Positions 1 to 64,000 of a stretch of DNA of 64,000 nucleotides are shown here, one piece after another. The position numbers and the translations under genes were made by a program. The notes beneath the pieces are model-generated. The model did not search any database and was not told the origin of the DNA. It saw only the letters and a program-made list of their open reading frames with translations. Numbering within the stretch: the first letter of the stretch is position 1; every line of letters begins with the position of its first letter. The DNA lies in the NCBI GenBank assembly GCA_963796285.1, contig CAWCKW010000012.1, positions 32,001 through 96,000 on the forward strand, given 5' to 3'. The stretch is from Nitrospirota bacterium (GTDB taxonomy: Bacteria > Nitrospirota > UBA9217).

Positions 1-498
1 ATTGCGGTAGCGGTCTTTGTAGTCCAGTCCGTAACCGACCACATATTTGTTCGGGATGCGGAAGCCAGCGTAGTCCGCCTCGATCGGGACCTGCCGTCGA
101 TCGGACTTGTCGAGCAGCACGCACACCTTGAGTGAAGCCGGCTCCCGCTCAAGGAGCATCTTCTTGAGATAAGCGATGGTTACGCCGGAGTCCATGATAT
201 CCTCGATCAGCAGGACGTGTTTGCCTTTGATATCTTCTTTCATATCGCACAGCATCCGCACCGGATTGCCGTCCATGCTTTTGGTGGCGGAACTGGTGCA
301 GTGAATGAAGTCCATCCTGACGGAGATCCTGAGTGAACGGAGCAGGTCGGACATAAAGAAAAGCGCGCCTTTGAGGACCCCGACGGCCAGTAGGTCCTTG
401 TCGGCATAGTCTGTAGAGACGCGTGTGCCTATCTCCTGTATCTTCCGCTGGATCTCCTCACGCGTAAAAAGCGGTTTTCCAAAATCGATGCCTACCAT
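1..498 (-). CDS. hpt: Hypoxanthine phosphoribosyltransferase (3' end runs off window)
   Basis: Manual translation from ATG at 498: MVGIDFGKPLFTREEIQ...VGVLKGALFFMSDL...VLLIEDIMDSGVT...YVVGYGLDY. PRPP-binding motif present; typical tilS-hpt synteny. Confidence 0.93.
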   Translation of the reverse strand, partial: MVGIDFGKPLFTREEIQRKIQEIGTRVSTDYADKDLLAVGVLKGALFFMSDLLRSLRISVRMDFIHCTSSATKSMDGNPVRMLCDMKEDIKGKHVLLIEDIMDSGVTIAYLKKMLLEREPASLKVCVLLDKSDRRQVPIEADYAGFRIPNKYVVGYGLDYKDRYRN

Positions 499-558
499 TG
501 ATGCCCTCCATAATGACAATTAGGTCGAAAATGAGCGTGCAGGGTTGCCTATCCATTA

Positions 559-1935
559 TTATGCAATCCGATATCGCACCATCAGACCTTTTTTAGTGTT
601 CGGTCCCCACAGGAACCTCTCGTCCGTCCGGAGCCCCACTACCCACAGGACGTCTTCTCCCGAGCAGAGCAGGGGGACCGTGTCACGCTCCCTGCGAGGG
701 ACCTTCTCGTCCACGAAGTAGTCCTGGAGCTTTTTCCGTTTGCCGCCCATCCCTGCCGGGCAGAACCAGTCGCCGGGATGCCTATTCCTGAATGTCAGAA
801 ACGACCCCATCTTATCATAATCGAACAGGGCCTGCCAGACATAATTTTTATCTTGCGGCTCAACCGGAAGGCGGTCGGTGATCAACGTCTCGACCGTCGC
901 GGGGAGTTCCGGTATCACGGTAACACCCGGTATGCTGATCAGATAGGAGAAGTCATCTGATATCGATCGGGCGCTGAGAACGAAGCGGTCATACTCGCGT
1001 GTGACGGCGAGGCCATGGGGCAGGTCCATGGTCCTGCCGGTCTGGGCCGAGGCCATGAACGCGAGGGCCTCGTCGATTTGGACCTGGGAAAGCCTTGCGG
1101 ATTCCACACCGGCAAGGTCCAATGCTCTTTTGATCAGTCTGCGTCTGAAGGCAATGGGCAGTGCACTGAACTCATTCCTCTTGATAAAAAGGTCATCCTT
1201 GTCCCGTTCCAGGATGCCGTCTGCGAGGTGTGCGCAATGGAACTCGATCGCTTCGTTCTCGTCCCGAAGGAGTGCGGCCTCGGCTGCGAGCGTCTCGACG
1301 ATGCGGGGGTTGAAACCTTTCAGGGCCGGTATGATTTCGAGCCGGACCCTGTTCCTGGTATACACGGGCTTCGTGTTCGATGGATCGGTAGCGAACGAAA
1401 GACCCCTATCCTTCAGGTACTCCAGCACCTCGGCACGCGTGATCTCGATGAGCGGCCTGACAATGTTCTCCCGCACCGCGGGTATGGCCGAGAGGCCGGA
1501 GGCACCGGCGCCGCGCAAGAGCCGCATGAGGAAGGTTTCGGCCTGATCGTCTGCCGTATGGCCGGTCGCGATGTGGGATGCATCGATCGTCCTGGCCACC
1601 CGCTGCAAAAAAGCGTACCTTACTTTCCTCGCACCCTCCTGGGGAGAAAGCCCTCGCTCAAGGCAGTAGGCCGGCACGTCAACCATCTCGATGGTCGCCG
1701 GGATTCCGAACGTGTTCGCGAGTTCACCAACGAACAGCGCCTCATCAGCAGACTCTTTACCGCGGAACATATGGTCGAGATGGGCGATGTGCAGGTCCAG
1801 GTCCATTGCTAAAGCCTGAAGGACGCTCAGGAGGCAGACCGAATCCGGTCCGCCCGAGACGGCGACGAGCACCCGTTCGCCAGGGGAGAGCATGCGATAT
1901 TTCTTTATCGTTTCTTTGATCGTGGTAAGCAGCAT
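559..1935 (-). CDS. tilS: tRNA(Ile)-lysidine synthetase
   Basis: PP-loop SGGPDS, HLDHMFRG, ATGHTADDQAET, DPSN..YTRNRVR, TilS C-terminal domain. Confidence 0.96.
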   Translation of the reverse strand: MLLTTIKETIKKYRMLSPGERVLVAVSGGPDSVCLLSVLQALAMDLDLHIAHLDHMFRGKESADEALFVGELANTFGIPATIEMVDVPAYCLERGLSPQEGARKVRYAFLQRVARTIDASHIATGHTADDQAETFLMRLLRGAGASGLSAIPAVRENIVRPLIEITRAEVLEYLKDRGLSFATDPSNTKPVYTRNRVRLEIIPALKGFNPRIVETLAAEAALLRDENEAIEFHCAHLADGILERDKDDLFIKRNEFSALPIAFRRRLIKRALDLAGVESARLSQVQIDEALAFMASAQTGRTMDLPHGLAVTREYDRFVLSARSISDDFSYLISIPGVTVIPELPATVETLITDRLPVEPQDKNYVWQALFDYDKMGSFLTFRNRHPGDWFCPAGMGGKRKKLQDYFVDEKVPRRERDTVPLLCSGEDVLWVVGLRTDERFLWGPNTKKGLMVRYRIA

Positions 1936-2032
1936 GATATGAGAACGCGAGTCGCTCCCCGAAGGCAGATCCTCTGGTGTTATTCTATTATGATAGAAAG
2001 ATTTTGATGAGAAATAAGGAAAGGAGCAAAAA

Positions 2033-2108
2033 TGGTGGCGGTGCAGGGACTCGAACCCCGGACACAGGGATTATGATTCCCCTGCTCTACCAGCTGAGCT
2101 ACACCGCC
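2033..2108 (-). tRNA. tRNA with CAU anticodon, most likely elongator tRNA-Met (Ile2 not excluded)
   Basis: Reverse complement GGCGGTGTAGCTCAGCTGGTAGAGCAGGGGAATCATAATCCCTGTGTCCGGGGTTCGAGTCCCTGCACCGCCACCA. Full cloverleaf, G1-C72 pair (not initiator), encoded CCA. Confidence 0.93.
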
Positions 2109-2274
2109 ACGAGAAAATTTAGAGGCACAAGATACTGTATTACGGCATTTTTGTCAAGAAAAACCTGATTCAGCAGGATACTCGGGATACTAAAAACGGG
2201 CGCCACAACGCGAAAATTATCTAAAGACGGAGAGCAACCCGTTAATCCTGTTTCCCTTTTAAAAAAAACCGCTT

Positions 2275-2880
2275 CTATTCCTTGAACCTCGTTTCTTCCT
2301 TCTGGATATTTTCCAGCGCTTCTTTTTTCGTTTTACAGTCGATGCAGTACCGGGCAAGCGGGTTTACCCCGAGGCGTTTGATGTCGATCTCTTCACCGCA
2401 GTCCTCGCACTGGCCGTATGAGTTATTCTGGAGCTTCCGGAAGGCATCGGCGATGTCTTTGTACTGCTCATACTTCATTTCCAGAAGCGAGTAATCGATG
2501 CCCTGGTCCATGTCGAGCGCGGACTGGTCGGCGCTGTCCATGGCCGAGTCGATCTTCTGTCCCGTCTCCCGGACCAGCTTTCGGCCCATCTGGGCCTCGA
2601 GGTTTTCCACAACCTCGTTCCGTTTTTTGAGCAGTAATTTTGACAGCAGCTCATTCCGCTTCTTCACGGCCGCAGATATTCGCGGTTTGGCCGCCGCGAT
2701 CTTTGCGGATTTTGTCGGTGTTCTTTTTACGGCTTTGGCGGAGGCCTTCTTGACCTTTATCTTTTTTACCGTGCTTTTCTTCGCGCCGGCCTTCTTTGCG
2801 ACTTTTTTAGCTGACTTTTTTACGGTGGGTTTCACAGGCTTGGTAGCTTTTTTCTTTTTTGCGCCTTTTTTTACCGCCAT
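2275..2880 (-). CDS. TraR/DksA-family C4 zinc-finger regulator with Lys/Ala-rich N-terminal extension
   Basis: DSADQS coiled-coil tip, YGQCEDCGEEI...RL...P.ARYCIDC. Confidence 0.88.
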   Translation of the reverse strand: MAVKKGAKKKKATKPVKPTVKKSAKKVAKKAGAKKSTVKKIKVKKASAKAVKRTPTKSAKIAAAKPRISAAVKKRNELLSKLLLKKRNEVVENLEAQMGRKLVRETGQKIDSAMDSADQSALDMDQGIDYSLLEMKYEQYKDIADAFRKLQNNSYGQCEDCGEEIDIKRLGVNPLARYCIDCKTKKEALENIQKEETRFKE

Positions 2881-3082
2881 AATAGTACTCCCTCCTGACC
2901 ATCATAGGCAACTTGGACTGGTATTATAGTTATGTATTAAAGCAAATTCAAGACAATTTGTCAGGTGTCGAAACAAAATTTCTCAATTCCCCGTCGTCGG
3001 GCACGGCCGGGAGGGGGAGGAGATGGCTATTTGATGTTTTTTCTGTTACTATAATTTCAATGTAGCCGGGCACACATATCCT

Positions 3083-5239
3083 ATGCGAAAATACTATTTT
3101 ATCATGTTTATGGTCATGCTGGAGGGATTTTTCCCCTTTGCAGATAACGGGGTTGCATCGTTATCAGGACAGAATGGTGAAACGAGAACGAAAAACGACT
3201 GGGCAGACCGGAAACAGCTCTTACTGGAGTATGGTGCGCTGGTGACAACAAAGAACGAGGTCTTGCTCAGGGAGTTCCGGAGCGGGACTGACGAGGCTTC
3301 CCGGGTTATCGGGCATGCCAAGACCGTCCTCATCTTTCACCTGCTGAGACGAATTGCTGGAGAAGATGTGTATTCTCGTCTCGCAGGTACGCATACGGTC
3401 GAAGACCCCGTGAGGTCCTGGGACGAGATCAAGGAAAGGTTCGAGAAAGAGCTTGGCCAGGACCTCGGATGGTTCTTCAAACAGTGGGTGGACAGGAAGG
3501 GACTCCCTGACCTGCGTGTGGAACAAGCCTCGGTCCAGCGGAATGGCAGCCGGTTCAAGATCAGCTTTGACCTTGTTCAGAAGGGCGACGTCTATACCCT
3601 CGATGTCCCCGTCCTCATCTCCTTTATCCATGGCAGGGCTCAGTCGGAAATGGTGAAGCTCGAAGCGGACAAGAAAAAAGTCGTCCTTTTTGTTGACGAA
3701 GAGCCGTCAGCGGTAGTGATCGATCCAGAATATGATGTTCCCCGGAGGCTGACGGATGCCGAGACACCGCCGCTTCTCGCAAAACTGCTGTCCGAGGAAA
3801 GGCCGGTTCTGGTGACGGCCGCGACCGGCAGAGAGATTTACGCAGGAGCAATTGAGTCATGGAAGCAGCGGGGCGCGGAGGAGCGGCAGGTCGACACGAT
3901 CAAAGATGCGGATGTCAACAGGTCGTCCTTTCTTGCGTTCGGTCCGGACAATCCTCTCGTTGGCAGGCTCTACGGCAGGGTTGAGCCCCGCAAAGAGGCG
4001 CTCACCCTGATAGCGAAGAAGAACCCCTGGAACCAGGACAAGGTCGTTGTGCTCGTCCAGGCGGGGACCGTGCAGGCCGCATCCGGGGCTCTCAGCGCTG
4101 TCCTTTTACACGGGAACTGCAGCGTCCTGTCGATAGATGCAAAAGGACAGGTGGCGCAGGAGACATTGGACTCCGAGCGAGGGATCGTGATGGAGCTGCG
4201 GGAAGAGGCTGCGGCCATCGACGTTTCAGCACTCAAGACGCTTTCGAACGTGATAGCAGGTGTATCGGGCAAGAAGATCGTGTACGTGGGAGAATACCAC
4301 GACCGGTTTGCGCACCACAACGTCCAGCTCCGGATCATCAAGGGTCTTTTTCGAAAGGACCCGAAGATCGCTGTGGGTATGGAGATGTTCCAGCGGCCCT
4401 TTCAGAAAACGCTTGATGAGTACGTCGGCGGGTCTATCGACGAACGCGAATTTCTGAAGAAGTCGGAGTATTTCAAGCGCTGGGGTTTCGATTATAATCT
4501 GTATAAGCCGATCCTCGATTTTGCCCGCACCGAAAAGGTCCCTGTCGTTGCCCTGAACCTGAGCCGCGAGGTTACTGATAAGGTGTCGAAGACCGGCATG
4601 GACTCTCTCACGGATGATGAGCGGAAGGACGTCCCGAAGCTGATGGATTTTTCTGATATGGAGTACCGCGACCGGCTCAGGCAGGTGTTTGATCAGCATG
4701 AAACTGCGAGCGAACGGAACTTCGACTTTTTTCTGCAGGCCCAGATCCTGTGGGATGAGGGCATGGCCCGGTCCATCGACGAGTACCTCCGGAAGTACCC
4801 CGACCAGCGGATGGTCGTGATGGCGGGCGTGGGGCACCTTGCCTACGGTTCGGGGGTCCCGAAAAGGACCTTCCGGCGGAACGGTTTTTCCTATGCGACG
4901 GTCCTGAGCGATGTTGCGATCGAGGAGGATATTGCCGACTTTGTCGTGTTTCCCCCATCGCTCGAGGGGATGACCTCGCCGAAGATCATGGCCGTGCTCA
5001 AAGAGACCGGGGAACAGGTCAGCATCGCGGAACTGCCGGAAGGGAGTGTCTCAAAGAAGGCCGGCATAAAGGTCGGAGATATTGTGGTGTCGCTCGACAA
5101 TGCGGTGGTAAGGAGCGTTGATGATATCAGGATCGCGCTCTTTTACAAAAAGTCGGAGGACATGGTCCGGATCAAGGTGGAGCGCAAGCGGTTCCTGTCG
5201 GGGTATGCGGAGATTGAATTCGAAGTGAAGTTGCAGTAA
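3083..5239 (+). CDS. Fusion: truncated M1-aminopeptidase-like region + ChaN (DUF399) domain + PDZ
   Basis: LGWFFKQWV and IDPEYDV (M1 C-terminal part), IVYVGEYHD...VGMEMFQRPFQ...WDEGMA...AGVGH (ChaN), AGIKVGDIVVSLD (PDZ). Confidence 0.75.
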   Translation: MRKYYFIMFMVMLEGFFPFADNGVASLSGQNGETRTKNDWADRKQLLLEYGALVTTKNEVLLREFRSGTDEASRVIGHAKTVLIFHLLRRIAGEDVYSRLAGTHTVEDPVRSWDEIKERFEKELGQDLGWFFKQWVDRKGLPDLRVEQASVQRNGSRFKISFDLVQKGDVYTLDVPVLISFIHGRAQSEMVKLEADKKKVVLFVDEEPSAVVIDPEYDVPRRLTDAETPPLLAKLLSEERPVLVTAATGREIYAGAIESWKQRGAEERQVDTIKDADVNRSSFLAFGPDNPLVGRLYGRVEPRKEALTLIAKKNPWNQDKVVVLVQAGTVQAASGALSAVLLHGNCSVLSIDAKGQVAQETLDSERGIVMELREEAAAIDVSALKTLSNVIAGVSGKKIVYVGEYHDRFAHHNVQLRIIKGLFRKDPKIAVGMEMFQRPFQKTLDEYVGGSIDEREFLKKSEYFKRWGFDYNLYKPILDFARTEKVPVVALNLSREVTDKVSKTGMDSLTDDERKDVPKLMDFSDMEYRDRLRQVFDQHETASERNFDFFLQAQILWDEGMARSIDEYLRKYPDQRMVVMAGVGHLAYGSGVPKRTFRRNGFSYATVLSDVAIEEDIADFVVFPPSLEGMTSPKIMAVLKETGEQVSIAELPEGSVSKKAGIKVGDIVVSLDNAVVRSVDDIRIALFYKKSEDMVRIKVERKRFLSGYAEIEFEVKLQ

Positions 5240-5429
5240 TTTATTGTGACAGTCGGCAGGTGATATGTTATCATAAGAATATGCATGTGCTGACGGGAAT
5301 GGCTTCCTTAATTGCGGCAGGTCGGACCGAAGCACCGGGTAAGCAGGATGGATAGGTTCCCTTATTTTGAAGGTGACAACCGTCTCGTGGTATAAGAAAT
5401 ATCAACCCGTGATCGTATAGGAGGAGCAG

Positions 5430-6236
5430 ATGAAAAAATATCTTCTCGTTGTGATGGCCGCCGCGCTTGCTGCTTCGGGGTGCTCAGGCGTGGTCGCGAA
5501 GAACTTCAAGGTCTTCGCCGACCCTCCGGACTCGACCATCAGGGTCGTTTCGGGCATTGATTTGAAGGAATTGAAGTATCGATCGCCTGCGGCCATTACG
5601 GCCGAAGTGCCGAAGGACCCCGCGCTTGCGGCGAAGGCTGTCCTTGAAGTGAGCAAGGATAGCTATCAGCCGAAGATCATCGCGCTTCGAGACATCAATA
5701 ATGGCGATTCCCTCAATATCAAACTGGAGAAGATAAAGGATCTCGTAAGATACAAGCTGTCGTTCCGGCTCGTGAGCCCCGTGGTGTCCCAGGAACTCCT
5801 GTTCCAGGACAAGAACATATCCGTCACCTTTGCTATCGGCGAGCAGGGCATCCAGATGCACCTCGAGAACCTCAGTCCCCACGACATGAAAATATTGTGG
5901 GAGCAAGCCGAGTATACCGGCGTGAACAGGCAACCGCAGCGGCTCATGCATTCCGGCGTTCGCTTCCAGGACCGGCACAACCCCATCCCTGATCAGGTTG
6001 TGCTGTCCCGGAGTTCTGTGCAGGAGGCGGTGTTCCCTATCAGCAATGTATCCATGTTGCCGCAGCGAAAGGGGTATGATATTCGTCCGCTGTTCCCGCT
6101 CGAGAGCGACGACGCAGCGGGACTGAAGGGGAAGAGTGTCAATCTCTTCCTCCCGGTCGAGATCAACCGCCAGATCATCCCGTATAATTTCAAGATTGAG
6201 ATCATCGACGCCGTGAAGGAGGTCAGCAAGGGCTGA
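5430..6236 (+). CDS. Hypothetical lipoprotein
   Basis: GGAGGAG RBS, lipobox LAASGC, 268-aa open frame. Confidence 0.8.
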   Translation: MKKYLLVVMAAALAASGCSGVVAKNFKVFADPPDSTIRVVSGIDLKELKYRSPAAITAEVPKDPALAAKAVLEVSKDSYQPKIIALRDINNGDSLNIKLEKIKDLVRYKLSFRLVSPVVSQELLFQDKNISVTFAIGEQGIQMHLENLSPHDMKILWEQAEYTGVNRQPQRLMHSGVRFQDRHNPIPDQVVLSRSSVQEAVFPISNVSMLPQRKGYDIRPLFPLESDDAAGLKGKSVNLFLPVEINRQIIPYNFKIEIIDAVKEVSKG

Positions 6237-6301
6237 TCGATACCGTTGACAGTATGATTTGCATCATAGGTGCATTGGTGCAGAAGGTGTAGAATAGGGT
6301 C

Positions 6302-6544
6302 ATGTTTAAAGAAGGTTGTCCAGGAAGCAGTGAGATACGATCGCCAAAGCCCGAGGATATCCGCTGCCAGAAGTGCGGAGAGAAGATCGAGATCTGGAGC
6401 GATGAGCCGGACACGGCCTGCAAGAAATGCGGCCATCTGAACGCGCGGCCCATTGGCACGTCGTGCATCGAGTGGTGCGCGTTTGCCAAGGACTGCGTTG
6501 GCGCTGAAAAGCTCGAGAAGCTCCTGAAGGCTGCCAAGGGTTAG
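6302..6544 (+). CDS. Small Cys-rich zinc-ribbon-like protein
   Basis: CPG...CQKCG.KIEIWSDE...CKKCG...SCIEWCAFAKDC pattern, as seen in small conserved proteins of anaerobes. Confidence 0.75.
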   Translation: MFKEGCPGSSEIRSPKPEDIRCQKCGEKIEIWSDEPDTACKKCGHLNARPIGTSCIEWCAFAKDCVGAEKLEKLLKAAKG

Positions 6545-6696
6545 GCTAATCCGTATGCTGGTCAATCCTTTCTTCGTATCTGCACGATTTCATTTGCCGA
6601 CCCGACGAGCTGCGAAATCCTTTAAAAGAGGAGCAAAAAGATGTATAATGGTTCTACTCCAGAACAGCCTGGGGATTAGGAAAAGGAGAATAGATC

Positions 6697-6924
6697 ATGA
6701 CCAAAGAAAAAGTTGAAGATGCCCTGAAACAGGTTCGTCCGGCGCTCCAGCGCGACGGTGGAGATATCGAGCTTGTGAGTGTGGAAGAGAATGGTACGGT
6801 GAAGGTACGGCTCAAAGGCGCCTGCGGGGCCTGCCCCATGTCCACGATGACGCTCAAGATGGGTGTGGAAAAGCACCTCAAGCAGCAGTTCCCCGAGCTA
6901 AAGGAAGTTGTGCAGGTCGCGTAA
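6697..6924 (+). CDS. NifU/NfuA-family Fe-S carrier protein
   Basis: VRPALQRDGGDIELV...LKGACGACPMSTMTLKMGVE; AAGGAG RBS. Confidence 0.92.
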   Translation: MTKEKVEDALKQVRPALQRDGGDIELVSVEENGTVKVRLKGACGACPMSTMTLKMGVEKHLKQQFPELKEVVQVA

Positions 6925-7416
6925 GGCCTTCCTTGAACATTGACGGCTGTTGCTCATATCGATTCCGCGCCTCTCCATGCTCAGCACGAACGATGAAGAC
7001 TTGATCACAAGATCATAACACCGTTCGTCCTAAGCGTGCCGGAGGTCTTTCGGGCTGCTTGGGCAACAGTCTGTTGCTGCAAGGTCCTCTCATGACCGGC
7101 TGGCATGCTGCGTTTGCAAGTCTTCGGTGATGTCGTTTTTACCGGCAGGGCGGACATCCGGACCCGGTGCCGAAAATTGATATTCCCGTATTGAACCGAG
7201 GAAATGCAGTCATCCACGAGTGAAGGTTCATACAGGCAGGCTCGCAGTGAACTCATCAGTACATTAAATCCCTCCCCGCACTTTTTTATCTGCTCTTGCG
7301 TCTCGCATTGTTTATCCATTGAACATGCCATCATAACGATGCAAACAGTATGAATATCACGGCGTTACGAAATGAAACACGAAAGCCGTTCACACTTCCA
7401 TCCGGCAAAAATTCGC

Positions 7417-7445
7417 TTGACACTTCGACACCATTCTGTTATAAA
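7417..7445 (+). promoter_or_regulatory. Putative sigma70 promoter of the rnf operon
   Basis: TTGACA-17 nt-TATAAA about 70 nt upstream of rnfC. Confidence 0.6.
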
Positions 7446-7515
7446 CGCAACGGCTTTTAATAGAAATTCTCAAGCTGTAATTTCAACGTTTATACTATTG
7501 GGCGGGTGAGACAGA

Positions 7516-8850
7516 ATGGAAGCCACGACAGTAAAAGCGCACGATACGTTCAGCGGAGGTGTGCATCCTGCTGGTAACAAGACCCTCACAGCACACAAAC
7601 CGGCCGTTGCCGCAGCAATTCCCAAACGCGTTATCATTCCCCTGAGCCAGCACATTGGCGCACCCACCAAACCCCTCGTTGTCATTGGACAGGAAGTAAA
7701 AAAAGGAGAAAAGATCGGAGAGACCACCGGCTTTGTCTCCGCTCCTGTCCATGCATCGATCTCCGGCAAGGTAACGGCCATCGGCAATTTCCCGCACATC
7801 CTCGGTATGGATCTGCCGTCGATCATTATCGAGAGCGACGGCAAGGATGAGTGGGTGGCCGGCATCAAGGAAGCGCCTGACTTCAGCGTGTTGAGCCCTG
7901 ATGAGCTTAAAAAGCTCGTGCTGGATGCCGGCATTGTCGGTATGGGCGGAGCAACCTTCCCGACTCATGTTAAACTTTCTCCCCCCAAAGAGAAACCGAT
8001 CGACGTGGTGATCCTGAACGGGGCTGAGTGCGAGCCCTATCTGACCTCCGACCACCGGCTCATGCTCGAAAGACCGAAAGAGATCGTCGAGGGCCTCAAG
8101 ATCCTCATGCGGATCCTGAATGTCAGCAAGGGATATATCGGCATCGAGGCAAACAAGCCGGACGCGATCGATACCATGACCAGGGCCGCGGCTGGATCTC
8201 CCGAGATCAAGGTCTGGCCCGTCAAGGTCAAGTACCCGCAGGGTGCGGAAAAGATGCTTATCAAGGCCATCGCCAACAGGACCGTTCCCGCAGGCAGCCT
8301 GCCCATGGATGTGGGCGTGGTGGTGCAGAACGTGGGCACGGCCGAGGCCATTTACAACGCGGTCCGTTATGGCAGGCCGCTCATCGAGCGCTATGTCACC
8401 GTGACCGGCAGGGGAGTGAAGGACCCGAAGAACTTCATCGTCCGTATCGGGACGCCGTTCTCCCAGCTTATCGAAGAAGCGGGCGGTCTCACTGACGAAG
8501 CGGCCAAGGTGATCTCCGGCGGCCCCATGATGGGAATGAGCCAGTACACGCTTGAGGTGCCCGTGATCAAAGGGACGTCCGGGATCACGGTCCTCCCCAA
8601 GGCCGAAGTGAGCATGCAATCCTACGGACCGTGTATCCGCTGCGGCCGGTGCATCGATGCCTGCCCCATGAAGCTCCAGCCGTCCCTCCTCGGGCTCTAT
8701 ATTGAGAAGGGCCATTACCAAGATGCAAAGGACTACAACCTGATGGACTGTTTTGAGTGCGGTTCATGCACGTTTGTCTGCCCGTCCAACCGCCCCATGG
8801 TCCAGTGGGTGAAGAAGGCGAAAAAGGAACTGGCAAAGAAGAAAGCGTAA
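7516..8850 (+). CDS. rnfC: Rnf electron transport complex subunit C
   Basis: SQHIGAP, GIVGMGGATFPTHVKL, NGAECEPYLTSD, CIRCGRCIDACP / CFECGSCTFVCP. Confidence 0.96.
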   Translation: MEATTVKAHDTFSGGVHPAGNKTLTAHKPAVAAAIPKRVIIPLSQHIGAPTKPLVVIGQEVKKGEKIGETTGFVSAPVHASISGKVTAIGNFPHILGMDLPSIIIESDGKDEWVAGIKEAPDFSVLSPDELKKLVLDAGIVGMGGATFPTHVKLSPPKEKPIDVVILNGAECEPYLTSDHRLMLERPKEIVEGLKILMRILNVSKGYIGIEANKPDAIDTMTRAAAGSPEIKVWPVKVKYPQGAEKMLIKAIANRTVPAGSLPMDVGVVVQNVGTAEAIYNAVRYGRPLIERYVTVTGRGVKDPKNFIVRIGTPFSQLIEEAGGLTDEAAKVISGGPMMGMSQYTLEVPVIKGTSGITVLPKAEVSMQSYGPCIRCGRCIDACPMKLQPSLLGLYIEKGHYQDAKDYNLMDCFECGSCTFVCPSNRPMVQWVKKAKKELAKKKA

Positions 8851-8964
8851 ACGCGCAGATTGCGGATTTGTTGTAGGGGCGGCCGAGAGAGGTCGTCCTT
8901 GATTGAGGGCAGCCACACCGGGCTGCCCGTATATGACCATGCCCACGGAGAGAGGTCACATCTG

Positions 8965-10008
8965 ATGGAAGCACCCGCAAAAGAACAACCCAAAGTTCAA
9001 CCCAAAGAGCAACCAAAACTGATCGTCTCGATCGGGCCCCACATGCACGATGAGGAGACCACGTCCAAGATCATGTGGACCGTGAGCGGTGCGTTGCTTC
9101 CGGCCACGCTCATGTCGGTCTACTATTTTGGCATGCCTGCCATCCTGGTCATTCTCGTCTGCATCGTGACTTCTCTGCTGACCGAGGCAGGGATGCAGTG
9201 GCTGCTCAAGAAGCCCATTACGCTCTCCGATGGCAGCGCATTCCTGACCGGCCTGCTCCTCGCCATGAACCTCCCTGCTAATGCGCCGCTCTATATTCCA
9301 TTTATCGGGTCCTTCGTGGCCATCATGATCGCCAAGCATCTTTTCGGCGGTCTCGGCTTCAATATCTTCAACCCGGCGCTCGTTGGACGTGCTTTTGTCC
9401 TGGTCAGCTTTGCGAAGATCATGACCACCTTTGTTTCGCCGGCGACCACGTTCATGGCTCTTGATGCCAAGACCACCGCCACACCGCTTGTTCTCCTTAA
9501 AGAGGAGGGGATGTCGAGGCTGCTCGAGATCTATCATACCAAGGCCGCCTTGTATCAGGACCTGTTCATCGGCAACCGGGCAGGGTCTCTCGGCGAAACG
9601 TCGGTGATCGCGCTGCTGCTCGGCGCTGCGCTCCTCATGCTGAAACGGTATATCACCTGGCACATCCCGGTCACGTTCATCGCAACGGTCGGCCTCCTTG
9701 CCTGGATCTTCGGCGGCAAGGAAGGGCTTATGACAGGCGACGCCATTTTCCACATGATGTCCGGCGGTCTTGTCCTCGGCGCGTTCTTTATGGCCACGGA
9801 CTATGTGACCGGTCCCTCGGTCCGCAGCGCGCAGATTGTATTCGGCGCCGCGTGCGGCGCACTTACGGTGCTTATCCGGTTGAAGGGCGGGTATCCCGAA
9901 GGCGTGATGTTCGCGATCCTTCTGATGAACTGCTTTGCGCCGCTGCTCGACCGGGGTATGCGCAGCCGTGTATTCGGCAAGGCCGAGGCCAGGGGGGTGA
10001 AAAAATGA
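8965..10008 (+). CDS. rnfD: Rnf subunit D
   Basis: GGLGFNIFNPALVGR, FMN site TTATPL, GSLGETS, FFMATDYVT; start set at ATG 8965 after the RBS. Confidence 0.95.
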   Translation: MEAPAKEQPKVQPKEQPKLIVSIGPHMHDEETTSKIMWTVSGALLPATLMSVYYFGMPAILVILVCIVTSLLTEAGMQWLLKKPITLSDGSAFLTGLLLAMNLPANAPLYIPFIGSFVAIMIAKHLFGGLGFNIFNPALVGRAFVLVSFAKIMTTFVSPATTFMALDAKTTATPLVLLKEEGMSRLLEIYHTKAALYQDLFIGNRAGSLGETSVIALLLGAALLMLKRYITWHIPVTFIATVGLLAWIFGGKEGLMTGDAIFHMMSGGLVLGAFFMATDYVTGPSVRSAQIVFGAACGALTVLIRLKGGYPEGVMFAILLMNCFAPLLDRGMRSRVFGKAEARGVKK

Positions 10009-10592
10009 AAGACATGCTCAAAATAACGCTGAGCCTGGTGGCCATCTTCGTTGTTGCAGGCTTGATCATGGGGCTTACCTACAAATTTGCCTATCCCGTC
10101 CGCTTCCAGGCGGAAAAGAAGGAAAAGGAAGAGGCCCTGAAAGAGATGGCGCCTGACGCGACAGATCCCATTCAAGTGGCGGGAACCTGGTCCGCTGACA
10201 ATAAACCCTATGAATATTTTGAGGCAACCGCCGGCGGCAAACCGATAGCGTATATCGCGAGCACCGCGGGCAAGGGATATTCAAGTTACATCAAGATGCT
10301 CGTTTCCCTCGGTCCTGATCTGAAGATCAGGGACGTCAAGATCCTTGGACATGAAGAGACCCCCGGTCTTGGGGACCAGGTTGAGGACAGGAGCTTTCTC
10401 GACCAGTTCAAGGGAAAGTCCCTTGACCAGATCAAACTGGTAAAGGTGGAGACAAAGGAAAACATCCAGGCCGTATCCGGCGCCACCTATTCGAGCCGCG
10501 GAGTGACGAAAGGCGTCAAAGATGCCGCGCAGGTGCTCATCGATAAATACGGCGCGGGTATCAAATCGGCGGTGCAAGAGGTGACGAAATGA
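10005..10592 (+). CDS. rnfG: Rnf subunit G
   Basis: GKGYSS, HEETPGLG, FMN site SGATYSS; ATGA overlap with rnfD. Confidence 0.95.
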   Translation: MKDMLKITLSLVAIFVVAGLIMGLTYKFAYPVRFQAEKKEKEEALKEMAPDATDPIQVAGTWSADNKPYEYFEATAGGKPIAYIASTAGKGYSSYIKMLVSLGPDLKIRDVKILGHEETPGLGDQVEDRSFLDQFKGKSLDQIKLVKVETKENIQAVSGATYSSRGVTKGVKDAAQVLIDKYGAGIKSAVQEVTK

Positions 10593-11221
10593 GCGACAAC
10601 GTTAGCTACTGGGCACTATTCAAGAACGGCGTCTTCGGTGAGAACCCGGTCTTCAGGCTTGCACTCTCTCTCTGCCCGGCCGTGGCCGTCACGAGCGGCG
10701 TGAAAAACGGGTTCTTGATGGGGGTCGCGGTTTTATTCGTCATGACCATGACGAACGTAACGGTTTCCCTGCTGCGGAACTTTATCAGTCCGAAAGTCCG
10801 GATCCCCTCCTATGTGTTCATCACGGCCACGTGGGTCACGGTGATCGATCAGTTGATGGCGGCCTACCAGAGAACGGTGTACAAGGAAATGGGCCTCTAC
10901 ATCATGCTCATTGTCGCCTTTGCCATTATCCTTTCACGGGCGGAGATGTTCGCGAGCAAGAACAAGCTCCTGCCGTCCTTTGTTGACGGGGTCGGCATGG
11001 GAACGGGCTTTCTGCTCGCCCTGATGCTGCTCGGTGTGTTCAGGGAATTTTTGGGCAAGGGGTCGCTCTGGGGCGTCCATATTTTGCCGGTCAAGCCCCT
11101 GCTCATCATGATCATGCCGACGGGCGGTTTCTTCGCCATGGGGCTCATGATGGGTTGGCTCAATTGGATCGACCGGAAGTTCTTTGGCGGCACCGGCGGC
11201 GGAGGCGGAGGACATCATTAA
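10589..11221 (+). CDS. rnfE: Rnf subunit E
   Basis: ENPVFRLALSLCPAVAVT, VRIP, SRAEMFA, REFLG. Confidence 0.94.
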   Translation: MSDNVSYWALFKNGVFGENPVFRLALSLCPAVAVTSGVKNGFLMGVAVLFVMTMTNVTVSLLRNFISPKVRIPSYVFITATWVTVIDQLMAAYQRTVYKEMGLYIMLIVAFAIILSRAEMFASKNKLLPSFVDGVGMGTGFLLALMLLGVFREFLGKGSLWGVHILPVKPLLIMIMPTGGFFAMGLMMGWLNWIDRKFFGGTGGGGGGHH

Positions 11222-11310
11222 GAATTGCGGAATGCGGATTGCAGATTGCGGAATTAAAATCCGAAATCCACAATCCCAAATCTGAAATCGTTCCACCCGG
11301 AGGGGATATC

Positions 11311-11895
11311 ATGCTGCAGCATGTCCTGACAATATTTATCGCATCAGCGCTCATTAACAATTTCGTTTTTTCCCGCTACCTTGGTCTCTGCATCTTTTTC
11401 GGCGTGACAAAAAAAATGGAAACCTCCATCGGGATGAGCTTTACCTTTACGGCCGTCATGCTCATTTCCGCTTCCCTGAACTGGCTGATTTATAACTATG
11501 TAATGATCCCCTATCATCTCGGGTTCCTGAAGATCGTCATTTTCATCGGCGTGATAGCCGCGTTCGTGCAGGCCGCTGATACGGTCATGAAAAAGGTAGC
11601 TCCCGCGCTGTACTATAAGCTGGGAATCTACCTGGCGCTGATCGTCACGAACTGTGTCATCCTGGCAGTGCCGCTCCTGAACGCGGATGAAAATTACGGC
11701 TTTTTCGAGAGCCTGGCCCTCGCTCTGGGATCGGGACTCGGTTTCAGTCTGGCGCTCATTATCATGGCGAGCATACGCGAAAAGCTGGAGCTTGCCGATG
11801 TGCCCAGGTCATTTCAGGGGCTGCCCATTTCTTTCGTTCTGACCGGCTTGATCGCCCTGGCATTCCTGGGATTTTCCGGCATGATCACGCTGTAA
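11311..11895 (+). CDS. rnfA: Rnf subunit A
   Basis: NNFVFSRYLGLC, LGIYLALIVTNC, IREKL; start at ATG 11311 after GGAGGGG. Confidence 0.94.
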   Translation: MLQHVLTIFIASALINNFVFSRYLGLCIFFGVTKKMETSIGMSFTFTAVMLISASLNWLIYNYVMIPYHLGFLKIVIFIGVIAAFVQAADTVMKKVAPALYYKLGIYLALIVTNCVILAVPLLNADENYGFFESLALALGSGLGFSLALIIMASIREKLELADVPRSFQGLPISFVLTGLIALAFLGFSGMITL

Positions 11896-11984
11896 TATGT
11901 TAAATTCGCCACAAGGGCACAAAGCAACGAAGTAACAAAAGCAGTTCCCGGCGCCTTGGTGACTTCGTGGCAAAATGAAGGTGC

Positions 11985-13154
11985 ATGACTATGATTGAAC
12001 AATTAGGGCATATCCTGATACAGGCGTTCACGAACGCGCTGTCAATTTTTGCCAACAAGCTGATCCCTCTCGTCGATGCCGGCGGCGCGGCGGAGGCCGC
12101 GGGAACCGTTCCCCTGTCCACGGTGTATGTAACACTGATCGTTCTCGCAGGGCTGGGTATTGTCTTTGGAGTAGCACTAGCTATAGTCGCCGCGCGGTTC
12201 GTTGTCAAGGTAGATCCCAACGTGGAGAAGGTGCGCGATACCTTGCCGGGCGCCAACTGCGGCGCCTGCGGCTTCGCGGGCTGCATGGGATATGCCGAGG
12301 CCGTGGTGGGGAACCCCGACGTCGCCGTGAGCATGTGTGCCCCCGGAAAAGCTGCAGTTGCCGAGAAGATCGCGGAGATCACCGGCAAGAAGGCGGAGAA
12401 GATAGACCCGAAGATCGCGCGGGTCTTCTGCCAGGGCGGCAAATCCCTCAGCCAGCGGAAATTCATCTACACGGGTGTGCAGGATTGCACGGCCGCCGTG
12501 CTCGCTGCAGGCGGCGACAAGTCCTGCGAGTACGGATGTCTTGGTTACGCCACCTGCATGCGTGCCTGCCCCTTCGACGCTATCACGATGAGCGCCGACA
12601 ACCTGCCGGTCATCAGTAAGGAAAAGTGCACCGCTTGCGGCAAGTGCGTTGCCGCCTGTCCCAAACAAGTGATCGAACTTGCGGTGGCGTCCAAAGCAGT
12701 GGTGATCAGCTGCCACAGCAGGGACAAAGGCGCGGACACCAAGAAGAAGTGCCAGGTCGGCTGCATTGCCTGCGGCATCTGCGTCAGGACCTGTCCGGTG
12801 GACGCCATCAAGATCGATAACAACCTTGCGCGGATCGACCATGCCAAGTGTATTGTCTGCGGTCTCTGCGTCAAGAAATGTCCTACGAGCGCGATCCGCG
12901 ACTACATCCCGGTACGGCCCAAGGCATACATCGATCCCGCAAAATGCGACGGTCTTGATGTGTGCAAGAAAGTGTGCCCGGTCAGCGCCATCTCCGGTGA
13001 GATCCGATCGGTGCATGTCGTCAACCAGGAGAAGTGCATAGGTTGCAGGATGTGCGAGGCCCGGTGCCCCAAGAAGGCCATATCGATGGTAGAGGCCGCA
13101 TCCGGAGTTGTTGACAAAAAGCACTCAAAGAAAGAGGAACCGGTCACGGTCTAG
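11985..13154 (+). CDS. rnfB: Rnf subunit B, polyferredoxin type
   Basis: LPGANCGACGFAGC followed by multiple CxxCxxCxxxCP clusters. Confidence 0.95.
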   Translation: MTMIEQLGHILIQAFTNALSIFANKLIPLVDAGGAAEAAGTVPLSTVYVTLIVLAGLGIVFGVALAIVAARFVVKVDPNVEKVRDTLPGANCGACGFAGCMGYAEAVVGNPDVAVSMCAPGKAAVAEKIAEITGKKAEKIDPKIARVFCQGGKSLSQRKFIYTGVQDCTAAVLAAGGDKSCEYGCLGYATCMRACPFDAITMSADNLPVISKEKCTACGKCVAACPKQVIELAVASKAVVISCHSRDKGADTKKKCQVGCIACGICVRTCPVDAIKIDNNLARIDHAKCIVCGLCVKKCPTSAIRDYIPVRPKAYIDPAKCDGLDVCKKVCPVSAISGEIRSVHVVNQEKCIGCRMCEARCPKKAISMVEAASGVVDKKHSKKEEPVTV

Positions 13155-13177
13155 CGTCACAGAAATTCGTATCAGAG

Positions 13178-13210
13178 AAGGGGATGCGTACTATTATGCA
13201 TCCCCTTTTT
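13178..13210 (+). terminator. Rho-independent terminator of the rnf operon
   Basis: AAGGGGATGC...GCATCCCCTT hairpin followed by a T run. Confidence 0.75.
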
Positions 13211-13334
13211 GCATGAGGAAACACAGTGTGGCGGCGCTTCCTTTTTCTGCTTGACAAAATTTCCTGCTTGGGTTAAAAACAGACTCACTCAACATTCTGC
13301 TCAAGTCCAACACGATCATGTTTCGGAGGTGTAT

Positions 13335-13724
13335 ATGAATCCTGACGATATCAAATACCATAGAGAACATACCTGGGTGCGCGCTGAAGGTAAGCATGCG
13401 ACTATCGGCATTACCGATTACGCCCAGCAGCAGATGGGAGATATCGTGTATATCGATCTGCCCGAAATAGATACCGAGGTCGATGCAGACTCGGAACTGT
13501 CAGAGGTCGAGTCCACAAAGGCAACTTCACCAGTGGTCAGCCCGGTATCGGGTAACGTGAGAGAGGTGAACGAGGACCTCGCCGACTCTCCGGAAATAAT
13601 CAACGAAGATCCGTATGGCAACGGCTGGCTCGTGGTGCTTGACATGAGCGACCCCTCGGAGTTGAATGACCTGATGAGCAAATCGGAGTACGAAAAGTTC
13701 CTGAAGGAAGAAGAGGGGAAGTAG
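13335..13724 (+). CDS. gcvH: Glycine cleavage H-like lipoyl carrier protein
   Basis: EHTW, IGITDYAQ...GDIVY, VESTKA lipoyl-Lys, INEDPYGNGW; GGAGG RBS. Confidence 0.93.
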   Translation: MNPDDIKYHREHTWVRAEGKHATIGITDYAQQQMGDIVYIDLPEIDTEVDADSELSEVESTKATSPVVSPVSGNVREVNEDLADSPEIINEDPYGNGWLVVLDMSDPSELNDLMSKSEYEKFLKEEEGK

Positions 13725-13764
13725 AAAATCTGGAAAGCGGTAGTATCTCAATACACATGGACCG

Positions 13765-13794
13765 AAAGGGAGAGTATTTACTCTCCCTTTTTTT
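13765..13794 (+). terminator. Rho-independent terminator
   Basis: AAAGGGAGAGTA-TT-TACTCTCCCTTT followed by a T run. Confidence 0.75.
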
Positions 13795-14056
13795 GCTCAA
13801 AATGAAAACAAGCGATTTACCACAGGGCACAGAGGTACAATCGTGACGTATAAGGGTGTCTAAAGAACGCCATCCCAATGGCAAGGCATGAAACAAGCCT
13901 GAAACAAAAGCGTCTCTCGCAAAGATGCAAAGTCTCGATTAAAACAAGGCAAAGCTTACTTGTTAGTAGCTCTTTGCGACTTTGCGTCTTTGCGAGAAAA
14001 TCGGTTTTGATGACTCAAATCTGATCTTGGTTTGTAAAGTACTTAAGGAGCATGGT

Positions 14057-15451
14057 ATGACAATTAAACTCACCATCATAGGCGCAGGACCGGGCGGTTA
14101 TGTGGCAGCGATCCGCGCGGCTCAGAAAGGCGCGGCGGTGTCGCTCATCGAGGGGTCTGAAGTGGGCGGTGTCTGTCTGAACTGGGGATGCATTCCAACA
14201 AAGACCCTCATCGCGTCCGCCGAGGCGCTCGTGCGCACACGGCGCGCTGCTGATTTCGGCATTCAGGTGTCGGGCGAGGTCGGCTACGACCTTTCGAAGA
14301 TCCGCGAGCGCAAGGACAAGGTCGTTGCCACGCAGGTCAAGGGGATCAGGGGCCTGTTGAAGAGCTGGGGTGTGGACCTCGTCGAGGGCCGCGGCACATT
14401 GCTCTCACCCGGTATCGTCCGGGTGGTCCGGAAGGATGGTACGGCAGCGGACGTGAAGTCCGACAAGGTCATCCTAGCAACGGGATCGCGGCCCGCGAAG
14501 CTGCCTGGCTTCCCGTTTGACGGCGACAGCGTGATCACGAGCGATGAAGCGATCCAGCTCGCGAGTATTCCCAAAAGCCTGCTGATCGTCGGTGCGGGCG
14601 TCATCGGTTCCGAATTTGCCTTCATCTACCGGTCGTTCGGGGCCGAGGTGACCGTGGTCGAGATGATGGCGCACGCGGTCTCGACCGAGGACGAGGAGAT
14701 GTCCGAACTCCTCGAGCGGGAGCTGAAAAAAGCGAAGATAAAGCTCGTAACGAACGTAAAGGTGGAAAACGTTGAAAAGGGATCCGATGGTATGATGGTC
14801 GCGAGGCTTTCGAACAAGACGGAGATCAGGACCGAGCGGATACTCGTATCCATCGGCAGGAGCATGAACTCGGAAAATCTCGGACTTGATAACGCCGGAG
14901 TGGTCATCGGCAGGCGCGGCGAGATCCAGGTAAATGAGAAGATGGAAACGAACGTGCCGGGCATCTATGCTATCGGAGACGTGACCGGGAACCTGATGCT
15001 GGCCCATGTTGCGTCGCGCCAGGGCGTCGTGGCAGTGGATAACGCGCTCGGCGGGGATTCCCGCATGGATTATACCGTGGTCCCGGCCGGCATCTTCACC
15101 ATGCCCGAGATCGGAAGCGTCGGCCTCAGGGAAAAGCAGGCGATCGAGAAGGGCATCAAGTACAAGGTCGGCAGGTTCCCGTTCCGCGGGCTCGGCAAGG
15201 CGCACGCCATGGGCGAGATCGCGGGAATGGCAAAGGTCATCGTCGATGAAGCCACGGACAAGGTGATCGGCGTTCACCTCTGCGGCGCCCATGCCACGGA
15301 CCTGATCCATGAGGGTGCGCTGGCCATGCAGATGGGCGCCACGGCACAACAGCTCGGCGACATGATCCATGCGCATCCCACGCTCGCCGAGGCCATCATG
15401 GAAGCATCGGAAGACGTGCACAAGATGGCGATACATGTGATGAAAAAGTAA
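14057..15451 (+). CDS. lpdA: Dihydrolipoyl dehydrogenase
   Basis: GAGPGGYVAAIRAAQ, GGVCLNWGCIPTK, HAHPTLAE. Confidence 0.94.
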   Translation: MTIKLTIIGAGPGGYVAAIRAAQKGAAVSLIEGSEVGGVCLNWGCIPTKTLIASAEALVRTRRAADFGIQVSGEVGYDLSKIRERKDKVVATQVKGIRGLLKSWGVDLVEGRGTLLSPGIVRVVRKDGTAADVKSDKVILATGSRPAKLPGFPFDGDSVITSDEAIQLASIPKSLLIVGAGVIGSEFAFIYRSFGAEVTVVEMMAHAVSTEDEEMSELLERELKKAKIKLVTNVKVENVEKGSDGMMVARLSNKTEIRTERILVSIGRSMNSENLGLDNAGVVIGRRGEIQVNEKMETNVPGIYAIGDVTGNLMLAHVASRQGVVAVDNALGGDSRMDYTVVPAGIFTMPEIGSVGLREKQAIEKGIKYKVGRFPFRGLGKAHAMGEIAGMAKVIVDEATDKVIGVHLCGAHATDLIHEGALAMQMGATAQQLGDMIHAHPTLAEAIMEASEDVHKMAIHVMKK

Positions 15452-15835
15452 AAGTAGTCGCGAGAGGTAAGGGGGTGAGGAGTCACGAGAAAGAATGAAA
15501 TGTATTAGATAGAATTTGCATATATAAGGTTTTGCAAACACATTTTATGATCACCCTCGATTGTCAGCTGTATTACGCATCCCTTCTCATTCACCATCTC
15601 TCCCCATTGACAATGAATTTAGTATAGAATAAACCTCCTCGTATACGGTTTGAGTTTCCATTCTTTGAATCCCATAAACGTACAAACCGTATTTGTTAGC
15701 CTATATCCATAAAATACTTCATTAACAGAGTTGACATCGCCGGGAATCACGCATATCTTATTAGTATCAGATAGTGACAGCCGGGAAAGCAAGAATCATT
15801 GTCTCCACAGTATTCGGTAATGACGTGAGAAGATC

Positions 15836-18800
15836 ATGTTCCTTCAACTGGTGGATCCAGCCAACTATATTCTGAACAGCTACGCGGCGCCTGTGTTCGC
15901 CGCCGGTGTGGCAATCGCATGCCTCGGATTCTTTGTTCTTTTCCGGGAACAAGGGTCCCGCGTCGGCGCTTCGTTCCTTCTCGTATGCTTGAGTATAAGT
16001 CTTTTTATGGTATCCTGCGGCTTTAACTATGCGAGCAAGGACGCCAGTCTGGCGTTTTTCTGGATCAGGATATCACACCTTGGCGTGGTCTTCATCCCCA
16101 GCAGCGTGCTTCTGCTGACGCTGGTGCTTTGTGGCCTGTCTCATCGATACAGCTTCGCCATCGCGGCCAGCATTGGCCTGTCTCTTCTGTTTGCCCTAAG
16201 CATTATTCTCACTGACCTGTTTATCAGCACCATAGAGCGTTTCTTCTGGGGCCATTACCCGCACTATGGTCCTCTGGGAATTGCATTCCTCGTTTATTTC
16301 CTCGGAATTTCAGCCTACACACTGGTCCTCTTCTGGCGGGAGTATCGGCGCAGTTCAACGGAGAAAAACAGGCAAAGGACCAGAGGCCTGCTCATTGCCT
16401 TCATCGGTGGTTATTTTGGGGCAATTGATTTTCTCCCCGCCCTGGGCATTACCATCTATCCCTTTGGATACATTCCCATCTTCTTCTTTATCTTTGCTTT
16501 CGCCTACGTGGTCATTCGCTACCAGCTCGTGGACATCACTCCAGAGACGGCCACGGGAGAGATCCTGGAGATCATGCACGGGGGCGTGATCGTCACGGAT
16601 CTTGAGGGAAAGGTACGGGTGGCGAACAGCCAGGCTCACAAGATGCTCGGTCATCTACCGGGAAGCCTGCTCGGCATGAAATTGCAATCGGTTGCTCCGA
16701 TACCTGATGAGTTGGTCGAGGCTATTCGGACCGGGAAGCATACCTCAGACTACGAGATGGTGTGGCCAGGACGGAACGGCCCGTACTGGGTGAGTCTGTC
16801 TGCGTCGCTCCTGCCCGATAAACGGAATGGCGAGCTGTTGGGAATAGTTTATGTGGCCTACGATATAACGGGGAGGAAACGGGTTGAGGAAAACCTGAAG
16901 GAGAGTGAAAAAGTATTCCATAACCTCTTCAACAACACCGAGGTGGCCATGCTAAGGACGAGGGTGGATGGCTCTGAAACCTTGGATGCAAACGATAAAT
17001 TCCTGGAACTCGTCGGACGTACGCGCGAAGAGGTGATTGGTAAACCCTCCGCAGTGCACTGGGTTGATCCCCGCCAACGAGAGGAGATGGTCCGCAGGCT
17101 CAGAGCCGATGGCCGTGTTGTTGATATAGAGTTGCAAATGTTCAACAAAAAAGGCGAAGTGCGCGATTGTGTCAGCTCGTTGAAGCTTTATCCTGAAGAA
17201 GGGATACTGGACGGATCAATTTTAGACATCACTGAACGCAAAAAAGCCGAGGAGAAGCTTAAAATAAGCGAACAGCAATTGAGAGAATCACAGCGGGTCG
17301 CCAGGATCGGCCATTACGTCTTAGATATTCAGACAGGCGCTTGGACCAGCTCAGAGGCACTGGATGATATTTATGGCATAGGACCTGAGTATGTGCGATC
17401 CTTTGAAGGCTGGCTGTCCATGGTACATCCCGATGAGCGGCCAGAGCTGTCAAGATATTTTGCGGAACAAGTGCTACGTGATCAAGTGTCATTTAATCGA
17501 CAATATCGCATTACGCGGAAGTCAGATGGGGCGGTTAGATGGGTGCACGGCCTTGGAAATCTTACCCCGTCCTCTGATGGCAAGCCGCTTAGGATGTTCG
17601 GAACCATTCAAGACATCACCGAGCGCAAAATGGCTGAAGAATCACAGCGTGAGAATCAGATGCGGCTCGATCTGGCTCTGCAGGCGGCTCATATGGGTGT
17701 ATGGCGCTGGGAGATTAAAGAGAACAGGCGCTATTACGACGAACTGACCTGTCAACTACTGGGAATAGATAGCACAACGTTTAATGGGGCATCTGAGGCG
17801 TTCTTTAAGGTGATCCACCCTGATGACAGGGAGATGGTTAAGGCATCTCTCGCCCGAACTATTGAACAGGACGCGCCTTATGACCTTATATATCGCGTGG
17901 TCTGGCCGGATGGAAGCATCCACTATGTATCGTCCCGCAGTAGACTAGTGCGTGACGACTCTGGGCAACCCGCTAGGCTCAATGGCATAATCTGGGATGT
18001 CACGGAACAGCGTATCTTTGAGAAAGAACTCCAGGAAAAGGAAATGAAGTATCGATCGCTCTTTGAATCAGCGAAAGATGGGATATTCATCCTGGCTGAG
18101 ACCGGTTTTATGGACTGCAACCAGAAAGGTGCCGAGATGTACGGTCTTAAGAAGGAGGAGCTTCTTGGCCATTCACCGCTCGACTTTGCTCCAGAGCATC
18201 AACCTGATGGGCGGCTCTCGTTTGAAGTATCTGGCGAGAAAATAGAGGCGGTGTTGAGAGGCATCCCCCAAGTCTTCGAGTGGCAGTCGCTGAACGCTAA
18301 AGGCAATCCTTTCGATGTGGAGATCACCCTGAGCAGGCTCGAACTGGGCGGCAAGATGTATTTACAGTCGATTGTTCGAGACATAGGAGAACGAAAGCGC
18401 TTGGAACTGGAACACCTCAAGACCCAGAAGCTCGAGTCTATCGGAACACTGGCCGGCGGCATTGCCCACGACTTCAACAACTTATTGCAAGGTGTTTTCG
18501 GATATATCTCCCTTGCAAGGTTGAAGAAAGATGACCGGGAGAAAAGCCTGGCTGCGCTTGAGGAGGCCGAAAAGGCCCTGCATATGACGGTGAAGTTGAC
18601 GAATCAGCTTCTTACCTTCTCAAAGGGCGGCAAGCCGGTTAAAAAAACAATCGACCTCCTCCCGGTGATCGAGAATGCAGCGAAGTTCGCCTTGAGCGGA
18701 TCACGCACCGATTTTCGCATTGTGGCCGATGGCGATCTTTGGCAAATTGATGCGGACGAGGGCCAGATCGGTCAGGTGATCCAGAATATAGTTCTGAATG

Positions 18801-19537
18801 CCGACCAGGCCATGCCCGAAGGCGGACGGGTGGAGGTCATGACGAGGAACTTTCACGCTCAGGGCCGATATCCTTCGGGTTTGCAGCAGGGAGCATACGT
18901 GGAGATCACCATTAAGGACAGCGGCGTCGGGATCCCGGAACAGTACCGTGCCAAGATATTCGACCCCTATTTCACCACCAAGGAAAAAGGAAGCGGTCTG
19001 GGACTCGCAACATCCTATTCCATCATCAAGAACCACAACGGCATGATCGATGTGAAGTCGGAGAGGGGTAAAGGAACGACGTTCATCATTTACCTCCCGG
19101 CAACGGAAGCCGTAAAGAGAGAAGAACAGGGCAGACCCGCTGCCGCGGCGCCGGGACGGACAGGGCGGGTGCTCATCATGGATGACGAGCCGGTCATCCT
19201 CGATATTGCCGGAGAACTGATCAGGGCACTGGGGCACAGTGCGGAGTTTGCGTCGCAGGGCAAAGAGGCGATCGCAAAATACCAGGAGGCGCAGCGATCA
19301 GGTCAGCCGTTCGATGTCGTTATTCTGGACCTTACGATCCGGGGCGGGATGGGCGGCGCTGAAACCCTTCGGAGACTGACGGAAATCGATCCCGGCGTGA
19401 AGGCCGTTGTATCGAGCGGATACTCTGATGATGCGGCCATCGCAGGCTATCTGGAGCAGGGGTTCAAGGCCGTTCTCAAAAAGCCATACGATGACAATGA
19501 ACTGCGAGAGGTGCTGAACAGATTGCTGAACTCGTAG
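15836..19537 (+). CDS. Hybrid sensor histidine kinase (7TM N-terminus, multiple PAS, HisKA/HATPase, REC)
   Basis: Hydrophobic N-terminus, repeated DITERK linkers, GIAHDFNNLL, PYFTTKEKGSGLGL, LIMDDE...ILDL. Confidence 0.93.
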   Translation: MFLQLVDPANYILNSYAAPVFAAGVAIACLGFFVLFREQGSRVGASFLLVCLSISLFMVSCGFNYASKDASLAFFWIRISHLGVVFIPSSVLLLTLVLCGLSHRYSFAIAASIGLSLLFALSIILTDLFISTIERFFWGHYPHYGPLGIAFLVYFLGISAYTLVLFWREYRRSSTEKNRQRTRGLLIAFIGGYFGAIDFLPALGITIYPFGYIPIFFFIFAFAYVVIRYQLVDITPETATGEILEIMHGGVIVTDLEGKVRVANSQAHKMLGHLPGSLLGMKLQSVAPIPDELVEAIRTGKHTSDYEMVWPGRNGPYWVSLSASLLPDKRNGELLGIVYVAYDITGRKRVEENLKESEKVFHNLFNNTEVAMLRTRVDGSETLDANDKFLELVGRTREEVIGKPSAVHWVDPRQREEMVRRLRADGRVVDIELQMFNKKGEVRDCVSSLKLYPEEGILDGSILDITERKKAEEKLKISEQQLRESQRVARIGHYVLDIQTGAWTSSEALDDIYGIGPEYVRSFEGWLSMVHPDERPELSRYFAEQVLRDQVSFNRQYRITRKSDGAVRWVHGLGNLTPSSDGKPLRMFGTIQDITERKMAEESQRENQMRLDLALQAAHMGVWRWEIKENRRYYDELTCQLLGIDSTTFNGASEAFFKVIHPDDREMVKASLARTIEQDAPYDLIYRVVWPDGSIHYVSSRSRLVRDDSGQPARLNGIIWDVTEQRIFEKELQEKEMKYRSLFESAKDGIFILAETGFMDCNQKGAEMYGLKKEELLGHSPLDFAPEHQPDGRLSFEVSGEKIEAVLRGIPQVFEWQSLNAKGNPFDVEITLSRLELGGKMYLQSIVRDIGERKRLELEHLKTQKLESIGTLAGGIAHDFNNLLQGVFGYISLARLKKDDREKSLAALEEAEKALHMTVKLTNQLLTFSKGGKPVKKTIDLLPVIENAAKFALSGSRTDFRIVADGDLWQIDADEGQIGQVIQNIVLNADQAMPEGGRVEVMTRNFHAQGRYPSGLQQGAYVEITIKDSGVGIPEQYRAKIFDPYFTTKEKGSGLGLATSYSIIKNHNGMIDVKSERGKGTTFIIYLPATEAVKREEQGRPAAAAPGRTGRVLIMDDEPVILDIAGELIRALGHSAEFASQGKEAIAKYQEAQRSGQPFDVVILDLTIRGGMGGAETLRRLTEIDPGVKAVVSSGYSDDAAIAGYLEQGFKAVLKKPYDDNELREVLNRLLNS

Positions 19538-19556
19538 CTATTGTTGAATAGGGGAA
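18035..19556 (+). repeat. Copy 1 of a ~1.5 kb duplication (last PAS + kinase + REC); copy 2 at about 20847-22380
   Basis: Long near-identical nucleotide stretches, and similarity extends past both stop codons. Confidence 0.85.
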
Positions 19557-19871
19557 TAGATCTTTTGCAGCGGTAGAGTTCCCCGTCCCTCGACTCCACG
19601 TTCATGTGCATGATATAATCCACCATAAATGAAACATTCCAGCCATTTTCTATCAAGTCATTAGTCCTGCGAGAGACGGAATCGGTGCTCTACAAACATA
19701 CCAAATTTATGATAGGATTGTCCTATCAATAATGTGTTCCCTCAGCAGAACCCATAAGGATAGTAGGATCGAGGTTCTACCATCAGCGAAACATCGAGCT
19801 TTCATGTTAGCGGAGAGGCAATCTATCGGTTGAGATGGGCTTTCCGCAACTAACGAAGGATGTTAATAAAA

Positions 19872-22361
19872 ATGGATACATCCAAAGGCTATACTGACAG
19901 AATCCTTGGCGAACAGGTCCGTCTTGCCATCAAGCAGCTGCCTACGATGCAGATAACATCCTTCATCATCGCCCTCATTCTTTCCTTTGCCGTTCGCGAT
20001 ATCAGCCCTCGGACAAATATCATCGCATGGTTAATAATGCTCCTGGTGACCGTCTTCGGCAGGACCATTCTTTACTATCGATTCCTGAAGGTTGATGAAC
20101 AACCCATTGTTGCGGGGTACTGGGAAACGATCTATTTGCTTTTGGCCCTTTTTTCCGGGATCGTGTGGGGCGTTTCCGCCTTTATTATTTTCCCGGCGGG
20201 CAATATATGGCCGATGGCGATCTTTTTAATCGCAATTGCTGGCTTGGGAGCCGGGACCACCATATCTCATGCGGGCATTAAATTAGGGTCCACAGCATGG
20301 GTAGTGCCGGTCATGCTGCTCTATGCCGTCCGCTGCATCATGGTAGGAGGTGAATTTGAATATGTCTTAGGCTTTTTTATTGTTATCTTTATGGTTGCAA
20401 TCATTTATCTCTCCTTGAAAAATAATGAAGCCATTACCTCTTCCCTCTCTTTAAAATTCGAACACATCGACCTTCTTTCCGTTGTCCAGGAGAGCGAAGA
20501 ACGATATCGCGTACTGGCTGGAGCAAGCTTTGAGGCCGTGGTATTCAGTCAGGAAGGTATTATCAAGGACTGCAACGAACAGTTGTCAAAGATACTTGGT
20601 TTCAGCAGAGAAGAGCTGATTGATAAACCGATTCGAGATCTTTTGCCCCCGGAAGAAATCGAACGCGTAATGAATAATATCAGCAGCGGGCGGGAATCTA
20701 TCATTGATACCGATGTAGTGTGCAAAGACGGCAGTCGACGCAGTATAGAGGCGCATGGCACAACAACACTGTATCAGGGCAAAGAATATCGAATTACCGC
20801 CATCCATGACATCACCGAGCTCAGACGGATGGAAGGTGCGCTCCGGGAAAAGGAAAGCAAGTATCGATCGCTGTTTGAATCCGCGAAAGACGGGATCTTT
20901 ATCCTGGACGAGACCGGCTTCACGGACTGCAACCGGAAAGGCGCCGAGATGTACGGCCTTACGAAGGAAGAGCTCATCGGCCGTTCACCAAACGATTTTG
21001 CTCCGGAGCGTCAACCCGACGGACGGCCCTCGTTCGAAGTGGCCGGCGAGAAGATCCAGGGAGCGTTGAGCGGCGTTCCCCAGATCTTCGAGTGGCAGTC
21101 GCTGCGCGCTAACGCCGGCCCCTTGAGCGCCTTTGATGTGGAGATCTCACTGAGCCGGCTCGAAGTGGGCGGTAAGATGTGCCTGCATGCGATCGTTCGC
21201 GACATCAGCGAACGAAAGCGGTTGGAGCAGGAACGCCTCAAGACCCAGAAGCTTGAAGCCATCGGAACGCTGGCGGGCGGGATCGCACACGATTTCAACA
21301 ACCTGCTGCAGGGTGTTTTCGGGTATATCTCCCTCGCGAAGCTGAGGATCAGTGACCGGGAGAAAAGTCTGGCGGCGCTTGGGGAGGCGGAGAAAGCGCT
21401 GCATATTTCGGTGAGATTGACGAACCAGCTTCTTACCTTCTCGAAGGGCGGCAAACCGGTGAAAAAAACAATTGACCTCCTCCCGGTGATCGAGAATGCA
21501 GCGAAATTCGCTCTGAGCGGATCGCGCACCGATTGCCATATTGCGGTGGATGAAGGTCTTTGGCAAATTGACGCGGACGAAGGCCAGATCGGCCAGGTGA
21601 TCCAGAACATAGTTCTGAACGCCGACCAGTCCATGCCCGAAGGCGGACAGGTAATGATCACGGCGCGAAACGTTCCTGTTCCCGTTCCGGATGCACCGCA
21701 GGACCTGGAACAAGGCAGGTATGTCGAGATCGCCTTCAGGGACACCGGTGTCGGCATTCCCGAGAAGTATCTCGGCAAAATCTTCGACCCCTATTTCACC
21801 ACCAAGGAAAAAGGAAGTGGTCTGGGACTCGCAACATCCTATTCGATCATCAAGAACCACAACGGCAGAATTGTCGTAAAGTCGGAGATGGGGAAAGGAA
21901 CGACCTTCCTCATTTACCTCCCGGCAGCGGAAGCCGTCAAGCGAGAAGAACGGGCCAGACCCGCTGCCGCGGCGCCGGGACGGACAGGTCGGGTGCTTGT
22001 CATGGATGATGAACCGGTCATCCTCACTGTTGCCGGAGAACTGATCAGGGCGCTGGGTCACCATGCGGAGCTCGCTTCTCAGGGTAGTGAGGCGATCGCA
22101 AAATATCAGGAGGCGCAGCGATCAGGACAGCCGTTCGATGTCGTTATTCTGGACCTTACGATCCGGGGCGGGATGGGCGGCGCTGAAACCCTTCGGAGAC
22201 TGACGGAAATCGATCCAGGCGTGAAGACCGTTGTATCGAGCGGATACTCTGATGATACAGCCATCGCAGGCTATTTGGAACAGGGATTCAAGGCCGTTCT
22301 TAAGAAGCCGTACCATGTTGATGAACTGCGAGAGGTGCTGAACAGATTGATGAACTCGTAG
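19872..22361 (+). CDS. Hybrid sensor histidine kinase (membrane sensor, two PAS, HisKA/HATPase, REC)
   Basis: Same catalytic motifs as the upstream kinase, with a different membrane domain. Confidence 0.93.
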   Translation: MDTSKGYTDRILGEQVRLAIKQLPTMQITSFIIALILSFAVRDISPRTNIIAWLIMLLVTVFGRTILYYRFLKVDEQPIVAGYWETIYLLLALFSGIVWGVSAFIIFPAGNIWPMAIFLIAIAGLGAGTTISHAGIKLGSTAWVVPVMLLYAVRCIMVGGEFEYVLGFFIVIFMVAIIYLSLKNNEAITSSLSLKFEHIDLLSVVQESEERYRVLAGASFEAVVFSQEGIIKDCNEQLSKILGFSREELIDKPIRDLLPPEEIERVMNNISSGRESIIDTDVVCKDGSRRSIEAHGTTTLYQGKEYRITAIHDITELRRMEGALREKESKYRSLFESAKDGIFILDETGFTDCNRKGAEMYGLTKEELIGRSPNDFAPERQPDGRPSFEVAGEKIQGALSGVPQIFEWQSLRANAGPLSAFDVEISLSRLEVGGKMCLHAIVRDISERKRLEQERLKTQKLEAIGTLAGGIAHDFNNLLQGVFGYISLAKLRISDREKSLAALGEAEKALHISVRLTNQLLTFSKGGKPVKKTIDLLPVIENAAKFALSGSRTDCHIAVDEGLWQIDADEGQIGQVIQNIVLNADQSMPEGGQVMITARNVPVPVPDAPQDLEQGRYVEIAFRDTGVGIPEKYLGKIFDPYFTTKEKGSGLGLATSYSIIKNHNGRIVVKSEMGKGTTFLIYLPAAEAVKREERARPAAAAPGRTGRVLVMDDEPVILTVAGELIRALGHHAELASQGSEAIAKYQEAQRSGQPFDVVILDLTIRGGMGGAETLRRLTEIDPGVKTVVSSGYSDDTAIAGYLEQGFKAVLKKPYHVDELREVLNRLMNS

Positions 22362-22395
22362 TTATTGCTGAACAGGGGAAGCCATGGTTCTGGAA

Positions 22396-23775
22396 TCACT
22401 CCACCTCGTCGAGCTTCGTAAATGCCTTCAATACCACTTCCGACAGCGCCGGGTGGATGTGCATGCCCCTGGCCACGGACCAGAGGTTCCCGTCTGCGGC
22501 CATGGCGTTCACGACCTCCTGGATCAGGACGGATGCCTGGGGGCCGATGATATGGTATCCCAGTATCTTTCCCGTCTTCCGGTGCACCACGGCCTTGGTG
22601 AATCCATCGGTTTCCATCATGGCCTCGCCGCGCGCCACGTCCCGGTACATGGCCTTGCCCACAAGGACCTCGTGTTTGCCCATGAGCTTGATCGCCTGCT
22701 CCTCGGTAAGTCCCACGGAAGCGATTTCAGGATAGGAGAACACGGCATGCGGCACGGTAAGGAAGTTCATCCGTGATTTCTTGCCGTGGATGGCATTGTG
22801 CCAGACAAGCTCGGCCTCATGATTGGCCGAATGCCGGAACATCTTCTTGCCTATGGCATCGCCGAACGCCCAGATGTTTTTCTTCGAGGTTTCTAAGAAC
22901 TCATCCACGATGATGTAACCCTTTTCGTCAGTCTTCACACCCGTGTTCCCGACCATCAGAACGTCTGCGTTTGACTTTCTGCCCGCGGCGATCAGAACAT
23001 ATTGAGCAATGACCTCCAGCTGTTTTCCCGTGTTCCGTTCTTTTGCTGAGACCGTAGTGAACTTCCCGGTTTGGCGGACCTCAATGGCCTCCGTATTCGT
23101 ATGAATTGTCATGCGCCGGGAAAGGGCTGTCTTCAGCAGTTCCGAGATCTCCGGCTCCTCTTCAGGCACGAGCCGCTCGTTGCTCTGGATGATGGTGATC
23201 TTCGTGCCCATGGCCTCGAAGAAATGGGCGAACTCGGCGGCAATGTATCCGCCTCCGACGATGATCATGCTTTCCGGGCGTTCAGTAAGCTGGAGCGCAC
23301 TCTCGTTCGTGAGATACTCGATGCTCTCGATGCCTTTGACGGAAGGAATGAGCGGCCGGGCGCCTGATACAATGAAGATTATCTTGCCTCTGATCGTCCG
23401 GCCCGTTATGTCGAGTGTATACTCATCAATAAAATGCGCCTCGCCCCCGTAGAAATCGAAACCATCGGCCTCTTCCAGCGTTTTTTGGATATTGTCGTGG
23501 CTTTTTTTTACGTGCTTCCGCATCCTCTCCATGATGGCCGCGAAATCGATCGCCTTGATCTCTGCAGTGATGCCGAATTTCTGCGCCTCGCGAATTTCCA
23601 TGATCCTGTCAGCCGGGTAGACGATCATCTTCGTCGGTATGCAGCCGACATTCAGACAGGTGCCGCCCGCAGGCCCCTTGTCCACGATCGCAACGGTCTT
23701 ATTGTGTGCCAGTGCGTCATTGACAAGGTTCGCACCGCTGCCTGAGCCGATGATGATGACGTCGTATTCTTTCAT
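22396..23775 (-). CDS. Pyridine nucleotide-disulfide oxidoreductase class I (lipoamide dehydrogenase/mycothione reductase-like)
   Basis: GSGSG, GGTCLNVGCIPTK, VPHAVFSYPEIA, HIHPALSE. Confidence 0.88.
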   Translation of the reverse strand: MKEYDVIIIGSGSGANLVNDALAHNKTVAIVDKGPAGGTCLNVGCIPTKMIVYPADRIMEIREAQKFGITAEIKAIDFAAIMERMRKHVKKSHDNIQKTLEEADGFDFYGGEAHFIDEYTLDITGRTIRGKIIFIVSGARPLIPSVKGIESIEYLTNESALQLTERPESMIIVGGGYIAAEFAHFFEAMGTKITIIQSNERLVPEEEPEISELLKTALSRRMTIHTNTEAIEVRQTGKFTTVSAKERNTGKQLEVIAQYVLIAAGRKSNADVLMVGNTGVKTDEKGYIIVDEFLETSKKNIWAFGDAIGKKMFRHSANHEAELVWHNAIHGKKSRMNFLTVPHAVFSYPEIASVGLTEEQAIKLMGKHEVLVGKAMYRDVARGEAMMETDGFTKAVVHRKTGKILGYHIIGPQASVLIQEVVNAMAADGNLWSVARGMHIHPALSEVVLKAFTKLDEVE

Positions 23776-24022
23776 GGTAGTCCTTTCAAGATGCAGCTTT
23801 CCCTTGATGGTGGTCTATATAAGCATTGTAGCATTTTCCCGGTGCGTGTCAATGAAAGGGATTCTTCACCCGCATGCGTTTGCTTTGGTTGGTTTTCTCA
23901 TCACCCTTACCTCTTCTCTGGCCCACTCAAAGAAACAACTGCCCGAACTCACAAAATAATTGCGTATTGCTCGAAAATTAAATATACTAACGCCATTCAA
24001 TGTTTACTGGGGGGACAAGGAA

Positions 24023-24931
24023 ATGAGCATTCTTGATTGCATCGGCAACACGCCGATAGCGCGGCTGGACAGGATCAACCCGAACCCGAAGGTTCGGCTC
24101 TTTGCCAAGCTGGAAGGGAACAATCCGGGCGGATCGGTGAAGGACCGCATCGCCTGGTACATGGTCAAGTCCGCTGAAGCGGAAGGCAAGCTCACCAAAG
24201 GTTCGACCATCCTCGAGGCGACGTCGGGCAATACGGGCATCGGGCTCGCCATGGTCGGCTCTGCCAGGGGATACAAGGTCAAGCTCGTCATGCCCGAGTG
24301 CGTGAGCATGGAGCGGAGGAAAGTGCTCGAGGCCTTCGGCGCCGAGCTGGTGCTGAGCCCCGGCAACCAGGGGACCGACGGCGCGATCCGGCTGGCGCAC
24401 AAGCTTTACGACGAGCACCGGAACGGCTATTTCATGCCGAACCAGTTCGACAACGAAGCGAACGTCAAGGCCCATTACGAGACCACGGGCAGAGAGATCT
24501 ACGAGCAGACGAGGGGAGAGGTGAGCGTCTTCGTGGCCGGCATGGGCACGACCGGCACGCTCATGGGCGCGGGAAAACGGCTCAAAGAAATGAACAGCTC
24601 GATAACTGTCCTCGGCGTGGAGCCCCACCTGGGCCACAAGATCCAGGGGCTCAAGAACATGTCCGAGGCCATCGTGCCGAAGATATTCAATCCAGCGGCG
24701 CTGGACGAGAAATGGAACGTGGTGGACGACGACGCATTCGACACAACGCGCAGGCTGGCGCTCGAAGAGGGCCTGTTCGTGGGTATGAGCAGCGGCGCGG
24801 CCATGGCAGCGGCGATCAAGAAAGCGAAGGAGATGAAGGACGGTACGATCGTCGTGGTCCTGCCCGACCGCGGAGACCGGTACCTCAGTACGGCCTTGTT
24901 CACCTCAGTCTGCGCGCAGTGCCCGCCGTAG
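24023..24931 (+). CDS. cysM: Cysteine synthase (CysM-like)
   Basis: KLEGNNPGGSVKDR, EATSGNTG, GMGTTGT, PDRGDRYLST. Confidence 0.9.
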   Translation: MSILDCIGNTPIARLDRINPNPKVRLFAKLEGNNPGGSVKDRIAWYMVKSAEAEGKLTKGSTILEATSGNTGIGLAMVGSARGYKVKLVMPECVSMERRKVLEAFGAELVLSPGNQGTDGAIRLAHKLYDEHRNGYFMPNQFDNEANVKAHYETTGREIYEQTRGEVSVFVAGMGTTGTLMGAGKRLKEMNSSITVLGVEPHLGHKIQGLKNMSEAIVPKIFNPAALDEKWNVVDDDAFDTTRRLALEEGLFVGMSSGAAMAAAIKKAKEMKDGTIVVVLPDRGDRYLSTALFTSVCAQCPP

Positions 24932-25124
24932 GGGAGGATGTAAAGAGGCCGGTATCGGCCTTCCGAACATTGCCCCTGCCGTCGGTTCCCTTCTTCGCAC
25001 AGCCCTCTCCCTGTCGGGAGAGGGCTTAGACATCATATCATATGCGTTTCGATTCCTATTTCATTGTTCACACAATCGCGGGTTGCACCGTTCTGTACTG
25101 TCTGGCATCAGCGCTATTCAGCCA

Positions 25125-26585
25125 TCATGGTTTGATCGTAAGGTAGATCGAACCTCCCCGCCGATAAATGAGCAAGAGCACACCGTCCTTTTCTTTGATC
25201 TTCGAGACCACCTGTTCATACTCCTGCGCGCTCTTGATGCCCCGGCGGTTCACTTCCTGGATCACATCGTTGGCCTGCAGCAAATCGTGACTCGGGCTGT
25301 CTGATGCGACATCAGTCACGATAACTCCGTTCGTGTCATCAGGGATTTCAAGTTTATCACGCAGGCTCGCGGTGAGGTCCTGGACCGTAATACCCTTCAG
25401 GACATTCTTGTATTCGGTCTTTTTTATTTCCGCTTTTTCCTTGAATTCGCCGAGTGTGGCGGTGAGGGACTGCTGATTGCCATCCCGTATGATCTTGATC
25501 CCGATCTTTGTCCCCGGCGACAACGCGGACACCATGTTCCTGAGGCTGGTGGAGTCGGCAATCGCTTTCCCGTCCAATTCGATGATGAGGTCGCCCCGTT
25601 TCAGGCCGGCCTTGTACGCGGGGCTGTCGTCCATAACGCCTGAAACCAGGGCGCCTGTTTGTTCCGTGATTTTGAAGGATTTCGCGAGATCCGGTGAAAG
25701 GTCCTGTATGCTGACACCCAGCCAGCCGCGGATCACCTTCCCGTGCTTGATGATGCTGTCCATAACGCCTGTTGCCATGTCGGACGGTATCGCGAAGCCG
25801 ATGCCCATATATCCACCGCTGGTCGAAAAGATGGCGGTATTAATGCCGACCAGTTCACCATTGGTGTTGACCAGCGCGCCGCCTGAATTGCCCGGATTGA
25901 TAGCCGCATCGGTCTGGATAAAGTCCTCAAAATCGGCGAGACCGATGTGCGATCTTCCCACAGCGCTCACGATCCCCATGGTGATCGTCTGGTTCAGGCC
26001 AAAGGGATTGCCGATGGCGAGCACCACGTCACCGGTCTTCAGCGCGGAGGATGACCCCATTTTCACCGTCGGCAGGTCCTTGGCGTCGATCTTCACGACG
26101 GCGAGGTCGGTTTTGGAATCAGTGCCCACGACCGTGCCTTTGAATTCCCGCTTGTCATACAGGACCACCTTGATCTCATCGGCCCCCTTGACCACATGGT
26201 TGTTGGTCAGGATATATCCCTTATCGGACACGATCACGCCCGACCCCAGGGCAGAGGACTTATGTTTCCGATTCGGCCCCGGATGATTGAACTGGTCGCC
26301 GAAGAAGCGCCTGAAAAAAGGATCGTTGAACATATCGCCGAAGGGGTTCTCTTCAGCCGGGATCGTGGTCGTTGTCGAAATATTCACCACTGCCGGCCGT
26401 ACTACCTCTGCCACCTCTGCCAGTGCGTTGCTTAAATTCCCGAGTAATTTTTTACTGTCCGGGGAAATGGTTTTTCCCCCGGCGTGGGCGGTATCTGCGG
26501 CCAGATGAGCGCCCGAAACCAGGAATAGAAAGCTGAGTACAACGAAAAACCATGATATGTTGCTGTTACTGGTGCGGTTCTGCAT
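25125..26585 (-). CDS. degP: Do/DegP/DegQ serine endoprotease with two PDZ domains
   Basis: LTNNHV, TDLAV, QTDAAINPGNSGG; signal peptide. Confidence 0.9.
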   Translation of the reverse strand: MQNRTSNSNISWFFVVLSFLFLVSGAHLAADTAHAGGKTISPDSKKLLGNLSNALAEVAEVVRPAVVNISTTTTIPAEENPFGDMFNDPFFRRFFGDQFNHPGPNRKHKSSALGSGVIVSDKGYILTNNHVVKGADEIKVVLYDKREFKGTVVGTDSKTDLAVVKIDAKDLPTVKMGSSSALKTGDVVLAIGNPFGLNQTITMGIVSAVGRSHIGLADFEDFIQTDAAINPGNSGGALVNTNGELVGINTAIFSTSGGYMGIGFAIPSDMATGVMDSIIKHGKVIRGWLGVSIQDLSPDLAKSFKITEQTGALVSGVMDDSPAYKAGLKRGDLIIELDGKAIADSTSLRNMVSALSPGTKIGIKIIRDGNQQSLTATLGEFKEKAEIKKTEYKNVLKGITVQDLTASLRDKLEIPDDTNGVIVTDVASDSPSHDLLQANDVIQEVNRRGIKSAQEYEQVVSKIKEKDGVLLLIYRRGGSIYLTIKP

Positions 26586-27203
26586 ATGTTCCTCCTCTTA
26601 TTGATAAATTCGTGCAGCCGGAATAATAATTGTTACCCGCCAAAGCGTTCCCCTCTCCTCGCTGGGGACAGGACCAAGCCTGCCCCGAGTAAAGGCGAAG
26701 GGGTGAGCGGTAAAGAAGTATCAGTGTTCAATTCGTTCGTATTAGATTATACCTTATGACGGTATCGTGTTCAAGACGGATGCATGATGTTGCAAGCGAG
26801 ACAAGGTAGCGTGTCCGAGCGCAACTTATTGAAAAAACATGATCACGGTTCTTTCCCCACCCGGCAAAAGGTCCTGGGTTAAGAGTTTGACACTGTAAAG
26901 CCACGATGGTTTAACGAAGGCTGCTTTTTTCAGAGAGAGCGCGCGGAAAAGATCGTGGGTTATCACTCAGTTAAGAACGCGAATTTTTCACAAAAAAGGA
27001 AGAACATTTACCGCGAAGCACGCAAAGGACGTCAAAAACGATGGCATTGACTTTGATTCACGATCTACAAGTCTCCCTTCGCGACCTTTGCGCTTTGGCG
27101 GTTTCAAGGTTTTGTTTCCGGCTTGTCCCGGTTACATCAGGAACGACTGGCCCTATCAACGCATCATTGATGAATTTGTTACCTATGGCTGAGACAGTGG
27201 AGT

Positions 27204-30200
27204 CTACAGTCTTGTGCAGCGTTCCAGTCGGTTACTATCAAGGAACAGGAGATATCCCTCCACGCTCTCCAGTTTGAAGATCTCTTTCACCGCTTCGCAG
27301 TAGACGGCGATTTGCGGACGGTAATGTTCCTTCCAGTCATCGAGCGCCTCGTTACTTTCGATGACGATGGACTTATAGTCGATCACAAATCCTTTGGCAT
27401 CTTTTATCACTACGCGATCGATGATGCCGCTCACAAGGGTATGGCCTTTTCTGTACAGAAAGGGCAGTTCCGAGTATGCCTTCTGATGACGCTCGAATAT
27501 CCAGGCAAGTTCATTGTTTCCCAGGACTGATCTCAATATTGACTCGATAGCGGCCTGAACAACATGTTGAGCATCGTGCCTGAGCGTAATGATCTCGGGA
27601 TATTCGGCGATGATCCTGTCAATATCGTACGCGCCGTTCTTTGTGTATTCCTCAAGGCAGCGGTGGAGAACGCTTCCGCGAATAAGGGGAGAAACCGGCC
27701 CGCCTTCACCTGAAAGAGCAACCGTCCCGGCTGCATCTTCCCCTTCTCGCTCGATGAAGTCAGTTGCGCGCTTCCATTCAAGCGCATCCGAGCGAGGGAT
27801 CGGGGAGATGTTGTTGAGGACCCGTTGCACATCTATCTGCACTGAAATGCCCTGAGCAACTCCGCCCTGGGAAAGCGGGGCTGATAGGGTCTTTCCCGTG
27901 AAGCCCGGCTCCCGTGCGGACACGGGATACGCGTAGGAACGCACGCCTGCTGGACCATCGACCGGTGATGCGAATAAGGGTTGCGGCGCCGTGCGGTGCA
28001 GATCATCCAGCCAGGAGCTCTGTTTGACGGGTGTTTTGTTGTTCCCAAGGGTGCCGAGCATGATCAGATGGTCCCGTGCCCGTGTCATCGCGACATAGAG
28101 AAGCCGCTGCTGTTCCCGCTTGATCTCTTCCCGCTCGCCGCTGTCGCCTTTCCACATATCATCGTACACCGGATTGTTCGCGTCTTTGATCGCGACGCAC
28201 GGTCCAGTGCTTGATTCGCTGATGAGGGCCTCCGGTCCGAAGGTGAAAGATCGCGCGGTCTGGTTCATCCCCGGCAGGAACACAATGGGAAATTCCAGGC
28301 CTTTGGCCTTGTGTACGGTCAGGATGCTGACGGACCCCTGGAACCCGGGAAGGTTCATATCAGCAGTGGCCTCGCGCTGCTCGGTCCTGCGGAGGTTCCT
28401 GACCCATTCCACAAAGTCCTGGAGCGTGGTATGGCCGCGGCGATCGAACTCGCGGGCAGTATCGAGCAGTTTGTCGATGTTAAAGATCGCCTGAGGGTTC
28501 TTCCTGCCGAACCGCACATAGGCGCCGGTATCGTTAACGATCGTATGCATGAGGGCCGCGAGAGGCGCGACACCCGCGAGTTGTTGCCAACGGTGCAGCA
28601 ATTTCCATGCTCCCGGCCGCAGCGTTCGGAGGGCGTCGAGCATCTCTCCCTTCTGCTGCATGAGGTCGAAGAGGTCCGTGTCCGTGAACCCGAAGAGGGC
28701 TGAGGTAAGGGCCGCGGCAAGCGCAAGGTTGTCATCCTTGTTCCAGAGAAAGAAGAGAGTGTTCATCATTGCCTGGACCTCGTCCTCCTCGTAAAAACCG
28801 ATGCCGCCGATCACGCGGAAAGGAATACCCGCATGCTGCAGTGCTGTTTCATAATTCTTGAGCCTTGTTCGCGACTGGATCAAGATGGCGCAGTCGCCGT
28901 ACGCGGCATGCCGTTCTTTCCAGACATCGTTCACCTTATCGTAGACAACGGCGCCGGTTTCCACGAACGACCGAATGCTCCGCGCCAGCACATCGGCTTC
29001 AGCAAGGCCTGATGGGGACCCCTCGCCGGATGCAGACTGGATCTCGATGAGCTGGACGCTTCCCTTGTGGTCCTTCCTGTCACTGTCAGAGGGTTTATAC
29101 GCATCTCCCCACAGCCCTGCGAAGACCTTGTTCACCGTCTCGATGACCTCGGGTGTTGAACGGAAGTTCTTGTCGAGAGTGAGGATTGCCCGCGATCCAC
29201 GAGGCAGAAGCGTCTCCATCTTCTGTTTGACGTTCTCGATCAGGCGGTAGTTAGCCTCACGGAAGCGGTAGATGGACTGCTTTTCGTCGCCGACCACGAA
29301 CAGCGTGGGGGGCATGCGTTTTTCCGCGCCCTGGCCCGCGAAGATCTCGCTGGTCAGCCTATCGAGGATGGCCCACTGGATATCGCTCGTGTCCTGGAAC
29401 TCGTCAACGAGGAAGTGCAGGACCTTGCGATCGAGCCAGTAGAGGATCTCCGGCGATTCACTGTTCTGGAGCAGACGGTAGGCGTAGATCTCAAGGTCAT
29501 CGAAGTCCAGGAGGCCTTCTCTGAGCTTCGATGCCTGGTAGTGTTCAGCCGAGCGCAGATACAGCCGGAGCATGCTGAGCGACTCGCGGCCTGCTTGTGC
29601 GCGCTGGTACGCGTTCCTGAGCCGGTACAGCAGCGCCTGGATGGCGAAGAAGAGCTTCTCGTATCCCTGTCTGTTCCTGCCTTTGAAGGACTTCACGGCG
29701 ATCTTGGCGTTCTTGCGCGGTGTGCCTTCAAGGGTAAAGTAGATCGGTGAGAGTGATGCCGCTGCCGTGAACGCGGCATCCGAGTCCTGCGCTTCGGCGA
29801 GCAGAAGGTGACCAGGCCCCATGCAATCGACATAGTTGTCGCCCTCTGCCTTGAGCAAGAGCTCCATCTCCTGGAACGATATCCGCCACTCAGCGCTGGT
29901 GATAAGCGTAGCGAGCTCCGCCTCAGCCGCGCCTGTTTCCATTCCTGCGCGGACGGACTTGAGCAGTCCGTCCGGTCCCTGTGCGTCGATCTCCATGCGT
30001 TTGAGCCTGGTCCTGATCGAAAGCAGGTACTCGATGGTTGAAATAAGTTCGTCGGCCGTGAACCCCTTGAGCGCGTCCATGATCTCCTGGTCTTGGTCGG
30101 TTTCTTCGAGGGTATCTTCGATGGCCTGTTGGATCTTGGTTGCCTGGTCGCGGGAATCGAGCACGCCGAAGTCAGGCGGGAGACCCGCTTCGAGCGGGTA

Positions 30201-30516
30201 GCGCTTCAGAAGGTTCATGCAAAAGGAGTGGATGGTGGAGATGCGGAGGTCCTGCTTGCCCCGGATGATCTTCTTGAGCATGGCCTCGGGCAGGTCGCGC
30301 ATCACGCGCTCTTTGATCTCCGCAGCGGCCTTGTCCGTAAACGTGATGGCCACGGCCTGGTCGATGTTGAGCCCGCGCTTGTCGAGCATGTCGAGCAGCG
30401 CCAGATAGCGCTCCTTGAGACGCGCGGGTCTTTCCCGAGCCGGCTGAGGCCGAGAGGTGCACGGACTTGGACGTGTCAGAGGCGTCTGGCATTGTTTGAT
30501 CTTTATTATTGGACAT
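27204..30516 (-). CDS. addA: AddA/RecB-like UvrD helicase-nuclease (apparent +1 frameshift near 30420)
   Basis: Walker A SASAGSGKT in the 5' frame joins LKERYLALL; AITFTDKAA, DEFQDTS, VGDEKQSIYRFR, TVHKAKGLEF, LLYVAMTRA, GIIDRV..IDYK. Confidence 0.85.
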
Positions 30517-30777
30517 AATTATTCAGAGGCAATGCCTCGGACCTATGAAACAAGGGCAAACATATTTGAACCGCAGAGACGTAGCCTGCTCTTGCGAAGG
30601 CGCGGCCATAAACGGAGACGCAGAGGACTTCAAACTCTTATATTTTAAAACTTGAGCCTTGTCATTCTTTTCTCCGCGTCTCGGCGTCTCTGTGGTGAAC
30701 GTTATTGATCGATTCAAAAACTTGACTCAAAATTAATGATGCGCCGTATTACAAGATGTTTAAATAGGTGCGACCCC

Positions 30778-33700
30778 CTATGGTTCCTTTTTTTCACACA
30801 TCATCTCATTCGGACAATACCGGCACTTGTTCTCATCCCGCGGTTTGGCAGGGAAATCTCCGGCGCGAATGTCTTCGATTGCCTTGCGGGCCTTTTCCAT
30901 GCTCTCTTGTAATATCGCCTCGAATTCCTCGGCGCTTTTAGGGCTTGCTTTGGGTCTTGCCATTGGATGATCATTGCGCGCCTCTTTATTAAAGAGCACC
31001 ACATCCCGCGCTCCACCCCCGGTCTTTCCGGCCAGGTCGTAATATGCCAGGCCGATGGGTTTCCGCAAGGGCACGGAGCGCTGTGCCCCAACCTGCTGCA
31101 TTGCCATGATCGCGTAGACCGGGAGCTGGAAGATGTCCTGCTCGGCATTCATCTTCGGTGAAGGGATAGCTGCCGGTCTTGTAATCCACGATGATAAAGT
31201 CCCCATTGCTGTCGACATCGATACGGTCGATCTTGGCCGAGAGCTCGACTTCTTCGCCATTCGAAAGGGCAAGACGGTATTGCCCGATCTTCTGCTCCAG
31301 GTAGGCCGGCTTCATTCCCTGCTTCCAGAACGCCTCCTCTGCATCGAGGAACCGTTCAGCCATGACCGTAAGAAAGCGCTCTTTGTCTCTTCGGTTGCGG
31401 AACGTGTCTGCTTCCTTGTCAAAGGCGGAGTCGGCGAGCTTTCGCAGGAACGCCTGCGCTGCATCGCGGGTCTCCCGGGTGACCGCCCGGTTCCATGAAA
31501 GGTAGAAGTTCCGCAGGATAGCGTGGATCTTGCTGCCGCGGTCCAGGGGAGAAATATCCTCGGTCACCTCTTCGAGCGGTTCGATGCCGAGGACATGCCT
31601 GACATAGTATTGATAAGGACAGTTGAGGTAGTCATCCAGCTCGGTAACCCAGAATTCGCGCTTCTGCTGCGGTGCAACGGAAGTGGTCGGTTCTGCCGGC
31701 CGGGTCTCGAGCGCGGACCTGATCCCGGCAAGTCCTTCGAGACCGGCGTTCAGGATGTCCTGTCTGTTGTTCATATTCCCTGACAGGCTCATCGCTTTTG
31801 CCAGCTCAGGTATGCTGTGGCTTTCTTCAAGCTTCAGGCTGAACTGGATGTGGGAGGTCTTTCCGATCCCGCGATTCAGCAGGCCTGATTTCTTGAGCGG
31901 GGTCAGCTCTTCCAGAAACGGCGATGGCACCACAGGCCGGTCGCCTTCGTTCTCCGGATAGGTAAGCGTAACGGTCCCGGCAGAAAGGAGAAGACGATAA
32001 AAATGATACGCGGCGTTCAAGCGCGCCTTCTCGAGTCGTTCTCACGCCCATGCTTTCGAGTGCCTGCTCGGGCAGGAAGATGTTCTGCGGCAGACGCTGG
32101 GGGAACTTGGCATCAACGAGCCCGCCGAGAAAGATCTCCTTCCACGGATGCCCCATGCTTTCCTCAATGCCCAGGACCTGGACTCCGCCCTCATCTTCGG
32201 GGGGCACCTGGAACCGGGTGTGCATGAAGGTCTTTTTGAGCAGGAACAGCCATTCGTTGAACGTGCAGGTATATTCCGGAAAGAGGTCGCCGGCCCGGCG
32301 AATGGACGCGAGGGCATCGTTCAATTTCCTGTATGCCTGAAGATTGATATTCAAGGGGCCGTGGATCTTGTCCACCCGCGCCGCGAGCCCTGACCAGGCG
32401 ATGAGACCGTCAAGGCGCTCCATCCAGAGGGAAAGAGGAGATGCTTCTTTCGCGGTAAACGGGTCGAGTGCAGCGAAAAGGTCCTTCAACGGTCCCGACA
32501 GGAGGTCGCTGCCGTCTTCTCTCCCGGCCTGATGCGCGAGCGCGGAGAGCAGCCTGTCCTTGCCGCCGGTTATCCTCCTGTCACGCATGAGCCTGTCGAG
32601 TGCCGGGGCGATTGCCGGCTGCTCGCTGAATTTTATAAAGGGGGAACTGAAAATTCTGAGCAGCGATGGTCCGGAGAAGTCTTCCTGGCATGAGCGGAGG
32701 AGCGAGACCACCGCGGTTGACACCGGCGAGGTGCCGAGCTGCCTGCCGAGTGCGCGGTTGTACGGGATGCCGTAATCATTGAAAAGCTCTTCCACGAGCG
32801 GACCGTATTCGTCGAGCGAGGGAAAGGCCACGAGAATGGAGTCCGGCACAATGCCGTCCTTCAATGACCGTTTCACCATTCCCGCGATCATCGATACCTC
32901 CTCGCGGGTATTGATTGTCGAGAGCAGGTTGATCGTTTTTAAAAAGGTCGATGGGGAGGGGGCATTCAGCGCCGTCACAGCGAACGGTACGTCCGAGAAC
33001 ACGGTTGATGCAAGGAACCGGTCGTCGCTGTTCATGCCGGCACGGTCAGCTACCGGTTTGATCCCGACGGCTGAGATGAAGTCTTTCGTTATCCTGAGAG
33101 GGTGGGACTCCCCAGCAGCCTTCAAGCAGGTCCGGCGATGGCGCATCCACGAGATAGGCGCAGTTGCCGCATGCAACCATCTTTCGCAGAATGTCCGCTT
33201 CAAGCCTGCCCGTGTCCTGGATCCCGTCGATGACGATCCGGGAATAGCGTGCGAGCCATGCGGGGTCGAAGCGGTCGCGCAGGTGGGCGCGCATCCCTGC
33301 CGGGTCCGTCAGGCCGCGCGTCTCCAGGAAGGCCGTATATCTGGTATAAACATCGATAAGCAGGTTGACCTGGGGCTTGTCGAAAAACTCGGCGTCCTTG
33401 ATCTTGAGGGATAGGTCACCGGGCATCACGCCTGCCGCGGATAGTTGTTCGATCATCTTCGCGAGCGCGGCAGAGAGAGATGGAGCGAGCAGGTCCGGAC
33501 TCTGATTGAAAAGAGGACCGTTGATGAGGCGCTCCTTGACCAGGCCCTCGAGCAGGTACAATCTGCTGTTCTCGTCCATGAGCCGCGGGCCATTGAGGCT
33601 GGCGTAGAGCTTCTCGAAGAACTGATGGAGTGTCTGGATCTCGGGCTGAACGAGCGCGGACGAACCTTTGCTCTGAACGAGTTCGAGGAACAGCCTGCCG

Positions 33701-33849
33701 TACGTCCGCTTCATGCGGGACGAGGGCACGAGGATAAGAACATCGTTATAGATAAACGGAGGCGCGTTTCTGGATGCAATAAGTTCCTCCAGAATGCGGG
33801 TTTTCCCGGTCCAGCCCGCGTCCCCGTATGGCAGCATGATGCATTTCAT
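30778..33849 (-). CDS. addB: AddB-like PD-(D/E)XK nuclease subunit, split by three apparent +1 frameshifts (near 33124, 32036, 31160)
   Basis: Four consecutive ORF fragments join into one protein: GKT..., CPY..Y, KIDRID...DYKTG, QLPVYA, CRYCP...C Fe-S staple. Confidence 0.78.
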
Positions 33850-34022
33850 CGCCTAATGATTATGCCACAAGTCCTGTAAATAGACAATGCTTTCGAAATC
33901 AGTGATAATAGTGATTATATGAACCGCGAGGAATTGATGAAAGATCATGCCGGACTTTTAACCACGAAGTAAAAATTATTGACAATAATTAGTGCATGGT
34001 CTATTATTGAAACAACTGTTAT

Positions 34023-34220
34023 ATGCAGTATCGAATCACGGAAAATAGATGTACCGGATGCGGAACCTGTCTGGATGTGTGTCCTACCGAGGCGATCAAG
34101 ATACAGGACGGGCGTGCGGTCATTACGATGGAATGTATCGACTGCGGCGCCTGTCCGCGAGTCTGCCCCGAAGGCGCGATCAAGAAGTTGCTTCCCGCGT
34201 CTGTCAAAAATTCACGTTAA
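34023..34220 (+). CDS. 2[4Fe-4S] ferredoxin
   Basis: CTGCGTCLDVCP / CIDCGACPRVCP. Confidence 0.9.
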   Translation: MQYRITENRCTGCGTCLDVCPTEAIKIQDGRAVITMECIDCGACPRVCPEGAIKKLLPASVKNSR

Positions 34221-34241
34221 AACGGTTCTAAGGAGGTTGAG

Positions 34242-34565
34242 ATGGCTGAAGCGGTGACGAGTGCAACATGGGAGCAGGAAGTGCTGAAGGCATCGGAGCT
34301 TGTGCTGGTGGATTTTTGGGCTGTCTGGTGCGGGCCGTGCAGGATGGTTGCGCCGATCGTTGACGAGATCGCGAAGGAATACGAGGGCAAGCTAAAGGTC
34401 AGGAAGCTGAACACGGACGAGAACCCGGACATCGCCGGCAAGTACCGCATCATGGGCATCCCGACCCTCATGTTCTTTAAGGGCGGACAGACCGTGGACC
34501 AGGTGGTCGGCGCTGTGCCCAAAGCCCAGCTCAAAACCAAGGTGGACACACTGCTCGCGAAATAG
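34242..34565 (+). CDS. trxA: Thioredoxin
   Basis: [18 protein letters not shown]; AAGGAGG RBS. Confidence 0.95.
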
Positions 34566-34627
34566 GCGGGGTCTGTGCGTGGCCGGATGCCGCTATGAGC
34601 AAAAGAAAATATATTGTCGTCTGGTCG

Positions 34628-34658
34628 ACTGCCCGTCTTTGGCGGGCAGTTTTTATTT
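34628..34658 (+). terminator. Rho-independent terminator after trxA
   Basis: ACTGCCCGTC-TTT-GGCGGGCAGT followed by a T run. Confidence 0.7.
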
Positions 34659-34685
34659 GACCTTCTTTGTGAAAAGGAGCTGTAA

Positions 34686-35177
34686 ATGTTGAAGAGATTC
34701 GTCATTCCAGCCATCGTGGTCATGGCGTTGGCAGCCGGGTGCACTGACAAAGGCGCGCAGCCGGGCTCTCCCGCTGCTCCCGATTTTACTCTCCAGGACA
34801 TGAGCGGGAAAACCGTCAAACTGTCGGACCAAAAAGGCAAGGTAGTGCTGCTTGAGTTCTGGGCCACCTGGTGCCCCCCCTGCCGCGCGGCTGTCCCGGG
34901 TCTTGAACAATTGCACAAGGCGTATAAGGACAAGGGATTAGTGGTGCTCGCCGTGTCAATGGACCAGGGCGGTTGGGACGAGGTCAAGTCGTTTGTCGCT
35001 GAGAAGCATATTACCTACACAGTCCTGAAAGGGACCGATACGATCGGGGAACAATACCAGGTGCGATCGATCCCCATGACGCTGCTACTGAATAAAGAAG
35101 GCAAGGTATTCAGGCGGTATCTGGGCATGGGCAGCGACGAGGAACTGGAAAAGGACGTCAAAGCCGTTTTGCAATGA
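34686..35177 (+). CDS. TlpA-family disulfide reductase lipoprotein
   Basis: Lipobox AAGC, APDFTL, FWATWCPPC, IP motif. Confidence 0.9.
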   Translation: MLKRFVIPAIVVMALAAGCTDKGAQPGSPAAPDFTLQDMSGKTVKLSDQKGKVVLLEFWATWCPPCRAAVPGLEQLHKAYKDKGLVVLAVSMDQGGWDEVKSFVAEKHITYTVLKGTDTIGEQYQVRSIPMTLLLNKEGKVFRRYLGMGSDEELEKDVKAVLQ

Positions 35178-35474
35178 AATGAGTGCCATCCGCAACACTC
35201 ACCGGTATATAGTTGATCCTGAACCTTTCACAATTGACAAAGTTGTATAAAGCCCTATCTCACACAGCCAAAGTCACAAAGAGGTAATCCCTTAAGGGAT
35301 CGATTTAAATCTCTTCGTGATCTCTGTGTCTCAGTGTGGCCCTCTTCTTGGCCACCGTGTGAAAATTGTCTTTTTTTGTGTCATTACAGTTGTCTCTCTC
35401 AACAATCAAAGCAATTCGCTGTTTCAATCATAAATATGCCGTTGGCATGATAACGGACATTATTGTTTTCGGGG

Positions 35475-35503
35475 TTGACAACACGCGGGCCCGTCGCTAT
35501 AAT
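35475..35503 (+). promoter_or_regulatory. Consensus sigma70 promoter of tRNA-Gly
   Basis: TTGACA-17 nt-TATAAT. Confidence 0.85.
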
Positions 35504-35517
35504 GACTTTCAAAAAAA

Positions 35518-35593
35518 GCGGGCGTAGCTCAGTTGGTAGAGTACAAGCTTCCCAAGCTTGGTGTCGCGGGTTCGAATCCCGTCGCCCGCTCCA
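35518..35593 (+). tRNA. tRNA-Gly(CCC)
   Basis: GCGGGCGTAGCTCAGTTGGTAGAGTACAAGCTTCCCAAGCTTGGTGTCGCGGGTTCGAATCCCGTCGCCCGCTCCA. Confidence 0.97.
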
Positions 35594-35758
35594 AAAATAA
35601 GACGACAGAGAGCGGAATACAGACAATAGCCGGCAGGCATCATGAGAAAAAATAAATTCCAGTCTGTCGTCTGCGTCAGTGCTCCGCATATTTGAAGAGT
35701 TTGACCCCTCCTGATAAAGCAGGCGGGGCTTTTTTGTCCACAGAACCATCGCGCTATC

Positions 35759-36280
35759 ATGTCTAACAAAATATACTTCATCACCGGCGGGGCACGGTCC
35801 GGGAAGTCGGCATTTGCGGAGAAGCTGGCGAACGGCCTGACGGGTCAGCGGGCGTACCTCGCCACGGCGCAGGCGCTCGATCCCGAGATGGCCGCGAGGA
35901 TAGAGAAGCACCGCAAAGACCGCGGCATTGCGTGGGACACCTATGAGGAACCGCTTGCGGTGGCGGAGCTGCTGAAGAAGCTTTCCGGCCGCTATGACGT
36001 GGTGCTTCTCGACTGCCTCACCCTCTGGCTGAGCAACGTCATGGCCCACACGGATGGCGACAGTGCTGTCTCGTCCCGCGCGGATGAACTCGTGACAGCG
36101 CTGCAGGATTTTGGCGGCGCCTGCATCATTGTGTCCAATGAGGTGGGGCTTGGCATCGTGCCGGACAACCCCCTTGCAAGAAAGTTCCGCGACCTTGCGG
36201 GCATGCTGAACCAGAAAGTGGCGCGTTTTGCCGATGAAGTGTATTTTACCGCGTCGGGAATTCCGGTGAAGATTAAATAA
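35759..36280 (+). CDS. cobU: Adenosylcobinamide kinase/guanylyltransferase
   Basis: GGARSGKS, RIEKHR, DCLTLW, SNEVGLG, FRD..G..NQ. Confidence 0.95.
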   Translation: MSNKIYFITGGARSGKSAFAEKLANGLTGQRAYLATAQALDPEMAARIEKHRKDRGIAWDTYEEPLAVAELLKKLSGRYDVVLLDCLTLWLSNVMAHTDGDSAVSSRADELVTALQDFGGACIIVSNEVGLGIVPDNPLARKFRDLAGMLNQKVARFADEVYFTASGIPVKIK

Positions 36281-36307
36281 TGGGTCATGGGTCAGGGGTC
36301 AAGGGTC

Positions 36308-36466
36308 ATGGAAAAGGAGACAAGAGGATTCAGGCAGTTGACCGTGTGGCAGAAAGCATATGAATTAACCTTAGATGTCTATCGGTTTACGAAGACATTC
36401 CCGAAAGGTGAACCGTATGGTTTGATATCACGAGTACAACGCGCTGTTGTTTCTATCCCGGCCTAA
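36308..36466 (+). pseudogene. Truncated four-helix-bundle (23S rRNA IVS / Avd-like family) gene
   Basis: Manual translation [52 protein letters not shown] matches the N-half of the family; it stops just before the NIAEG motif. Confidence 0.8.
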
Positions 36467-36495
36467 ATATAATTTGCAGAACGAGGAGATTATCA

Positions 36496-37572
36496 ATGAG
36501 CAAACTCAAGGAAATACTGAAACAGATCCAACCTGTCGACACAGCGCGCACTAATGCGGTCCAGGCGCAGCTCGATAACCTTACGAAGCCGCAGGGGAGC
36601 CTCGGCCGGCTCGAAGAACTCGCCAGGAAATACTGTCTTATCACGGGCAGGGACAAGCCGACGATCCGGAACAAGATCATCTTTACTTTTGCCGGCGATC
36701 ATGGAGTGACCGAGGAGGGTGTCAGCGCATTCCCCAAAGAGGTAACGCCCCAGATGGTCCTCAACTTCATCCGCGGCGGCGCCGCGGTGAATGTGCTTGC
36801 AAAGCATGTTGGCGCACGGGTGATCGTGGTGGACATGGGCGTTGATCACGATTTCGAGCCCATGGATGGGCTGGAGATCAGAAAGATCGGGCGCGGCACA
36901 CGGAACATGACCAAGGGCCCGGCCATGACGCGCGACGAAGCGGAGCGGGCAGTGCTTGCCGGCGTCGAACTGGTGGAAAAATATAAAGAAGGCCTCGATC
37001 TGCTCGGGACGGGGGACATGGGCATCGGGAACACGACGCCGTCATCGGCGATCGTCTCCGTGATCACGGGCACGGACGCGGGAAACGTCACGGGCCGCGG
37101 CACGGGCATCGATGACCGCTCTCTCCAGAACAAGGTAGCGATCATCAAGAGAGCGATCGCGATGAACGATCCGGACCCCAAAGACGCACTCGACGTGCTC
37201 GCCAAAGTCGGCGGATACGAGATCGCGGGCATCGCTGGTCTTGTGCTCGGCGCAGCCCTGTACCGGATCCCGGTGGTTATCGACGGGTTCATCTCGACCG
37301 CGGGCGCGCTCATTGCCGCGGAACTGAACCCCCTGGTCAAAGGATACATGATCGCCGCGCACCAGTCCGTGGAGATCGGCCACCGGAAGATGCTTGAACA
37401 TCTGGAACAGGTACCGCTCCTTGATCTGAACCTCAGGCTCGGGGAAGGTACAGGCGCCGCCCTCGGAATGTCGCTCGTTGAAGCAGGCGTGAAGATCCTC
37501 GGCGAGATGGCGACGTTCGCGGATGCGGGCGTAGCGGAGAAGAGCGAAAGTGAGAAGGTGGGAAGCAACTAA
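36496..37572 (+). CDS. cobT: Nicotinate-nucleotide-dimethylbenzimidazole phosphoribosyltransferase
   Basis: [42 protein letters not shown]. Confidence 0.96.
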
Positions 37573-37795
37573 GGGCTTCTCTTCTTTTGAAAAAGCAAAA
37601 AAGTAAACTTTTTTGGCATTGATTTACCCCTGAAGAGTTGACAAGCCCGAACGGGGTGAACGCGGATCGAATTATGAAGCGTCATGTCTTTTCATAGGGA
37701 CAATCCGCTGTAATCCGTGTCAAGAACGTTGACCTGGCTTATCCTGGTTCCAGTTTGTCCGGACTTGAAAGGTCCGCAAAGGCGGTTAACGAGCT

Positions 37796-38566
37796 ATGCT
37801 TAAAAATTTCATCACCGCGCTGCAATTTCTTACCATTGTCACCGTGAAGAAGGACCACGACGTCGCGGAAGGGGATCTGGCGAAGTCCATGGTCTATTTC
37901 CCTTTGGTCGGTTTTCTGATCGGATTTCTTCTGGTCAACGCGGACAAGGTGTTCGCCCTGATCGCCCTGCCCCAGCCCATTGCCACGTTCCTGCTTATCA
38001 TTATCTCGGTCATCATCACGCGGGCCATTCATATCGACGGCTTGGCCGATACACTCGACGGATTGATGGGTGGAAGCGATCATTCCTCCCGGCTTGCCAT
38101 CATGAAGGACAGCAGGCTTGGGACTGCCGGGGCTGTCGGAATCGTCTCCATTCTGTTCATGAAATATCTGTGCCTCAACAGCCTCTATGAAAGCGACAGG
38201 ATCGGCGCCCTGCTCGTTGCACCGGTGGTGGCGCGATGGTCGCAGACGCTCATGGTGTTCAACGCTGAATACGGACGCGAGAACGGCATGGGCAAGGTTT
38301 TCGTAGGACATCTCAGGTCAAGCGGCCTGGCCGCCACTTCCGCCCTGGCCATCGGTTTGTCGGCATTCGTGGTCGTGCGGCTGGACGCGCGTTCCATTCT
38401 TCTTTTCTTCATCCTGATCTGCGGCGTTGTGCTGCTTACGTATCTCGGGAAGCGTTACCTTGTCCGAAAACTCGGCGGGGTGACAGGAGACGCGATCGGA
38501 GCGATGAGCGAACTGAACGAGGTGCTTGTGACCCTCCTCTTTGTGATATTCTCGAGCGGAACGTAG
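37796..38566 (+). CDS. cobS: Cobalamin synthase
   Basis: HIDGLADTLDG, IMKDSRLG, GGVTGDAIGA. Confidence 0.95.
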   Translation: MLKNFITALQFLTIVTVKKDHDVAEGDLAKSMVYFPLVGFLIGFLLVNADKVFALIALPQPIATFLLIIISVIITRAIHIDGLADTLDGLMGGSDHSSRLAIMKDSRLGTAGAVGIVSILFMKYLCLNSLYESDRIGALLVAPVVARWSQTLMVFNAEYGRENGMGKVFVGHLRSSGLAATSALAIGLSAFVVVRLDARSILLFFILICGVVLLTYLGKRYLVRKLGGVTGDAIGAMSELNEVLVTLLFVIFSSGT

Positions 38567-38570
38567 GATC

Positions 38571-39166
38571 ATGCCGACCACGGTTTATCTGATGCGCCAC
38601 GGCGAGGTAACGAACAACGGCGAGAAGCGCTATAACGGCCACATCGACATCGATATCACGCAGAAGGGCGTCGATCAGATGCACCGGCTCGCGGGGCTGC
38701 TCGAAGGCAAAGGCATCGTCGCGGTCTATTCGAGCGATCTCATACGCTCGCAGAAGGGCGCCGAGATCATCTCACGCCGCGTCGGCATTTCCTCCACCCC
38801 GCTCCGTGAACTCCGGGAGCGGAGCGTGGGCGCGTGGGAAGGGCTGACCGCGGACGAGATCAAGGACCGCTTTCCCGGGCAATACGCGGCATGGCGGGAG
38901 GACCTGCTCAATTACCGCCCGCCCGGAGGAGAGTGTCTCGTCGATGTAAGCGCGCGGATACTGCCGGTGTTCAAACGGCTGGTAGGATCCCATCCGGATC
39001 AGGAGATCGCGATGCTCCTCCATGGCGGCGTTAACCGGGTCATTCTGGCAGACGCCCTCGGTATGGACCTGATGAACCTGTTCCGGATCGACCAAGCCTT
39101 CGGTGCACTCAATATCATCGATTATCATGACGCGGCATGGCCGTGGTCAAACTGCTGAACGGGTAA
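38571..39166 (+). CDS. cobC: Alpha-ribazole phosphatase (histidine phosphatase); probable frameshift near 39132
   Basis: LMRHGE, SSDL.R, GAWEG, HGGVNR. The natural ending GMAVVKLLNG* lies in another frame and ends at 39166. Confidence 0.85.
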
Positions 39167-39192
39167 AGTGCCGCAACGGGCCGCAAAAAATA

Positions 39193-39221
39193 TTGACATT
39201 GGTCCTGTCGTGCAGTATTGT
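39193..39221 (+). promoter_or_regulatory. Putative sigma70 promoter of the thi operon
   Basis: TTGACA-17 nt-TATTGT just upstream of the riboswitch. Confidence 0.65.
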
Positions 39222-39234
39222 ACCGACACAGAAT

Positions 39235-39315
39235 GCTGGGGGAGCCGATCGGCTGAGAGTCCTTTGAAGGACGACCCTTAGAACCTGATCCGGGTAGTGC
39301 CGGCGTAGGGAAGGC
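39235..39315 (+). ncRNA. TPP riboswitch
   Basis: GGGGAGCC..GGCTGAGA...ACCC..GAACCTGATCCGGGTAGTGCCGGCGTAGGGA consensus upstream of thiS. Confidence 0.95.
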
Positions 39316-39342
39316 GAGTATATCACCATCGAAAACCTTTCG

Positions 39343-39369
39343 AGCCGTATCTTCCGGATACGGCTTTTT
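39343..39369 (+). terminator. Riboswitch expression-platform terminator
   Basis: AGCCGTATC-TTCCG-GATACGGCT followed by TTTT, between the aptamer and thiS. Confidence 0.8.
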
Positions 39370-39424
39370 GCGTTCTGGAAGGTGTTACCCCTTTTGTCTG
39401 CAGTGACAGCAGGAGGAAGAGAGA

Positions 39425-39673
39425 ATGACCATCACCCTGAATGGCGAAAAAAAACAGATGCCGGACAACATCACGGTCCTTGGTCTGCTGGAGTTCCTGA
39501 AGATCGAGCGCCAGCGCGTGGCCGTGGAACTGAACAGGGAGATCGTGAAGAAGGACGTTTACAATACGACACCTGTCAAGGAAGGCGACAGCCTGGAGGT
39601 CGTAAGCTTTATGGCGGGAGGGTGTGGCGCCATCGGCGCAATTGAAAATTGGAGATTGGAAATTGGAAATTGA
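39425..39673 (+). CDS. thiS: Sulfur carrier protein ThiS (C-terminal extension after GG)
   Basis: ITLNGE, VAVELNREIV, EGDSLEVVSFMAGG. Confidence 0.9.
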   Translation: MTITLNGEKKQMPDNITVLGLLEFLKIERQRVAVELNREIVKKDVYNTTPVKEGDSLEVVSFMAGGCGAIGAIENWRLEIGN

Positions 39674-39694
39674 ATAATAAGGATGGGCTTCAGT

Positions 39695-40474
39695 ATGACG
39701 GACGACAAACTGGTAATTGCCGGCATTGAATTCAACTCCCGGCTCTGGGTCGGCACCGGGAAATACAAGGACTTTGCTGAAACGAAAAAGGCCATCGAGG
39801 CCTCGGGCGCGGATGTGGTGACCGTATCGGTCCGGCGGGTGAACATCATCGACAAAGGCAAGGAGAACCTGCTCGATTATATCGACCCGAAGAAGTACAA
39901 GATCCTTCCGAACACCGCGGGCTGCTACACGGCAAAGGACGCGATCCGCACCGCCATGCTCGCTGCCGAGGCGGGCATCTCGAAGCTCGTAAAGCTCGAA
40001 GTGATCGGTGACGAGAAGACCCTGTTCCCGGACAACGAGGCGACGCTCGAGGCAGCGAAGGTGCTGATCAAGGAGGGGCTGATCGTGCTGCCCTATGTGA
40101 GCGATGACCCGATCATGGCCAAGAAGCTCGTTGCTGTCGGCTGCCCCGCGGTCATGCCGCTTGCCGCGCCGATCGGTTCAGGCCTCGGCATCAGGAACCC
40201 CTATAATCTCCGGATCATCATGGAAACCGTGAAGGTCCCGATCATCGTCGACGCGGGAGTGGGTACGGCCTCCGATGTTGCGCTTGCCATGGAGCTGGGG
40301 TGCGACGCGGTGCTGCTGAACACGGCGATCGCCGGGGCAAAGGACCCGGTCTCGATGGCCGAGGCCATGAAGTACGGCGTGTTTGCCGGCCGTCTCGCAT
40401 ACAAGGCGGGGAGGATCCCGAAGAAGCTCTATGCCACGGCCAGCAGCCCGATCGAGGGGATGATAGGAAGTTAA
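39695..40474 (+). CDS. thiG: Thiazole synthase
   Basis: [36 protein letters not shown]. Confidence 0.96.
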
Positions 40475-40529
40475 AAGCCGCTAGCGCGGACCAGGAGGCG
40501 CGTGCTTTACCAGATGAAAGGAATTCGTT

Positions 40530-41186
40530 TTGCCCGTTGATTTCAAACTCTATCTCATCACTGACCGGAAACAGGTGAACATGCCCCTGGTCGCCGCAAT
40601 CAGGCTGGCTCTCGAAGGCGGCGTACGGGCAGTCCAACTGAGGGAGAAGGACCTGCCGGTCAGGGAACTGCTCGCCTTGTCACAGGAAATGAGAGCTTTG
40701 ACGAACGAGTTCGGGGCCAGGTTATTCATCAACGACCGCGTTGATGTGGCGGTCGCGGTAAATGCGGACGGTGTACACCTCGGCCATCAGAGTATGCCGG
40801 TTGAGGCGGTCCGGAGGGTAGTTGGCAACAATATGCTTATCGGCGTATCGACCCATGATCTCGCGGAGGCCAAAGCTGCAGAGGCCGGAGGGGCGGATTT
40901 CATAACCTTTGGACCTATATTCGAGACACCCTCAAAGGCTAAACTGGGCAATCCAGTGGGAGTAGAAGTTATTAAAGAGGTTAAATGTGGTATTAATATA
41001 CCATTTTATGCCCTTGGTGGGATAAAAAGTGGGAATATAATGAAAGTCCTCTATGCAGGGGCTAGTGGTGTGGCAATGATATCCACCATTTTGTCCGCAG
41101 AAGATATCAAGAGGGCTGCAAGCAAACTTAGTGAATTAATAACTTTCTGTGACAAGGTCATATGTCAATCTTGTATTGCGCGCTAA
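40530..41186 (+). CDS. thiE: Thiamine phosphate synthase
   Basis: VQLREK, INDRVD, GVHLG, GVSTH, FETPSK, ALGGI. Confidence 0.93.
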   Translation: MPVDFKLYLITDRKQVNMPLVAAIRLALEGGVRAVQLREKDLPVRELLALSQEMRALTNEFGARLFINDRVDVAVAVNADGVHLGHQSMPVEAVRRVVGNNMLIGVSTHDLAEAKAAEAGGADFITFGPIFETPSKAKLGNPVGVEVIKEVKCGINIPFYALGGIKSGNIMKVLYAGASGVAMISTILSAEDIKRAASKLSELITFCDKVICQSCIAR

Positions 41187-41221
41187 TCACAGCATCAGGC
41201 AGAATTTAGGCGAGGTGTAAA

Positions 41222-42520
41222 ATGACACAAATACTCGAAGCGCGAAAAGGCAACATGACCCCCGAGATGGAGGCAGTGGCCAGGGCCGAAGGTGTGAGTG
41301 CCGGACATATCCTGACGGGCATCGCAAATGGCACCATCGTCATCACCAGGAACAACCGGCATACGTCGATCTCCCCGCTCGGAATCGGCAAGGGGCTCAG
41401 GACCAAGGTCAATGCGAATATCGGCACATCCAAAGACCGGATGTCGATCGATGATGAGATCGCGAAGCTCAAGGTCGCCGTGGCGGCCGGCGCGGACGCG
41501 GTCATGGACCTCTCGACCGGCGGCCCGATCATCGAGATCCGCAAGGAGATCCTGAAGCAGTCCACTGTTGCCATCGGCACCGTGCCGATCTACCAGGCCG
41601 CGGTCGAGACCGTGGCCCAGGGGAAATCCATCGTGCAGATGGACCCGGAACTCCTGTTCCGCGTGATCGAGGAGCAGGCCGAAGAGGGCGTGGACTTCGT
41701 GACCGTGCACTGCGGCGTGACCATCTCGAGCGTGGAGCGGCTGAAGCGCCAGGGCAGGATCATGGACGTAGTGAGCCGCGGGGGCGCGTTCCACCTCGAA
41801 TGGATCGTTGTGAATGGAAAGGAGAACCCGCTCTATACGCAGTACGACCGGTTGATCGAGATCTGCAAGAAGTATGACATGACGCTTTCGCTCGGCGACG
41901 GCATGCGGCCGGGTTGTCTTGCCGATGCCACGGACCGGGCGCAGATCGAAGAGCTGATCACCCTCGGTGAGCTGCGCGACCATGCGCACGATGCAGGCGT
42001 CCAGGTGATGATCGAGGGGCCGGGCCATGTGCCGATCAACCAGGTCGAGACCAACATCAAGATCCAGAAGGAACTGTGCAAGGGCGCCCCGTTCTATGTG
42101 CTCGGGCCGCTCGTGACGGACGTGGCGCCGGGATACGACCACATCACATCGGCCATCGGAGGCGCGATCGCCGGCGCGGCCGGCGCGGACTTCCTCTGTT
42201 ATGTTACCCCGTCCGAACATCTGCGTCTGCCGGACCTCGAGGATGTCCGCGAGGGGGTCATCACATCGCGCATCGCGGCGCACGCGGCCGACATTGCCAA
42301 AGGCGTCAAGGGGGCGATGGACTGGGACAACGAGATGGCGCGACGGCGCAAGGCACTCGACTGGAAAGGCCAGATCGAGCTTTCGATCAACCCGGAACGG
42401 GCCCGCAAGCTGCGCGAGTCAAGCCTGCCGAAAGAATCCGACGTCTGCACCATGTGCGGTGAGTTTTGCTCCATGAAGGGCGTGAGCAAATATCTCAAAA
42501 AAGATGAGGCGAGGCGGTAG
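41222..42520 (+). CDS. thiC: Phosphomethylpyrimidine synthase
   Basis: KVNANIGTS, MDLSTGG, GTVPIYQ, SRGG, EGPGH, CTMCGEFC; lies in the TPP-regulated operon. Confidence 0.95.
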   Translation: MTQILEARKGNMTPEMEAVARAEGVSAGHILTGIANGTIVITRNNRHTSISPLGIGKGLRTKVNANIGTSKDRMSIDDEIAKLKVAVAAGADAVMDLSTGGPIIEIRKEILKQSTVAIGTVPIYQAAVETVAQGKSIVQMDPELLFRVIEEQAEEGVDFVTVHCGVTISSVERLKRQGRIMDVVSRGGAFHLEWIVVNGKENPLYTQYDRLIEICKKYDMTLSLGDGMRPGCLADATDRAQIEELITLGELRDHAHDAGVQVMIEGPGHVPINQVETNIKIQKELCKGAPFYVLGPLVTDVAPGYDHITSAIGGAIAGAAGADFLCYVTPSEHLRLPDLEDVREGVITSRIAAHAADIAKGVKGAMDWDNEMARRRKALDWKGQIELSINPERARKLRESSLPKESDVCTMCGEFCSMKGVSKYLKKDEARR

Positions 42521-42522
42521 TC

Positions 42523-43374
42523 ATGAAAAAAGTATTTTTCTTGTTCTGTATTGCTCTGACGCTTGCGCTTCCCGTGTCTTCCCATGCAAGTGAATCCGTC
42601 CCCACGCCGAATGTGGCGCTCTCCCCGAAAAAAATAGGACCCGGCGACCTCCTGCTCATTACGGTGAAAAATACCAATGCCCCTGTTGAAGGGACGTTCG
42701 ACAGCAAAAAAATCTACTTCAATTCGTCGCAGAATGGCTACAAAGCGGTTGTTGGCATCGATCTGCTCAGTGAACCGGGAAAATATAAACTCGAGATCAC
42801 CACTAACGGGACGACCATGCATCGCATCGTAACGGTATCAAAAAAGAAATACCCTGTCCAGCAGCTCACTCTTCCCAAGGGCATGGTAGAACTATCTCCG
42901 GAGAACGAGGCTCGCGCCGAACGGGAACAGAACAAGGTGGCCTCGATCTGGCCGAACCAGTCGGACCGGATCTGGTCGGGCAATTTTACGAACCCCCGCG
43001 AAGGAGAGATCGTTACAAAGTTCGGCGTCAAGCGGTTCTTGAACCATATCCCCAAGAGCCCCCACACCGGTGTTGATGTCGCTGCCAAGGAAGGCGACGA
43101 CGTGATCGCTCCGAACAGCGGTATCGTGGTCCTGGTCGATGACCTTTTCTTTACCGGGAACTCGATCGTTCTTGATCACGGCCAGGGAATTTTCACGATG
43201 TTTTTCCATCTCTCGAAAGTTCTCGTCCAACCAGGCCAGCAGGTCAAGAAGGGCGATGTGATCGGCCTCGTCGGCTCGACCGGCCGCTCAACGGGCGCCC
43301 ATTTGCACTGGGGTGCGCGCGTCCAGGGCGCAAGGGTGGATCCGTTGGAATTGATACATCTGAAACTGCAATAG
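42523..43374 (+). CDS. M23-family metallopeptidase
   Basis: HTGVD, DHGQG, GSTGRSTGAHLHW; signal peptide. Confidence 0.9.
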   Translation: MKKVFFLFCIALTLALPVSSHASESVPTPNVALSPKKIGPGDLLLITVKNTNAPVEGTFDSKKIYFNSSQNGYKAVVGIDLLSEPGKYKLEITTNGTTMHRIVTVSKKKYPVQQLTLPKGMVELSPENEARAEREQNKVASIWPNQSDRIWSGNFTNPREGEIVTKFGVKRFLNHIPKSPHTGVDVAAKEGDDVIAPNSGIVVLVDDLFFTGNSIVLDHGQGIFTMFFHLSKVLVQPGQQVKKGDVIGLVGSTGRSTGAHLHWGARVQGARVDPLELIHLKLQ

Positions 43375-43456
43375 CAAAGAACAGGGAGTAGGGGGCTGCG
43401 GGAAAGAAGAGGAACAGTTAATTTTCATGCCGCGATTCGAATTCCGCAATAAGAAT

Positions 43457-44224
43457 ATGATCAAAGTCCTCTCCATAGCAGGCTCCGATCCGTCGTCCGG
43501 CGCCGGGATCCAGGTCGACCTCAAGACCTTTCAGCGGCTGGGCGCTTTCGGCATGGCCCTGCCGGCTGCGCTCACGGTACAGAACAGCCTGGGTGTCTCG
43601 GCAGTCGAACCGATCTCATCAGCGCTGCTTTCAAAGCAGCTTGACGTTCTGCTTTCGGACATCACGCCTGATGCGATCAAGACCGGCATGCTCATGACGA
43701 AGCAGAACATTGGGGCCGTGGTAAAGGCAATGACCAGGCATTCGATCACGAACCTTGTCATCGACCCCGTACTCCGGTCCAGTTCCGGGAAACTCCTGCT
43801 CGAACAAGATGCTGTTGCGGTCCTGAAGAAAAAGCTTTTTCCCCGGGCGCTCATAATTACACCGAACATTCCTGAGGCTGAAGCGCTGACCGACATGGCG
43901 ATAGGTTCTGATTCGGACATGGATTTTGCGGCAGGCAAACTGCTTGATATGGGGCCGGCGTATGTGCTCATCAAAGGCGGACATCGCCTTGGACCGGCTG
44001 TGGACACCCTGTATGGAGGAAAGACCGTGCTCAGCTTCTCCACACCACGGCGAAAAGGGGAGTTTCATGGCACCGGGTGCGTACTTTCCTCGGCAATAAC
44101 CGTGTTCATAGCCCGGGGATTACCTGTGCATAAGGCTGTGGAAAAGGCAAAACAATTTGTGGATATGATGTTGAAACGTGCGAAGCGGGTGGGGAAGGGC
44201 AGGACGAACTATTTCCAATTCTGA
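43457..44224 (+). CDS. thiD: HMP/HMP-P kinase
   Basis: IAGSDPSSGAGIQVD, TPNIPEA, IKGGH, HGTGC. Confidence 0.94.
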   Translation: MIKVLSIAGSDPSSGAGIQVDLKTFQRLGAFGMALPAALTVQNSLGVSAVEPISSALLSKQLDVLLSDITPDAIKTGMLMTKQNIGAVVKAMTRHSITNLVIDPVLRSSSGKLLLEQDAVAVLKKKLFPRALIITPNIPEAEALTDMAIGSDSDMDFAAGKLLDMGPAYVLIKGGHRLGPAVDTLYGGKTVLSFSTPRRKGEFHGTGCVLSSAITVFIARGLPVHKAVEKAKQFVDMMLKRAKRVGKGRTNYFQF

Positions 44225-44334
44225 GACGACGGAGAGAGGGAGGGGGAACACGGCCGTTAAGCCACCGCGTTGCGGTTCGGCTTGACCTCCGTTCTCCCGG
44301 AGCGCGGGTTTAGACCGTCGCTTTCAGCATCTAA

Positions 44335-44850
44335 TTAGCTTTTCTCTCTCGCTCGGCTAATGATTCTTGCACAGATTTCCTCTTGAGTCAGACCAGCGCA
44401 TTTGATAGTGAGGTCTGCGTACTTTGAGTAAAGAGTTAAGCGCTCGTGAAACAAACTGGCTAAGTCCTGCTCCGGCCTTTTTGCAAGACCTCTCGTAAGA
44501 AAGTTATTAATCCTTGCTTCCAGTGCGGGCAACTCCACATCGAGAAAGATGACAAGGCCGTCTGACTTGAGGTGAGCCATTGCACGGTCACTGTAAACGG
44601 CGCTGCCACCCGTGGCAATGACGCAGTTTTGGACGGAAAGCCCAAGCAGAACATCTTCCTCTATCTTCCGGAGGACAGCGTATCCGTTTGTATCTACAAT
44701 ATTCTGCAATGTTCGTCCTTGTGACGTCTGAATGAGCACGTCTGTATCCACGAAGTCACGTGACATCTGCTTCGCCAGGATGACGCCGACGGTGCTCTTA
44801 CCTGCGCCTGGCATTCCTATTAAAATAAGATTTGAACGCGCTGTTGACAT
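44335..44850 (-). CDS. aroK: Shikimate kinase
   Basis: LIGMPGAGKSTVG, DTD, IATGGS, ER..LY. Confidence 0.85.
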   Translation of the reverse strand: MSTARSNLILIGMPGAGKSTVGVILAKQMSRDFVDTDVLIQTSQGRTLQNIVDTNGYAVLRKIEEDVLLGLSVQNCVIATGGSAVYSDRAMAHLKSDGLVIFLDVELPALEARINNFLTRGLAKRPEQDLASLFHERLTLYSKYADLTIKCAGLTQEEICARIISRAREKS

Positions 44851-45013
44851 GATTCTCGAAAACCAACGATGAGCTGGCCCGCTTGACGCGTTGAGCGTTT
44901 GGTCAGCCCGATATCCCTTTGACTGTGATAGTCAACGTCGGCCACTATGTCCACGACGTTTCAAATAACTCACTGATCCGAAATTGACGACAGTGCTTCC
45001 GTCAACGTGGCCT

Positions 45014-45641
45014 TTAAAGTGATGGAGCTTGGCTGTTCTTTTCCATGAGGTCGGCCAGTTTCGACCAGTCGAAGGAGAGGAGGTTCATGATCTGCGATCG
45101 GATTTTTCGTATTGCCGCGGATGCGTCACCCTCCTTTTTCATATTATAAAACGGAAGGACCGCGCCAAACGTACGCTCGATGTAAACTGGGATCGGCGGC
45201 AGAACGTCACCGCGTCTCGTAAAATAGGGATCTTCTCCGGGCGCGCAGGGGACCGTGAACACATTGAACATTCTGCACCCCACCGGCCGGACAGGGTGAA
45301 TGGAGCAGAAATTATCGATAAGAAACGGGCACCCCGATGCGGCCGTATGGGCCGCAAGCCGGCTCCTCAGGACGTCCCTGACGGGCGATGTAATTTTCTC
45401 CGTGGCATACCAGTAGATGCCGACAAGTTCGTGCGGGTACAGGGGAAGGTCCTTTTGATCAACGCAGCAGGTGCCGCATCCTTTTCCGCAGGCGAGAGTT
45501 TTCTTCTGCTTTTTCTCCATATCCCGTGATCGCGATCGCCACTCCGGTATCGGCGATCGAGTACGCGTCAAGAAGCAGGGAAAGCCAGGGAAGGCGTTGC
45601 TCGTCAGATGGGAAAGTGAAGGCGCCGCGAAAGACCGGCAT
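45014..45641 (-). CDS. YkgJ-family Cys-cluster protein (frameshift near 45530)
   Basis: CGKGCGTCC, CPFL...CSIHPVRPVGCR; N-terminal part lies in the adjacent frame. Confidence 0.75.
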
Positions 45642-45936
45642 TCATCTGTCCCCGGTTTTTTTTCATATTGTCATTTTGCTCATTGTTTTTTCCAGGCAAG
45701 TGCGGACCATGATGGTGAATCACATTAACAATCAGCGAAAGGAATGTCAACAGGAAACCTGACAGCGGGCTGGGACAGCGGCAAGAACGAAAAATCGTCG
45801 AACGTGAGCCGCTCCGGGTGACTCGAACGGGAAATGAACGGCCGGTGTCAGCTGCTCACAAAGCGCAGCGGATCGTGCCGGCTGCACGCAGTGTGAGGCG
45901 GTCACGATGTGCCGAAGATGTGTGTGTCGAAGTGGC

Positions 45937-46905
45937 TTACCACAGGTGATGCACTTGCGAGCGAATGTGGCGGTCGTAGATCGCCTGAATCTTCTCCATG
46001 GTGGAGCCGGAAAGCGAGGGCAGGTCGGCGGCACGGATATTGTCTTCGGCCTGCGCGGGGCGCTTGGCCCCTGGGACGGTACAGGTCACGGCATCGGACA
46101 TCAGTATCCAACGCAGGGCCATTTGCGCCATCGTCGCGTTTGATGGAACCAGCGGACGCAATTCCTCCACAGCCTTAAGTCCGATCTCGAAATCCACGCC
46201 TGAGAACGTCTCGCCCCGGTCGAACGCCTGGCCTTTACGATTGAAGTTGCGGTGGTCATCGCGCGAGAACGTGCTGGCAGGCGTCATCTTGCCGGTAAGC
46301 ATGCCGGAGGCGAGGGGTACGCGGGCGATGATCCCCACACCGCTGCGTTTGGCCTCCTCAAAAAAGCTTTCGGCCGGTCGCTGCCGGAAGATGTTGTAGA
46401 TGATCATGACGGATTGGACGTTGGGATATGTGATGGCCTTTTCAGCCTCCACGATGCGCTCCACGCTGACGCCGTAATGACGGATCTTGCCCTGCGTCAC
46501 CAGACCGTCCAGGATGCCGAAGACGTCGGGGTTATAGGCCTCGATGGGCGGGCAGTGCAGCTGCATGAGATCTAAAACCTCGACGCCCAGGTTCCGCAGA
46601 CTATTTTCGACAAAGGCTGTCATATTCTCGCGATTGTAGCCTTGGGCGTCGGGATTGATCTGCATGCCCATTTTGGTTGCGATATAAAACGGCTCACGGC
46701 GTTGCCGCCGCAGACGGCCCAGCAATGGCTCGCTGCCATATACGTCGGCGGTGTCGAAGAAGTTGACGCCCAGATCCAGAGCGCGGTTAAGGGTGGCGAG
46801 CGATTCGCGGTCATCCACCGGTCCCCATAAACTGCCCATTGCCCACGTACCGAGGCCTATGGCTGATACCTTCCAACCTGTGCGTCCGAGGTCACGATAT
46901 TCCAT
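45937..46905 (-). CDS. Aldo/keto reductase
   Basis: MEYRDLGRTG, FFDTADVYGSE, DLMQLH, RVPLASG; AAGGAGG RBS. Confidence 0.92.
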   Translation of the reverse strand: MEYRDLGRTGWKVSAIGLGTWAMGSLWGPVDDRESLATLNRALDLGVNFFDTADVYGSEPLLGRLRRQRREPFYIATKMGMQINPDAQGYNRENMTAFVENSLRNLGVEVLDLMQLHCPPIEAYNPDVFGILDGLVTQGKIRHYGVSVERIVEAEKAITYPNVQSVMIIYNIFRQRPAESFFEEAKRSGVGIIARVPLASGMLTGKMTPASTFSRDDHRNFNRKGQAFDRGETFSGVDFEIGLKAVEELRPLVPSNATMAQMALRWILMSDAVTCTVPGAKRPAQAEDNIRAADLPSLSGSTMEKIQAIYDRHIRSQVHHLW

Positions 46906-47102
46906 TTTTCCCGCCTCCTTTGGCTCCTGGCCGTGTTCACCGAACACCGCATTGGGCCGCGTCATGAGTATGATCTCAGTCTTTCAAAACCTGATTAGTT
47001 ATATGCTAATGACAGTGAGATACCCGCACCCAGTGCCAACAGCATCAGATCTCAAAATGACGTTAGAGCCAGAAAGGATAAATTAGATAGATGTTGTGCG
47101 AT

Positions 47103-47564
47103 CTATTTTTTAATGGAAGACTTCAGCCAGTTCGCATCGGCCTTTTTGATGTTACCGGGAATATCCCTGCTCCATTTTTCATATGCTGTCGCGCTGCAAT
47201 TCAGGTATAGCTTCCCGTCAACGATCTTCCACACTTCAGGATCGGTTTTGGCTATTCGTGCTTCTGTCAGGGCCCAGGCGCAATAACCGTCATATTGCGG
47301 AGCGTATTTCTCCGGACTGGCCGCAAACAGGTCCCTGTTCTCTTTGGTCGAGAAATACCAGGTCATGTCATGCCACTTGAAGGTAAATGACTCGTTGCCT
47401 TTTAGTGCTTTGCCGGCCGTGAAATATGCGACGGTATCGTACCCCTTTATTGCCAAATCATCTGCCGGTGGATTTCCGGCAGCTATGCCGCCGAACCCGG
47501 TCAATAGCAGCAATACAAAGGATAAACTCATGAGAATCCCAGCTGATGCGTTCTGAAGTTTCAT
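47103..47564 (-). CDS. YHS-domain protein (Cys form of the YHS (seleno)protein family)
   Basis: AIKGYDTVAYF, PEKYAPQYDGYCAW, WKIVDGKLYLN, KADANW. Confidence 0.88.
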   Translation of the reverse strand: MKLQNASAGILMSLSFVLLLLTGFGGIAAGNPPADDLAIKGYDTVAYFTAGKALKGNESFTFKWHDMTWYFSTKENRDLFAASPEKYAPQYDGYCAWALTEARIAKTDPEVWKIVDGKLYLNCSATAYEKWSRDIPGNIKKADANWLKSSIKK

Positions 47565-47666
47565 ATCCGATTGCCTCCCTGTTTATGATTAGTTAATATG
47601 TGCAAATCGATCCTTGGTGTCATTTTATATAATACCTCTTTGAGAAAAGTTAAAATATGATGAGAA

Positions 47667-48074
47667 TCAAACCATAGCCTCCTTGGACCCTATCCATTCA
47701 AGGCAATCCTGGTAATTCTTGAAAACATGCAATTCCTTAGAACCACTCGGCAAAAGACTCCGATATATCTGATACATGCGTGCCAGCCCATACGCTATGG
47801 GTTTGTTTACAACAATTGCAAGTTTGGTCTTTACTCCTTGCGGATCATTCATGGAGGCCATATGCGCAAGCTTTTTTATACCTTCAGAGCTCAATAAAAA
47901 ATTACTTGCGGCGCTGAAGTCTACAATTTCGTTGTATGAGGCATAACGGGGCAGGCTTTTTATGTTTTGTTGATATTTAGCGAGGGCATCAGAAAGTTCA
48001 CTGTCAACGGCATCTCCAGACCAGATTGTAGTAATAAGTTTAGCGTCATCATCGATTTTATGCAGTACTGGCAT
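47667..48074 (-). CDS. Hypothetical STAS/SpoIIAA-like small protein
   Basis: AT-rich ORF with AIVV....YGLARMY...VF......EW pattern. Confidence 0.7.
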   Translation of the reverse strand: MPVLHKIDDDAKLITTIWSGDAVDSELSDALAKYQQNIKSLPRYASYNEIVDFSAASNFLLSSEGIKKLAHMASMNDPQGVKTKLAIVVNKPIAYGLARMYQIYRSLLPSGSKELHVFKNYQDCLEWIGSKEAMV

Positions 48075-48175
48075 AGTCCACCATAAGTGCTAACATGCGA
48101 GTTCAGCGGTACGTGCGGCGTTTTATAGCGTACCGCCGGGGATGAATTGTCAGGCGCTGGCGGTGCCCGGCAGCC

Positions 48176-48460
48176 TCAATACGCGACCGTAAAGCGCCGG
48201 CGGATGTGAGTGGGTCGCTCCAGTTCGTCGAGAAGAGCGACTGCGTAGTCCTCGACCGAAATGCGGCTCACGCCGGCTGAGGAAGCTCCAGTCCACGTTG
48301 CTCGTGCTCGCACGGAAGAGCTCCAGGGCCTGGACTTGGGCAGGCCTCCGCTTTCCATTCTGCAGGGAATTGGGGCGTGTCGATTTAAACGCACTCCAAG
48401 CGCGACCAGAAGGCTGCCGCCTCCGCCCCACACCAGGCGCTTCACACCCGCCCAGGGGAG
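48176..48460 (-). pseudogene. Remnant of a NAD(P)H-binding oxidoreductase
   Basis: GVKRLV.GGGGSL ... SRISVEDYAVALLDELERPTHIRRRFTVAY C-terminus; middle scrambled, N-terminus missing. Confidence 0.7.
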
Positions 48461-48626
48461 AGGTAGTGCCATAAATTGAGGATAGCAGTGACGGTGAGAC
48501 TTGTCAATGACAGCACCTAAGCCCATTGGCTAAGGCCTACACCAGATGATCCAAGGTTAATTTGCTTGCGAAAGTGGAAAGCGCGGGTTATTATGACACT
48601 TCGGTTAAGGTCACGGGATATATATC

Positions 48627-49157
48627 ATGCACCGCTTATTCGACAAATCTTCTATTTTATTTATAAAAATAGCCATTCTATCTCTTCTGACCGTCGTTCC
48701 TTTTTCTTATGCGGCCTCAAACCCTATACGGGAATCGGCACCGGACTTTACGTTATCCGACATGCAGGGCATCGCGCACAAGCTCGCTGATTATCGCGGC
48801 AGCGTAGTGGTTTTGAATTTCTGGGCCTCATGGTGTCCGGAATGCGTGATCGAGATGCCTTCTCTCGATAGCCTCTACAACCGGCTGAAAAAGGACGGTC
48901 TGATGGTGATCGGGGTCTCCGTCGACAGGACCCGCGGAGACATCGCTCAGTTGGCCGGCAAAGTGTCGTATCCAATACTGCTTGACGAAAAAGGAGACGT
49001 GTTCGTAAAAAAATACACGATTACCCGGCTGCCGGCCACGATCATCATCGATCGCGATGGGGCCATCGTTAAGAAGATCTTCGGTGGACGGGATTTCAGC
49101 TCCGGGGCCTTTATCGGGGAAATGACCGGTCTCTTGCAGGAGAAAAAGGCGCAATGA
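48627..49157 (+). CDS. TlpA-family exported thiol-disulfide oxidoreductase
   Basis: Signal/TM segment, APDFTL, NFWASWCPEC, LP.T.IID. Confidence 0.9.
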   Translation: MHRLFDKSSILFIKIAILSLLTVVPFSYAASNPIRESAPDFTLSDMQGIAHKLADYRGSVVVLNFWASWCPECVIEMPSLDSLYNRLKKDGLMVIGVSVDRTRGDIAQLAGKVSYPILLDEKGDVFVKKYTITRLPATIIIDRDGAIVKKIFGGRDFSSGAFIGEMTGLLQEKKAQ

Positions 49158-49507
49158 AACGCTTTTACGGGCATATCGGGGCGGCACTCTGCGTGGTCCT
49201 CCTGGCAGGCTGCGGTCCCTCGACATTCTTAATAGACAAGGCGGGCACCTCCGCGTACTTCGGTCGTAACAATCAGTATCTTAACAAGAAGCTGTGCACC
49301 AGTGGCGAATTGAGGCTGATACTCGCGGACGCGGACCTTCCCCGGGAGATAGAAAGCGATTTCTATCGCTATACCTGCTCGGAGGAGAGGTCCTACGATA
49401 AAGTCATTTCCCTCTATCTTGTTCTGACGCCGGTGGAAAAGATGCAATTAAAGCGGGCGTTCGAAAAACACGGGTACGAAGTGAATCGCCTGCACTGCTG
49501 AGGCTGA
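49154..49507 (+). CDS. Lipoprotein, predicted selenoprotein ending His-Cys-Sec-Gly
   Basis: Lipobox LAGC. The 3' end reads CAC TGC TGA GGC TGA, and a SECIS-like hairpin starts 11 nt after the first TGA. If UGA is a stop, the CDS ends at 49501. Confidence 0.7.
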
Positions 49508-49512
49508 CGCAC

Positions 49513-49528
49513 TGCCCCGGTCGGGGCA
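49513..49528 (+). promoter_or_regulatory. Candidate SECIS element
   Basis: TGCCCC-GGTC-GGGGCA, 11 nt after UGA 49499-49501; no U-tract follows. Confidence 0.6.
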
Positions 49529-49670
49529 CAAAAACCTGCATGGATGGAGCGGAAAACGTTGGCTGACAAACGGTGCTGAACCAGTGCCGTGAGCGGCCCG
49601 GGTAGCCGTAGTTCGCATATCATTCGCACGTTGTGGCTGTCTGCATGTGAGGCGCCACGGAGCATTCACC

Positions 49671-50639
49671 ATGGCTAATATCATCCCTTTCCTCATACAG
49701 CACGGATACTCCGTAGTGTTTATCTGGGTCTTTGCAGAAACAATGGGGCTTCCCATACCGAGCGCTCCTCTGCTTATCACGGTCGGGACCATGGCCGGTG
49801 TCGGACAGTTGAACCTGTTCCTCTGCATAGGATCAGGCGTCTGTGCAGCGCTGGTGAGCGACCTGTTTTGGTTCGCTATGGGAAGGCGACGCGGAGGCAA
49901 GGTGCTATCCGTGCTTTGCCGCATATCTCTCGAGCCTGACTCCTGCGTCCGGAGGACGGAAAGTATCTTTACCCGGTACGGCGGCCGCTCCCTTCTGGTA
50001 ACTAAATTTTTCCCCGGATTTGGCGCTGTGTCGACTCCGATGGCGGGCATGATCGGCATGCGTCTGTGGCGTTTTTTACTTTTCGACGGTATGGGCATCA
50101 TCGTCTGGGTCGGCGCCTATACACTTCTCGGGTATATATTCAGTAGAAAACTCGATCGTGCGTTGGATTATGCCGCGGGAATGGGCAAAACGCTCTCGGT
50201 GTTGGTGGCCGGCGGGCTGGCGCTGTATATCCTCCGGAAGTATGCCTTGCGCCGGCGCATTTTGCGCGAGCTCTACACCGCGCGCATCACCCCGGAAGAG
50301 CTGAAGCAGAGGCTGGACGCGGGCGAAGATGTCGTTATCATCGATCTGCGCCACGAACTTGACTTTGAACATGATCCCTATATCATACCCGGCGCTTTGC
50401 GGATCCCCCTGGATGAGGTAGCGCGCCATCCGATCGTTTCGAGCGATCGCGAGATCGTAGCCTATTGTACGTGCCCCAACGAAGCCTCCAGCGCCCAGGT
50501 GGTGCTGCGGCTATCCCAGCAGGGGATTACGCGCATTCGGCCGCTTGCCGGCGGTTTTCACGCCTGGCGCGACCGCGATTATCCCGTAGTACTGGCGGAA
50601 GGCAGAAATCATAAAGATCCAAAGTCCAGAATATTTTAA
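49671..50639 (+). CDS. DedA/VTT membrane protein fused to a rhodanese domain
   Basis: GLPIP, G..SD..WF..GR, KFFPG; C-terminal IIDLR..IPGA..YCTCPNEASSA..LAGGFHAW. Confidence 0.9.
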   Translation: MANIIPFLIQHGYSVVFIWVFAETMGLPIPSAPLLITVGTMAGVGQLNLFLCIGSGVCAALVSDLFWFAMGRRRGGKVLSVLCRISLEPDSCVRRTESIFTRYGGRSLLVTKFFPGFGAVSTPMAGMIGMRLWRFLLFDGMGIIVWVGAYTLLGYIFSRKLDRALDYAAGMGKTLSVLVAGGLALYILRKYALRRRILRELYTARITPEELKQRLDAGEDVVIIDLRHELDFEHDPYIIPGALRIPLDEVARHPIVSSDREIVAYCTCPNEASSAQVVLRLSQQGITRIRPLAGGFHAWRDRDYPVVLAEGRNHKDPKSRIF

Positions 50640-50663
50640 GCGTTACGAATGAAGTATATAAAC

Positions 50664-50698
50664 AAAAAAGTGCCGCCTTAAGCTTGAAGGCGGCACTT
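50664..50698. terminator. Terminator hairpin between convergent genes
   Basis: AAAAAAGTGCCGCCTT...AAGGCGGCACTT. Confidence 0.7.
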
Positions 50699-50777
50699 GT
50701 ATGTTAGGCTCAGAGACGGCGGCCATAGACAATGCGGCGATGCACCACCACCCGCTTCCTGCAGTTTACTGCTTCAC

Positions 50778-51974
50778 TCAGAGTCTGGAAGCGGGAATCC
50801 GTCCATAATAGCATTGCAGCTGGTTTGCGGTCACCCCGATCAGGCAGTACCCGCAGTTAATGCACCGCGAGCTTTCCTGCCCCTGCTGGAATCTGTTCAC
50901 AATATCAGGTTCGATGACGAACGGCCGCGACAGGGACACAAAGTCAATTCCCTTATCCGAGATGATCGTTTTTATGTCCTGTAAATTTCTGATTCCGCCC
51001 ACTGCTATGACTGGTATGCCGACATTACGCTTGATATGTTCTGCAAGGGGAACATTATAATTGTGGAGGGGCATTCGGACCTTTGCCAGGAAGGGGGCCA
51101 TGATCCTGAAAAGTCCTTTTTGATAACCGGGCATATCGCGATACTTCGGCATGAGCCCAAGGACGGCGTCCACGGGAACCTTGGGCATGCGGACAGCGTA
51201 CATAAAGTCTCCATAACCGCAGGAGACTTCGATGGCATCGCAGGAGGCTGCCTCCAGTATCCGGGCGATCTTCACCGCCTCGGTTTCGGCCAGTCCCCGT
51301 CTGAATTCATCATGGCCGCTCATCTTTACGAGGATCGGAAAATCACCGACTTCCGTTCGTGCGGAGGAGATAATCCCGGTCACGATCCGCAACCGATTTT
51401 CTGTTGATCCGCCCCACTGGTCCCTGCGTTTGTTCAATACCGGGGAAACGAATTCGGAAAGAAGATAGCCATGTGCAGCATGGAGCTCTACTCCGTCAAA
51501 ACCCGCTGTCTTCGCACGCACGATAGCAGCCACGAATGCCCCGACGATCGACCGGATCTCCGCCTCGCTCGCTTCTTTTACCACGTCTCCGTAATCGTTC
51601 TTTTTTCGTCCGCTCGCGCTGATAACGTCCTGGCCCGTGACTTTCGACATTGACCTGCTGCCGCCGTGGGCGATTTGCAGGATGATCGGAGTTTTGAACT
51701 GCTGCAGCTGGTCGGTGATGGATTTGTATACGGGAATATAGGTGTCGCTATCAAACATGCGCATGTTCGGGAACGTCTTGCCGTTCTGTTTCACGCCAAC
51801 GTACCCGGTGATGATCGCCCCTGCACCGCCTGTTGCCAGATCTTGATACGTCCGCAGAAGATCGTCCGTCGGCATACCGTCGCGATGGGCCATACCTTCA
51901 TGTGTTGCGGCACGGATGATCCTGTTTTTTAACGTGAGATTTCCTATTGAACAGGGTTCAAATACGTGCTTCAT
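50778..51974 (-). CDS. NADH:flavin oxidoreductase (old yellow enzyme family)
   Basis: LKNRIIRAAT, QIAHGG, GFDGVELHAAHGYLLSEF, RRDQWGGS, C-terminal CINCGYC. Confidence 0.92.
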   Translation of the reverse strand: MKHVFEPCSIGNLTLKNRIIRAATHEGMAHRDGMPTDDLLRTYQDLATGGAGAIITGYVGVKQNGKTFPNMRMFDSDTYIPVYKSITDQLQQFKTPIILQIAHGGSRSMSKVTGQDVISASGRKKNDYGDVVKEASEAEIRSIVGAFVAAIVRAKTAGFDGVELHAAHGYLLSEFVSPVLNKRRDQWGGSTENRLRIVTGIISSARTEVGDFPILVKMSGHDEFRRGLAETEAVKIARILEAASCDAIEVSCGYGDFMYAVRMPKVPVDAVLGLMPKYRDMPGYQKGLFRIMAPFLAKVRMPLHNYNVPLAEHIKRNVGIPVIAVGGIRNLQDIKTIISDKGIDFVSLSRPFVIEPDIVNRFQQGQESSRCINCGYCLIGVTANQLQCYYGRIPASRL

Positions 51975-52118
51975 CAGATGCTCCTCTTATTTTGAAGTTT
52001 AGTGAGCTTATATGGTAGTGATAATGAACGAAGTGAATTTACCGGCGCGACGGCCACTTGATTAGTAAACACGGCTGCCTGCCGCAGAGGTGCGTCCGGT
52101 GCAATGATCTGTCAGGCG

Positions 52119-52577
52119 TCAAGCTGCCGACGTTGTTGCCGCCTGAACAGCACGTCGAAGTTCGAGCGGTGATGCGACCGCTTTAAACTCTTCTCGCGTG
52201 CCGCCGGTGCCGGTAACAACGATGTCGCCGTAACCGAGCATTTTCCCCAACAGCCCCTGATTCACGCTGATGGCTTCGACTTTCGTGTGCAGCAGCTCCA
52301 CGGTGCGAGTAGTAAAGACCCCTAGTTTGACAATAATGCGCTTATTCGTAACCGCGAATTCTGAATTAGCCCGTTTGATGAACGGAACAAGGATCAAGAG
52401 TCCAGCCAAAATTAATAAGATCAGTCCAGTTCCTTTTGCCCCACTGCCGAATAAGCCTATCGACGCAAGGAGCAGGATGCCGGCGAAGAATCCGGGAACC
52501 AGAAAGACTTGCCAATGAAGTTTTGATCGGTACATAACGTTTTCGCCGGGGAGAAGCTGTGAGTCTACGTAGCTCAT
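52119..52577 (-). CDS. Bacterial PH-domain membrane protein
   Basis: MSYVDSQLLPGE, EFAVTNKRII...GYGDIVVTGTGG; AAGGAGG RBS. Confidence 0.85.
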   Translation of the reverse strand: MSYVDSQLLPGENVMYRSKLHWQVFLVPGFFAGILLLASIGLFGSGAKGTGLILLILAGLLILVPFIKRANSEFAVTNKRIIVKLGVFTTRTVELLHTKVEAISVNQGLLGKMLGYGDIVVTGTGGTREEFKAVASPLELRRAVQAATTSAA

Positions 52578-52626
52578 GAATGCCTCCTTGGATTCTTAAT
52601 GAGAGTATGGTTGGGGACATCGGCTC

Positions 52627-52790
52627 TTATGATGCATAATTGTCACCGCTACTTTTCCCCAATTTTGCAATCGTTCGGGTGATGCTCGACGTGTTCACAC
52701 CCAATTGCCATGCCATCTCCGCCATGGACAGCCCAAACTCATCCAAACTTCTCCTCGCTTGTCGCGGTATGCGTTCATTCTCTATGATGA
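52627..52790 (-). pseudogene. Possible C-terminal HTH remnant of a REP-associated tyrosine transposase-like gene
   Basis: EFGLSMAEMAWQLGVNTSSITRTI helix-turn-helix with no intact upstream part. Confidence 0.4.
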
Positions 52791-52933
52791 AAAGCAAAGG
52801 CCTTACTTCCAAATATGGTATGCACCGTAAGAACCAATGTCCCCAAAGTGTCAATGTTGAAAGTCAAACAATATGGACCTGACGATAAGGGGGTTCCTAA
52901 GAGATTTCGAATCTGCGCATCCTTTCGTACGTC

Positions 52934-53323
52934 CTAAGCAGAGTTCCTGAGTACTGCTGCCAGGGCCGCAGGCTCAGCCACGCTCACCATGAGTTGCCGC
53001 AAGCGGACCGGGAAGCCCATGACGTACCCGCGCTGGCTCGGTGTCAGGTCGATCGTCAGGATTCCCTGTCCCGATCCGTTCACCAGCCATCGACCCGCGA
53101 ATCCATGCACCCCACGACTGAGCGGGCGCTCATGCGTTTCCGACGCTGAGGCGACGGCTGCTCTCGGGAAGCGAGATCGAAATGCCCAACCCATTCGGAC
53201 GCTGACCTGCTCGCTGTCTACCTCGACGTAGGAACTCGAAGGGGGCAGAAACAACGCACTCGACAGAATTCCGTACCACACGTCGAACCGAATGGGAAAT
53301 CGCTGAGGTCTACCGTTGTTCAT
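52934..53323 (-). CDS. Conserved hypothetical protein
   Basis: VRMGWAFR...GVHGFAGRWLVNGS pattern; AAGGA RBS before ATG 53323. Confidence 0.7.
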   Translation of the reverse strand: MNNGRPQRFPIRFDVWYGILSSALFLPPSSSYVEVDSEQVSVRMGWAFRSRFPRAAVASASETHERPLSRGVHGFAGRWLVNGSGQGILTIDLTPSQRGYVMGFPVRLRQLMVSVAEPAALAAVLRNSA

Positions 53324-53472
53324 AATTCCTTTCATCGAAGCGCCGCCAGGTGCGGCGGGTGTCGCCACTCTCTCGAGCCGAATGGTTGGAATCATCGTCA
53401 GGTTTCACTCCGTTCTATCCGACCTGCCATCTTGGCGCAAGGAACCGCTTGGTTAGGCCTTGAGCCCTGACG

Positions 53473-54342
53473 TTAAGGAGCTGACGGGTTAGCAAGATTG
53501 AATTCAGATTCAGCACGCTCGTTCCATAGAACTACTCCACGCATCGTATCATCGTACGAGGAGGTGAAATCGAAGCTGAGCACGATAAGGCCTCCAACGC
53601 CGGCAGCAACATCTAATGAAGAAGTATGGTGGCCATGGGCAGCAGCATAAACAGGTGCAGCCACCGCCAGGAGTGCCGCAACTGCAATACCCAGCCGAAC
53701 TAAACCATTGCGCGTTTCACCGAGATACATTTGCCCGAATCCGGGGATAAGAGATCGGACAGCGGCAGTTTCTTTTGACTTCCACGGAATTGTTTTTGCT
53801 TCTTTGGCAAATGCCGCCAATGATGAATTCGGCTGCTCTTTGATGAGCTCGTCAAATGCTTCAGGTGAAGTACGCGGCAATCCTTGAGCACCCACAGATC
53901 GATAAGCCCAGCCTAGCCGATAAAGTGTGAGGGGCCTCAGTTTTGTTTGCGGATGCAGTTCAAGAAGTGTTTCCCAAATTTGAACCGCACTGTCCGGCGC
54001 TCGAAAGCGTAAATCTTCCAAATCCAATGATCCGGCCAGGCTTTGGAATCCAGGGAAGTCGGTGATGGCAGCAGCGGCCTCAGCCAGATATTTTCCAGTG
54101 CTTCGTTCAGGGGGTAAGAACCTGTATCGATAAAAACCTTCTGCCTGCAGAAAAAGACTGCGTTCGGATGGCTCTGGCTTATATTCATCTACGGTCTTTT
54201 CGGTGCGTTGAAGCTGCTGCTGTGCTGTGGAAAATGTCTGATCATCTTGACGAATCAGCACTGAGTTAGCGGAACATGCATTTAGCAAACCACCGATCAG
54301 CATCATACCGATGTATTTTACGGCATGCGGAAATTTATCCAT
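53473..54342 (-). CDS. Hypothetical lipoprotein with TPR-like segment and C-terminal membrane helices
   Basis: Lipobox LNAC, TLYRLGWAY, SLIPGFGQMYLG. Confidence 0.75.
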   Translation of the reverse strand: MDKFPHAVKYIGMMLIGGLLNACSANSVLIRQDDQTFSTAQQQLQRTEKTVDEYKPEPSERSLFLQAEGFYRYRFLPPERSTGKYLAEAAAAITDFPGFQSLAGSLDLEDLRFRAPDSAVQIWETLLELHPQTKLRPLTLYRLGWAYRSVGAQGLPRTSPEAFDELIKEQPNSSLAAFAKEAKTIPWKSKETAAVRSLIPGFGQMYLGETRNGLVRLGIAVAALLAVAAPVYAAAHGHHTSSLDVAAGVGGLIVLSFDFTSSYDDTMRGVVLWNERAESEFNLANPSAP

Positions 54343-54367
54343 ATTGTGATGGCTCCGTGTTTTTACG

Positions 54368-54426
54368 GTCTAACGCGGCGCTGACGCGCCGACTTTGGCG
54401 CGTCGCTGTCGAGCGCCAGGTTATTT
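54368..54426 (-). mobile_element. attC recombination site (59 bp)
   Basis: Minus strand AAATAAC-CTGGCGCTCGAC...GTCAGCGCCGC-GTTAGAC. The upstream stop TAA lies inside R'', the arms pair with an extrahelical base, and the next ATG is 26 nt later. Confidence 0.75.
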
Positions 54427-55386
54427 CACATATAGAGGGACGGCAGCGTCCATGACAACATCTTCCGTCTTGTTGGTTTTGATATTATGTGACCTAATCA
54501 ACCCACCATCAGGACCTTCCGCTGTTTCGTAGTACACGATTTCATTGTTCACACCACCCAGCGTAAATAATGCCGGTGAAAAACCCGGCTGAATCATCGT
54601 CGAAGGTTTTAGTGTTTTTGTTTTAATATCGTAAATGGACAATACGTTTGCAGCAACACCATCAGAAACGACAACTTGATCGCTGCTGAGCCAAACGGAA
54701 CTCATACCACTGCTAATTTCAGTCGTCTTGTGTCTAGAGTTGCTCAGGTCCATGAGGTAAACACCCCATTTCTTGGCCGAAAAGGGATATAGTTTATCGA
54801 AAAAACCAAATCTGAACGAAGCAAAGGATAACCATTTGCCATCAGGTGACCACTTTACCTGGCTATGTGGAAAAGGCACGTCCTGTGTTACGTCGTCTAT
54901 TTTCTTAGACTTTATATCGATTATGATAATGTGTCTCACCCGCTCCTTTACCGGTTTAAAGAAATAACTTAATCTGACATCCATTTGCTCTTTCGTGTGG
55001 CTTATTAAAGCAATCTTGTCGCCAAGGGGTGAAAATGAAGGCTGGCTTGCATCGGTTGTTACTTCCGCAATAAAGGTTTCAGTTCCTGATTCCGTATCAT
55101 ATACATAAAGCTTTTTCAATGCTCTTATGTATGCGATTTTTCTCGCATCGGTGGATACAGTGTAATTGCGAATGTCTCGACTGGAAGTTAATCGTTTTTC
55201 TGATTTGTTCTCGATGTTATACGCCCAGATATCGTCATTACGCAAAAAAAGTAGTTTATTTTGTATGTCCGATTTATTAATCTTTGTCGCGTCACTGGCA
55301 AGGCTAACACCACTGACACCAAAGGCAACAATGATTATAGATACAAGTACCGCAGTTATTAGCTGCAATTTGTAGCATATTTGCAT
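54421..55386 (-). CDS. TolB-like/PD40 beta-propeller exported protein
   Basis: Signal peptide, PSFSPLGDKIA, WSPDGKWLSF; AT-rich. Confidence 0.75.
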   Translation of the reverse strand: MQICYKLQLITAVLVSIIIVAFGVSGVSLASDATKINKSDIQNKLLFLRNDDIWAYNIENKSEKRLTSSRDIRNYTVSTDARKIAYIRALKKLYVYDTESGTETFIAEVTTDASQPSFSPLGDKIALISHTKEQMDVRLSYFFKPVKERVRHIIIIDIKSKKIDDVTQDVPFPHSQVKWSPDGKWLSFASFRFGFFDKLYPFSAKKWGVYLMDLSNSRHKTTEISSGMSSVWLSSDQVVVSDGVAANVLSIYDIKTKTLKPSTMIQPGFSPALFTLGGVNNEIVYYETAEGPDGGLIRSHNIKTNKTEDVVMDAAVPLYVK

Positions 55387-55639
55387 GTGCGTTTCTCCAT
55401 ATAACCAGTAATTAGCGGTACGGAATACACTAGCATGGAACCGATTTGTGAGTCAATGAATTTGAGAAAAAACTTGACGTATCTTGCGGATTTAATTAAA
55501 CTTCGAGCAAATGACTAATATGCATATAGTGATATTAAAAAATTATTGAGACTAATATGCAATTTCGGTATTAGCTAATTCCAGGAGGAGAAGGAATTCG
55601 CCGGCCCGCTGGATTTTTAAAGCTGAGAGGAGACATTTA

Positions 55640-56352
55640 ATGCGTAGTGACGGAAGAAAGGCGGACGAACTCCGCAAGATAAAGATAACCAGGAACTACA
55701 TCAAGACAGCTGAGGGTTCGGTGCTGATCGAGATGGGCGACACCAGGGTCATCTGCACGGCCACGGTCGAAAATCCGTCCCTCCTTTTTTGCGCGGCAAA
55801 GGAACGGGCTGGGTCACGGCTGAATACGCCATGCTTCCACGTTCCTCGGGTCAGAGGATCCAGCGCGAGCGGAGCAAGGTGGGCGGCCGTACGCACGAGA
55901 TCCAGCGGCTCATCGGCAGGTCCCTTCGCTCGGTTGTCGATATGAAGGCGCTCGGCGAACGGTCCGTGCTGATCGATTGCGACGTGATCCAGGCGGACGG
56001 CGGCACGCGCACCGCATCGATCACCGGGGCGTACATCGCGCTCGTCGATGCGCTCCGCCATATTGAAAAGCAGGGGCTGATCAAGTCTGTGCCGGTCACG
56101 GACTACCTTGCCGCGATCAGCGTCGGCATCGTAGACAACAAACCCATGCTCGACCTGTGCTATGTCGAGGATTCGACAGCGGAAGTGGACATGAACCTGG
56201 TGATGACGGGCAAGGGAAAGATCGTTGAGGTGCAGGGCACTGCCGAGGGCGAACCCTTCTCCAGGGCCGAGCTCGGCAAGCTGCTCGGGCTCGGCGAAAA
56301 GGGCATCAAGATGCTGGTCAAGAGACAACGGGCGCTCTTGAACAAGTCTTAG
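55640..56352 (+). CDS. rph: Ribonuclease PH (apparent -1 frameshift near 55775)
   Basis: [12 protein letters not shown]...AEGSVL...VICTA joins [38 protein letters not shown]. Confidence 0.9.
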
Positions 56353-56652
56353 ATGCAAGAAAGCGGGTAAATTTAAGGATAGAAAAAATGCTGAACCGCC
56401 GAGACGCGGAGACGCAGAGGTCTCTTGAAATTGATGAACTAGATGGTTTGTTCAGGTCGGGAACATTAAAATTCATCAACTTACCTGACGGTCGATTCTA
56501 AAAACCCAGGGCCTTTTCAGCAATTGGTTTTCTCTGCGTCTCCGCGTCTCCGCGGTGAATGATGGAAGTTAAGGAAGCTCAATAACTCCATCGATGTTAT
56601 TTTCATACGTGTCTCATCCGTCTGAATCCGCTCCGAAAAAGTCGAGGTTCTC

Positions 56653-57222
56653 TTGTCCCTCTTGACGATCTTCTTTATCACCTTCGGCCTCATCTTCACC
56701 GCTGAACTCGGCGACAAGACGCAGCTCATGGTCTTTACCCTTGCGCTTCGCTACGGAGGACGGCCGGTCCTTGCCGGGGCGTTCCTTGCCTTCGCGATGC
56801 TGTCGGGAAGCGCCGCGATCGTGGGGAGGGGAGTGGGTGAGCTGTTGTCGCCCGTCCTGATCACGCGCATCTCTGCCTGGGTGTTCATCCTCTTTGGCCT
56901 GTACATGTTGCTGCGCAAGACTGAGGAAGAATCGCCGGAGCAAATCAAACCGTCTGCACGGGCCGGGTTCATCGCGGCCTTCAGTCTGATCGCCATCTCT
57001 GAGATGGGGGACAAGACGCAGATCGCGACGCTGCTCCTGTCCGTAAAATATCAGAGCTTCCTCGCGGTATTCCTCGGCAGTCTTGCCGCCCTCAGCTTCG
57101 CCACGCTGATCGGGATCCTCGTTGCCGGCAGGCTCCATACGTTCATCCCGGCCAGATACATCCGTCCGGCATCCGGCATTCTCTTCGTTCTTCTCGGCAT
57201 CGGCACTCTTGTACTTGCGTGA
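56653..57222 (+). CDS. TMEM165/GDT1-family Ca/Mn transporter
   Basis: Two E(L/M)GDKTQ motifs. Confidence 0.9.
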   Translation: MSLLTIFFITFGLIFTAELGDKTQLMVFTLALRYGGRPVLAGAFLAFAMLSGSAAIVGRGVGELLSPVLITRISAWVFILFGLYMLLRKTEEESPEQIKPSARAGFIAAFSLIAISEMGDKTQIATLLLSVKYQSFLAVFLGSLAALSFATLIGILVAGRLHTFIPARYIRPASGILFVLLGIGTLVLA

Positions 57223-57341
57223 CCAGCATTTTCCGAACTGATAGTTGTTGAAAATTCAGTTGCCCTTCGCTATACTTTCTTTCAGTCCTTCGGGACAGCG
57301 GGAGCAGATCCCGACCTACGTGAGAATTCTTCGAGGTCATC

Positions 57342-58196
57342 GTGAATTTATCCACACTATTTCAAAAAGCACCTGAAATGAGCGCAGAAGCTGTGAAGGA
57401 GCTGATGAAACAGAAAAAGCCGGGCGAGTATAACCTGATCGATGTTCGCCAGCCGGGCGAATACGAGCAGGGACATATCCCGGGCGCGAAGCTCATCCCC
57501 ATTGCAGAACTGGCGTCACGGGTGGGCGAGATCGATCCTGCAAAACCGACCATCCTGTATTGACAAGCGGGTAATCGCAGCCGGGCTGCTGCGGGAATGC
57601 TCAGGAACGCAGGTCTCACGAACATGTTCAGCATGCACGGCGGCATGAAGGCATGGAAGGGGTTCGTCGCAAGCGGTCCGCCCGATGCCGGCATGGCTTA
57701 TTTCCCCTCTGACTCCAGGCCGGAAGAGCTTATCGCCCTGGCGTGGTCGCTGGAAGAAGGTTCGCGCCGCTTCTATGGCGCTCTGGCCGGATCGCTCCAG
57801 GACCAGGAGGCCATGGCGTTTTTTCAGGGATTAGCAGGCGCCGAAGCAGGTCACGAGGCCATGCTGCTTGCCCTGTATCAGGAGGTAACCAATGACCGCC
57901 GTGTTGCAAAGATTCCCGACTCGCTTTTTTCCGGCATTGTTCCCGGCGAGGTGATGGAGGGGGGGATGAGCGTGGAGCAGGCCCTGGAGTGGACCACGGG
58001 CAAAGGCATCAGCGACATCCTCGATCTTTCCATGGCCCTTGAATCGTATTCCTACGACCTGTATCTCAAGATGGAGCGCGCCCTCACCGATGGAAATGCA
58101 CGGCGCGTGTTCCTAGTCCTGGCCGGGGAGGAGGAAAAACATCTGGAAAGAATGGCCGCGCTTATCGAGAACAGACGATCTCCGGATGCACAGTAA
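57342..58196 (+). CDS. Selenocysteine-containing rhodanese fused to a rubrerythrin/ferritin-like domain
   Basis: The 73-aa and 199-aa ORFs are in frame across TGA 57561-57563: TILY-U-QAGNRSRAAA at the catalytic Cys position. DVR..EY..GHIPGA upstream; ExxH motifs downstream. Confidence 0.85.
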
Positions 58197-58314
58197 TGTA
58201 AGCCCACTCTTTGCCTCATCCCGTTGGATCCGACAAAGCCTTTCCTCTTGACAAAAACCGCCGCACGACTTAATATTAAACACTTGTTTTAAAGCTAAAG
58301 GATCAAATCCATTT

Positions 58315-58734
58315 ATGGAAAAAACACGTTCCTTCCTGTTTTTGTTCAGCTTTCTGCTCCTGTCTTCCACGTCAGTCATGGCGCAATATCCGGTCATCGA
58401 CGCGGAACAACTGCGGTCATATGTAACCGGAAACAAGAAAGTAATGCTTGTAGACTCGAGGACATCCGAGGAATATCAGCAGGCGCACATCCCCGGCGCC
58501 ATCAATATCATGCCGGACGAGATGAAGACCAAGGCCGCACGTTTGCTGAAGGATAAAACAGCTTCGGTCATTTTTTATTGCAGAGGCATGGGCTGAGGAC
58601 TCAGCCGCATGGCCGCAGGTGCGGCCATTGAGATGGGATACACCTCTATCATGATATATCAGGCAGGCATGCCTGATTGGTTATTGAAAGGTTACCCCGT
58701 GCAAAAGGGCAAGAAGCCGGGGAAATTAAAGTAG
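58315..58734 (+). CDS. Secreted selenocysteine-containing rhodanese
   Basis: Signal peptide, DSR..EY...HIPGA, FYCRGMG-U-GLSRMAA...GYTSIMIYQAGMPDW...GYPV. Reading through TGA 58594-58596 completes the fold; TAG at 58732-58734. Confidence 0.88.
58609..58628 (+). promoter_or_regulatory. Candidate SECIS element
   Basis: ATGGCCGC-AGGT-GCGGCCAT perfect 8-bp stem, 12 nt after UGA. Confidence 0.75.
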
Positions 58735-58766
58735 TATCAGTTCAATTTTCAGGGGAGCGTCGTTCT

Positions 58767-59585
58767 ATGGCCATCAAAAGGGAAAAATCAAATTATACGA
58801 TCCAGTCAGTTTCGCATGCGCTCGACATTCTGGAATCATTCACCAGGACCGAGGACGAACTCGGCGTGACGGAATTGTCGAAGAGGCTGGGACTGCACAA
58901 GAACAACGTGTTCCGGCTGCTTGCCACGCTTGAGCACCGCGGCTACATCGAACAGAACAGCTCGAGCGAGAACTACCGCCTCGGCCCCAAGACACTCCAG
59001 ATCGGGGCGATCTTCATCGACCAGCGCGAGTGCCGCCGGCAGGCGAGGCCGATCCTCGAGAACCTTATGGCGGCATCGGGAGAGACGGCGGTTGTGGCCG
59101 TCCTGCGCGGGAACAAAGTGATCTATATGGACAGCGTGGAGACGTCCAGGACGGTCCGCGCGACCTCGCGCATCGGCGCCATGCACCCTGCACACTGCAC
59201 CGCAGTCGGCAAAGTGCAGCTTGCGGCCCTGCCGGCTGGTGAGATCGAGCGGTTGTACCCGGAAATGAATTTGACACCGCTTACCGACAAGAGCATCAAG
59301 ACACGAGATGTTCTGCTCAATGAACTGAAAAAGATCACTGAGAAAGGGTATGCGTTCGAGACCGAGGAGGCCGATCTTGACGTGCGGAGCATTGCTGTTC
59401 CGGTCAGGGACTTCTCCCGCAAAGTGATCGGCGCAGTAGGTATTGTCGCGCCGTCGCACCGGCTGACGGAAGAGCTGCTGGAAAAGGGCGATCTGCTATC
59501 CTTGGTGCAGGACGCAGGCAAGGCCATCTCAGTGAAGATGGGATTCATCGCACAAGCGCGGGAACAAGTGATACATTGTACCTGA
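58767..59585 (+). CDS. IclR-family transcriptional regulator
   Basis: QSVSHALDILE, HTH, HCTAVGK, SIAVPV. Confidence 0.92.
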   Translation: MAIKREKSNYTIQSVSHALDILESFTRTEDELGVTELSKRLGLHKNNVFRLLATLEHRGYIEQNSSSENYRLGPKTLQIGAIFIDQRECRRQARPILENLMAASGETAVVAVLRGNKVIYMDSVETSRTVRATSRIGAMHPAHCTAVGKVQLAALPAGEIERLYPEMNLTPLTDKSIKTRDVLLNELKKITEKGYAFETEEADLDVRSIAVPVRDFSRKVIGAVGIVAPSHRLTEELLEKGDLLSLVQDAGKAISVKMGFIAQAREQVIHCT

Positions 59586-59654
59586 CCTTGAGCGTATTGG
59601 CCAGGTGCAGGACTTTATTGACACTCCCGTTCAAGCTGTGTTATTATCGCGCAG

Positions 59655-60500
59655 ATGGTGATTGAACGAAAATGGGAACACCTCAAGACCCTGCTTCATG
59701 AGATGAGACGGGCCGTTCTCGCCTATTCCGGCGGCGTGGACAGCTCGCTTCTGCTCAGGGCCGCATCCGAGGTCATGGGTCCGCGCCTCATCGCGGTTAC
59801 GGCTGTTTCCGAGACCTATCCTGCCGGTGAACTGCAAGCGGCGAAGGACTTTGCCCGATCGCTGGGCGTCACGCACCGCATCCTCCACACGGAAGAACTC
59901 ACCTCGGAATCCTTTGTCCAGAACCCCCCTGACCGCTGCTATTATTGCAAAAAGGAGCTGTTTGACAAGCTGAGGCGGATTGCCGAAGCAGAAGGGATCT
60001 CCGCTGTCATCGAAGGGTCGAACACCGACGACCTGAAGGACCATCGTCCGGGTCGAACGGCTGCGGAGGAATATGCCGTCCGAAGCCCGCTCGTTGAGGC
60101 CGGACTTTCGAAGTCCGAGGTCCGCGAACTCGCACGCAGCCTGCACCTGTCTGTCTGGGACAAACCGTCGCTTGCCTGCCTTTCCTCCCGCATTCCCTAT
60201 GGCACACGGATCACGCCTGCGATCCTCCAGGCCGTTCAGACGGCTGAGGACCACCTGCGCGCTCACGGGTTCCGGCAGGTGCGCGTGCGTCACCACGGAA
60301 ACACCGCGAGGATCGAGGTTGACCGGTCCGACTTTCCGAAGTTGCTTTCGGACGGTGTCGCGGACCAGATCACAGCGGCGCTGAAGGAGATCGGCTATAC
60401 CTACGTCTGCCTGGACCTCGCGGGATACAGGACAGGAAGTATGAATGAGGGAATGAAACTCAGGAGTCAGGTATCGGAAGTCAGGAGTCAGGAGAAATGA
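59655..60500 (+). CDS. larE: ATP-dependent sulfur transferase LarE
   Basis: AYSGGVDS, DRCYYCK, DDLKDHRPG, SLACLSSRIPYG, GYRTGSMN. Confidence 0.92.
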   Translation: MVIERKWEHLKTLLHEMRRAVLAYSGGVDSSLLLRAASEVMGPRLIAVTAVSETYPAGELQAAKDFARSLGVTHRILHTEELTSESFVQNPPDRCYYCKKELFDKLRRIAEAEGISAVIEGSNTDDLKDHRPGRTAAEEYAVRSPLVEAGLSKSEVRELARSLHLSVWDKPSLACLSSRIPYGTRITPAILQAVQTAEDHLRAHGFRQVRVRHHGNTARIEVDRSDFPKLLSDGVADQITAALKEIGYTYVCLDLAGYRTGSMNEGMKLRSQVSEVRSQEK

Positions 60501-60574
60501 AACAAAACACGATGGATCCTGCTTCTGAATTCTGGCTCCTCGGCTTCTGACGTCTCTTATTTAGGAGTTAACGA

Positions 60575-61852
60575 ATGAAGGTATTCGTTGTCGGCGGCGG
60601 CGGCAGGGAACACGCGCTCGTCTGGAAGCTTTCGCAGAGCCCGAAGGTCACAAAGATCTATGCAGCGCCGGGCAACGCAGGCATCGCGGGGCTCGCTGAA
60701 TGCGCGCCGATCAAGGCCGAGGATGTTCCCGGCCTGCTGGCGTTCGCCAAAGCCAAAGCGATCGATCTTACCATCGTCGGTCCTGAAGGACCGCTTTCGA
60801 TGGGCATCGTGGACGAATTCACCAAAGCCGGACTTCGCATCTTCGGGCCGAGCGGAAAGGCCGCCGAGATCGAGGCGAGCAAACGCTTTTCCAAGGACCT
60901 GATGAAGAAGTATCACATTCCCACTGCGGAGTATGGTGTATTCACCGACAAGACCGCGGCAGCGGCGTACGTGCGCGAAAAGGGCGCGCCCATTGTGGTA
61001 AAGGCCGACGGACTGGCGGCAGGCAAGGGTGTTGTCGTTGCCGAGACCGTGGAAGAGGCGCTCAAGGCCCTCGACGTCATCATGACCGAGAAGGCCTACG
61101 GCACGGCCGGTGAACGGGTGGTCATCGAGGAGTGCCTCAGAGGTGAAGAGGCGTCGTTCATGGCCTTTTCCGACGGCAGGACCGTTGTGCCCATGGCGTC
61201 GTCGCAGGACCATAAGCGCGTGTTCGACGCCGACAAAGGGCCGAACACCGGCGGCATGGGCGCCTATTCGCCGGCGCCGGTCGTGACGAAGCAGCTCGAG
61301 CGCAAGGTCATGGACACGATCATGATCCCCACGGTGCGGGCCATGGAAAAAGAGGGCCGTCTGTTCAAGGGCGTCCTGTACGCCGGGCTCATGATCCGGA
61401 ACAATGAGGCCAGGGTGCTCGAGTTCAATGCGCGGTTCGGCGATCCCGAGACGCAGCCGGTCATGGCGCGGCTCGATACGGACCTGATCGAGATCATCGA
61501 GGCCATTCTCGATGGACGATTGTCGACGCTGGAGATCAAGTGGAAGCCGGAATCCGCCGTCTGTATCGTCATGGCATCGGGCGGGTATCCCGGGAATTAC
61601 GAGAAAGGCAAGAAGATTACCGGGCTCGACAAGGCTGCGGGACTGAAGGGCGTGATGGTATTTCATTCCGGGACGGCCCTGAAGAACGGCAACATCGTGA
61701 CTGACGGCGGCAGGGTGCTCGGTGTCACGGGCCTCGGCCCGTCCGTGGCCGCTGCCATCGACAGTGCTTATAAAGGCGCGCGGGAGATCAGCTTTGACGG
61801 CGCGCACTATCGCAGGGACATCGGTGCGCGGGCGCTCGAGACGGTGAATTAA
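60575..61852 (+). CDS. purD: Phosphoribosylamine-glycine ligase
   Basis: GGGGREHAL, KADGLAAGKGV, QDHKR, GPNTGGMG, EFNARFGDPE. Confidence 0.97.
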   Translation: MKVFVVGGGGREHALVWKLSQSPKVTKIYAAPGNAGIAGLAECAPIKAEDVPGLLAFAKAKAIDLTIVGPEGPLSMGIVDEFTKAGLRIFGPSGKAAEIEASKRFSKDLMKKYHIPTAEYGVFTDKTAAAAYVREKGAPIVVKADGLAAGKGVVVAETVEEALKALDVIMTEKAYGTAGERVVIEECLRGEEASFMAFSDGRTVVPMASSQDHKRVFDADKGPNTGGMGAYSPAPVVTKQLERKVMDTIMIPTVRAMEKEGRLFKGVLYAGLMIRNNEARVLEFNARFGDPETQPVMARLDTDLIEIIEAILDGRLSTLEIKWKPESAVCIVMASGGYPGNYEKGKKITGLDKAAGLKGVMVFHSGTALKNGNIVTDGGRVLGVTGLGPSVAAAIDSAYKGAREISFDGAHYRRDIGARALETVN

Positions 61853-61858
61853 GATCCA

Positions 61859-62650
61859 ATGAGATCGCAGAACGCAAAGAGTGACCTGCACCATGCGACG
61901 ATCAGGAACATCGCGGGTTTTCTGAACAAGACGCTGCGGGTCAGGAACATAAAGGACTCGTCCCTGAACGGATTGCAGGTGAGATCCGGCAAGACTGGGG
62001 CGGTCCGAAAGGTCGGTTTTGCCGTCGATGCCTGCATTTCTACCTTTGAGAAGGCAAAAAAACTCGGTGTCGATCTCCTCGTGGTCCACCATGGAATCAA
62101 GTGGAGGCCGCAAAAGGACAGGGAACTGGAGACCAGGAGGGCAACGTACCTGAAGAGAAGCAATATCGCGCTGTATGCCGCGCATCTGCCGCTTGATCTC
62201 CATGAGGAATATGGGAACAATATGCAGTTGTGCCGCTTGCTGGACGTCCGGAAGCCGCGGAAATTCGGGAAATATCACGGCATCAAGATCGGCTATGCGG
62301 GGAACTTCGGAAAGGCGACCAGCCTGGACGCCGCGGCATCGGTCTTGAGCGAAGCATTGAATGTTGATTGCCGCGTATTTCAATTCGGCAACGATCGCAT
62401 CCGTTCGATCGGCATCATATCCGGCGGCGGCGGGAGCATGCTGAAAGATGCGGTCACCGAAAAGCTCGACTGTTTTCTCGTCGGAGAGATCGACCTTGCC
62501 GTATACAATGCGGCAAAGGAATACGGAATGAATGTTCTTGTCGCCGGCCACTATGCCACTGAAACCGTCGGCGTCAGGGCGTTGATGCCGCTTGTCAGCG
62601 ACGTATTCGGCGTTGAGACGGTCTTTATAGAAGATCCGAAGGACCTGTAA
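61859..62650 (+). CDS. Nif3/YbgI dinuclear metal-centre protein
   Basis: NGLQV, VHHG, HLPLD.H...GNN, GHYATE. Confidence 0.93.
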   Translation: MRSQNAKSDLHHATIRNIAGFLNKTLRVRNIKDSSLNGLQVRSGKTGAVRKVGFAVDACISTFEKAKKLGVDLLVVHHGIKWRPQKDRELETRRATYLKRSNIALYAAHLPLDLHEEYGNNMQLCRLLDVRKPRKFGKYHGIKIGYAGNFGKATSLDAAASVLSEALNVDCRVFQFGNDRIRSIGIISGGGGSMLKDAVTEKLDCFLVGEIDLAVYNAAKEYGMNVLVAGHYATETVGVRALMPLVSDVFGVETVFIEDPKDL

Positions 62651-62806
62651 ATGCAAAGAAAGGCCGAATCATTGGTTTTAAATCAAGTATTAAGGTTCCT
62701 TTGCGTCCTTTGCGGCTTTGCGCGAGACGCCTTTTGACTGATGTTTTTAGTTCCGGTTTATCCGGATCAGGCTATATAACATAAAAATAAATTCGAAGGG
62801 AGTCAT

Positions 62807-63487
62807 ATGGCTAAACCAGTCGTGGGGATATTGATGGGGAGTGATTCCGATCTGCCGGTGATGCAGGAGGCGGCGGCCATGCTTCAGGAATTCGGCATCG
62901 ATTACGAGATGACGATAGCGTCGGCGCACCGCACGCCGAAGAAGGTGCTTGAATACAGCGAGAGCGCGGAAAAGCGCGGGCTCAAGGTGATCATTGCCGG
63001 AGCGGGTTGGGCGGCGCACCTTGCGGGTGTGGTTGCATCGCAGACCACGCTGCCGGTGATCGGCGTGCCGATCGATTCGTCCCCCCTCAAGGGACTCGAT
63101 GCGATCCTTGCCACGGTGCAGATGCCGGGAGGCGTGCCGGTAGCGACCATGTCGCTCGGCAAGGCAGGCGCCAAGAACGCCGGTGTGTTCGCGGCGCAGA
63201 TCATCGCCGTGAGCGACGTGAAAGTGGCGAACCGCCTCAAGGTCTTCAAGGTCGAGATGGAACGAGAGGTGGAGGAAAAGGCCAAGCGGCTCATCGCGAT
63301 CATCTCGATCTCCGCACCCATCAAGGCGTCAGCACCTGCCAAGGTTCCGGCATCCGCCAAGATGGCCCCCCATACCGTGGAAGCGGAGCCCCTTGTTGAG
63401 GGCGCCCCGGTCAAAAAGAAAGCAAGGCGCAGACGATGGAAGAAAAAACCAGGCGGGGCCCCCCCGGCGCAGGGACCGGCAGCGTGA
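62807..63487 (+). CDS. purE: N5-CAIR mutase with C-terminal low-complexity extension
   Basis: MGSDSD, SAHRTP, AGAG.AAHL, QMPGGVPVAT. Confidence 0.95.
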   Translation: MAKPVVGILMGSDSDLPVMQEAAAMLQEFGIDYEMTIASAHRTPKKVLEYSESAEKRGLKVIIAGAGWAAHLAGVVASQTTLPVIGVPIDSSPLKGLDAILATVQMPGGVPVATMSLGKAGAKNAGVFAAQIIAVSDVKVANRLKVFKVEMEREVEEKAKRLIAIISISAPIKASAPAKVPASAKMAPHTVEAEPLVEGAPVKKKARRRRWKKKPGGAPPAQGPAA

Positions 63488-63575
63488 ACCCCGAACGAGA
63501 CGGCGCGCTGTTCCATGAAAAAAATCTCATTCTTCGACGCGTGACGAGGTGGGCCGATCCGCGTCTCTTTTCGGT

Positions 63576-64000
63576 TTGAAGACCGAGCTCGAGTGTCTGC
63601 CCTGCTTCTTCGGGCAGATAACCCGCACGCTGGGCTATGCAGGGGTGAACGGCGACCGAGGCCGCGGCATCCGTCGCATGGCGGAAACGGTGATCGAAAA
63701 CGCTTCCCTTGAGGAGGTTCCGGCCAGGACGACAACGCTCATTCACCGGATCCTGCGCAGCCAGACCGGCGTTGATCCTTATCAACAGGTCAAGGAAATG
63801 TATAACCGGATCGCACTCGACCGGCTTCCCGCGCTCAGGCGCATGGCTGCAGGAGCAGCCGATCGTCTTGAAGGCGGCGTGCGGATCGCGATCGCCGGCA
63901 ACGTGATCGATTTCGGCATCTACGACAGCGTTGACCTGGACCGCTCGCTTGAAGAGTCATTTCGCCTGCCCGTTGTCCGAAGCCGATTTTCGCGATTTTT
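63576..64000 (+). CDS. DUF89/ARMT1-like damage-control phosphatase (runs off window)
   Basis: Manual translation MKTELECLPCFFGQ...DPYQQVKEMYN...IAIAGNVIDFG. Confidence 0.85.
   Translation, partial: MKTELECLPCFFGQITRTLGYAGVNGDRGRGIRRMAETVIENASLEEVPARTTTLIHRILRSQTGVDPYQQVKEMYNRIALDRLPALRRMAAGAADRLEGGVRIAIAGNVIDFGIYDSVDLDRSLEESFRLPVVRSRFSRF

Follow-up and report, generated by a model that had tools for sequence, protein, structure and literature searches.

A small lipoprotein gene of a Nitrospirota bacterium very likely contains a codon for selenocysteine (Sec) at the TGA which has been taken for its stop, a conclusion which follows from comparative sequence evidence, and its product appears to belong to a real and new selenoprotein family, apparently undescribed so far. 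The gene lies in a stretch of 64,000 nucleotides, hereafter the window, covering positions 32,001 to 96,000 of contig CAWCKW010000012.1 (assembly GCA_963796285.1); all positions given here are counted from its first letter and all features are on its forward strand. Taken as a whole, the locus is quite probably explained by a lipid-anchored periplasmic selenoprotein ending in His-Cys-Sec-Gly, into which Sec is inserted by means of a hairpin with a GGUC loop and which is coupled to a TlpA-like reductase.

[quoted passage not shown] It begins with a signal peptide (49154-49213) and a lipobox, L-A-G-C in the context VLLAGC, recognised from the sequence itself; at least 90% of the 37 aligned homologs share the lipobox Cys20 (codon 49211-49213). 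Two further residues, Cys48 in the motif KLCTS (49295-49297) and Cys75 in YTCS (49376-49378), are invariant in the 37-sequence family alignment. Sequences P0014 and P0015, whose C-terminal ends look frameshifted, were left out of the family alignments. On inspection, the 3' end of the gene reads CAC TGC TGA (49499-49501) GGC (49502-49504) TGA (49505-49507). With read-through of the first TGA, the gene would span 49154-49507, namely 117 codons and a stop, and its product would end in ...NRLHC-U-G, with Sec as residue 116 right behind Cys115. Eleven bases (49502-49512) separate this TGA from the stem of a hairpin with the sequence TGCCCC-GGTC-GGGGCA. The original prediction, which was made from the sequence alone, had described the His-Cys-TGA-Gly-TGA end, the hairpin 11 nt further on, the ATGA overlap, the lipobox and the internal cysteines, and each of these was found in place. 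It had also argued that the second TGA is too near the hairpin to be recoded; this codon, 5 nt ahead of the stem, is indeed only 11 nt from the loop, against a minimum of 16 nt in the bacterial SECIS model, and would be the true stop.

Support for this reading comes from the codons used across the family, in a set of 63 distinct copies from Nitrospirota genomes and metagenomes which extend to the C-terminus of the model. Wherever the frame closes at the conserved terminal Cys or within two codons of it, the closing codon is TGA (55/55), with no instance of TAA or TAG, and the stop which comes next in these copies is mixed (TAA 22, TGA 18, TAG 15). Closure by TAA or TAG was registered in four copies, every one of them a Cys-Cys or long-extension form, and the background usage of TGA amounts to 29/48 in the adjacent TlpA genes and 50/153 in the long open reading frames of the same loci. 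Some homologs carry Cys at the Sec position and end in ...HCCS, ...PCCD, ...PCCE, ...GCCAD or ...ECCGP, while one database homolog has Trp there (...PCGWD), which counts against the Sec reading. Both the exclusive use of TGA and the existence of Cys forms agree with what the original prediction implied. Its proposal of a Cys-Sec-Gly end stands as regards the Cys-Sec pair and falls as regards the glycine: the tails behind Sec are short, as supposed (0-13 residues), but Gly is not conserved in them, so that the family motif is Cys-Sec rather than Cys-Sec-Gly. Since read-through of the TGA adds just 0 to 13 residues, automatic annotation is blind to the family, and all of its database entries, unnamed or "hypothetical", end at the Cys, as had been foreseen for gene callers.

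The SECIS-type hairpin (49513-49528) has a stem of 6 bp and a GGUC loop lying 17 nt from the TGA, and its free energy is -10.8 kcal/mol. It is placed wholly in the 3' untranslated region, because a single codon follows Sec. It fits the bacterial SECIS model on all four counts, namely a loop of 3-9 nt that has G among its first two positions, a stem of 4-16 bp, a distance of 16-37 nt from the UGA and a free energy of -7.5 kcal/mol or lower. Folded whole, a 61-nt stretch was no better than its shuffles (z 0.76), the value of -10.8 kcal/mol belonging to the 16-nt hairpin alone, and it is on account of conservation and covariation in relatives that the hairpin is regarded as exceeding chance. In 41/55 copies, a GGTC-loop hairpin whose stem has at least 4 bp occurs 16-26 nt past the TGA, the remainder having variant loops which contain G. 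Across the 31 distinct GGTC hairpins, changes on both sides were observed at six of seven stem pairs, 90.8% of cells are paired, and the covariation score is 0.707, compared with 0.207 for shuffles (0/500 reach 0.707) and 0.05-0.22 for slid controls; loop type and spacing are thus conserved and the stem changes compensatory, in line with the expectation of a conserved element at a set distance. When the published bacterial SECIS model was applied strictly, 42/54 copies passed, in comparison with 24/249 control stops and 6/111 control TGA codons; the 12 copies which fail, a point against the Sec reading, have weak AU-rich stems, bulges or no G in the first two loop bases. Among the Cys-Cys or long-extension copies other than locus L030, none of seven has such a hairpin. 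Locus L030, whose tail reads TGC TGT AGC TGA and whose protein cluster has four members, retains the hairpin despite a Cys at the Sec position; therefore, the Cys may have arisen recently, or else the hairpin may serve another purpose as well.

The element resembles that of E. coli fdhF, which on the K-12 sequence consists of TGA, 11 bases and GGTTGCA-GGTC-TGCACC, bearing out the statement in the original prediction that this SECIS core starts 11 nt after the UGA with GGUC at its apex. The loop lies 18 nt from the UGA in fdhF and 17 nt in the window. However, the fdhF element is part of the translated sequence, with a lower stem that is longer and a U that bulges out, whereas that of the window is a simple 6-bp hairpin, fully untranslated.

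A hairpin at the end of a two-gene unit, with downstream genes which vary by lineage, could also serve as an RNA element closing the operon, for instance by terminating transcription, by protecting the message from 3' exonucleases or by binding a protein other than SelB, in which case the TGA would be an ordinary stop and the protein would end in ...LHC. The hairpin-bearing Cys form of L030 fits this explanation, as does the Rfam search of 49300-49700, which at a permissive threshold returned chance matches only and no matching family. Nevertheless, it is very improbable. The sequence behind the hairpin, CAAAAACC, contains no T run, and the hairpin was not called in a terminator scan of 48300-49900, which upholds the earlier judgement that it would be a poor terminator; in addition, an RNA-library contig spans it (49242 to 49660), a weak point, given that DNA can occur in such libraries and that the contigs show neither transcript ends nor expression level. 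Above all, an ordinary stop leaves unexplained the exclusive use of TGA, the fixed distance from TGA to loop, the G-first loop in common with fdhF, the Cys aligned to the TGA in hairpin-free paralogs and the restriction of the family to genomes with Sec machinery.

This machinery, on which the Sec reading depends, is encoded in the source genome with all components above their curated cut-offs: selB (369.6 bits, cut-off 242), selA (595.4 bits, cut-off 268), tRNA-Sec or selC (64 bits, cut-off 47) and selD (350 bits), the last of which carries an in-frame TGA of its own. The genes selC, selB and selA share the contig with the lipoprotein gene, at a distance of 53-63 kb. Against the Sec reading, the selD hairpin is of a different type, having a GUA loop 33 nt from its TGA, and a genome-wide scan for TGA followed by a GGTC- or GGTA-loop hairpin returned 23 candidates, none convincing besides the lipoprotein gene; the most gene-like of them proved to be the antisense strand of selD. 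A peptide-pattern scan of the contigs, with patterns fitted to close relatives alone, found one locus only. On a broader scale, the family is present in 47/401 sampled Nitrospirota genomes, across nine GTDB families, and all 46 assessable genomes which have it carry the Sec form. The selA gene was detected in 43/47 genomes with the family versus 150/354 without it; two of the four family-bearing genomes lacking selA have tRNA-Sec above the cut-off, and the other two (2/47), which are 89% and 78% complete, show no tRNA-Sec above it either.

In the proposed mechanism, the GGUC-loop hairpin, 11 nt further on, would direct SelB and tRNA-Sec to recode the first TGA, and the second TGA would terminate translation. 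Release factor 2 is known to compete with Sec insertion in bacteria, and a leaky UGA could mean that most of the product ends at Cys115, the Cys-Sec form being minor and selenium-dependent and the two forms differing in function or regulation. Termination at the UGA shortens the protein by two residues only, and thus a mixed product is possible: the truncated form would fold normally, judging from the AlphaFold model of residues 1-115 (pLDDT 91.2), and the tails behind Sec are short and unconserved. Predominance of the shorter form is nonetheless unlikely, as the TGA and the hairpin have been kept by selection in 55/55 copies, and the fact that the position is Cys where the hairpin is lost indicates that the second chalcogen residue matters. 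Such leakiness is, in any case, compatible with the main reading, from which it differs in stoichiometry only.

The gene upstream (48627-49157) encodes an exported TlpA/ResA-like thiol:disulfide reductase of 176 amino acids with a thioredoxin fold, the active site WCPEC and an N-terminus judged by eye to be hydrophobic. It exceeds the cut-offs of AhpC-TSA (94.2 bits), Redoxin (82.1 bits) and Thioredoxin_8 (57.1 bits); among NCBIfam models it comes closest to ResA (106.7 bits, cut-off 170) and to TlpA (69.7 bits, cut-off 230), and since it falls below both cut-offs, it is described here as TlpA-like and assigned to neither named enzyme. Both cysteines of its CxxC are invariant in 38 syntenic homologs. 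As the original prediction supposed, the pairing is conserved: of the 51 assessable Sec-type copies, 45 are preceded on the same strand, at a distance of no more than 250 nt, by a TlpA-like gene (median gap about 14 nt), in comparison with 0/6 assessable copies of other types. This synteny, by itself, makes a functional partnership between the lipoprotein and the reductase probable, and the two would be produced from one message with translational coupling through the ATGA overlap. When complex formation between the TlpA-like domain and the mature lipoprotein was predicted, the score was 0.26, where the mark is 0.32, a result which weighs neither way on binding.

Upstream of the two-gene unit, a promoter-like site (TTGCGA, 17 nt, TATTAT; 48566-48594) matches the consensus weakly, at 9/12 positions, and the region has three such sites compared with 0.9 expected from shuffles. 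Public sequencing runs in which the DNA was found contained at most 0.42 of the sampled words. A gene for a DUF3373 outer-membrane porin, which often precedes the lipoprotein gene too, is adjacent in 20 loci. Downstream, profile matches identify a DedA(VTT)-rhodanese fusion gene (49647-50639), also found downstream in loci L033, L029, L028 and L030 and absent from more distant ones; its membership in the system is uncertain because it is conserved in the closest relatives only. Wider neighbourhoods (16 kb, seven genomes) and the immediate downstream genes revealed no further conserved partner or common pathway, and in the same neighbourhoods there are no conserved CcdA/DsbD, cytochrome, sulfur-enzyme or copper-centre genes nearby.

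The body of the lipoprotein is predicted to consist of a beta-hairpin and a five-helix bundle containing the two invariant cysteines, Cys48 and Cys75. No relative was found with this model by Foldseek against the PDB (best E 1.4) or by VIA-align against 48,161 chains, where the best match (Z 4.8) was to generic helical bundles, and the best score in the ESM Atlas, 0.85, is under the level at which a match is meaningful. Nor is the family matched by any model in Pfam or NCBIfam.

As regards function, the adjacent Cys-Sec pair on its flexible tail may form a selenenylsulfide/selenolthiol couple, which the TlpA-like reductase, to judge from gene order, would keep reduced with electrons from the cytoplasm. 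By analogy with the tail of mammalian thioredoxin reductase, the favoured interpretation, held at slightly less than even confidence, is that the tail acts in trans as a redox arm on a periplasmic oxidant or oxidised substrate. In that enzyme, a C-terminal Gly-Cys-Sec-Gly arm is understood to alternate between the selenenylsulfide and selenolthiol states and to receive electrons from a dithiol centre. The likeness lies in an adjacent Cys-Sec near the C-terminus, which in the window protein even takes the form Cys-Sec-Gly; however, there is no homology between the two, and Gly behind Sec is unconserved in the family. Moreover, the mammalian arm belongs to a flavoprotein, within whose dimer it is reduced, whereas the arm in the window sits on a separate helical periplasmic lipoprotein of 95 residues, for which a CxxC protein encoded separately is the presumed reductant. 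Comparable in arrangement are TlpA with ScoI and CoxB in Bradyrhizobium and ResA/CcmG with apocytochrome c, in which a membrane-tethered periplasmic thioredoxin-fold reductase serves one or a few small clients with paired cysteines. A dedicated reductase with a small client, as presumed from gene order, is the feature they share with the window, where the client is unrelated and has a Cys-Sec tail.

The example of Bradyrhizobium, where TlpA keeps the copper chaperone ScoI reduced, also lends itself to another reading of the tail, as a high-affinity site for soft metals or chalcogens (Hg, Cu(I), sulfane sulfur or selenium) in a periplasmic chaperone or carrier which TlpA only keeps reduced. In genome G196, a MerP-like gene and merA (TIGR02053, 513.6 bits, cut-off 454) flank a 3' fragment of the family ending in ...GPCCE, and merT and a CopZ-type gene are close by; this copy is, however, truncated and has an in-frame TGA upstream. 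CopD (L076), a cation-efflux protein (L075) and an ArsR-type regulator (L100) are neighbours at one locus each, and a member of the YHS-domain (seleno)protein family (161 bits) lies 1.1 kb upstream in the window. The recurrent porin gene would also suit a carrier, and the references of PMC13510729 include work on a Geobacter porin and rhodanese-like lipoprotein pair for the uptake of selenite. The part of Haft and Gwadz (10.1101/2022.07.06.499078) concerned with CU/CC motifs places their concentration in proteins thought to handle mercury or organometallics. Yet the metal-related neighbours occur in one case each, the gene conserved beside the family codes for a reductase and not for a transporter or metal pump, and no metal-binding fold was recognised in the structure searches, so that metal or chalcogen carriage is a possible but doubtful role. 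With the redox arm as the preferred reading, the DUF3373 porin, the TlpA-like reductase and the lipid-anchored Cys-Sec protein may, tentatively, compose an envelope module not recognised before, an extracytoplasmic selenium redox relay in anaerobic Nitrospirota, in which a membrane-tethered selenenylsulfide arm of the thioredoxin reductase type, acting in trans and recharged by TlpA, would reduce a substrate admitted by the porin, such as peroxide, polysulfide or other chalcogen species.

The original prediction spoke of a new selenoprotein system. The family indeed appears to be new, and a 2026 table listing 119 selenoprotein families of prokaryotes does not include it, but the kind is known, as a C-terminal Cys-Sec with a SECIS element behind the stop exists in SaoC and KCU-star. 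SaoC (NF040734), "dark matter" prior to its description, is presented in the relevant passages of Haft and Gwadz (10.1101/2022.07.06.499078) as a small secreted protein, mostly a lipoprotein, ending in Cys-Cys and in few cases in Cys-Sec, where the UGA is immediately followed by a stop and then by a G-loop stem-loop in the 3' untranslated region. The window family shares with it the small lipoprotein, the C-terminal Cys-Sec and the SECIS past the stop. Nonetheless, none of 37 family members matches NF040734 at E ≤ 0.1, the Sec form is the exception in SaoC (3/52 in that account) and the rule here (55/63), and the reported length of about 158 amino acids compares with about 115. SaoC is further described from a nine-gene neighbourhood of anaerobes with an ABC transporter and the MerB-like SaoL, whereas the window family accompanies a TlpA-like gene, and often DUF3373, in Nitrospirota, its other neighbours being diverse and unrelated. 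KCU-star, or DUF466 (NF033934), of Campylobacter and Helicobacter is cited in the same source as a small protein ending in Lys-Cys-Sec-COOH, with non-Sec relatives ending in Cys-Cys, and the genes of its E. coli relatives are stated there to adjoin pyruvate uptake transporters (10.1101/2022.07.06.499078); the window family does not match NF033934, and KCU-star is without a TlpA partner.

The lipoprotein adds to the known selenoproteins a family which automatic annotation misses, and it offers a natural, clean example of a bacterial SECIS element lying wholly behind the stop codon. The family points to a dedicated pairing of a periplasmic thioredoxin-fold reductase with a Cys-Sec client. If confirmed, such a pairing would open a new route to selenium-based reactions in the envelope of anaerobic cells and provide TlpA-type reductases with a new class of client.

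The lipoprotein gene (49154-49498, + strand; 115 codons, lipoprotein signal peptide VLLAGC) follows a TlpA-like gene (48627-49157, + strand; 176 codons) encoding an exported thioredoxin-fold protein with the motif WCPEC, and the two open reading frames (ORFs) are joined by an ATGA overlap. The lipoprotein ORF ends in CAC TGC TGA GGC TGA and, 11 bases 3' of the first TGA, is followed by the hairpin TGCCCC-GGTC-GGGGCA (49513-49528, + strand), behind which there is no T run and at which a terminator scan made no call. On re-reading, the original prediction was exact on all these features: the ORFs, the overlap, TGC-TGA-GGC-TGA, the hairpin and the missing T run. In Pfam, the upstream protein belongs to AhpC-TSA/Redoxin/Thioredoxin_8; its nearest NCBIfam models, ResA and TlpA, each score under their cut-off, and it is therefore named "TlpA-like". 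For the lipoprotein itself, neither Pfam nor NCBIfam gave a match. In a metatranscriptomic library (public run X19), a 491-nt contig with 19 differences spans 49242-49660 and covers the 3' half of the lipoprotein gene with both TGAs, then the hairpin and a further 130 nt; it gives a weak hint of RNA running through the hairpin, DNA carry-over being possible.

The first TGA is a candidate selenocysteine (Sec) codon. The DNA of each copy was taken and the end of the profile match located in it, giving 65 distinct copies; in 63 of them the match extended to the C-terminus of the model. Of these, 48 close the frame at the conserved terminal Cys, six do so one residue later (C-G, C-S or C-A) and one after a Ser replacing the Cys; TGA closes all 55 of these copies. 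The other eight are Cys-Cys forms (GCCAD, PCCD, PCCE, HCCS) or carry extensions of 25-30 residues with one Cys, and stop at TAA (2), TAG (2) and TGA (4). As controls, the adjacent TlpA-like genes use TGA 29, TAA 13 and TAG 6 times, and long ORFs in the same loci TAA 66, TGA 50 and TAG 37 times. The second in-frame stops after the 55 TGAs are mixed (TAA 22, TGA 18, TAG 15), so the copies have diverged enough for stop turnover, yet the first TGA never changes; because the copies are related, a formal probability for 55/55 is withheld. The tails between the two stops are unconserved and 0-13 residues long (none in four copies, one residue in 19, longer in the rest), and in the longest the hairpin itself is translated (...SGRIQ). 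Variant motifs occur at L076, L078, L079, L081, L085, L086 and L093, six being Cys-x-Sec (C-G-U, C-S-U or C-A-U) and one Ser-Sec replacing Cys-Sec; all seven still have a hairpin at the usual distance. The database homolog P0037 ends in ...YFPCGWD, with Trp where relatives read C-G-TGA-D, owing to mutation of TGA to TGG or else to a sequencing variant.

A GGTC-loop hairpin with a stem of at least 4 bp is present in 41 of the 55 copies, the loop starting 16-26 nt past the TGA, most commonly at 17 or 21 nt; in the remaining copies a hairpin occupies the same place and its loop differs (CGUGU, GUG, GGUAC or GGUCC, for example). Covariation was assessed on 31 distinct GGTC hairpins, leaving out three with 5-nt loops or bulges and every copy without GGTC, so that the shared loop follows from how the set was chosen. 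Pairing in the 7-bp stem is 90.8%, and six of its seven pairs vary on both sides; covariation scores 0.707, compared with 0.207 in shuffles (0/500 reach 0.707) and 0.05-0.22 with the partner slid by 1-3 columns. [quoted passage not shown] Under a strict, bulge-free version of this model, the window hairpin passes (-10.8 kcal/mol, spacing 17), as do 42/54 testable copies in total, versus 24/249 control stop codons and 6/111 control TGA; in the 12 copies that fail, the stem is weak or bulged, or the loop lacks G in its first two positions. None of the Cys-Cys and long-extension copies passes the scan, and the hairpin persists among them only in L030, a close relative with TGT at the Sec position. 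The comparison with fdhF made in the original prediction is borne out by the E. coli sequence, which reads TGA, 11 nt, GGTTGCA-GGTC-TGCACC, so that both genes have 11 nt from TGA to stem and a GGTC loop.

A word-indexed search returned 14 close clusters, every one unnamed or 'hypothetical', which end at Cys save for one HCCS and for P0014 and P0015, which seem to be frameshifted at the C-terminus. Searching 1.84 billion representatives with a profile yielded 48 proteins with E <= 0.001, 28 of them with E <= 1e-10. An alignment of 37 sequences, each 22-50% identical to the window protein, has Cys48 and Cys75 in every member and the lipobox Cys in nearly all, and no member matched Pfam or NCBIfam families past signal-peptide-level noise. 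The AlphaFold2 model built on this alignment is confident (pLDDT 91.2, pTM 0.78), though less so at the final residues, and has five helices and a beta-hairpin past the signal peptide; neither Foldseek nor exhaustive structural alignment found a solved structural relative. Six-frame searches located the family in 18/61 relatives and then in 47/401 sampled genomes of the phylum Nitrospirota, spanning nine GTDB families, and at least one TGA form occurs in all 46 genomes with an assessable copy, the gene of the 47th being cut by a contig end.

Among the 51 Sec-type copies having at least 300 nt of upstream sequence, 45 are preceded, at no more than 250 nt and in the same orientation, by a TlpA-like gene (counted by script, identity confirmed by Pfam), with gaps of -1 to 159 nt (median about 14). 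Of the six exceptions, two are fragments and one is the second copy of a tandem; the others follow CopD, a DUF3373 gene or an AraC-type regulator. A TlpA-like gene was found upstream of none of the six assessable Cys-Cys or long-extension copies. The reductase CxxC is invariant in 38 syntenic homologs. A gene for DUF3373, which has the TCDB number 1.B.62 as a putative family of outer-membrane pores (PMC4827864), adjoins the pair in 20 loci. The genes further downstream and in the wider neighbourhood differ between loci (transketolase, M23 peptidase, cold-shock protein, others).

The same-genus genome G006 holds four paralogs (L044/L051 at G006:C23:26035-27298, L050 and L052); one cassette runs AraC-type regulator, Cys-Cys form (GCCAD, TAA stop, hairpin absent), TlpA-like gene, Sec form, and the Sec-type L052 sits behind an AraC-type regulator and is itself flanked by pyridine nucleotide-disulfide oxidoreductase genes. 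L082/L100 (G240:C1:100764-101674) is a Sec-type tandem pair preceded by a single TlpA-like gene and a DUF3373 gene; some 500 nt upstream of the DUF3373 gene lies a gene for an ArsR-type regulator. On the metagenome contig L031 (2688-3126), a TlpA-like gene truncated to its first 109 residues abuts a lipoprotein gene keeping its last 42, through either deletion or assembly chimera.

In the window, a DedA/VTT-rhodanese fusion gene (49647-50639, + strand), joining a membrane domain to a rhodanese domain, lies downstream and is kept there in the closest relatives only (L028, L029, L030, L033). Its rhodanese domain resembles the rhodanese-related (seleno)protein model NF041203 (77.8 bits, under the cut-off of 115), and its active-site region reads CTC, hence Cys where that family has Sec. 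On the opposite strand, 1.1 kb from the TlpA-like gene, is a gene for an exported YHS domain-containing protein of 153 aa (47103-47564, - strand; NF041384, 161.3 bits, cut-off 70); the gene lacks an in-frame TGA, so the protein probably represents the Cys form of what is elsewhere a selenoprotein family.

Judging by its gene content, the window's organism is able to make selenoproteins: selB (369.6 bits), selA (595.4 bits), selD (350 bits, with its own in-frame TGA) and tRNA-Sec (64 bits) all exceed curated cut-offs, and selC, selB and selA are on the window's contig, 53-63 kb past the lipoprotein gene. Two identically scoring selD copies (350.1 bits, E 1.2e-104; C1:101902-102822 and C8:19066-19986) each have one in-frame TGA and share the 63 nt 3' of it, and a third (C9:16273-17201) is broken into three frames; these copies and an estimated contamination of 5% suggest that the assembly contains duplicated or mixed contigs. 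Cross-reading the family and selA searches, selA (E <= 1e-30) is present in 43/47 genomes with the family versus 150/354 without. Relaxing the threshold to E <= 0.001 recovered no selA in the four exceptions. A tRNA-Sec over cut-off occurs in two of these genomes, which are 98% and 96% complete; the other two are 89% and 78% complete. In the 89%-complete genome the family gene is 18 kb from a contig end, less than the gene-to-sel distance in the window's genome, and an assembly gap is therefore a plausible account of the missing sel genes.

SaoC is a lipoprotein family ending in Cys-Cys, 3/52 members of which end Cys-UGA-UAG followed by a stem-loop, and the same authors cite a Lys-Cys-Sec-COOH DUF466 family (Haft and Gwadz, bioRxiv 10.1101/2022.07.06.499078); proteins with Cys-Sec at the C-terminus and a SECIS after the stop are thus an established kind. 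A 2026 review tabulates 119 prokaryotic selenoprotein families with model accessions, the CU-motif entries in its table being SaoL, HgcA, SaoC, MbdU, the Csac_0668 family and KCU-star (PMC13188914). All six have models in the searched libraries and none matches the present family; full-text literature searches yielded no description of it, a result on which the supplementary candidate lists of surveys could bear. Comparative evidence from sequences supports the overall reading of a selenoprotein ending in Cys-Sec with a TlpA partner, apparently an undescribed family of a known kind.

The comparison of copies shows a family with a bacterial-type recoding signal, a position after the terminal Cys where the codons allow for Sec or Cys only, and a fixed pairing with a predicted periplasmic CxxC reductase. 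Sec would be put in by SelB at 49499-49501 and translation would terminate at 49505-49507, giving a lipid-anchored protein with a flexible ...Cys-Sec-Gly tail, which would alternate between selenenylsulfide and selenolthiol and be reduced by the TlpA-like protein. As to its action, we favour a redox arm acting in trans. A serious alternative is that this tail carries soft metals or chalcogens: several single-locus neighbours are metal-related, and one 3' family fragment (L096, G196:C60 ~2462-2666, - strand; ...KVVSLY...GYSINSGPCCE, in-frame TGA further upstream) sits within a mer operon, between a MerP-like/UxxU metal-binding gene and merA (TIGR02053, 513.6 bits), with merT and a CopZ N-terminal-type gene beside it, which hints at a mercury-handling link or a gene remnant. 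The TlpA-like gene is a new and consistent partner of the family.
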